From Bacteroidota bacterium (GTDB taxonomy: Bacteria > Bacteroidota > Bacteroidia > AKYH767-A > 2013-40CM-41-45), in contig JAYURB010000093.1 in the NCBI GenBank assembly GCA_043756425.1, positions 1-31,131 on the forward strand: a stretch of 31,131 nucleotides of DNA, read 5' to 3'. Position numbers and translations under genes: made by a program. The notes under the pieces were generated by a model, which ran no database searches, was not told the DNA's origin, and saw only the letters and a program-made list of their open reading frames with translations. Shown one piece after another: positions 1 to 31,131 of this stretch (positions are counted from its first letter, which is position 1; the number at the start of each line of letters is the position of its first letter).

Positions 1-246
1 CCTATATGAACTATCCGAATTATAATAAAAATAAGCCTTATTAGTTTAAATTCCAAATAAATCTTAAAAAGGAAGAAAATAAACAGCCAATAGACCTGAT
101 TTTAACATAACTGAATACTTGAAAAAGATATTCTTTACAGTTTAATATAGAAAAATTGAATTAATTAACTTGTTTTAAAGGGTATTTTATAGTTAATTGT
201 ATCAAATAATATAAAAATTTTGCACTAAGAAGGAATATAAACTTTT

Positions 247-813
247 TCAACTATTCCATCGATAACTATTCTGTTCTAGTCCGGCCAAATCAATCACTCG
301 GTCCACCACTGTTGCTGCCATTGCTTCAAATGTCTCCGGCTTTGAGTAAAACGACGGCATAGCCGGACAAATTATCCCTCCGGCTTCTGTAACGGTTTTC
401 ATATTGTTGATATGAATGAGACTGTAAGGAGTTTCACGAATCACAAGGATAAGCTTTCTTCTTTCTTTGAGAATGACATCGGCAGCACGTGTGGTGAGGT
501 CGTTGGAAATGCCGCCAGCAATGCGTGCCAGTGTTCCCATGCTGCATGGACAAACAATCATAATGTTGTAAGCGGCTGAGCCACTGGCAAAGGGTGCCGT
601 AAAATCTTCTTTGGAATATATTTTAAAAGGTAGTTTTTCGTATGACTCATCTCCCAGTTCGTATTTCCAAACTTGTTTTGCATTGTTTGAAAAAACAAGC
701 CCGACATTTTCGATTTGATCTTTTAGGGAAATTAATTTGTCAAAAAGCACTTTCGCATAAATGGATCCGCTGGCTCCTGTTACTGCAATTACTATTTTAT
801 TTTTTTTATTCAT
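247..813 (-). CDS. ubiX: UbiX-family flavin prenyltransferase
   Basis: Motifs IVIAVTGASGSIYA, APFASGS, PCSMGTLARIAGGIS, RAADVILKERRKLILVIRETP and PAMPSFY; 188 aa. Confidence 0.95.
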   Translation of the reverse strand: MNKKNKIVIAVTGASGSIYAKVLFDKLISLKDQIENVGLVFSNNAKQVWKYELGDESYEKLPFKIYSKEDFTAPFASGSAAYNIMIVCPCSMGTLARIAGGISNDLTTRAADVILKERRKLILVIRETPYSLIHINNMKTVTEAGGIICPAMPSFYSKPETFEAMAATVVDRVIDLAGLEQNSYRWNS

Positions 814-836
814 GGGAAGGCAACGATAAATTCTAA

Positions 837-1262
837 TTAATTCAATTGCGATTTTTCAAGTACCAGTAATTTTCTTCTGTTTATTCGCTTGAAGAGCCAT
901 ACACCAAGAAAAGCGCCAATTGCATTTGCAATAGCATCCCTTACGTCACCGTCGCGTTGAATAAAAACATAGGTTTGCAAAACCTCAACGAGGACGCCGT
1001 AAGTAATACTTAAAGTTAAGGAAAAAAGGACGGCATTTTTATAATAAACAGAAGTCTGCTTCATTTTTCTGAAAGCTTTTAGCAGCAAAAAACATTGAAC
1101 GCCAAAAAGAATAAGATGAGCTATTTTATCAGGCTTTAGCCACTGTAGAAAGCTTAGCTCAGGAAAATCTCTTCCTGGAAGCCCGCAAAGAATTAAAACA
1201 AACAAAGCCCAAAATAATGCGGGCCGGAAATTCCGCCAAAACATAGTATTGTTTTCAGGCAT
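837..1262 (-). CDS. VanZ-like membrane protein
   Basis: Hydrophobic 141 aa protein with [19 protein letters not shown] and [15 protein letters not shown] motifs; overlaps the gcvH stop by 8 bp. Confidence 0.88.
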
Positions 1263-1641
1263 CAGCGCCCACTAACTGCTCGTATTCAACGGCTGAAAGA
1301 AGACTGCCTACATCTGATGGATTAGTCATTTCTACACCTATCATCCACCCTTTTTCATAAGGGTCAGTATTGACAGATTCAGGAGCACTTACCAAACCGT
1401 CATTGACAGCAGTAACTTTTCCTGAAACGGGCATGAATAGATCGGACACCGTTTTTACTGCTTCTACAGTACCAAAAATGGAGTCTTTTTCGAGTGTCTC
1501 ACCTTCAGTTTCAATTTCAACATAAACAATATCACCCAATTTACTCTGGGCAAAATCGGTTATACCTATGATAGCTGTATTACCTTCAACACGGACCCAC
1601 TCGTGTTCTTTCGTGTATTTTAGATTGGTTGGAAAGTTCAT
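1255..1641 (-). CDS. gcvH: Glycine cleavage system H protein (lipoyl carrier)
   Basis: [28 protein letters not shown], lipoyl-lysine motif [16 protein letters not shown] and NTDPYEKGW. Start moved from the TTG at 1656 to the ATG at 1641 (MNFPTNLKY), the usual N-terminus. Confidence 0.97.
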
Positions 1642-1663
1642 GGTTTTTTTTTGCAAAATAAGG

Positions 1664-1715
1664 AAAAAAATAGTTAATTAGTTAATTAGCGAATTAGCTA
1701 ATTAACTAATTTTTT
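1664..1715 (-). terminator. Hairpin/terminator after sprA built from five tandem 8-bp units
   Basis: Units TAGTTAAT TAGTTAAT TAGCGAAT TAGCTAAT TAACTAAT (1671-1710). A perfect 15-bp stem pairs 1676-1690 with 1697-1711. An A7 tract (1664-1670) gives a U tract on the minus strand. Confidence 0.7.
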
Positions 1716-4700
1716 TACTGCGCCAACGTAAATCGTATACTAATCCCAGCATTCGTATTTGAGTTGGGATAGCTGGTAGACACAAATGGTTCGTTAGCAG
1801 AATAATTGTAAAAAGCCTGAACGTTAAAGCGATCGTTGATTGGATAATCTGCCGAAATCTTGAAAGCAAGGGTTTTGGTTCCGCCGCTTGGCTGATTGGT
1901 TCCTTCAACAACTTTTCGAAGAATTGTTGTATTGTCCCGCAGGTTAACATCTGCTTTTACTGTCAGATCGTTGCTGAGTTTTTTCTTGCCTCCTGTTCGG
2001 AATGGTAAGGTGACTTTTTTGAATTTATAGCCAAGGCCAATGGTATATTCTATACCGCGGACTTCTGTAACCTGACTGTTGGAATATGCCAGAGAAATTG
2101 TACGGTCACGTTTTATTTCAAAGCGTGTCTGCAGACTGTTTTTCCACATCATATCGATTCCAATAAGTGGAGCAAGTTGTTCTGAAATAGTAATTTGCTG
2201 CAAGTCGTATTGCGGAATAAAATTGCCAATGGTATCCGTGTTATTGGGCATATTATTATTTATATCCTTTGTATAAAACAAATTCTGTGTAAATGAATTG
2301 ATGCTGTATATGGAACGATAACCGTGTGAAATTGTAAGTGATTGAAGGAACGATGAGAACAGTTTAAGCTTGGAAAGCCCATCATAGGTAACTCTCCAGT
2401 TTGGCATTGGAATAGTTGGGAATAGTTTTAAGATAGATCTGGAAGGTGTCCTGCCCGAATATGCTGAAAGAAATGCATAGGTTAATACTTCTTTTTGCGA
2501 AAGTCCGTAACCATTGGTATTAGGCTGTCTTGGTACATTTGGATTTTCAGCATCAAGTATTCCTGAAAACGTCTGACGGTTTTTTACAAATTGCTCAAAG
2601 TTTTTATTTGAATAATCCTCAGCGTCTTTTACGAAGTGAGTATTCCATGTCAGATACGATATTGAAAAGTTACCGGATTCCGTTACACTCGAACTTCTAA
2701 AGGTTCCATCCGAATTTTGATATTTATAGTATTCGTTGTGATTGAGTGTGTAATTTCTGCTGCCATTCAATTCTATCTTCAGACTTTTTATAGGTTCAAT
2801 AGTAACACGAACGGTCAGGTTTTGAAGATAGGTTCGGGTAAAATATGAATTCAGGGTTGTATCTTTGGTAAGCCACTTATACTTTACGGCATCCGGTCGA
2901 ATATCACGTTGACTACCGAATACAAATCCATATCCCGGTGCAGCAGGACTACCCGGAAAATTATTATCGTTACCAAGGAAATCTCCTATACTATTTGGTT
3001 TGGGAAAGAAACCGGGAAGGAGAGTTCCATTCGTTTCAGAATAATTTACGGAAGCAGTCTTAACCATCATTAATGTTTTTGCCATTCCTCTAAAGATTGG
3101 TTCCAGAATGCTTGGTTTAGGAGTTAATGTATCCGGTTTTGTTTTAAGTGAATCTGAAGGTAATTTAACTTTTGGTTTTGGTTTGCTTTTTTGAGGCTGG
3201 CCGGCATTTATTTTCTTCAGGAAAGGAATTTTATTGTACAAGGTCGCAAAGGTTAAACTTGCATTGTATTGCATGGTTTGAGAATTCTGAATGGTATTTC
3301 CCCAGGAATTTGAATCGGTAATTTGGTTTAGAAGTGTATCGAAAACAAGTGGCGCTGACTTCCAGTCAAAATCTCCTGTATAACTTACACTTCCTGTTAT
3401 CCAGTCTGTGAGTGGGAATTTCGTGAATGGAACTGCATAGGTAGCTCTTGATGTCTGATGGAAATGATCCAGACGACCTAGGTTTTTCAAGTTACGTGTT
3501 ATTGAATCTCTTTCTTCCTTGGTGTCTATTCGTCCGGGTGGTTCGTCAATTATGGCATATGCATCGGCATTGTAATCAATCTTTAATGCTTTTACTAAGT
3601 CCCAGTTCAAGCCGTAATTGCGGCGCATAAAATATGTTTTCTCATATGTAGGACTAAGATTAAATGACAATCCGGTATTGTTGCGCAAAAACGTTTCAGA
3701 ATATGTTCTGTCCAGACTGGCCCGGAAATTTAATGCCGATGGTATGGGATTAAAATTAATGTCCTTGATAAGTTTAAGCCACTTTGAATTTAATACTTTG
3801 GATTTATTTTTTTCAAAAGGTGCAATAGGTTTTGATCCGCTATTGTAATTATAGCCTACGATTCCCTGATAGGTTTTAGCAAAAGAACGTTCGATATTAT
3901 AGTTGCGCTGATAGTTTTCAGTATAAGCATACGTGAAATTTAGATTCTCCACATCGTAAATGTGAGACTTTGAATTACCTCCGGTTTTTGCTTTCCTGAC
4001 ATTGGTGAAATTCAAACTTTTTCTTTGTGTATAATCTTTAACACTTCTACTAATGTTTTCCTTAACCTCTTTATTGGGTGCTGCATCTAAAGCGCGATCC
4101 AGAAGAACATCGGGGTCTAACGGATTGTACTGCGGGTTGATAGCAGCTTCAGAATAGCCAAAGTACATTGGTATTTTTATTCCTGATTTTTCGGGCAAGA
4201 ATTTTCCCAATTCAATGCTGGTCGAAAAATCGTATGAAAGTTTATTTTCTCGAGAACGCTCACTAACTTTTTTCTCAATACTTCCCCATCCTGCACTGCT
4301 TTGATTTCCCACAAGAGACATGGTTCCAAGGTCAGCGAGTTTACTGGTAATTCGGGCTGTTGATGCAATACCGCCGTTTTCATTAAAGTCGGAAAGTCTT
4401 AATTCATTAAACCAGACTTCTCCACAAAGTTTAGCACCCGAACCACTGCCATCTTTCGGATTACGAATTCCCAGCATAATTGAACGAACGTTGCTTAGGT
4501 TTGGAGTACCTTTTACGGTAATGGTTCGTCCGCCAATAATTTTTTTAAATGGTGTAAGCAACGTTACATTTGGATTTAATTGCATTTCGCTGTTCCGTGC
4601 AAGCTTGACATCAATCAGGTCGTCGAGTGTAATTTCCATATTGTTGCTCTCCGGCCAGATTTCAGTTGGAGCAGTTGTGGGAGGAACCGTTACTGTTAAA

Positions 4701-7700
4701 GGAATATCGTATTCGTAATAGTTGTCGTTGAAATCACTTCCGAGACGTATGAATGCATGAAGATCGCCGTTGCTTATTGTTGGCTGTCCTGCAAGCGACT
4801 CAGCATGAATGAACATCTTCAGCTTTTTATAAGAACGAAAATCAAATTGGGTATTTCTATATGCTGCACGTGCATCACCATCCTGCAGCTCACAAACTTT
4901 AAGCGTTAGCGATTGTTCATTGAGTGTAGTCAGTGTTTGTGTGGAAGGGCTTTGTTCTTTTTCAATTCCGGGAGGTAAAACATAAGGAATGGGAGTTCGG
5001 TTACCGTTTTCTTCAATACTTACTGCAGCAATATCCAATGTTGTTTCTCCTGGAACTTCAGGGGTTGGACTGTATTCTCCATCCTGCAAAAGTGAAAACT
5101 GATACCTTCTCCATTCACCGCGCAGGAATTCCAGTTTGGCAAATCTGCAGATAACGGGAGACTGAAAATTTTTCATGTACATACGAATGAATTCTATATT
5201 CGTAAATTCAGGATCACCGACAGTACGTTGCGGAAACTTAATTGGAATTTTAAATTGATACCATTTAACAAGCGTATTATTGTTGTTTGCAAGACGAACG
5301 GGAGCTTCTATTTCGTCTGTTATATAATTTTGTCCTACCACTAAATTTCCTCGCTTTAGAACAATTTTATACTGGAAATAGTTTTCCCCAATGTTCATGT
5401 TATTATCCCGATTTATATCTTCTGCGTCAGGAGTTGCCGAGTAAATGGTCAGGTTTGAACCGCCGCTGCCTATTGAGTTTCCTTCCTGTCCATTCCATCT
5501 TTTGTAACGGTCAAGAATAGGGATAGCAGGGTTGTCATACGATTGATCGAGGAAGTAAAGAAAGTCATCACTCGAAGGATCAGTATTTGCAGAAAGAAAA
5601 GCCTGTGAAGTGCTGCCAAAATTTGATAGAATAGCACCGATGAAGTTACTTTGAAAATACGAATTTTCATTGGCATCGTTCAATCCGTCCAAACCAACGT
5701 CCTGTGCAATTCTGCTTGCATTGTCATTATCAAAAGCATTGACAATTGATTGTACATTAGGATAAACACCCCACGGTGTATTATTGACCGTGTAATTATT
5801 CTTTGGAGAGGGCAATCCATTCTCAAACGATTTATGCTGATCCTTTAAAATATCTTCCGATAATGTTCCGATATTAAAGTAAAGATCACCGCCGGTTGAA
5901 TCTGTATTAATTGTATTCGTCGTAAAAGGATCCATCAACCAGAATTGAATGAACTCAATGTTGTTGGCTTCGAAATCGTTTGTTTCAATTTTCCGCATAA
6001 TGCCGCCCCAGCGCGATTCAGGAGATAATAGTCCACCATTAGCATTAATACCTTTCGAATAAGTATTGGGAAGCACATCATAATTATACGGCCCTCTTTC
6101 ATTTGGATAAAAAGCCACATTCATACACGTGATGAACTGCGGTGTTTGCAATTTCACATTCGGAAAAATTTCCGTTTGCAATACTTCCCGTATAAAATTG
6201 TCGCTTCTTGTTTCGTCTGTAACATTATTGGGTTGATTGCCCTGATCACGCTGAAAAACTCCATCCACATAATACCAGGCAATTTTAGCGCGATTTAATC
6301 CGGAGTTTATGCTATCTGCCTGCGATTCGGGAAACATGGTAAGTTCCGTCTGTCCTTCGGGTATTGAGGACAAATACCAGCTTGCAGGATTTTTAAGATC
6401 CAACGGAGTAATGGCTCCTTCAAAATCATCAACGTAAGAAATTCCTGTTTTTCCTACAGCACTTGAATGGCCGGGTATAAGTTGAGCTACTTCACCACTG
6501 AAAGTTAGCGTAGATGTTTCTTTCGTACTGTAAAACGGAAGCTTATCTAACAGTTTAGTAATAAAACGTGATTCTCTTCTGTAGTTTCCATCCAGTCCCC
6601 AAACAGTATTGGAAATGGGTTCGTCGCCTATATTTACTTTTTGCGTGAGCGGTTTTTCATACATGTGCAGGAAAGTACCGCCAACCTGAAGGTCTTTATT
6701 AAAGGTATATTCCAGTCGTGTTCCAATAAGTGATTTGGTTTGCAAAGCGAATAAGGAATTACTTTCGAGATTAATTGTAATGGGTGTATTCGACTTTAGC
6801 AAACCATCGTTTATGATTTTTACTCTTCCAAGAGTATAGTCAACAGTATAATCCACATTCTCTTTTAGCGTAACGCCACCGGCAGTTACCTTGACAGAAC
6901 CCTGTGGAACGTTTACCGCATTCAATGGAATTTCAGAACCGGAAGAGGATTGAAAAGAACCCCGCAGACTGAATTTATTTTTTTCAGGCTGTTGTTGGGC
7001 TGCAGTTTTTGTTGAATCGTAAAGGGCATTGTACGTATAAAGGTCTGCTGTTTGAGCATCGTTGCAGAATTTGGATTGCAAATAACTTCCGAAGGGTTCT
7101 CTAACAGGAAAAATAATTCTTCCCGCCTGAGGATTTACCGTTATCCCCGATACAAAATCAAAGAGTCCATCAGGCTGTGGGTTGAGTTGTGTATTCAGAT
7201 CGTCGAGGTTTAGCAAACTTAAAAGCGGAATTCCTTTTACCTGATCGCAGCCATTGGGAATATAGTTGATATTACCTCCGATTTTATCATCCTGATACAA
7301 TACATCCAGACGAAATTTTTCCTGAGAGATGCTATAGCCGCCGAGTGAATAAATGTTTTTCATCATCAGGTCCCAGGTATAAAACCGTGGATTGAAATTC
7401 GTACTGTGAATCAGTTTTACGAAGAGGGCAGAATCTCCGCTTACTCCTGAACTTGATGTAAGTTCACCGACGCGGTGCGCTCGTCCGTTAAAGGTGTATT
7501 CAAAAGCTACAGCCAATACATCATTCGAACGAAGTTTTGAATTTAAAGAGATGTATCCAAGTCTGTTGTTATAGGTATATTCAGAAGGCTGCAACAGACG
7601 TGCATTTTCAACGGTCTCGTAGTTTTTAGTACGGGTGTAATTATAACCGCCAGCTGTATTTGCATTTTCAATAAGTGTGGAATTAGAAATTCTTCGTAAA

Positions 7701-8944
7701 GCACTATATCCTCCGGCCACAGAACTGTTAAGAATAGTGAAAAGCTCATTAGAACTGTCAGAAGGTTCTACAATACCCGTGGGGAATTGAGGCACCAGTG
7801 TTTGAGAAGGATCCGGTCTGTATTCACCCAAATCGGAGAAAGCGAAAATGTTTCTGTTTTGATTGTTCTGTGAACTAACATAGCTTCGGGAAGTAACCCA
7901 TACTTCAAGTCGTGTAATATTAACCGCTGAAGCCACACGATTCAGGTCACGTAGGTTCTGATCGTAAGTATCTGCAAAATATTGTGAAAGGAAAAAGTGT
8001 TTATTCTCTTCGTACTGATCCGATTTAATGTCGAAGGTTGTAGACTGAGCTCCGCCTTGAACGTTTATTGTTTCCGGTTTACCTTTTTGCTGGGATAAAA
8101 CCTGGGTAACATTTAATTTACCAAACTGCAATTGTGCTTTAATTCCGAATAAACTTTGTGAGCCCTGTATTAGCTGACTGTTAAGCGGCATGGTAATATT
8201 ACCGGCTTCAATTTTTTTAATGATGTCGTCTTCGTAACCGGAATATTCGATTTTCATTTTGTTTTCGAAATCGAAGGTTGCTTCCGTATTGTAATTCGTA
8301 GAGAGTTTCATCTTATCGCCGATGTTTGCGATAACATTCATCTGAATTTTTTCTTTGAAGTCGAAAGTGGTTACTCTTCTTTGTGTGGTAGGGATGTTTG
8401 GATTCTCACTGTTTGAAATATTGACGCCGAAACTTAATTCAGCCGAACCTTGGGGACGAATATCAATAGTGTTTCCCCCGAATATGCGGTCAAATACTAC
8501 ACTGTTAATGGTAATTTTAGGAGCGAAAGCTTTTTTATTCAGTTTATCATCTTCACCGGCACGTTGTCTCCAGTAGTCGCGTGTGCTATGATTGAATTCA
8601 TGTTCTACAAATTCTTCAAAAGTTAAATAAGATGGGTTCCTGTAAAACAGATTGCCCATATTTTCATTGATGTTGTATCGATTATTATCGGGGTCATATT
8701 TAACATCAGTTTTAATATTAGCAGGATCATTTAGGTACATAGGACTTTTCCCTGAAGGAGCAGAATATGGATCACCATACCTGTCGCCAAAAGGATATTT
8801 AAGGCTTGTTGTATCGGAGTCGCTTAAAAAAGCTGACTCTGCCTCAGATGGCAAAGGACCGGATGGTTTTCCTGTACCCCATACAGAAGCAAGGACTGGC
8901 AAAACAAACCCTAACCCTAAAAAAAACTTTTTGATGCTTTTCAA
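1715..8944 (-). CDS. sprA: T9SS outer-membrane translocon SprA (Sov)
   Basis: 2409 aa with TTG start and signal peptide. Typical segments IDIRPQGSAEL, FDFENKMKIEYSG, SLFGIKAQLQFG, WGGIMRKI, DVGLDG, WYQFKIP, GEVWFNELRLSDF and C-terminal GISIRFTL. The ruvA-sprA-gcvH gene order is typical of Bacteroidota. Confidence 0.97.
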   Translation of the reverse strand: MKSIKKFFLGLGFVLPVLASVWGTGKPSGPLPSEAESAFLSDSDTTSLKYPFGDRYGDPYSAPSGKSPMYLNDPANIKTDVKYDPDNNRYNINENMGNLFYRNPSYLTFEEFVEHEFNHSTRDYWRQRAGEDDKLNKKAFAPKITINSVVFDRIFGGNTIDIRPQGSAELSFGVNISNSENPNIPTTQRRVTTFDFKEKIQMNVIANIGDKMKLSTNYNTEATFDFENKMKIEYSGYEDDIIKKIEAGNITMPLNSQLIQGSQSLFGIKAQLQFGKLNVTQVLSQQKGKPETINVQGGAQSTTFDIKSDQYEENKHFFLSQYFADTYDQNLRDLNRVASAVNITRLEVWVTSRSYVSSQNNQNRNIFAFSDLGEYRPDPSQTLVPQFPTGIVEPSDSSNELFTILNSSVAGGYSALRRISNSTLIENANTAGGYNYTRTKNYETVENARLLQPSEYTYNNRLGYISLNSKLRSNDVLAVAFEYTFNGRAHRVGELTSSSGVSGDSALFVKLIHSTNFNPRFYTWDLMMKNIYSLGGYSISQEKFRLDVLYQDDKIGGNINYIPNGCDQVKGIPLLSLLNLDDLNTQLNPQPDGLFDFVSGITVNPQAGRIIFPVREPFGSYLQSKFCNDAQTADLYTYNALYDSTKTAAQQQPEKNKFSLRGSFQSSSGSEIPLNAVNVPQGSVKVTAGGVTLKENVDYTVDYTLGRVKIINDGLLKSNTPITINLESNSLFALQTKSLIGTRLEYTFNKDLQVGGTFLHMYEKPLTQKVNIGDEPISNTVWGLDGNYRRESRFITKLLDKLPFYSTKETSTLTFSGEVAQLIPGHSSAVGKTGISYVDDFEGAITPLDLKNPASWYLSSIPEGQTELTMFPESQADSINSGLNRAKIAWYYVDGVFQRDQGNQPNNVTDETRSDNFIREVLQTEIFPNVKLQTPQFITCMNVAFYPNERGPYNYDVLPNTYSKGINANGGLLSPESRWGGIMRKIETNDFEANNIEFIQFWLMDPFTTNTINTDSTGGDLYFNIGTLSEDILKDQHKSFENGLPSPKNNYTVNNTPWGVYPNVQSIVNAFDNDNASRIAQDVGLDGLNDANENSYFQSNFIGAILSNFGSTSQAFLSANTDPSSDDFLYFLDQSYDNPAIPILDRYKRWNGQEGNSIGSGGSNLTIYSATPDAEDINRDNNMNIGENYFQYKIVLKRGNLVVGQNYITDEIEAPVRLANNNNTLVKWYQFKIPIKFPQRTVGDPEFTNIEFIRMYMKNFQSPVICRFAKLEFLRGEWRRYQFSLLQDGEYSPTPEVPGETTLDIAAVSIEENGNRTPIPYVLPPGIEKEQSPSTQTLTTLNEQSLTLKVCELQDGDARAAYRNTQFDFRSYKKLKMFIHAESLAGQPTISNGDLHAFIRLGSDFNDNYYEYDIPLTVTVPPTTAPTEIWPESNNMEITLDDLIDVKLARNSEMQLNPNVTLLTPFKKIIGGRTITVKGTPNLSNVRSIMLGIRNPKDGSGSGAKLCGEVWFNELRLSDFNENGGIASTARITSKLADLGTMSLVGNQSSAGWGSIEKKVSERSRENKLSYDFSTSIELGKFLPEKSGIKIPMYFGYSEAAINPQYNPLDPDVLLDRALDAAPNKEVKENISRSVKDYTQRKSLNFTNVRKAKTGGNSKSHIYDVENLNFTYAYTENYQRNYNIERSFAKTYQGIVGYNYNSGSKPIAPFEKNKSKVLNSKWLKLIKDINFNPIPSALNFRASLDRTYSETFLRNNTGLSFNLSPTYEKTYFMRRNYGLNWDLVKALKIDYNADAYAIIDEPPGRIDTKEERDSITRNLKNLGRLDHFHQTSRATYAVPFTKFPLTDWITGSVSYTGDFDWKSAPLVFDTLLNQITDSNSWGNTIQNSQTMQYNASLTFATLYNKIPFLKKINAGQPQKSKPKPKVKLPSDSLKTKPDTLTPKPSILEPIFRGMAKTLMMVKTASVNYSETNGTLLPGFFPKPNSIGDFLGNDNNFPGSPAAPGYGFVFGSQRDIRPDAVKYKWLTKDTTLNSYFTRTYLQNLTVRVTIEPIKSLKIELNGSRNYTLNHNEYYKYQNSDGTFRSSSVTESGNFSISYLTWNTHFVKDAEDYSNKNFEQFVKNRQTFSGILDAENPNVPRQPNTNGYGLSQKEVLTYAFLSAYSGRTPSRSILKLFPTIPMPNWRVTYDGLSKLKLFSSFLQSLTISHGYRSIYSINSFTQNLFYTKDINNNMPNNTDTIGNFIPQYDLQQITISEQLAPLIGIDMMWKNSLQTRFEIKRDRTISLAYSNSQVTEVRGIEYTIGLGYKFKKVTLPFRTGGKKKLSNDLTVKADVNLRDNTTILRKVVEGTNQPSGGTKTLAFKISADYPINDRFNVQAFYNYSANEPFVSTSYPNSNTNAGISIRFTLAQ

Positions 8945-9015
8945 GGAAAATAATTATTGAGTGAAAGTATAGAAAGTAGAGTTTATTCGATTTTTTCGCG
9001 TTTTTTACGAGAGCC

Positions 9016-9023
9016 CTAAATTA
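9016..9023 (-). promoter_or_regulatory. Possible -7 promoter element for sprA
   Basis: Minus strand reads TAATTTAG, a one-mismatch variant of TAnnTTTG, about 70 bp upstream of the sprA start. Confidence 0.3.
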
Positions 9024-9051
9024 GCTTTTTTAGCAGTTCAAGCAACAAATT

Positions 9052-9630
9052 TTATAGAGCTTTTAGAGCATTCTTAATTAAATCTTCAACATTTACTGAG
9101 GGACTGGTTTTGAGTATATTATCTAGTGTGCGATCGACTGTGTTTCGGGCAAATCCGAGGGTAACAAGTGCTGCTATAGCTTCTTCTTTAACTCTTAGGT
9201 TGGAGGTCAAAGAAATGGGCGATTTTCCATCTTTTTTCAACTTTCCTTTCAATTCCAGAATAACACGTAAGGCAGTTTTTTCTCCTATTCCTTTTATGGC
9301 CTGCAGCTTTTTTGCTTCTTCCAGAATGATGCAATTTTCAATTTCAGCTACATTCATAGACGAAAGCATCATCCTTGCAGTGTTGCAACCAATACCGGAA
9401 ACCGTAATCAGCATCTTAAATAATCTTCTTTCATCTTCATCGATAAAGCCGTACAACGTATGAGCATCCTCAGTTATTTGAAGGTGGGTCAAAATACGAA
9501 TGTGTTCACCCTCTGAAATTTTTGAAAAAGTGTTCAAAGAAATATTTACGTGATAACCAACACCGCTGCATTCAACAATTATGAATGTTGGATTTTTTTC
9601 AACGAGTTTTCCGCTTAAGTGGTTGAGCAT
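9052..9630 (-). CDS. ruvA: Holliday junction branch migration protein RuvA
   Basis: IIVECSGVGYHVNIS, HTLYGF, HhH motifs LITVSGIGCNTA and IKGIGEKTALRVILELKGK, EEAIAALVTLGF, and VEDLIKNALKAL. Confidence 0.97.
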   Translation of the reverse strand: MLNHLSGKLVEKNPTFIIVECSGVGYHVNISLNTFSKISEGEHIRILTHLQITEDAHTLYGFIDEDERRLFKMLITVSGIGCNTARMMLSSMNVAEIENCIILEEAKKLQAIKGIGEKTALRVILELKGKLKKDGKSPISLTSNLRVKEEAIAALVTLGFARNTVDRTLDNILKTSPSVNVEDLIKNALKAL

Positions 9631-9709
9631 GATCTTTCTTTTTTCGTCGGAGTCTTGATATTTGACACTTAATTTTTGAAAGTAAATATCAATTTAAATC
9701 TTTCCTTTC

Positions 9710-9717
9710 GCAAGATA
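9710..9717 (-). promoter_or_regulatory. Possible degenerate -7 element for ruvA
   Basis: Minus strand reads TATCTTGC, 80 bp upstream of the ruvA ATG; lacks one T of the consensus. Confidence 0.25.
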
Positions 9718-9729
9718 GTTATTTAGTTA

Positions 9730-9788
9730 ATCCGATAGCTATCGGATAAATAGCTATCCGATAGCTATCGATCCGATAGATATCGGAT
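9730..9788. repeat. Tandem cluster of CCGATAGCTATCGG-type palindromes (REP-like)
   Basis: Perfect 18-bp palindrome ATCCGATAGCTATCGGAT (9730-9747), then ATAGCTAT, CCGATAGCTATCG (9758-9770) and one-mismatch ATCCGATAGATATCGGAT (9771-9788). Confidence 0.85.
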
Positions 9789-9802
9789 TAAAACTCCTCC
9801 GA

Positions 9803-10047
9803 TGCTGGGCGAAGTCTTAAGCGCGAAGTAAGAATATAAATAATAGCTCTGCAATTAACTCGAGCGCGTGACTTCGTCCACTACGGAGCGCGGGATTTAA
9901 TTATGTACATTTTCCCGAGCTAGTGATAATAGACGAATAAAATTCGTTAAAACTTTAAATGCCGCGTCGTGGACGAAGTCACGCGCTCAATCTGATAGTA
10001 GTACAATTAATAAAGATTCCGTTTCGCGCTTAAGACTTCGCCCAGCA
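9803..10047. repeat. 245-bp nested inverted-repeat element (REP/REPIN-like, MITE-like or structured RNA)
   Basis: Perfect 25-bp IR (9803-9827 / 10023-10047) encloses a perfect 20-bp IR (9862-9881 / 9969-9988). Both intervening spacers are exactly 34 bp. All four arms share the core TGGRCGAAGTC. The class of element is inferred. Confidence 0.85.
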
Positions 10048-10054
10048 GAGCTAG

Positions 10055-10085
10055 TGCGATAGCTACCGATCCGATAGCTATCGCA
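10055..10085. repeat. Palindromic hairpin of the same GATAGCTATC family just after the maeB stop (possible terminator or REP)
   Basis: TGCGATAGCTA (10055-10065) pairs with TAGCTATCGCA (10075-10085); no strong U tract. Confidence 0.7.
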
Positions 10086-10090
10086 TTACC

Positions 10091-12361
10091 CTAACTATTC
10101 TTCCTCGACTGCGCATCCACCACAGCAATGGTAACCATGTTAACAATTTCACGAACGGAACTGCCCAGTTGTAAAACGTGAACGGGTTTTCGCATGCCTA
10201 ACAATACCGGTCCGATGGCTTCTGCTGCGCCCATTTCCTGAATGAGTTTATAGGCAATGTTGCCCGATTCCAGGTTCGGAAAAATGAGGGTGTTGGCACC
10301 TTCATTGGCGAATTCACAAAAAGGAAAATTATCTGAAAGCAGAGAAGGGTTGAGTGCAAAATTTGCCTGCATTTCACCGTCGACCATCATGCCGGGATAT
10401 TTTTGATGAAGAATTGCTACAGCATCTCTTACCTTTTGCGCTTCCGGATCATTTGATGAACCGAAATTGGAATATGAAAGCAAAGCAATACGCGGACGAA
10501 CATTAAACTGCTGAACGGCCCAGGCAGTAAGCACTGTAATTTCGGCCAAATCATTTGCAGAAGGATTTACATTTACGGTTGTATCGGCAAAAAAGATAGG
10601 TCCTTTTTTGGTTATCATAATATACATTCCGGCGACTTTTTTAACGTCATCCTGCGTGCCGATAATCTGTAAAGCCGGACGAATGGTATCGCTGTATTTT
10701 CTTGTAAGACCGGAAATCATGGCATCGGCTTCACCAATATCAACCATCATGGCGCCGTAATAATTACGCTCGTTCATGATTTTTTTTGCTTCATAAAGAG
10801 TGAAGCCGCGTCGTTTTCTTTTTTTGAAAAACAGTTCACCGAAGAACAAACGTTTTTCTTCTTCCTGTCTTGGATCAATAATGGGAGTATCTCCTAAATC
10901 GAGATTGTTTTCCTGAATGAGACCGGCAATTTTTTCTTTATTACCCAATAATATAGGGCGGGCAATACCTTCGTCGCGCACGATTTGCGCGGCTTTAAGG
11001 ATTTTATAATTATCGGCTTCCGTAAAGACAATGCGTTGAGGATTTTGTTTAGCCTTGCTTGTAACGACACGAATTAACTTATTGTCGAGTCCGAGACGTT
11101 TACGAAGTTCATCAACATAATTTGGCCAATTGTTGATTTTAACTTGCGCCACACCTGAATCAATTGCAGCTTTGGCAACAGCAGGGGCAACGGTGCTTAT
11201 TAAACGCGGATCAAGAGGTTTCGGAATAATATAATCGTAGCCGAATACAATGTTCTTGGCATTGTAAGCAATGTTAACGATTTCGGGAACAGGTTCTTTT
11301 GCAAGATCAGCAATGGCGCGCACGGCAGCCAGTTTCATGGCTTCATTAATCTGTGTTGCTCTTACATCTAGGGCGCCTCTGAAAATAAAAGGAAAACCAA
11401 GGACGTTGTTAACCTGGTTAGGGAAATCGGAACGGCCGGTTGCTATGATAATATCCTCGCGGACACTTCTGGCATCGTTGTAAGAGATTTCAGGATCAGG
11501 ATTTGCAAGTGCAAAAACAATAGCATTTTTAGCCATGGATCTAACCATGTCTTTTGAAACAACATTCCCTTTGGAAAGTCCGAGCAGAACGTCGGCTCCT
11601 TTCAAAGCTTCTTCCAGTGTATGAACTTTTTTTCGGGTAGCAAAAAATATTTTATTCTCATCCAGATCGGTGCGGTCAACATGCAGAACGCCCGTGCTGT
11701 CGACCATGACGATGTTTTCTTTTTTAGCCCCGAGAGAAATATAAAGTTTAGCACAGGAAATTGCTGAAGCACCTGCACCACTAACGACAATTAAAACTTT
11801 TTCAATTTTTTTTCCGGTAAGCTCGAGAGCATTTAGCAAAGCCGCTCCTGAAATGATTGCAGTTCCATGCTGATCGTCGTGCATGATAGGAATGCGTAAT
11901 TCTTCTTTCAGTCTTCTTTCAATTTCAAAACATTCAGGAGCTTTAATATCTTCCAGATTAATGCCTCCAAAAGTTGGAGAAATGGCTTTAACAGTCTGAA
12001 CAAATTTTTCTACATCTGTTTCTGCGATTTCAATATCAAAGACATCGATATCTGCAAAAATTTTAAACAGAAGACCTTTCCCTTCCATTACCGGTTTGGA
12101 TGCTTCGGGACCAATGTTGCCAAGCCCCAATACGGCTGTGCCATTGGATATTACTGCAACCAGGTTTCCTTTTGCAGTATATTTATAAACATCATCGGGG
12201 TTATCTGCAATTGCCAGGCACGGTTCGGCCACACCCGGCGAGTAAGCCAATGAAAGGTCGCGTTGAGAGCTGTATGGTTTCGATGGAATTACTTCAATCT
12301 TGCCCGGTCTACCTTGAGAATGATAGTCTAAGGCTTCCTGATTTTTCTTTTCTTTTTTCAT
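10091..12361 (-). CDS. maeB: NADP-dependent malic enzyme with C-terminal phosphotransacetylase-like domain
   Basis: [54 protein letters not shown]; PTA-like C-terminus [29 protein letters not shown]; 756 aa. Confidence 0.97.
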
Positions 12362-12380
12362 TCCTGATTTTTAGGGGCAG

Positions 12381-12388
12381 CAAATCTA
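12381..12388 (-). promoter_or_regulatory. Bacteroidota -7 promoter element for maeB
   Basis: Exact TAGATTTG (TAnnTTTG) on the minus strand, 19 bp upstream of the ATG. Confidence 0.6.
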
Positions 12389-12393
12389 CAAAT

Positions 12394-12423
12394 AAAAAAA
12401 GCATCGAAATATTTCGATGCTTT
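12394..12423 (-). terminator. Intrinsic terminator after the small T9SS cargo gene
   Basis: Perfect 26-bp palindrome AAAGCATCGAAATATTTCGATGCTTT (12398-12423); the A7 run at 12394-12400 gives a U tract on the minus strand. Confidence 0.8.
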
Positions 12424-12445
12424 CCATATAATTTAATGCAATTAA

Positions 12446-13147
12446 TTAGCGGTGTGCTACAATGAGTTTTCTGGTAGAAACAAGTTTCCCGTCAGCAACA
12501 ATTGAATAAAAGTAAATTCCTGAATTTAATTGAGAAGTTGGAATTATAAGAGTTTCCTGTCTTTCGGTTAATTTAAATTCATTCAGTTTTGATCCTAAAA
12601 TATTATACAATACAAAGCTACCATTTTTAACGGATTTCAAGTCGTAAGAAATGCTAGTTAAATTATTGGCCGGATTAGGAGAGGGATTAGAAAGTGAAAC
12701 TGAATTTGAAAGTTCATTAATACCAATTGAAATGTCGTATGTGAAAGAAACATTTATTCCATCGTTCGGATCAATCGTATTAAAGAAATAATAATCAATA
12801 ACTGAAATACCTGTGTGACCGGCGGGCTCCAGATAACCGATAAAAGTTTTATTGGTATCACCGGGTGCAATATTAACCGCATTTGAAGAAACAGCTACCG
12901 TTGGAGGGTAGCAGTTTATACCCCAGCAGAAATAGGAAATATGACCGTTTGTAGCACCAGAATTGTCCTGAGCAATTTTAACAGACAACGTATCTAAACC
13001 AATATTTAAAATTTTAACATGGGTGTTTTTAAGAGTAGTATCACCATATATATATCCTGTTGCATCATGAGATTCAAGATTAGTTTGCGCAAATGACAAA
13101 AGCGGAAGGGTAAATACGAATAATAATAAAGTAGCTGTTTTTCTCAT
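12446..13147 (-). CDS. Small T9SS type A cargo protein (signal peptide, Ig-like domain with CWGINC, C-terminal sorting domain); PorA-like architecture
   Basis: Signal peptide MRKTATLLLFVFTLPLLSFA from ATG 13147, preferred over 13237. CTD: PSPNPANN...LYNILGSKL...LNSGIYFYSI...TRKLIV. 233 aa. Confidence 0.85.
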   Translation of the reverse strand: MRKTATLLLFVFTLPLLSFAQTNLESHDATGYIYGDTTLKNTHVKILNIGLDTLSVKIAQDNSGATNGHISYFCWGINCYPPTVAVSSNAVNIAPGDTNKTFIGYLEPAGHTGISVIDYYFFNTIDPNDGINVSFTYDISIGINELSNSVSLSNPSPNPANNLTSISYDLKSVKNGSFVLYNILGSKLNEFKLTERQETLIIPTSQLNSGIYFYSIVADGKLVSTRKLIVAHR

Positions 13148-13174
13148 TTTATCTGATTTTAATTGTACAATGAG

Positions 13175-13206
13175 CAAATATAAGGAGTTTTTTGGTATTT
13201 TTACAA
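13175..13206 (-). promoter_or_regulatory. Promoter for the small T9SS cargo gene
   Basis: Minus strand TTG (13206-13204), 21 nt, then exact TATATTTG (13182-13175). Confidence 0.65.
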
Positions 13207-13229
13207 TTATTGGTCGACAAATGTTAATA

Positions 13230-13260
13230 TTGCGCAATTCATTTAATAATTCTATATTAG
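13230..13260 (+). promoter_or_regulatory. Divergent promoter for the Omp28-domain T9SS gene
   Basis: TTG (13230-13232), 20 nt, then TATATTAG (13253-13260), one mismatch from TAnnTTTG. Confidence 0.45.
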
Positions 13261-13308
13261 CCTCCCATTTATTTTAACCGCTATCACCTAGCCAAACTCC
13301 CAAAACAA

Positions 13309-15429
13309 ATGATAAAAAAAATTACTCTACTATTCGCTATATTAGCGATGAATATTGTTGCAAATGCACAATATTCCTATGTCAAACAAACTTGTAACAA
13401 TATGAATCCCGGAAACCTGAATAATGACTATGAAGGTTTGGCGCTGGTTCAGCAAGGTTGGAATGTTCTTAGGGGAGGCTCTTCAATTCCCGTTTGGACA
13501 GCACCATCAACTATTCCTTTTGGGTTTAACTTTAACGGCAATACATATACCTCTTATAAAGTTTCAACAACCGGTATTGTGACTTTTGATCTGGCAGTAA
13601 CAGCTGTTCCTGATTCCAATAATGTTACTATTCCTTCATCAAAAATTCCTAATAATTCTATTTGTATTTGGGGAATTACAGGCCGGCCGGGCGCTTGGTA
13701 CGATTCTATTGCAGTAAAAACTTTTGGAACAGCTCCAAACAGACAACATTGGATATGGTTTGCTTCTTTTTCAAAAGCAGGTATTGGTGCTTCAAATAAT
13801 ACATATTGGTCTATTGTGCTTGAAGAATCAACTAACAATATTTACATTGTAGATCAACGCACAGCTCCAACAGGGGGACTAACCTTAACGCTCGGTGTTC
13901 AGATTGATTCTCTTACTGCATATTCAGTTTCAGGCTCTCCAAATATTGCTTCGGGTGTAATTACATCCACTACTAATGTTACTGATCCAAGTGATAATAT
14001 TTATTATCAATTTAATACTTCATTAAGGGGTTATGATGTAAGACCTAAAACGCTGTCTTTGAAAGGTGCTTTTCCGTATAAAAGTTTAATTGCCGGACCA
14101 CTTGCAATTAGTGGAGCCATGACTAATCTTGGAAGCCAGGATATAACATCAATGATTCTTAATTATTCAGTAGATGGGGCTGCTACAGTATCAACCCTTC
14201 CACTTACGGTTACTTTTCAGTCAGGGAAATGTTATAATTATAGCCATACTCAACCATGGACTCCTATAGGATCCGGCTGGCATAACATTAAATTATGGGC
14301 ATCTGATTTAAATGGAAATCAGGATGAGGATCATTCTAACGATACACTATATGCAAAAATTTATGTGTACGATGCTGTTCCTGCTGAACATAATGTAGTA
14401 ATTGAAGAGCAAACAGGCACATGGTGTGGCTGGTGCCCACGCGGCACAGTTTATATGGATTCTATTTCAAAGGTTCATCCTAATACTACTGTGTTAATAG
14501 CAGTTCATGGTGGATATGCTCAGGAACCGATGCGCGTTGCAAATTATGATGACAGTCTTGGTATATTAAATAGCAGCGCTCCGAATCTTTTTATTGATCG
14601 CTTTGTTCAGGATGATCCTTCAGCAATATTTACCCAATATAATAGTCACATTAATGATTTTGGTTTAGGTGACGTTGCACTATCGGTAAATTATAACAGC
14701 GCAACAAGTTCAAGTACCGTTAGCACAACTATTACTTCTGCCGTTACCATCGATGGTGATTTCAGAGTTGCTTGTGTATATACTGAAGATGGTGTTACAG
14801 GAACAGGTGATGGTACTGACGTTAATGTTTGGGATTATGATCAGGCAAACTATTACTCCGCAGGCACTAATCCTTTAGTAGGTGCAGGTCGTGATTGGGT
14901 AGCTGCTACAGATCCGGTTAGTGCAAATATTATGGTTTATGATTTTGTTGCCAGAAAAATACAAGGAGATTACTTGGGCCAACCGGGAAGTTTACCTGCT
15001 ACTTTAACTGCAGGTATGACTTACAACTATACATTCCCTTCTTGGACCATACCATCAACCTACAATGCTTCCAAAATGAAAGCTCACGTATTATTAATTG
15101 ATGCTGCAAATAGTATTATTATGAATGGAAGAAGTATGCCTGTAGTTTCAACCGGTATTAATCAGGTGGCAAAAGGAATTTACTCTTTATCTGTATTCCC
15201 TAATCCTGCACAAAATCAATTGTCTGTTGACCTAAACTTTAAGGACAATGAAAAAGCTACTTTGGCAATTACCGATATGTTAGGAAAAGTTTGTTATGCT
15301 CAGGATCTGGGTACATTAATTTCAGGTACACATCGAATTACTGTTGACATCAGCAAATTTACTTCCGGAACATATTTTGTTACCTTAAACGGTACCAAGG
15401 GAAATGCTACAACTAAATTTGTTAAATAA
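13309..15429 (+). CDS. T9SS-secreted multidomain protein with an Omp28 (thioredoxin-like CxxC) domain
   Basis: Signal peptide; N-terminal beta domain; CARDB/Ig-like segment; Omp28 motif VVIEEQTGTWCGWCPRG, IAVHGG, YTEDG, VYDFVAR; CTD VFPNPAQN...ITDMLGK...SGTYFVTL...KFVK. Confidence 0.88.
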   Translation: MIKKITLLFAILAMNIVANAQYSYVKQTCNNMNPGNLNNDYEGLALVQQGWNVLRGGSSIPVWTAPSTIPFGFNFNGNTYTSYKVSTTGIVTFDLAVTAVPDSNNVTIPSSKIPNNSICIWGITGRPGAWYDSIAVKTFGTAPNRQHWIWFASFSKAGIGASNNTYWSIVLEESTNNIYIVDQRTAPTGGLTLTLGVQIDSLTAYSVSGSPNIASGVITSTTNVTDPSDNIYYQFNTSLRGYDVRPKTLSLKGAFPYKSLIAGPLAISGAMTNLGSQDITSMILNYSVDGAATVSTLPLTVTFQSGKCYNYSHTQPWTPIGSGWHNIKLWASDLNGNQDEDHSNDTLYAKIYVYDAVPAEHNVVIEEQTGTWCGWCPRGTVYMDSISKVHPNTTVLIAVHGGYAQEPMRVANYDDSLGILNSSAPNLFIDRFVQDDPSAIFTQYNSHINDFGLGDVALSVNYNSATSSSTVSTTITSAVTIDGDFRVACVYTEDGVTGTGDGTDVNVWDYDQANYYSAGTNPLVGAGRDWVAATDPVSANIMVYDFVARKIQGDYLGQPGSLPATLTAGMTYNYTFPSWTIPSTYNASKMKAHVLLIDAANSIIMNGRSMPVVSTGINQVAKGIYSLSVFPNPAQNQLSVDLNFKDNEKATLAITDMLGKVCYAQDLGTLISGTHRITVDISKFTSGTYFVTLNGTKGNATTKFVK

Positions 15430-15451
15430 TTTTTTAATTCAATAAAACCGG

Positions 15452-15494
15452 ATAAGGAACTGTTTCAATTCTTGAAGCAGTTCCTTATTTTTTT
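15452..15494 (+). terminator. Intrinsic terminator after the Omp28-T9SS gene
   Basis: ATAAGGAACTG-T-TTCAA, loop TTC, TTGAA-G-CAGTTCCTTAT (17-bp stem with one G-U pair), with a T run through 15494. Confidence 0.85.
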
Positions 15495-15521
15495 AGTTTA
15501 ATGTTTTAAATAAAAACCAAA

Positions 15522-16034
15522 ATGAAAATGAAAAGGATTTTATTCTTATTGACATTCGTTATTATTTCTTTCTGTTCAATCGGTCAGGAAGCACCACCGG
15601 TCAGGTTAATTCCTTCCGCTACTGTTACCACATTAGCCGGAGAAAATTTTAACACATCACAATTTAGCAACGAAGGAAAGGTTATGGTAATTGACTTCTG
15701 GGCAACATGGTGTAAGCCTTGCATTGAAGAATTAAGTGCTCTTCATGAGAGGTATGCGGACTGGCAAAAGGAAACAGGTGTAAAAATCATCACTATTTCT
15801 ATTGATGATGCACGAACTATGGCACGTGTTGCTCCATTTGTTAATGGCAAAGGATGGGCATTTGAACAATATCTGGATCCAAATTCAGACTTTAAACGTG
15901 CCATGAATGTAAACATGCCTCCTCAGACTTTTGTAATTAATGGCAAAGGAGAAATTGTATGGCAGCATGTTGGCTATGAGCAGGGCAATGAAGAAGAACT
16001 GTATCAGGCAATAAAAAACAATATGTCAAAATAA
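15522..16034 (+). CDS. Exported TlpA-like thiol-disulfide reductase
   Basis: Signal peptide; VIDFWATWCKPC active site, IITISIDD, YLDPN, cis-Pro loop NMPPQTFVING. The start could be 15528. Confidence 0.93.
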   Translation: MKMKRILFLLTFVIISFCSIGQEAPPVRLIPSATVTTLAGENFNTSQFSNEGKVMVIDFWATWCKPCIEELSALHERYADWQKETGVKIITISIDDARTMARVAPFVNGKGWAFEQYLDPNSDFKRAMNVNMPPQTFVINGKGEIVWQHVGYEQGNEEELYQAIKNNMSK

Positions 16035-16061
16035 TTTTAATAGGAATTATAAATAACATTT

Positions 16062-17714
16062 ATGCTGATAGATTTGAATCTGGCAAGTAGAACTATTTTA
16101 AAAATAGTTCTACTTTTAACCGGAATAGGATACACTTTTTCAGTAAACGGACAGTATAATACAGGCAGTATACACGGTAATTTTGAACTTAATGCCCAGT
16201 ACTATATCGCTGATTCAGCTATTGGAACAAAAGATGTCCCTGAAAAGTTATTGACCAACGGTTTTGCTAATTTCGTTTATTCTAAGGATAATTTCTCTGC
16301 GGGATTGCGTTACGAAAGTTATTTGAATCCTTTACTTGGATTTGATCCCCGTTACAAAGGATCCGGCATACCCTTTCGATACCTTACCTATACCAATAAG
16401 GAACTCGAAGTAACGGTAGGAAACTATTATGAACAGTTTGGCAGCGGACTAGTTTTCAGAAGTTATGAAGAAAGAGGATTGGGACTTGACAATGCCATGG
16501 AAGGATTGAGAATTCATTACAAACCGTATCAGGGTATATTGGTAAAAGCCTTCATTGGAAATCAACGCGACTTTTTTTCCAAGGGAGAAGGAATTGTACG
16601 CGGAGGAGATCTTGAATTAAACTTAAACGAATTGTTTACATCGTGGGGGACAAAAAAAACCAAATGGATTTTAGGAGGTAATTTTGTAAGCAAGTATCAG
16701 GATGATCAGAATCCTACCTACATACTTCCCAAAAATGTTGGCGCAGGTTCAGGCAGAATTAATGTCATTCGCGGTAATGTAAATGTAAGCGGAGAATATG
16801 CTTATAAAATTAACGATCCATCTGCTGATAATAGCTATATTTTTAAATCCGGTTCGGCCGCTTTGCTTAACATTGCATATTCCCAAAAAGGGTTTGGCGC
16901 ATCCTTAGGGGCTAAAAGAATTGATAACATGAGTTTTCGTTCAGACAGAACTGCAAGGCAAACCAGTTTAATGATTAACTATCTTCCTGCAATGACTCGT
17001 CAGCACACCTATATTCTTCCTGCAATTTATCCTTATGCTACACAGCCTAACGGAGAATTTGCTTATCAGGGTGAAGTGTTTTTTAATTTGAAATCGGGGA
17101 GCATATTAGGTGGAACATATGGCACGGATGTAACATTGAATTACTCCAAGGCAATGGATATTGATAAAGCAACAACCGGAGACGACCTTGGATATAAATC
17201 GGATTTTCTGAAAACCGGTGATGAAATATTCTTCGAGGATATCAATGTTGAATTCACCCGTAAACTTAGCAAGAAAGTAAAGTTGTCGTTAATGCTTATC
17301 TACCTTGATTACAACAAAGGGGTTATTCAAATTGCAGGAAGTGGCGCGGGACACGTTTACAGCACTACAGCTATTGCAGAGATTCATTGGAAACTATCTT
17401 CAAAGAATGCTATTCGAACTGAGTTACAACACCTCTTAACTAAACAGGACCAGCAAAATTGGGGCTTACTGCTTTTTGAATATACCATGGCTCCGCATTG
17501 GTTTGTTGCTGGCTTTGATGAATACAATTATGGAAATGATATTTCTGAAAACAGGCTTCATTATTATTCCGCAAGTTTTGGCTACACTAAAAATTCAAAT
17601 CGTATCTCCATTGGATACGGCCGTCAGCGGGCAGGAATTTTCTGCATTGGCGGTGTTTGTCGGAATGTTCCTGCTTCCACCGGTTTTAGTATGTCAATCA
17701 CCAGTAGCTTTTAA
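16062..17714 (+). CDS. DUF6029-like outer-membrane beta-barrel protein
   Basis: Signal peptide; amphipathic strands; GNYYEQFGSGLVFRSYEER motif; C-terminal GYGRQRAGIFCIGGVCRNVPAS...F ending in Phe. The family name is from recall of this motif pattern. Confidence 0.8.
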   Translation: MLIDLNLASRTILKIVLLLTGIGYTFSVNGQYNTGSIHGNFELNAQYYIADSAIGTKDVPEKLLTNGFANFVYSKDNFSAGLRYESYLNPLLGFDPRYKGSGIPFRYLTYTNKELEVTVGNYYEQFGSGLVFRSYEERGLGLDNAMEGLRIHYKPYQGILVKAFIGNQRDFFSKGEGIVRGGDLELNLNELFTSWGTKKTKWILGGNFVSKYQDDQNPTYILPKNVGAGSGRINVIRGNVNVSGEYAYKINDPSADNSYIFKSGSAALLNIAYSQKGFGASLGAKRIDNMSFRSDRTARQTSLMINYLPAMTRQHTYILPAIYPYATQPNGEFAYQGEVFFNLKSGSILGGTYGTDVTLNYSKAMDIDKATTGDDLGYKSDFLKTGDEIFFEDINVEFTRKLSKKVKLSLMLIYLDYNKGVIQIAGSGAGHVYSTTAIAEIHWKLSSKNAIRTELQHLLTKQDQQNWGLLLFEYTMAPHWFVAGFDEYNYGNDISENRLHYYSASFGYTKNSNRISIGYGRQRAGIFCIGGVCRNVPASTGFSMSITSSF

Positions 17715-17728
17715 TAAATCGAAACTAA

Positions 17729-18667
17729 ATGAAATTAAAAATTAAATATTTGTTCGGAGCAGCAATACTCTTGTTTATACAAGCGTGTGATAAAATTGAA
17801 GCTCCGTATCGTGAAGGAGGAGTTGTTGTTTCCGGTACGAATGATAGTAGTGTCGTAATCGGTGGAGATACCATTGTATTTTCTTCGGATACTGTTTCAC
17901 CCCGAAAAAAAGTTTTAGTTGAGGATTATACCGGTCATTTATGTGGTAATTGCCCTGCTGCTGGATTAATGCTTAATAATACCCTAAGAGGGATTTATGG
18001 AGATAAATTTATAGTCGTTTCCGTACACGCGGGTTTTTTTGCTCATCCATGTGGAAGTTCAGCACCGTGCCCTGGGGCAGCGGCGCCTGTTGGTGCTTTC
18101 GCTACAGATTTTACGAATGCAACAAGCAATGCTTGGGAGGCACAGTTTGCGGTTTCAGCCCAGGGAAATCCCAACGGAACTGTTGATAGAATAGACTTTG
18201 GAACTCCTACCTTTGTTAAAGCCGATAATCAATGGAGTTCATTGATTCAAAGTCAATCCTTGCTGCCTTGCGATTTTAAAATCAGAATTATTAATAAGTT
18301 CGATTCAACAAACTTTGAATTGAAAACTGCTGTACAAACAACTTTTCTTAGTAATAAGACAGGTGAATATAAATTGCAGCTGGTATTGGTAGAAGACAGT
18401 ATTATTGATTGGCAGGAATGGTATGGGCATACTCCCATATATGAACCTTCCTTTGTACATAGGGATGTTCTTCGTGCAGGAATTAACAGTGATTTTGGAC
18501 AGTTAATATCAACCGGAGCTGTAACTTCAGGAACTGTTAAGCTTGAGGGTTTTACCTTTACCATAAATTCTAACTTCGATCCAGCCCACTGTAAGGTTGT
18601 AGCTTTTATTTATGATGCTTCCAATTACCACGTGCTGCAGGTTGAGGAAATGAAAGTAATTGAATAA
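17729..18667 (+). CDS. Omp28-family outer-membrane lipoprotein
   Basis: Lipoprotein signal LLFIQA|C; KKVLVEDYTGHLCGNCPAA, VSVHAG, GNPNGTVDR, VLVEDSI, HRDVLRAGIN, KVVAFIYD. Confidence 0.9.
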   Translation: MKLKIKYLFGAAILLFIQACDKIEAPYREGGVVVSGTNDSSVVIGGDTIVFSSDTVSPRKKVLVEDYTGHLCGNCPAAGLMLNNTLRGIYGDKFIVVSVHAGFFAHPCGSSAPCPGAAAPVGAFATDFTNATSNAWEAQFAVSAQGNPNGTVDRIDFGTPTFVKADNQWSSLIQSQSLLPCDFKIRIINKFDSTNFELKTAVQTTFLSNKTGEYKLQLVLVEDSIIDWQEWYGHTPIYEPSFVHRDVLRAGINSDFGQLISTGAVTSGTVKLEGFTFTINSNFDPAHCKVVAFIYDASNYHVLQVEEMKVIE

Positions 18668-18697
18668 CATTATGACACTGCGGTTTTTGATCAACTG

Positions 18698-19288
18698 ATG
18701 AAAAGGAGAATTCTTTTTTTTATTTTTTCATTAGCAGCTTTTCAACTCTCAGGACAAAGTTTTGAAGGAGGATTGCGATTTGGCCTTTGCGGATCACAAG
18801 TAAATGGCGACCAGTTAAGCGGTTTTAATAAAGCAGGTTTGATAGCCGGGGGATATATTGGCCGGAAACTATCGGAATCTGTCTCCCTTCAAATGGAAAT
18901 GGTTTTCATTCAAAAAGGCAGCCGCAAGCCTGCAGATATTGACAATAGATTTTACCGTTTAAGAATACACTATATTGAAGTCCCGCTATTGGTAAAGTAT
19001 AAATTGGCCAAAAAACTTGAAATTAACGCCGGTCCTTCTTTTGGTACTCTTGCCTTCTCCGCTGAAGACGATGAATACGGCGTATACCCCAATCCCATAC
19101 CTTTTAAGAAGTTTGAATTGGCCGGAAATTTTGGAATTATCTACGCTTTAAGCGATCAATGGTCTTTTGATGCCAGATACAGTAATTCATTAAATACCAT
19201 TCGTCCATTTCCAGGGAGCTATCATAGGTTTTTTGAAAAAGGTCAATACAATGTAGTGATTGAGTTTTCGCTATTGCTTCGTTTATAA
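18698..19288 (+). CDS. Small outer-membrane beta-barrel (PorT/OMP_b-brl_2-like porin family)
   Basis: Signal peptide; SQVNGD..SGFNKAG, QMEMVFIQKG, YIEVPLLVKY, INAGPSFG, FDARYSNSL; 196 aa, consistent with 8 strands. Confidence 0.8.
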   Translation: MKRRILFFIFSLAAFQLSGQSFEGGLRFGLCGSQVNGDQLSGFNKAGLIAGGYIGRKLSESVSLQMEMVFIQKGSRKPADIDNRFYRLRIHYIEVPLLVKYKLAKKLEINAGPSFGTLAFSAEDDEYGVYPNPIPFKKFELAGNFGIIYALSDQWSFDARYSNSLNTIRPFPGSYHRFFEKGQYNVVIEFSLLLRL

Positions 19289-19326
19289 GAGTCTTGTATA
19301 CCGGATTTCTCAGCATATAAATTTTG

Positions 19327-19334
19327 TATCTTCG
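19327..19334 (+). promoter_or_regulatory. Possible -7 element for the deoC operon
   Basis: TATCTTCG, one mismatch from TAnnTTTG; its position favours the ATG at 19359 over 19344. Confidence 0.45.
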
Positions 19335-19358
19335 TAATCAGTAATGATTAAGAAGCCC

Positions 19359-20261
19359 ATGAAAACCGAATACTATTTTTCGGAAAGTCCCGTTATTGAC
19401 CAGGTTGGAGTCGAAGAACGAATAGCCAGATTCAACAAAAGAAGCATAAAGAAAGAGTCCAAAATGGCCGCTTTAAAGCTTGCCATGAGTATGATGGATC
19501 TGACTACACTCGAAGCGAAGGATACTCCCGGAAAGGTAAAGCAATTGTGCACCAAAGCCATGTTTCCGCATGCTGCCATACCCGGTATTCCATCAGTTGC
19601 TGCAGTTTGTGTTTATCCAAATCTTGTAAGAGTCGCTAAAGAAGCTTTAAAAGGTTCCAAAGTAAAAGTTGCTGCCGTTGCTACTGCTTTCCCAAGCGGT
19701 ATGTCGAGCAGAAAGGTAAAGTTGGAAGAAACGCGCTGGGCTGTCAACGAAGGTGCTGATGAAATTGATATGGTCATTTCGCGCGGACATTTTCTTGCAG
19801 GAGAATATGCATATGTTTACGATGAAATTGCCGCTGTAAAAGAGGCCTGCGGTAAAGCGCACTTGAAAGTTATTCTGGAAACAGGGGAGTTAAGCACACT
19901 CGACAATGTCCGCCGTGCCAGTGATATTGCCATGCAGGCAGGAGGCGATTTCATTAAAACATCAACCGGAAAAATTCAGCCGGCAGCCACGCTTCCTGTT
20001 ACATTGGTAATGCTTGAAGCCATCAGAGATTTTTATTATGAAACCGGAAAAAAGATTGGAATGAAACCTGCGGGAGGAATTGCTACTGCCAAACTCGCCA
20101 TTCAGTACCTTGTTGTTTTACGGGAAACTCTCGGTAACGATTGGCTTACTCCTGATCTTTTTCGTTTCGGTGCCAGTTCACTTGCCAACGATTTATTAAT
20201 GCAAATCGTAAAGCAGCAAACCGGTGTTTACCAGAGTATCGATTATTTTTCAAAAGATTAA
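19359..20261 (+). CDS. deoC: Deoxyribose-phosphate aldolase, long form
   Basis: DLTTL, AAVCVYP, GADEIDMV, LKVILETGEL, Schiff-base FIKTSTGK, GMKPAGGI, FRFGASSL. Alternative start at 19344. Confidence 0.96.
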   Translation: MKTEYYFSESPVIDQVGVEERIARFNKRSIKKESKMAALKLAMSMMDLTTLEAKDTPGKVKQLCTKAMFPHAAIPGIPSVAAVCVYPNLVRVAKEALKGSKVKVAAVATAFPSGMSSRKVKLEETRWAVNEGADEIDMVISRGHFLAGEYAYVYDEIAAVKEACGKAHLKVILETGELSTLDNVRRASDIAMQAGGDFIKTSTGKIQPAATLPVTLVMLEAIRDFYYETGKKIGMKPAGGIATAKLAIQYLVVLRETLGNDWLTPDLFRFGASSLANDLLMQIVKQQTGVYQSIDYFSKD

Positions 20262-20288
20262 TAAAATTGTCAGTCAAGCATATTCGAA

Positions 20289-21782
20289 ATGGAAAAGGAT
20301 AAGATGAAAAAAAATAAAAAGGATGTTAAATTAAATTTTGATACAACCTGGTCCTATGCAGCCGCTCCTGAAAGCAGCGATCATGTGAAAATTAAAAATT
20401 CCTATGGCTTATTCATCAACGGTGAATTTACAGATCCATTATCCGGAAAGTATTTTGATACAATCAATCCGGCCACAGAGAAGAAAATTACTTCCGTAGC
20501 GGACGCAGGTCAAAAGGATGTAGACAAAGCCGTTGCTGCTGCACGTAATGCCTATGATAAGTACTGGAGTAAAATGCCGGCAAAAGAACGCGGTAAATAT
20601 ATTTTCCGTATTGCCAGAATTATCCAGGAACGCGCAAGAGAGTTAGCCGTAATAGAATCCCTTGATGGCGGTAAACCCATACGCGAATCACGAGACATTG
20701 ATGTGCCTCTAGCTGCTTCTCACTTTTTTTATTATGCCGGTTGGGCCGATAAAATTGAATATGCTGTTCCGGGTGCACGTGCAAAATCATTGGGTGTGGC
20801 CGGACAAATTATTCCATGGAATTTTCCATTGTTGATGGCTGCATGGAAAATAGCTCCCGCGCTTGCAGCAGGAAATACAGTGATTTTAAAGCCTGCTGAA
20901 ACAACTCCGCTGACTGCTTTAACCCTTGCAGAAATTATCCGGGATGCAGGATTGCCGCCGGGTGTAGTTAATATTATTACAGGAGCAGGAGGAACGGGTT
21001 CTGGTATGGTCAATCATCCGGGCATAGATAAAATTGCTTTTACAGGATCAACAGAAGTAGGAAAGATTATTCAAAAAGCATTGGCCGGTACATCGAAAAC
21101 ATATTCATTGGAACTTGGAGGAAAAGCCGCTAATATTATTTTTGAAGATGCTGCAATCGATCAGGCAGTAGAAGGAGTTGTGAATGGAATATTCTTTAAT
21201 CAGGGACACGTATGCTGTGCAGGATCGCGGTTATTCGTTCAGGAAAGTGTTGCTAAAAAAGTAATACGGAAACTGAAAGACCGGATGGAAACACTGATAG
21301 TTGGAGACCCGCTCGATAAAAATACGGATATAGGTGCCATCAATTCCAAAATGCAACTGGATAAAATAAAACAGTACATAAAAATAGGAATGAATGAAGG
21401 AGGCGAATGCTTTCAGACTTCCTGCGCGCTTCCTTCCAAAGGATATTGGCACAGACCTACTTTGTTTACAAATGTTTCTCAATCATCCCGCATTGTTCAG
21501 GAAGAGATCTTCGGACCGGTTTTGAGTATTCAGACATTCCGAACGGTCGAAGAAGTAATTGAGAAAGCAAACAATATTCCGTATGGCTTAAGCGGAGGAG
21601 TGTGGACCGATAAAGGATCTAAAATATTTAAAATGACTACTGCTCTGCGCGCCGGAGTAGTGTGGGCCAATACCTATAATAAATTTGATCCTACATCACC
21701 TTTCGGCGGTTATAAAGAAAGCGGTATGGGACGCGAAGGGGGATTGCACGGTTTAATGCCTTATCTGCACCTGGATAATTAA
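20289..21782 (+). CDS. Aldehyde dehydrogenase (catalytically complete)
   Basis: IIPWNFP, KPAETTP, FTGSTEVG, LELGGK (catalytic Glu), FNQGHVCCAGSR (catalytic Cys), EEIFGPV, PFGGYKESGMGRE. Confidence 0.96.
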   Translation: MEKDKMKKNKKDVKLNFDTTWSYAAAPESSDHVKIKNSYGLFINGEFTDPLSGKYFDTINPATEKKITSVADAGQKDVDKAVAAARNAYDKYWSKMPAKERGKYIFRIARIIQERARELAVIESLDGGKPIRESRDIDVPLAASHFFYYAGWADKIEYAVPGARAKSLGVAGQIIPWNFPLLMAAWKIAPALAAGNTVILKPAETTPLTALTLAEIIRDAGLPPGVVNIITGAGGTGSGMVNHPGIDKIAFTGSTEVGKIIQKALAGTSKTYSLELGGKAANIIFEDAAIDQAVEGVVNGIFFNQGHVCCAGSRLFVQESVAKKVIRKLKDRMETLIVGDPLDKNTDIGAINSKMQLDKIKQYIKIGMNEGGECFQTSCALPSKGYWHRPTLFTNVSQSSRIVQEEIFGPVLSIQTFRTVEEVIEKANNIPYGLSGGVWTDKGSKIFKMTTALRAGVVWANTYNKFDPTSPFGGYKESGMGREGGLHGLMPYLHLDN

Positions 21783-21784
21783 TA

Positions 21785-22732
21785 ATGAAAAACAAAATGG
21801 ACGCTATCGAAAAAAATAAATCAGTGGTTGACGTTGATACAAACGGTCAATCAAACGGTCATTCTTCCAAGGGAGAAAGACTCGATGTAATGAAAACATA
21901 TAAAATTTATATCGACGGAAAATTCCCCCGGACCGAATCGGGAAGATATTACCCTTTGCTTAATACGAACGGCAAGACAATAGCAAACATTTGTAATTCT
22001 TCACGCAAGGATTTTCGCGAAGCAGTTGTTGCAGCCCGCAAAGCACAGCAGTCGTGGTCTTCCCGAAGTGCCTATAATCGCGGACAAATCCTCTATCGCA
22101 TTGCAGAAATGCTGGAGGGACGACGAGAACAATTTATCACTGAATTAATAGAAACCGGTAGTACCAGGTCCCAGGCTGATAAAGAAGTGAATGTTTCAAT
22201 AGACCGTTTGGTTTATTATGCAGGATGGTGTGATAAATTTCAGCAGGTTTTCAGCGCAGTGAATCCCGTTGAGTCATCGCATTTTAATTTCTCCGTCCCT
22301 GAACCAATGGGTATAGTTTCCATAGTATCGGCAGAAAGTTCAGGACTTCTTGGATTAATTACAGCTATTGCACCTGCAATAATCGGAGGTAATACAGTTA
22401 TTGTTCTTGCTTCAACAACAAAGCCATTAAGTGCAATTACCTTTGGAGAAGTGCTTAACTCTTCCGATGTCTCTGCCGGCATTGTCAATATATTAACCGG
22501 TTATCGATCTGAATTGCTAACTCATTTTTCTACTCACATGGATGTAAATGCCATAGTATATTTCGGAAACAATCAGGAAGAAATTAAATTGATGAAAGAG
22601 TCTGCTTCTCTCAATGTAAAAAGAGTCTCTGTTTATTCTGAGAAGGAATTATCCGAAGAACGTTCTCAAAATCCATATAGAATTATGGACCTTCAGGAAA
22701 TAAAAACTACATGGCATCCGGTTGGACAATAA
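21785..22732 (+). CDS. ALDH-superfamily module lacking the catalytic domain (similar to the ALDH16 C-terminal module)
   Basis: Keeps the NAD-domain segments KTYKIYIDGKFPRTESGR, AYNRGQILYRIAEMLE, PEPMGIV, GGNTVIV, GIVNILTG and the terminal strand IKTTWHP. Has no PWN, ELGGK or catalytic Cys; 315 aa. Confidence 0.88.
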   Translation: MKNKMDAIEKNKSVVDVDTNGQSNGHSSKGERLDVMKTYKIYIDGKFPRTESGRYYPLLNTNGKTIANICNSSRKDFREAVVAARKAQQSWSSRSAYNRGQILYRIAEMLEGRREQFITELIETGSTRSQADKEVNVSIDRLVYYAGWCDKFQQVFSAVNPVESSHFNFSVPEPMGIVSIVSAESSGLLGLITAIAPAIIGGNTVIVLASTTKPLSAITFGEVLNSSDVSAGIVNILTGYRSELLTHFSTHMDVNAIVYFGNNQEEIKLMKESASLNVKRVSVYSEKELSEERSQNPYRIMDLQEIKTTWHPVGQ

Positions 22733-22742
22733 TACTAAACCT

Positions 22743-23333
22743 ATGTTAATTCATTTACAGGAACCCATTAGCCGTGAGGAAAGAACGAGATCTTTGCAGC
22801 AGAAGTCCTTTTTGGTATGGATGACAGGCCTCAGCGGATCGGGAAAAAGCACGTTGGCTTCCGCTTTAGAAAAACAATTATTTGAAAAAGGTTTAAAAAC
22901 ATATTTACTTGACGGTGACTTGATTCGAGCCGGCCTCAATAAGGACCTTGGTTTTTCTAAGGAAGACAGAAAAGAAAATATTAGGCGCATTGGTGAAGTT
23001 TGTAAATTAATGACCGATGCAGGATTAATTGTAATAACAGCATTTATTTCGCCTTTTCGGGCTGATCGTGATTTAGTACGGTCCATGTTTACGGCTTCAG
23101 ATTTTGCAGAGATATTTATAAATGCATCTCTTGAGGTTTGTGAAACCCGGGATGTAAAAGGATTGTATAACAAGGCCAGAAAAGGATTAATTCCTGAATT
23201 TACGGGGATTAGTTCGCCTTATGAAGAGCCGCTGAATCCCGAACTTACACTTAATACAGATAAGGAGCCGGAGGAAGTTTCTCTTTCAATATTGACGGAT
23301 TATATTCTTAAAAAAGTAAATATGGCGCTGTAA
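22743..23333 (+). CDS. cysC: Adenylyl-sulfate (APS) kinase
   Basis: P-loop GLSGSGKST, LDGDLIR, DLGFSKEDRKENIRR, AFISPF, FTGISSPYEEP. ATG 22743 preferred over TTG 22722. Confidence 0.96.
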   Translation: MLIHLQEPISREERTRSLQQKSFLVWMTGLSGSGKSTLASALEKQLFEKGLKTYLLDGDLIRAGLNKDLGFSKEDRKENIRRIGEVCKLMTDAGLIVITAFISPFRADRDLVRSMFTASDFAEIFINASLEVCETRDVKGLYNKARKGLIPEFTGISSPYEEPLNPELTLNTDKEPEEVSLSILTDYILKKVNMAL

Positions 23334-23366
23334 CGCTTTTAATCCTTATCAGTAAAAGATCATATT

Positions 23367-23374
23367 TAAATTGC
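23367..23374 (+). promoter_or_regulatory. Possible degenerate -7 element upstream of cysD
   Basis: TAAATTGC in the 77-bp cysC-cysD gap. Confidence 0.25.
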
Positions 23375-23410
23375 AGCAAATTTTCAATTTGCTTTAACAA
23401 AATTGTTGAC

Positions 23411-24316
23411 ATGTTAAGTTATAACCTTGATCATTTAAGCGAGCTGGAATCAGAAAGTATTTTTGTGATCAGGGAAGTAGCAGCTCAATTTCAAAATCCT
23501 GTTTTATTATTTAGCGGAGGAAAAGACTCTATCGTAGTTTCTCATCTTGCCCGCAAAGCATTTCATCCGGGAAAAACCCCCTTTCCTCTTATGCATATAG
23601 ACACCGGACATAATTTTCCGGAGACAATTCTTTTTCGCGATAAATGGATTAAAGATCAAGGTTCTGAGTTGATCATTCGATCGGTACAAAGTACCATTGA
23701 TATGGGCAGAGCGGTGGAGGAAAAAGGAAGAAATGCCAGCAGAAATGCTTTGCAGACCATAACACTTCTGGATGCAATAAAAGAATTTCGTTTCGATGCT
23801 GCCATTGGCGGAGCCAGAAGAGATGAAGAAAAGTCGAGAGCTAAAGAACGTTTCTTTTCTCATAGAGATGAGTTCGGACAATGGGAGCCTAGGCACCAGC
23901 GGCCGGAGTTGTGGAACATTTTCAACGGACATAAACACGGTGGAGAACATTTCAGAATATTTCCATTGAGTAATTGGACAGAACTTGATGTGTGGAATTA
24001 CATTTATCGTGAGAAAATTCCATTACCTGAATTATATTTTTCACACAAAAGGAAGGTCTTCCAACGCGACGGTGTTATATATGCTTTCGCTGATTTTATT
24101 AACCTTGCCGACAATGAGAAAACTGAAGATATGAATGTGCGTTTTCGAACCATTGGCGACATGACTTGTACTGGAGCCGTTGCAAGTAATGCTTCAACGG
24201 TTGAGGATATTATAAGAGAAATATTTGCTTCTACCGTTACAGAAAGAGGAACACGCATAGACGACAGGAAAACGGATTCAGCCATGGAAGATAGAAAACG
24301 TCAGGGCTATTTTTAA
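23411..24316 (+). CDS. cysD: Sulfate adenylyltransferase subunit 2
   Basis: PP-loop LLFSGGKDS, HIDTGHNF, GGARRDEEKSRAKER, RFRTIGDMTCTG, MEDRKRQGYF. Confidence 0.97.
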   Translation: MLSYNLDHLSELESESIFVIREVAAQFQNPVLLFSGGKDSIVVSHLARKAFHPGKTPFPLMHIDTGHNFPETILFRDKWIKDQGSELIIRSVQSTIDMGRAVEEKGRNASRNALQTITLLDAIKEFRFDAAIGGARRDEEKSRAKERFFSHRDEFGQWEPRHQRPELWNIFNGHKHGGEHFRIFPLSNWTELDVWNYIYREKIPLPELYFSHKRKVFQRDGVIYAFADFINLADNEKTEDMNVRFRTIGDMTCTGAVASNASTVEDIIREIFASTVTERGTRIDDRKTDSAMEDRKRQGYF

Positions 24317-24355
24317 TTTTTGAATTTAAGTCAAAACTTCTAACTACAAAGTATC

Positions 24356-25609
24356 ATGCCATTTCGGACTCATATAGAACTATTACGTTTCACTACGGCA
24401 GGAAGTGTTGACGATGGTAAAAGTACGCTCATTGGAAGATTGCTTATGGACACAAAAAGTCTGCAGGATGATCAGGTAGAAGCTATAAAAACATCCAGTC
24501 AGAAAAAAGGTCTGGATGACATTGACCTTTCCATGTTTACAGACGGACTTAAAGCCGAACGAGAACAAGGCATTACCATTGACGTTGCTTATCGTTATTT
24601 TACTACTATTAAAAGGAAGTTTATTATTGCTGATACTCCCGGGCATATACAATATACACGGAATATGATTACGGGAGCTTCAACAGCCAACCTTGCCTTG
24701 ATACTCATTGATGCACGCAAAGGTGTTGTGGAACAAACCAGACGCCATGCTTTTATTGCCAGTCTCCTAAGGATACCGCACATGGTTGTATGCATCAATA
24801 AAATGGACCTTGTCGACTACAAACAGGAAACCTATGAAAAAATAATTGAAGATTTCCGGGTATTTTCTTCAAGACTTGATGTAAAGGACATACAGTTTAT
24901 TCCAATCAGTGCCAAATTCGGAGATAACGTCGTTAACCGTTCGAATAATATGTCGTGGTATGAAGGAAGTACTCTGCTTTTTCATCTGGAGAACGTCCAT
25001 ATAAGCAGCGATCTAAATCATATTGACTGTCGTTTTCCTGTGCAATATGTAATTCGTACGCAGAATCAAAACGGATTACGAAGCTATGCAGGCCGTCTGG
25101 CCGGTGGTGTTTTTCGCCCGGGTGATAAAGTAATTGTTTTACCCTCCGGAGAGAAATCAAAAATTAAATCCATTGAATTGGCAGGAAAGGTTTTGGAGTA
25201 TGCATTTTCTCCCATGTCAGTAACACTAAATCTCGAGGATGAAATTGATGTAGGCCGGGGAGATATGATTGTCAGAGAAAATAATGTTCCACAAACCGGA
25301 CAGAGCCTGGATATAATGATTTGCTGGCTCAATGAAAAAGAGCTCAAGGCAGGTTCAAAATATATCTTGCGACATACATGCCGCGAAATGAATACGTGGG
25401 TAGATAAAATTCATTACAAGATTGACATATTAAATCTCCGAAGAATGGAAGGGGAGCAGTCGTTGGCTATGAATGACATTGGCCGAATTCAAATTCGTAC
25501 AACCCTGCCATTAGTCTATGACAGTTACAGAAGAAACAGGGAAACAGGCAGCATTATTTTTATTGACCCCCATACCAATGAAACTGTTGGAGCCGGAATG
25601 ATTATTTAA
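24356..25609 (+). CDS. cysN: Sulfate adenylyltransferase subunit 1 (GTPase, no fused CysC domain)
   Basis: TAGSVDDGKSTLIGRLL, EREQGITIDVAYRYF, DTPGH, INKMD, C-terminal TNETVGAGMI. Confidence 0.97.
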   Translation: MPFRTHIELLRFTTAGSVDDGKSTLIGRLLMDTKSLQDDQVEAIKTSSQKKGLDDIDLSMFTDGLKAEREQGITIDVAYRYFTTIKRKFIIADTPGHIQYTRNMITGASTANLALILIDARKGVVEQTRRHAFIASLLRIPHMVVCINKMDLVDYKQETYEKIIEDFRVFSSRLDVKDIQFIPISAKFGDNVVNRSNNMSWYEGSTLLFHLENVHISSDLNHIDCRFPVQYVIRTQNQNGLRSYAGRLAGGVFRPGDKVIVLPSGEKSKIKSIELAGKVLEYAFSPMSVTLNLEDEIDVGRGDMIVRENNVPQTGQSLDIMICWLNEKELKAGSKYILRHTCREMNTWVDKIHYKIDILNLRRMEGEQSLAMNDIGRIQIRTTLPLVYDSYRRNRETGSIIFIDPHTNETVGAGMII

Positions 25610-25618
25610 AAGCATATT

Positions 25619-26410
25619 GTGGAAAAAGAAAAAATCAGGGAATTAACAATGCTTGCGCTGGAGACAGCATTTGAAGCGGGCCAAAAAATTCTGGAAATAT
25701 ACAGTGATAAATTTACTGTTGATATAAAATCAGATGGTTCTCCATTGACAGCAGCTGATAAGGCTTCCCATGATACTATCGTTAGCAGACTTGCACACAC
25801 GAACCTGCCGGTATTAAGTGAAGAAGGCAAGGATATTCTATTTGACGAACGAAGTCAGTGGAGTTACTACTGGCTTGTAGATCCTCTTGATGGAACAAAG
25901 GAATTCATAAAGAGAAATGGAGAGTTTACTGTTAATATTGCTTTGATGGAATTTGGGGTACCTGTTTCAGGAGTAATTTTTCAGCCGGTAACAGGTATGG
26001 CTTTTGCGGGAATAGCAGGGGATGGATTATATAAATTCTCTGTCAACGAAAAGCCTTCGATTAATAGTAAAAGCAGAATAAAAATTGACCTGGCGCATGC
26101 GGAAAATCAAACGCGGGTTATTGCAAGCCGTTCGCATATGTCTGATAAAACGGAAGGATTTATAAATGAATTGCGCCTAAAAAGTAACAATGTCGAACTG
26201 GTTAATGCAGGTAGTTCATTAAAATTTTGTCTGCTTGCAGAGGGTAAAGCGGATATTTATCCTCGGTTCGCTCCAACCATGGAATGGGATACAGCAGCCG
26301 GACATGCACTTTTAAAAGCTGTCGGTAAAAATATTTATCTTTTTCCTTCCGGAGAAGAGATGACCTATAATAAACCTCATTTGATTAATGAATGGTTCAT
26401 TGCAAAGTAG
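25619..26410 (+). CDS. cysQ: PAP 3'(2'),5'-bisphosphate nucleotidase
   Basis: KSDGSPLTAAD, VLSEEG, LVDPLDGTKEFI, GSSLKFCLLAEGKADIYPR, EWDTAAG; GTG start. Confidence 0.95.
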   Translation: MEKEKIRELTMLALETAFEAGQKILEIYSDKFTVDIKSDGSPLTAADKASHDTIVSRLAHTNLPVLSEEGKDILFDERSQWSYYWLVDPLDGTKEFIKRNGEFTVNIALMEFGVPVSGVIFQPVTGMAFAGIAGDGLYKFSVNEKPSINSKSRIKIDLAHAENQTRVIASRSHMSDKTEGFINELRLKSNNVELVNAGSSLKFCLLAEGKADIYPRFAPTMEWDTAAGHALLKAVGKNIYLFPSGEEMTYNKPHLINEWFIAK

Positions 26411-27740
26411 GTTTCGTCATGCACTGAAAAAATTCGGTACTGACCGGGATTATGGCGAGCTGGTGCGTACCAGCTTTTTTGCTTTATTGGTAAGGATGAC
26501 AGGAGTCTTTACCGGTTTTCTGGTAACATTGCTTACTTCAAGATATTTCGGTGCCGATGCTTTGGGGATAGTCGCCATTTGCCTTGCAATATTAAGTTTC
26601 GCTTCTGTATTTGGTAAAGCAGGACTGGATGTGGCCCTGATGAAATATATTGCCGGGTTTGCTTTGGTCAATGATTATTCCGGAATCAAATCAGTTTATC
26701 TTTCTGCACTTAAAATAATATTCCCGGTTTCACTGATTGTTTCAGTATGTCTTTATTTCCTCGCTCCATGGATGGCAACGGATCTTCTTCATAAACCATT
26801 ATTGACGAACCTTCTCAGGGTAAATGCTTGGCTTTCTCTTCCTCTTGTTCTTTTATTGATTAATTCTGAATCCATCCGAGGACTTAAAAAAATTAAAACA
26901 TATACTTTTTTACAGACTGTTTCAGTTTCCCTTTTTGCAACTATGTTGTTAATCTTTTTTTCATTTCGGGAAAGCGGTAACGCTATTCCTGCTTATGTAC
27001 AATTTATCAGTATTGCTGCCGCAGGAGCAATTAGTATTTTATTGTGGATAAAATACAGCAAGTTTAACCACCACAAAGCGAAAGGCGTTATTTCATCGCG
27101 GGAACTTTTCCGTACCAGTTCTTCCATGTTTACTACTACATTAATGCAACTGACAATGTCATGGGCAGGTACATTAATCCTGGCTGCTTATGTCAGCGAA
27201 TCGGAAGTGGGAATTTACAACGCTTTAATCAGGATATCCGTTTTTACCAATGTTACTATTCTTGCAGTGAATAGTTTTTCAATGCCGCGTTTTGCAGAAT
27301 CTTTTGCAGGACAGAAATACGATTCGATGAAAAAACTTGCCGACGAATCAGCCCGTTTGATCTTTCTTACTTCTTTACCTATTTTTATAATACTGGCCTT
27401 ATGTCCACAATGGATTTTATCTGTTTTTGGAAAAGAATTTCCGGGAAATGAAAATGCACTTTATGTATTACTAGCAGGACAGTTTATTGTTTGCTTTTGC
27501 GGACTTCCTTCGCAGATTTTAAACATGGCCGGCCGGCAGGATACTTTAAGAAACATAGCAATCTTCTCCGCTATAGTGAATGTGTCACTTTGCTTATTTT
27601 TAATCCCTTCTTACGGACTTATGGGAGCTTGTTTTGCCCAGCTGGGAGGAACCTTTATCTGGAATTTACTTAGTCTTTGGAGCGTTAAAAAGCATTTTGG
27701 TTTTTTTGTGTTTTTTAATTTAAACTTTAAAGACAAATAG
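26388..27740 (+). CDS. Wzx-like polysaccharide flippase
   Basis: Multi-TM 450 aa protein; LLTSRYFGADALG, SEVGIYNA, PRFAESF, QILNMAGRQ, LIPSYGLMGA; overlaps cysQ by 23 bp. Confidence 0.88.
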   Translation: MNGSLQSRFRHALKKFGTDRDYGELVRTSFFALLVRMTGVFTGFLVTLLTSRYFGADALGIVAICLAILSFASVFGKAGLDVALMKYIAGFALVNDYSGIKSVYLSALKIIFPVSLIVSVCLYFLAPWMATDLLHKPLLTNLLRVNAWLSLPLVLLLINSESIRGLKKIKTYTFLQTVSVSLFATMLLIFFSFRESGNAIPAYVQFISIAAAGAISILLWIKYSKFNHHKAKGVISSRELFRTSSSMFTTTLMQLTMSWAGTLILAAYVSESEVGIYNALIRISVFTNVTILAVNSFSMPRFAESFAGQKYDSMKKLADESARLIFLTSLPIFIILALCPQWILSVFGKEFPGNENALYVLLAGQFIVCFCGLPSQILNMAGRQDTLRNIAIFSAIVNVSLCLFLIPSYGLMGACFAQLGGTFIWNLLSLWSVKKHFGFFVFFNLNFKDK

Positions 27741-27766
27741 AAGAGATGTTTTTTTAATTTCGTGGT

Positions 27767-29062
27767 GTGGAATCTATTGAAATAAAGAGGCGGGGAAGTT
27801 TGCCTGCGCCGATTTCTTATACCATCCTAATTTTGGTTTACATATCAACCTTTAGGGTGTTTGCTACCCTTCCTCTTGAAAATCTTCATCAGGCAGTTTC
27901 AACGGCTGCCATACTTATACTGAGTCTGTACTATATCATTAATTTAGTTGTTAATCTGCATCACAACAGAATTACACGGCTTGATATTCTCATGTGGGTT
28001 TTTATTTTTGTAAATTTTCTTGCTGCATATAAAGGGCATGTAGTATTTGGCCAGCCGTATTATTACGGCATTATGGCTCAACGGTCGGTTTTATTATCCC
28101 TTTCAGGAATCCTGACCGTTTCATTTCTTAATCACGGATATTTTACCATTAAACAGGTTGAGCGCTCTTTTTTAATAATTTCACTTTCTCTGCTATTTAT
28201 TTGTTACTTCTTCATTCTGTTCATCAACCCCGGTAGTTTTACGGAAGAAGAATTCGTTGCTTACAGTCCAATACGCGGTTACCGGTATCGTTTCCAATTT
28301 GCCCTGGTAATTATGCTGCTTTTTTATTCCTTGTTTAAAATTTCCCATGAAAAAAAGAACTGGTTTTCAATTGTTGTATTTCTTATTCTTTTTTATCTGG
28401 TTTATTTCCTTCAGTCGAGAACGACACTTGTCGTTTTGGCTATAACACTAATAATATATTTTTTCAGAAATTATTCTCTGCGGGAGAAAATAAGAAATAC
28501 GCTTATTTACGGAAGCCTTTTTCTTTTGGCAGGAATCATTTTTATCAGTCTTGGCTATACTTCTCTATTTGAAAAATACAAGGTTCTCTATCATAACGTT
28601 CTGGAAGCATTTATTTCCGGGTCTCCGGATGAAGCATCTTCCGCTATTCGCTTCAAAGAACTGCAAACTGCCATAGACTATATTGGCAAAAATCCAATCC
28701 TTGGGAATGGATTTATCAGCAATCAATGGAATGGAGGATTCAGGGATATTTTCGGATATTTTTATCCCGTAGATATTGGACTTCTGGGAAATGTATTTGT
28801 ATTTGGTATTCTGGGAACAATTCTGATTTACCTGCCGTATTATTTCTCACTTTCCATGTCTAGAAAAGTTATTTCAGGCAATGTTTTTTTTAAAACATGC
28901 GAGTATATGCTGTTGTTCTTTTTTCTAAGCATGTTTTTCTCAGCTGTTAATATTCGTGATTCAAGCAGCATAATGTTTTTGGTATGTTTGCTCTATTACT
29001 TTCGCTATTATAGCAATAGTAAAACCACTCAAGTCGTTGATGTTATTCCGTCGCTATCATGA
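27767..29062 (+). CDS. Wzy/WaaL-like polymerase or O-antigen ligase
   Basis: Multi-TM; QSRTT motif, periplasmic loop SSAIRFKE...NPILGNGF, and DIGLLG..FVFGILG; GTG start. Confidence 0.75.
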   Translation: MESIEIKRRGSLPAPISYTILILVYISTFRVFATLPLENLHQAVSTAAILILSLYYIINLVVNLHHNRITRLDILMWVFIFVNFLAAYKGHVVFGQPYYYGIMAQRSVLLSLSGILTVSFLNHGYFTIKQVERSFLIISLSLLFICYFFILFINPGSFTEEEFVAYSPIRGYRYRFQFALVIMLLFYSLFKISHEKKNWFSIVVFLILFYLVYFLQSRTTLVVLAITLIIYFFRNYSLREKIRNTLIYGSLFLLAGIIFISLGYTSLFEKYKVLYHNVLEAFISGSPDEASSAIRFKELQTAIDYIGKNPILGNGFISNQWNGGFRDIFGYFYPVDIGLLGNVFVFGILGTILIYLPYYFSLSMSRKVISGNVFFKTCEYMLLFFFLSMFFSAVNIRDSSSIMFLVCLLYYFRYYSNSKTTQVVDVIPSLS

Positions 29063-29964
29063 GAAGGCCTGATTTTCTAATAGTTGGAACCGCCCGAGCA
29101 GGCACAACCGCTTTGCATTATTATCTGCGCAGTCATCCTGAAATATTTTTGCCTTCACAAAAGGAGCCGTGTTTTTTTTGTTTTAGCGAAAAAGAATTGA
29201 ACTATAAGCGCGGTAAATTTTCTTTTGCTGTTACAGACTCAGTTAAATATTTCCGACTATTCGAAAAAGCCACTACGAATCAAGTGACGGGTGAAATATC
29301 TACTCCATATCTTTATCTTCATAAGCAAACTATAGAATCCATTCAAAGAATTTATAGTGGAGTTGCACTTCCAAAAATTGTAATTATTCTCCGCAACCCT
29401 GTTGAAAGAGCCTATTCACAATACCTCTGGAAAGTCAGAGACGGGAGAGAAGAGCTTTCTTTTTTTGATGCCTTGAAAGCGGAAAATAATAGAATTATTG
29501 AAAATTACAGTATCGATTACCATTATGCACATAGGGGATTATATGCAGAAGCGGTAAAGGAATACATGGAAAAATTCCCCTATATGAAAATAATTCTTTT
29601 TGAAGATTTCAAAAACAATTTTGAAAACACTTTATCAGAACTTTTGGTTTTTCTGGGAGTTAACGAAAAATTCAGCTTTATAAAAAATGAAAGTGTGAAT
29701 AGCAGTGCAGAGCCACTTTTTCCTTCCTTAAGCAAACTGGTTACTTTTGAAAGTAAAATAAAATATTCTTTACTTAATTACGTGCCTGATTCAATTCGAC
29801 TCAGGATTAAGCAACAGTTCTACCGAATAAATTCTAAAAATAAGATTCCACGACCTGTTTCCGATAATGCTCGAAAAATTTTACTGGACTTTTATAAAAA
29901 AGACATTTTGGAGCTTCAGTCTGTATCAGGGCTTAATCTTAATTCCTGGTTGCTAAATGAATGA
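29059..29964 (+). CDS. PAPS-dependent sulfotransferase
   Basis: 5'-PSB loop FLIVGTARAGTTAL, HPEIF...KEP.FF, GEISTPYL, 3'-PB motif ILRNPVERAYSQY, and YIxxG-like YAHRGLY. Confidence 0.92.
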   Translation: MRRPDFLIVGTARAGTTALHYYLRSHPEIFLPSQKEPCFFCFSEKELNYKRGKFSFAVTDSVKYFRLFEKATTNQVTGEISTPYLYLHKQTIESIQRIYSGVALPKIVIILRNPVERAYSQYLWKVRDGREELSFFDALKAENNRIIENYSIDYHYAHRGLYAEAVKEYMEKFPYMKIILFEDFKNNFENTLSELLVFLGVNEKFSFIKNESVNSSAEPLFPSLSKLVTFESKIKYSLLNYVPDSIRLRIKQQFYRINSKNKIPRPVSDNARKILLDFYKKDILELQSVSGLNLNSWLLNE

Positions 29965-31081
29965 CGCACCACTTCAGATAGCTATTATAGATCCTGTTGG
30001 TCAGAAAGCGGGCATGGATTATTACAACCTTTCTCTGGCCCGTCAATTAAAAAATTTAGGCTGCAGGGTTAAAGTCTACAGTAACTTTGCATCAGAGGAA
30101 GATTCTGATATTATTATCAAACAATTTGAATTTACTTTCAGCAGAAGCATTATTCATCGAATGCATTTTTTTATTCAATATATTTCCACTCTTCGAAAAG
30201 CAAAGAAGAATGGATTAAAAATTTTAATACTTCACTTGTTTCATTCATCTTTTGCTGAATATTTGCTATTTTCAGTATGTAAGATTTATGGGTTCAAAAT
30301 TTGCTTAATTATTCACGATGTTGAAAGCTTTATTACTACAGAGAAAAAATCCCGACTAATAAAATGTTTGGATAAAGCATCATACGTTATTGTGCACAAC
30401 GAGACATCCTGCGAGGAACTCGTTACAAGAACCGGTTATCCTAAAATTAAGATTAGTATAATTCCGCATGGAAATTTCTCAGATCATCCTCCGAAAGTTA
30501 GTAGAACGATTGTCATGGATTACTTTAAGTTAAAACACAGGGGTTTGTATTTGTTGTTTTTCGGTATGATTAAAGGCTCTAAAGGCCTGGAGCTTGCACT
30601 GGAGGCAATGCAAAAAACCGATAATAATGTACATCTCATCATTGCAGGCAGAATGAGAGGTCAATCATTTGATTTATACAAGAAAAAGATAGAAGCATTT
30701 GGGCTTGAAAATAGAGTGCACTCGTTTATTAAATACATTACCAATTTGGAGAGGCATTATTTATTCAGTCTGGCAGACATTGCCATACTCCCTTACAGGC
30801 GAATTTACCAAAGTGGAGTTATGCTTTTAGCAATGAGCTATGGTGTTCCAGTCATTGCCAGCGACCTGCCGGCAAACAAGGAAATTATTAATGGTCAGAA
30901 TGGAAAACTATTCATTTCAGGCAATTCCGTCGATCTTGCCATGCAAATAAATATGTTGATAAATGACGAAAATGCCAGGATGTTGTTGTCAAAAAAATCA
31001 ATAGATTACGTAAATAATAATCATGACTGGGCAGTTATTTCGAAGAGATTTATGGATATTCTAATGGCAATTAAATGTTGA
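29957..31081 (+). CDS. GT4-family (GT-B) glycosyltransferase
   Basis: IIPHG, LLFFGMIKGSKGLE, HLIIAG, ADIAILPY, QSGVMLLAMSYGVPVIASD. Confidence 0.9.
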   Translation: MNDAPLQIAIIDPVGQKAGMDYYNLSLARQLKNLGCRVKVYSNFASEEDSDIIIKQFEFTFSRSIIHRMHFFIQYISTLRKAKKNGLKILILHLFHSSFAEYLLFSVCKIYGFKICLIIHDVESFITTEKKSRLIKCLDKASYVIVHNETSCEELVTRTGYPKIKISIIPHGNFSDHPPKVSRTIVMDYFKLKHRGLYLLFFGMIKGSKGLELALEAMQKTDNNVHLIIAGRMRGQSFDLYKKKIEAFGLENRVHSFIKYITNLERHYLFSLADIAILPYRRIYQSGVMLLAMSYGVPVIASDLPANKEIINGQNGKLFISGNSVDLAMQINMLINDENARMLLSKKSIDYVNNNHDWAVISKRFMDILMAIKC

Positions 31082-31131
31082 TAACAATAGTAGGAACACA
31101 TGGAATACCTGCGAATTACGGCGGGTTTGAG
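31075..31131 (+). CDS. 5' fragment of a glycosyltransferase (DUF1972/GT4-type N-terminus), cut by the window edge
   Basis: From ATG 31075 the frame reads MLITIVGTHGIPANYGGFE, matching the G-T-x-G-I-P-x-x-Y-G-G-F-E N-terminal motif; absent from the supplied ORF track. Confidence 0.8.
   Translation, partial: MLITIVGTHGIPANYGGFE

Follow-up and report, generated by a model that had tools for sequence, protein, structure and literature searches.

REP and REPIN sequences, together with their REP-associated tyrosine transposases (RAYTs), are well described in Proteobacteria (PMC3116915, PMC3337134). Among RAYTs, TnpA-REP subclass 2.6 (group 5 of Bertels) is found mostly in Bacteroidetes and comprises enzymes of about 179 amino acids with the motifs NH[LIV]H, WQ and YIH[QN]NP, at a copy number of about 1.8 per genome (Table 1 of that study), according to the available text of Quentin, Siguier, Chandler and Fichant (2018, PMC6006769). 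That portion of the text describes the partner repeats of the Bacteroidota RAYT subclasses only as "atypical secondary structures", and it contains no description of a two-module architecture or of filled and empty sites. Group 5 genes have moderately frequent flanking 16-mers (Bertels et al. 2017).

Here we analyze a 245-bp element located between ruvA and a malic enzyme gene in a metagenome-assembled genome from the Bacteroidota (the source genome, G000; 86% complete, 677 contigs, each at least 2 kb). The stretch of DNA analyzed, 31,131 nucleotides in length, is referred to as the window, and positions given without a contig name refer to it. We conclude that the element is very probably a non-autonomous, REPIN-like miniature mobile element that represents the gene-less form of a RAYT unit. 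It shows the features by which REPINs are recognized, namely inverted units that fold into a long hairpin, multiple extragenic copies and a RAYT flanked by the inverted repeat. Like the REPIN and REP-BIME systems and their RAYTs in Pseudomonas fluorescens SBW25 and E. coli (PMC3116915, PMC3337134), it is non-coding, lies outside genes and occurs in tens of dispersed copies, and its predicted cognate RAYT is a single-copy gene with inverted copies of these sequences on both sides. As with REPINs, some copies occupy orthologous sites common to sister species, while some insertions are lineage specific. Unlike REPINs, which measure roughly 60–110 bp, the element is 245 bp long, and each half is an 80-nt module of outer and inner arms with a 34-nt spacer, so that four copies of the core are present rather than two. 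A canonical GTAG foot at the base of a short hairpin is likewise not evident here, and the host belongs to an uncultured Bacteroidota lineage with a modest number of copies.

The preliminary description of this locus, made from the sequence alone, had offered a REPIN/BIME-like element as one of three candidates, next to an invertible segment and a conformationally switching RNA. It is the first of these that the dispersed copies, the empty site in a sister species and the RAYT between the same modules in five relatives bear out. The same description held that many copies next to a RAYT would make the structure an ordinary REP cluster, which is the situation we found.

The geometry reported earlier (perfect inverted repeats of 25 and 20 nt, two 34-nt spacers and an 87-nt centre) was exact on recheck (Table 1). 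A perfect 25-nt inverted repeat arising by chance is excluded, as roughly 1e7 nearby position pairs multiplied by 4^-25 give an expectation of about 1e-8 in 31 kb. Family alignment places the conserved start of the element at 9804, one position inside the annotated outer arm, and a conserved A-rich tail (10048–10051) directly follows the right outer arm. Additional pairing extends into the centre as proposed (9889–9893 with 9962–9966, and 9895–9900 with 9955–9960), in a register 5 nt off that of the arms. The core common to outer (TGGGCGAAGTC) and inner (TGGACGAAGTC) arms was likewise confirmed, at 11 nt. Outer arms start with CTGG and inner arms with GTGG, the latter preceded by CGTAG or CGTCG, and the hairpin departs from the short canonical REP form.

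Table 1. Coordinates of the element, its parts and its neighbours within the window
Feature	Position	Strand	Remarks
ruvA, downstream neighbour	9052..9630	-	Pfam RuvA_N, HHH_5, RuvA_C
Left flank: short dispersed palindrome copies and linker	9727..9802	.	14-nt palindrome core CCGATAGCTATCGG
Segment filled here and missing from the orthologous spacer of the sister species (G011)	9746..10084	.	339 bp, global alignment
Outer arm A, left terminal inverted repeat	9803..9827	+	perfect 25-nt inverted repeat with 10023-10047
Spacer 1, loop of module 1	9828..9861	+	34 nt, AT-rich
Inner arm B, left copy, pointing to the centre	9862..9881	-	20/20 complementary to 9969-9988
Centre	9882..9968	.	87 nt, occupies the place of the RAYT gene
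Inner arm B, right copy	9969..9988	+	
Spacer 2, loop of module 2	9989..10022	+	34 nt
Outer arm A, right terminal inverted repeat	10023..10047	-	
Right flank: linker and more short-palindrome copies	10048..10088	.	
MaeB-type malic enzyme with PTA domain, upstream neighbour	10091..12361	-	Pfam malic, Malic_M, PTA_PTB

Two alternative folds had been suggested for the element, one long rod and a pair of hairpins that each join an outer to an inner arm. The rod held up, with the whole element as DNA folding at -71.1 kcal/mol (z = -11.7 versus shuffles). The two-hairpin fold is not of comparable strength, as single-module hairpins reach only -9 to -13 kcal/mol each, with z between -0.3 and -1.8. In the gene-less element, the long rod is therefore thermodynamically dominant and the two-hairpin fold is weak. 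In the gene-bearing unit described below, the sole near partners of the arms are the arms of their own module. We also found that the outer:inner hairpins do not each contain a G-U pair, as had been claimed. On the + strand, a G·T pair (9809/9877) occurs in module 1 and an A·C mismatch (9973/10041) in module 2; the - strand shows the opposite arrangement. The underlying difference, G in the outer and A in the inner arm, is invariant, and such a G·T/A·C asymmetry makes sense only through outer:inner pairing or through separate protein contacts.

Both the source genome and its sister species (G011) contain the element as a dispersed repeat outside genes. The source genome contains at least 11 full or partial copies with 77%–95% identity, many of them cut at contig ends, and the sister species contains at least 30, some as head-to-tail arrays. 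DNA matches in four other species of the genus were limited to single modules of about 80 nt, and a search of 21 genomes from other genera of the same order gave no match to the element. All 15 full-length copies examined were extragenic (outside long open reading frames), often 9–44 nt past a stop codon; the window copy starts 44 nt downstream of the stop codon of the malic enzyme gene. No short direct repeat indicative of a target-site duplication was present at the ends of these 15 copies, aligned with their flanks.

The 15 copies align across the whole 245 bp with a mean column identity of 85%. Their arms are nearly invariant, and the right inner arm B is identical in all 15. The 3' half of spacer 2 is invariant across copies, and spacer 1 is conserved within the subfamily of the window copy; a 275-bp subfamily has another centre and another spacer 1. 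Small indels, including small deletions, were seen in the left outer arm of five of the 15 copies, and the right module (9959–10047) was the best conserved across copies. In relation to the RAYT gene, this module is on the 3' side, the left module being 9803–9881. In sediment metagenome contigs, summed depth was 500–1900x within the element versus 18–19x in the flanks. Depth peaked over the right module, which was about twice as abundant as the left. The two ends of the element may be unequally needed. The same contigs confirmed both junctions of the filled site and contained head-to-tail arrays.

Several copies occupy orthologous sites in both species. These are found on source genome contigs C142, C437 and C428, which correspond to C34, C43 and C72, respectively, of the sister species. 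Since such sites are common to both, the family is older than the species split and has been mobile since. At one of them (G000:C428:2546–2664, and the left flank on G011:C72, L028), we note that heptamer-periodic repeats of the TAACGAA type adjoin the element copy.

The window copy, by comparison, has an empty counterpart in the sister species. The ruvA/malic enzyme spacer of that species (G011:C63) has flanks 96%–97% identical to those in the window, the element is missing, and the site contains only a single 22-bp perfect palindrome. This palindrome is unrelated to the one obtained by joining the two outer arms, so the earlier suggestion that the interior had inserted at the centre of that joined palindrome does not hold. 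The element was likewise missing from the other genomes of the genus that hold this locus, and the site was filled in a relative population of about 95% similarity from another study. The metagenome contigs included no empty-site contig, an absence that carries no weight in assembled contigs. Because the spacer of the sister species is empty, the copy at this site arrived after the species split.

The inserted block extends beyond the element, with linkers and extra copies of a short palindrome on both sides. The left (9746–9802) and right (10048–10084) parts outside the element are not present in the sister species either. In the BLAST view, the inserted segment is 321 bp long, and about 18 bp of the resident palindrome recur at each of its sides. 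Linkers similar to those around the window copy occur in a tandem array of the element in the sister species (G011:C34) and in its orthologue in the source genome (G000:C142). As the insert exceeds the element and its edges lie in short palindromes, the exact junctions are not placeable to the base. When the flanks of the sister species copies were mapped onto the source genome, the contigs of the latter stopped at the repeats, and no second filled/empty pair was resolvable.

The flanking palindromes belong to a second family of dispersed repeats. Its members are short perfect palindromes, and their 14-nt core occurs in 30 exact copies on 23 contigs of the source genome. Copies are located at 9727–9791 and 10052–10088 of the window, on contigs C25, C67, C274, C467, C513 and C647, and on others, mostly within AT-rich extended palindromes. 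On contig C26 of the sister species (L047), short palindromes at 860 and 2028 bracket another RAYT paralogue (1363–2007), which may be the partner of this family. A third family, of repeats about 140 bp long, has at least 15 copies in the source genome (G000:C281:4697–4840 and G000:C308:7399–7530 among them); one copy of the 245-bp element is cut short by such a repeat, and a second copy adjoins one. We considered a tie between this third family and the flanks of a RAYT paralogue on G000:C28, and found the two to be unrelated; it is a separate family.

A 186-aa open reading frame of the sister species (G011:C17; L041:3683–4243, - strand) sits between four arms, with the outer arms at 3550 and 4414 and the inner arms at 3613 and 4350, an arrangement that matches the 245-bp element except that a gene replaces the centre. 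It scores 87 bits against the NCBIfam model NF047646 REP_Tyr_transpos (cut-off 80) and barely exceeds the cut-off for Pfam Y1_Tnp (23.2 bits, cut-off 23). Its HUH (H-M-H), WQ and YIHNNP motifs are retained across six orthologues. The curated NCBIfam match settles the predicted identity of this gene as a REP-associated tyrosine transposase. A PDB sequence search with the RAYT gave no meaningful match.

Orthologues of this RAYT with 61%–68% identity are present in four further species of the genus (G016, G018, G019 and G015) and have the same arm flanks (partly so in G015); the same inner arm type brackets the RAYT genes in G011, G016, G018 and G019. In five related genomes, the predicted cognate RAYT thus lies between the same arms and with unchanged polarity. 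Matches to the element at the DNA level were confined to genomes whose best RAYT was at least 61% identical, plus the source genome. Within the sister species, the cognate RAYT is a single-copy gene, with one match at 100% identity and the rest at 34%–45%, except for one decayed fragment at 53%. A paralogous RAYT in G009, 60% identical, has its own arm variant of the same design, and this variant repeats the outer-G/inner-A difference beside the common core.

Comparison of the two forms is consistent with this relationship. In a global alignment with the element, the gene-bearing unit of the sister species measures 901 nt, with the RAYT at 198–758, and positions 9937–9996 of the element align with positions 785–844 of the unit at 50 of 60 identical sites. 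About 32 nt of the centre (9937–9968) are homologous to sequence directly downstream of the RAYT stop codon, at 27–60 nt. This apparent homology fits an origin from a gene-bearing unit via internal deletion. Since the RAYT lies between the same modules in relatives, we interpret the 245-bp element as a gene-less, REPIN-like derivative of the RAYT unit.

We did not find the cognate RAYT in the source genome, at 86% completeness and with contigs of at least 2 kb. The only RAYT relative there is 38% identical to the cognate gene and has an in-frame stop. A repeat-bounded RAYT unit of about 0.9 kb could drop out of such an assembly, and a true absence is also possible. This 38% identical paralogue, at G000:C28:3775–4284 (L051), has TAA as its in-frame stop. 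A 106-nt inverted repeat of its own, with 79% complementarity, lies on either side, and the whole probably represents a second RAYT unit in decay. Across the genus, genomes contain up to eight RAYT-like matches each, several with stop codons. Each RAYT paralogue may have a repeat family of its own.

Compared with the subclass descriptions in the available text of PMC6006769, the RAYT resembles subclass 2.6 in its length of 186 aa, its WQ and YIHNNP motifs and its flanks. It differs in the residues that precede the HUH histidines, which are S-T here and not N. We note that the motifs fit subclass 2.6 and also subclass 2.4 (group 4; YIxNNP), the comparison being one of motif descriptions without profiles.

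How the element moves can be proposed by analogy. The TnpA-REP enzyme of E. coli and the IS200/IS608 TnpA act in trans on folded single-stranded DNA and cut beside the arms. The RAYT could similarly act in trans and recognize the arms as folded single-stranded DNA, for example on the lagging-strand template. Either the long rod or the local hairpins of outer and inner arms might be the recognized fold, and the enzyme would cut beside the arms and move or copy the unit. The outer-G/inner-A difference, which yields G·T or A·C depending on the strand, could mark the processed strand and end. The window copy would have landed in, or recombined at, the resident short palindrome just past the malic enzyme gene, and would have carried with it linker sequence of the sort found in tandem arrays of this element. 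A more specific version, which we offer tentatively and regard as rather doubtful, is that the substrate of this RAYT clade is a two-stem module of about 80 nt, unlike the short GTAG-REP hairpin and marked for strand and end, and that resident palindromes are preferred as targets and are duplicated on insertion.

Other kinds of mobile DNA resemble the element in part. It is like IS200/IS605 elements and PATEs, their derivatives without a gene, in the Y1 HUH enzyme, in ends that are recognized there as DNA hairpins and in the lack of target duplication. Unlike here, the ends of IS200/IS605 elements are two different subterminal hairpins on one strand and not a symmetric inverted pair, their enzyme has a Y---Q motif, and they are multi-copy together with their gene. 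The bacterial MITEs known as Correia elements in Neisseria are also small, non-coding, intergenic and capable of folding into a rod, and they too have terminal inverted repeats. Correia-type MITEs make target-site duplications and derive from DDE insertion sequences, and neither was seen here. The perfect 25-nt terminal repeats, the small size and the dispersed copies would all suit a MITE whose outer arms are the ends of a DDE-type insertion sequence and that is mobilized by cut-and-paste. We nevertheless consider such an origin very improbable, as no copy has a target-site duplication and outer arms were found around one kind of gene only, the Y1/RAYT gene, in four species. In addition, all exact outer-arm matches in the genome collection of the species were loci already examined, with an arm spacing of about 245–275 or about 890 nt. 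A different question is whether the RAYT had a direct role in placing the window copy. One unit of a tandem array could have been copied to this site by homologous or template-switch recombination at short palindromes, within a family that is still RAYT associated. The inserted block is longer than the element, it ends in the 14-nt-core palindromes that are the sole content of the empty site, and its linkers are like those of the G011:C34/G000:C142 array, all of which this account would explain. We consider it unlikely, however, given that most other copies are without such flanking palindromes, that 14–22 bp of homology is short for RecA-type recombination, and that head-to-tail arrays with short linkers are also predicted by RAYT models (PMC3733652).

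The remaining alternative is that the element serves the host, either as an inverton upstream of ruvA-sprA or as a switching or terminator RNA between maeB and ruvA, and to this we give next to no credence. Its position between two co-oriented genes would suit such a role, and a - strand transcript with flanks could form a very stable rod (predicted at -179 kcal/mol over 376 nt, z = -14.8). Yet relatives are without the element at this locus, and dozens of copies lie beside unrelated genes. With those copies and no recombinase gene found adjoining the element, the earlier inverton candidate is unsupported; flipping so nearly symmetric an element would also alter little. The metagenome contigs at the element contained no inversion joint, although assembled contigs cannot prove absence. 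The switching-RNA candidate fared no better. At permissive thresholds, Rfam searches returned only chance-level miRNA and sRNA matches, mostly on the flanking palindromes; the best was to a miRNA model (33.9 bits versus a gathering score of 62) and fell on a flanking palindrome, not on the element. Covariation across the family, assessed for the rod and for the two-hairpin fold, exceeded shuffles by no measure, and the two doubly changed pairs in the centre were not significant. Because the arms hardly vary, neither fold is preferable by covariation. The modelled RNA rod is a possible incidental terminator or stabilizer, and any effect on transcription from maeB to ruvA would be a by-product of the element.

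Taken as a gene-less derivative of a RAYT unit, the element is a known kind of selfish DNA that is less studied in Bacteroidota, and not a new mechanism. Accounting for so striking a structure as ordinary selfish DNA guards against its annotation as a riboswitch, an inverton or a regulator of ruvA-sprA. Repeats of this kind break metagenome assemblies, with many copies lying at contig ends, which is useful to know when such genomes are binned. The family also offers a well-delimited case for the poorly described RAYT subclasses of Bacteroidota, in that a gene-less element, a gene-bearing unit, an empty site and copies at orthologous sites are all available. If the two-stem module is indeed the substrate and resident palindromes are the preferred targets, this RAYT clade would have a distinct substrate architecture and target choice, and the locus would be among the few clean filled/empty pairs for a Bacteroidota RAYT repeat.

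Follow-up and report, generated by a model that had tools for sequence, protein, structure and literature searches.

Three consecutive open reading frames on the plus strand of the window, the 31,131-nucleotide stretch of a sediment Bacteroidota genome analyzed here, encode a deoxyribose-phosphate aldolase (DeoC, or DERA), a full aldehyde dehydrogenase (ALDHN), and a short ALDH module (ALDHC). Sequence comparisons strongly support the view that ALDHN and ALDHC together represent an ALDH16 that is naturally encoded by two genes, divided where the interdomain linker would be. Also strongly supported, by co-occurrence across genomes, conserved gene order, retention of the genes when unlinked, and natural fusions, is the proposal that DeoC and ALDH16 form a functional unit. 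Taking the explanation as a whole, we consider it probable that the three genes constitute a module in which an ALDHN/ALDHC heterodimer cooperates with DERA and converts acetaldehyde to acetate.

The locus and its two ALDH16 genes

Table 1. Features of the deoC-ALDHN-ALDHC locus in the window.
Feature	Coordinates	Strand	Description
deoC	19344..20261	+	305 aa; long-form (type A) deoxyribose-phosphate aldolase; TIGR00126 and E. coli DERA matches
ALDHN (ALDH16 catalytic subunit)	20289..21782	+	497 aa; complete aldehyde dehydrogenase; best PDB match 6MVR
ALDHC (ALDH16 C-terminal-module subunit)	21785..22732	+	315 aa; partial Pfam Aldedh match; 6MVR; AlphaFold2/Foldseek
ALDHN/ALDHC boundary TAA-TA-ATG	21780..21787	+	read from the sequence; position equivalent to the linker between the domains in fused ALDH16

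The ORF coordinates (Table 1) and domain matches confirmed the arrangement described in the initial annotation, a full ALDH followed after 2 bp by a 315-aa module without a catalytic domain. At the junction the sequence is ...GAT AAT TAA TA ATG..., with the stop codon at 21780-21782, 2 bp, and the ATG at 21785 in a different frame, a layout that would be compatible with translational coupling. Databases list ALDHC as a 311-aa protein, which corresponds to a start at a second ATG, at 21797. A scan for sigma-70 promoters and terminators, the coverage of which does not extend to Bacteroidota promoters, gave results no better than those for shuffled sequence. The downstream cysC/D/N/Q genes were considered as functional partners and rejected, as their adjacency was found in the window's genus only.

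The archetype of ALDH16 (CDD cd07111) is the Loktanella sp. enzyme (PDB 6MVR, 6MVS, 6MVT, and 6MVU; Liu and Tanner 2019, as cited in PMC12041015 and PMC8160307). ALDHN matched Pfam Aldedh positions 6-457 of 461, and its best PDB match was ALDH16 6MVR residues 8-474 (E value of 2.6e-156), with ALDH1A2 and ALDH2 ranking behind. The Asn (PWNFP), Glu (LELGGK), and Cys (VCCAGSR) motifs, which aligned to the catalytic motifs of 6MVR, were kept, and the FTGST NAD motif was present. ALDHC matched only positions 15-233 of the 461 in the same Pfam family, with no catalytic domain, and its best PDB match was ALDH16 6MVR residues 499-766 (domain E value of 2.8e-37), such that one alignment stops at residue 474 of 6MVR and the other begins at 499. 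ALDHC begins with a disordered tail (residues 1-28), followed by a Rossmann-like domain and a final beta-strand; its AlphaFold2 model had a pLDDT of 88.5. The top Foldseek matches to this model were 6MVS, 6MVU, and 6MVR, with a TM score of 0.81 over 289-291 columns, compared with 0.74-0.75 for ordinary ALDHs. The earlier reading of the two genes as a split ALDH16 was thereby upheld, each gene best matching one half of 6MVR and the fold search being in agreement. Since the modules are on separate polypeptides (stop, 2 bp, frame change), the pair was classed as a split variant rather than as a canonical ALDH16.

The expectation that ALDHC keeps both the NAD-binding and the oligomerization parts of an ALDH was borne out for the Rossmann-type fold and the final oligomerization strand and not for the cofactor site itself. 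In the alignment with 6MVR and in the ALDHC consensus, the equivalents of Lys192 and Glu195 are L and T, and there is no GSTxxG motif. This loss agrees with the nonfunctional cofactor domain described for ALDH16 in the literature (PMC8160307, PMC12041015). The ALDHC consensus contains 24 invariant residues, mostly charged or aromatic, that have no cofactor role.

Because the ALDHN and ALDHC ORFs are only 2 bp and a frame change apart, the short gene might be suspected of being the pseudogenized remnant of a single ALDH16 gene or an artifact of its assembly or of a frameshift. The comparative data refute this explanation, to which we give practically no credence. The split was conserved in 60 of 60 type A Bacteroidota genomes, and the same split was observed, with differing spacers, in Actinomycetota, Planctomycetota, Verrucomicrobiota, and other phyla; in some genomes the ALDH16 halves are unlinked. 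The dN/dS ratio (omega) of ALDHC was 0.02-0.14, in the same range as those of ALDHN (0.012-0.096) and deoC, indicating strong purifying selection and none of the relaxation that would have spoken against a working subunit. In the C-module tree, fused and split forms were interleaved, with at least six changes of state. Because rooting on the paralogous ALDH half gave a very long branch, we read the tree without assigning ancestry to either form.

Association of DERA with ALDH16

DeoC scored 193.1 bits against the TIGR00126 equivalog HMM (cutoff of 117.3; NCBIfam), and its best PDB match was E. coli DERA (E value of 2e-50). The catalytic residues Asp102, Lys167, and Lys201 (E. coli numbering) are kept within the aligned ADEID, FIKTSTGK, and MKPAGG motifs. 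DeoC additionally has an N-terminal extension of ~35 aa and a C-terminal tail, TGxYQSxDYFSxD, both of which are conserved among ALDH16-linked DERAs. Animal DERAs, at 44-51% identity, have the same extension and tail; a protein atlas search returned bacterial DeoC clusters only and was uninformative on eukaryotes. Long DERAs elsewhere are fused to phosphopentomutase-type and PNP domains, and these fusions, together with the kept catalytic residues, lend indirect support to 2-deoxyribose-5-phosphate (dR5P) as the probable DERA substrate.

The distribution of this DERA coincided with that of ALDH16. Among 41 genomes of the same order, the C-module was found in 34 and this DeoC in the same 34, both being absent from the same 7. 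In the Bacteroidota sample (251 genomes), the ALDH16 C-module was present in 62, in split form in 60 and fused in 2, and exactly those 62 also had a long DERA of matching subtype, adjacent in 59. Of 301 Pseudomonadota genomes sampled, 26 had ALDH16 and the same 26 had the matching DERA; among the 25 fused-type genomes the two were adjacent in 24, and the remaining one is broken at a contig end. The DERA subtype follows the ALDH16 subtype, type A occurring with split and type B with fused forms. The gene order deoC-ALDHN-ALDHC was conserved in more than 12 phyla, being found in Marinimicrobia, Ignavibacteria, Balneolaceae, Verrucomicrobiota, Planctomycetota, Actinomycetota, Acidobacteriota, Myxococcota, and others, and the neighborhood comparison revealed no other conserved neighbor of these genes. 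In several families deoC was unlinked from the ALDH genes, and in three genomes of one family (f28) deoC, ALDHN, and ALDHC were on different contigs, yet all were retained. Database protein matches included Bradysia, Artemia, and Elusimicrobia.

The initial annotation had proposed that the ALDH16 pair docks on DeoC. This received indirect support from natural fusions of DERA, ALDH, and the C-module, which were found in every combination. Many DeoC+ALDH fusions of ~800 aa have the operon order, as do single chains comprising DeoC, ALDH, and the C-module (P0235, P0252, P0261, and P0291; 1130-1184 aa). The AlphaFold2 model of the P0252 triple fusion was compact, with a structured DERA-ALDH connector and a pTM of 0.85, which is an indirect measure of association. 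These Rosetta-stone fusions and the compact model suggest that a physical DERA-ALDH16 complex is likely. The accompanying statement that human ALDH16A1 copurifies with DERA could not be traced to a stated finding; the sole trace found was in density-gradient preparations of adeno-associated virus (AAV), where the two proteins belong to the small set of host contaminants that recur reproducibly (PMC4554548). Literature searches on ALDH16A1 with DERA or deoxyribose and on deoC-ALDH gene clusters yielded proteomic lists only and no paper stating a DERA-ALDH16 link.

Proposed mechanism and alternatives

Single-chain ALDH16 forms a pseudo-dimer within one protomer, and its dimer resembles an ALDH tetramer. 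The ALDHN-ALDHC heterodimer would be the counterpart of this intramolecular pseudo-dimer, with ALDHC providing a partner surface, as the second subunit does in ordinary ALDH dimers, while having neither a cofactor site nor a catalytic site. We hypothesize that the long-form DERA, whose gene lies immediately upstream, is the working partner of this two-subunit ALDH16 and most likely binds it. DERA would cleave dR5P to glyceraldehyde-3-phosphate and acetaldehyde, and we infer that acetaldehyde is the substrate of ALDHN, which would oxidize it to acetate with NAD(P)+. Such oxidation would pull the unfavorable cleavage equilibrium forward and prevent escape of the reactive aldehyde, which may be channeled from DERA to ALDH16. 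A small hydrophobic aldehyde would suit ALDHN, judging from its next-nearest structures (ALDH1 and ALDH2) and from Loktanella ALDH16, which has an aromatic pocket and oxidizes hexanal (PMC12041015). The Loktanella enzyme is the only ALDH16 to have been assayed; it is reported to be active on medium-chain aldehydes, and the reviews consulted give no acetaldehyde data (PMC12041015, PMC8160307), which counts against the proposed mechanism. Further points against it come from the genus and from vertebrates. A DeoB-type phosphopentomutase and a pyrimidine-nucleoside phosphorylase (Pdp) were absent from five near-complete genomes of the window's genus, a close PGM2-type mutase was not found in the window's own genome, and a DNPH1-like protein was not found in the search for a dR5P source in the genus; lacking DeoB, Pdp, and a close PGM2-type mutase, the genus has no explained origin of dR5P. 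Furthermore, vertebrate ALDH16A1 persists without catalytic residues, suggesting that the role of the family is partly noncatalytic.

DERA and the two-subunit ALDH16 might be coupled without forming a complex, as consecutive, coregulated enzymes between which acetaldehyde diffuses freely. Operon linkage and co-occurrence require pathway coupling only, and the families with an unlinked deoC would fit such an arrangement. We nevertheless regard it as rather unlikely, given the single-chain DERA-ALDH16 fusions in at least four protein clusters and the many DeoC+ALDH fusions, the matching of DERA to ALDH16 subtypes, the predicted compactness of the triple fusion, and the survival of both human ALDH16A1 and DERA through density-gradient AAV purification. 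The aldehyde could also be a different one related to DERA. ALDHN might oxidize glyceraldehyde-3-phosphate to 3-phosphoglycerate, as GAPN does, or open-chain deoxyribose(-5-phosphate) to deoxyribonate, with DERA acting in a branch or in the reverse reaction. Cleavage by DERA yields two aldehydes, flux in vivo is uncertain in a genus without the classical DeoB/Pdp route to dR5P, and a physiological substrate is not known for any ALDH16 (PMC12041015). However, ALDHN is nearest to ALDH1/ALDH2-type enzymes, the ALDH16 substrate pocket is described as aromatic and takes hexanal, and no GAPN-type similarity was prominent in NCBIfam, which makes a different aldehyde distinctly improbable.

ALDH16 might instead be mainly a structural or regulatory partner that stabilizes or activates the aldolase, its dehydrogenase activity being secondary. 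This would account for the catalytically dead ALDH16A1 of vertebrates, which is conserved despite lacking the catalytic triad (PMC12041015, PMC8160307), and the 24 invariant ALDHC residues also speak for it. In bacterial ALDHN, on the other hand, the motifs for catalysis and NAD binding show strict conservation, at an omega of about 0.02-0.05, which argues that catalysis is under selection, and we see very little chance that a chiefly structural role applies here. Acetaldehyde oxidation by an ALDHN/ALDHC heterodimer working with DERA remains our preferred reading.

Significance and comparison with known systems

Although a crystal structure of ALDH16 is available, no physiological substrate, partner, or pathway is known for it (PMC12041015, PMC8160307), and human ALDH16A1 is a gout-linked pseudoenzyme without a catalytic triad (PMC12041015, PMC8160307). 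The window presents ALDH16 at its most dissected, one protein carrying the catalytic part and another the enigmatic extra domain, so that the role of the extra domain becomes directly testable. The comparative data tie all ALDH16, split or fused, to one DERA clade that includes the animal enzyme. This link gives an orphan family a testable job and makes DERA a candidate partner of human ALDH16A1. We tentatively extend the idea, as a conjecture that we hold to be possible and somewhat less probable than its negation, to all ALDH16 including the dead human protein: each would be an obligate physical partner of long-form DERA in a large defined particle, serving in bacteria for dR5P cleavage with immediate aldehyde oxidation and in vertebrates as a DERA-regulating scaffold. 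If this were true, the ALDH16A1 variant associated with gout and urate would belong to nucleoside-sugar catabolism.

In the window pair, as in ALDH16, a catalytic ALDH domain is accompanied by a second, Rossmann-like module with neither a catalytic domain nor NAD-binding residues, and the catalytic Asn, Glu, and Cys of the Loktanella enzyme are also present in ALDHN. Described members are single-chain proteins, whereas the window modules are separate, in different frames and 2 bp apart. Their lineage, type A, is separate from type B, the Loktanella/animal-like one. The ALDH16 of the window is tied to DERA, whereas the reviews consulted name no physiological partner or pathway for ALDH16. The C-terminal domain of type B/C PutA is likewise an extra ALDH-derived Rossmann-like domain; it does not bind NAD and takes the place of a dimer partner (PMC12041015), but it serves proline catabolism, is always fused, and has no DERA link.

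The mechanistic analogy behind the channeling idea is the pairing in DmpG-DmpF and BphI-BphJ, where an acetaldehyde-releasing aldolase is paired genetically, and there also physically, with an acetaldehyde-consuming dehydrogenase. In those systems the pyruvate aldolase is of class II and the dehydrogenase, from another superfamily, is CoA-acylating, with a structurally proven tunnel. In the window the aldolase is of class I and its partner is a non-acylating member of the ALDH superfamily, and a complex or tunnel between them would be putative. E. coli DeoC (PDB 1JCL, 5EKY) has the same class I aldolase chemistry, with a Schiff-base Lys, a second Lys, and an Asp. In contrast to the E. coli deoCABD operon, deoC in the window is linked to ALDH16 rather than to deoA, deoB, or deoD, and its product adds to the E. 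coli form the N-terminal extension of ~35 aa and the distinct tail that are common to animal DERAs.

The ALDH16 halves

The initial annotation had described deoC, a full ALDH gene and, 2 bp on, a short ALDH module, and all three are present as consecutive plus-strand open reading frames. ALDHN, the catalytic subunit, and ALDHC, the C-terminal module, meet at TAA-TA-ATG, with the second start in another frame. DeoC keeps the equivalents of E. coli Asp102, Lys167 and Lys201 in alignment and is 44-51% identical to animal deoxyribose-phosphate aldolases (DERAs), N-terminal extension included.

Positions of the three genes and their domain matches
Gene	Product (aa)	Position	Strand	Domain evidence
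deoC (DERA)	305	19344-20261	+	TIGR00126, 193 bits (cut-off 117)
ALDHN	497	20289-21782	+	Complete Pfam Aldedh domain
ALDHC	315	21785-22732	+	Pfam Aldedh positions 15-233 of 461 only

Directly after ALDHC (window 22722-26410) lie cysC, cysD, cysN and cysQ, genes for making PAPS and removing PAP; the cysC frame, which begins with TTG, shares 11 bp with the end of ALDHC. The cys genes occupy this position within the genus (L001-L012) and not in other lineages.

Searched against all PDB sequences, ALDHN matched best to residues 8-474 of the single-chain Loktanella ALDH16 6MVR (E value of 2.6e-156), with ALDH1A2 and ALDH2 behind, and ALDHC to 6MVR residues 499-766 (domain E value of 2.8e-37); the gene cut therefore corresponds to the ALDH16 interdomain linker. 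In the AlphaFold2 model of ALDHC (pLDDT 88.5, pTM 0.84), residues 1-28 are a disordered tail, followed by an alpha/beta domain of Rossmann-like fold and, at 304-312, a last strand. Foldseek with this model placed 6MVS, 6MVU and 6MVR on top (TM 0.81 over 289-291 columns), and ordinary ALDHs scored 0.74-0.75 over ~255 columns. The PDB search and the fold comparison agree with the earlier reading of one ALDH16 divided between two genes, which is strongly supported.

ALDHN retains the catalytic Asn (PWNFP), Glu (LELGGK) and Cys (VCCAGSR) as well as the cofactor motif FTGST. The short module was thought to keep its NAD-binding and oligomerization parts; the Rossmann-like domain and final strand are there, but alignment and consensus showed that the ribose-binding Lys/Glu pair and the GSTxxG motif are gone. 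In this loss of NAD-binding residues ALDHC resembles the second cofactor domain of ALDH16, published as nonfunctional (PMC8160307, PMC12041015).

The dN/dS of ALDHC (Nei-Gojobori) was 0.040 against its nearest relative (dS of 0.29) and 0.02-0.14 over twelve further pairs of unsaturated dS from several phyla, the same range as for ALDHN (0.012-0.096) and deoC (0.015-0.13). Relaxed selection, which the initial annotation held would count against its proposal, was not seen, and these values rule out a decaying ALDHC. Among 41 aligned C-modules from both lineages, 24 residues were invariant, mainly charged or aromatic; they include R49, K75, D76, R78, R85, W91, E108, D150, K151, H251, D253, K307 and W310. 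The module has neither cofactor nor catalytic site, and these residues may belong to an interface or bind a ligand.

Distribution and co-occurrence with DERA

Within the same order, the short module is its own frame of ~300 aa, with a full ALDH just upstream, in 34 of 41 genomes (33 of 40 without the unpublished G038). The same 34 carry this DeoC and the same 7 lack both. Of 251 evenly sampled Bacteroidota genomes, 60 contain the split module, always as a separate frame of ~290-360 aa, and the long DeoC subtype (E value of ≤1e-116) occurs in exactly these 60, on one contig with the split ALDH16 and within ~3 kb of it in 57. Three genomes of one Bacteroidota family (G053, G080 and G260) retain all three genes on three contigs; the split therefore lets the ALDH16 halves become genetically unlinked.

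Fused ALDH16 was found in 25 of 301 Pseudomonadota genomes, exactly those with a second, animal-like DERA subtype (E value of ≤1e-118). The two genes adjoin in 24, the 25th being broken off by a contig end. Beyond the 60 with the split form, two genomes of the Bacteroidota sample (G184, G193) also have this second DERA subtype, directly beside a fused ALDH16 of a second lineage. Another Pseudomonadota genome combines a split ALDH16 with the DERA that belongs to it, and 13 that carry an E. coli-type DeoC lack ALDH16. The DERA subtype follows the ALDH16 subtype. Clustering of all open reading frames from 100 loci revealed no other neighbor conserved across phyla. Functional coupling of DERA and ALDH16 is strongly supported.

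Six Bacteroidota genomes (L114-L117, L119, L120) carry long DeoC of a third subtype, at 42-50% identity and with a different N-terminal extension and a short C-tail ending ETKYF; it has no ALDH16 beside it.

Scanning a single genome from each species yielded 80 loci, with split forms in Bacteroidota, Balneolaceae, Ignavibacteria, Marinimicrobia, Verrucomicrobiota, Planctomycetota, Actinomycetota, Acidobacteriota, Myxococcota and others, and one fused form in Thermoanaerobaculia. Fused proteins of 750-860 aa reach 56% identity with the window's ALDHC. The C-module tree, whose root is unreliable, requires at least six changes between fused and split forms. C-modules from MAGs labeled Synechococcus (L096), Spirochaetia (L062) and Woeseiaceae (L044) nest in Bacteroidota clades, which could reflect binning contamination or recent transfer.

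Natural fusions and the proposed reaction

When long proteins with this DeoC were sought, many DeoC-ALDH fusions of ~800 aa came up, along with four clusters (P0235, from a Rhodospirillales MAG, P0252, P0261 and P0291; 1130-1184 aa) in which DeoC, full ALDH and C-module form one chain in operon order. The AlphaFold2 model of P0252 has a mean pLDDT of 87.3, a pTM of 0.85 and a structured DERA-ALDH connector; since DERA makes up 27% of the chain, this pTM would be hard to reach unless its placement were confident. A physical DERA-ALDH16 complex is likely. Long DeoC is also fused to PGM/PMM-type mutase domains, a DeoB-type domain and PNP, supporting deoxyribose phosphate as its substrate.

The members of a large family of ~840-890 aa (P0266, P0313 and ~50 others, e.g., in Acidimicrobiia) join a four-domain PGM/PMM-type phosphomutase to long-form DERA and are presumably phosphopentomutase-aldolase fusions. 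An Artemia franciscana gene model (P0244) joins DERA to an ALDH16-like domain, so that in an animal the two genes could be fused or lie next to each other. An ALDH16-like protein of Bradysia odoriphaga (P0008) is 67% identical to the window's ALDHN, which may be due to contamination or gene transfer.

We propose that ALDHN and ALDHC would form the ALDH16 pseudo-dimer from two chains and that this enzyme, probably DERA-bound, would oxidize the acetaldehyde that DERA frees from 2-deoxyribose-5-phosphate (dR5P), possibly with the channeling that the initial annotation proposed. Glyceraldehyde-3-phosphate or a deoxysugar aldehyde is a possible substrate instead; acetaldehyde is favored by DERA chemistry, the ALDH1/2-like ALDHN and the aromatic pocket and hexanal activity of Loktanella ALDH16 (PMC12041015).

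The window's genome and five near-complete congeners (G007, G008, G011, G016, G018) yielded no DeoB-type phosphopentomutase (TIGR01696) and no pyrimidine-nucleoside phosphorylase (TIGR02644); other complete genomes bearing the three genes have them (4/5 and 5/5, respectively). The window's genome also has no close PGM2-type mutase and no DNPH1-like gene, the latter present in one of four congeners. That these genomes lack the classical dR5P route, although purifying selection on the DERA-ALDH16 genes is strong, is a difficulty for the proposed reaction.

Relation to vertebrate ALDH16A1

Reviews concur with the initial annotation that human ALDH16A1 is noncatalytic: the catalytic residues are missing from the vertebrate protein, for which no function is known (PMC12041015, PMC8160307). 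The copurification with DERA that the initial annotation mentioned fared less well, as no paper in the literature searched states such a complex; there is a circumstantial trace in HEK-293-derived AAV purified on CsCl or iodixanol gradients, where ALDH16A1, DERA and ferritin H and L are the host proteins named in reproducible bands of both methods (PMC4554548). This co-occurrence, although not proof, is as expected from a large, dense ALDH16A1-DERA particle. Relative to the literature searched, what is new is a split form of the known ALDH16 family and a previously undescribed obligate partner, DERA.
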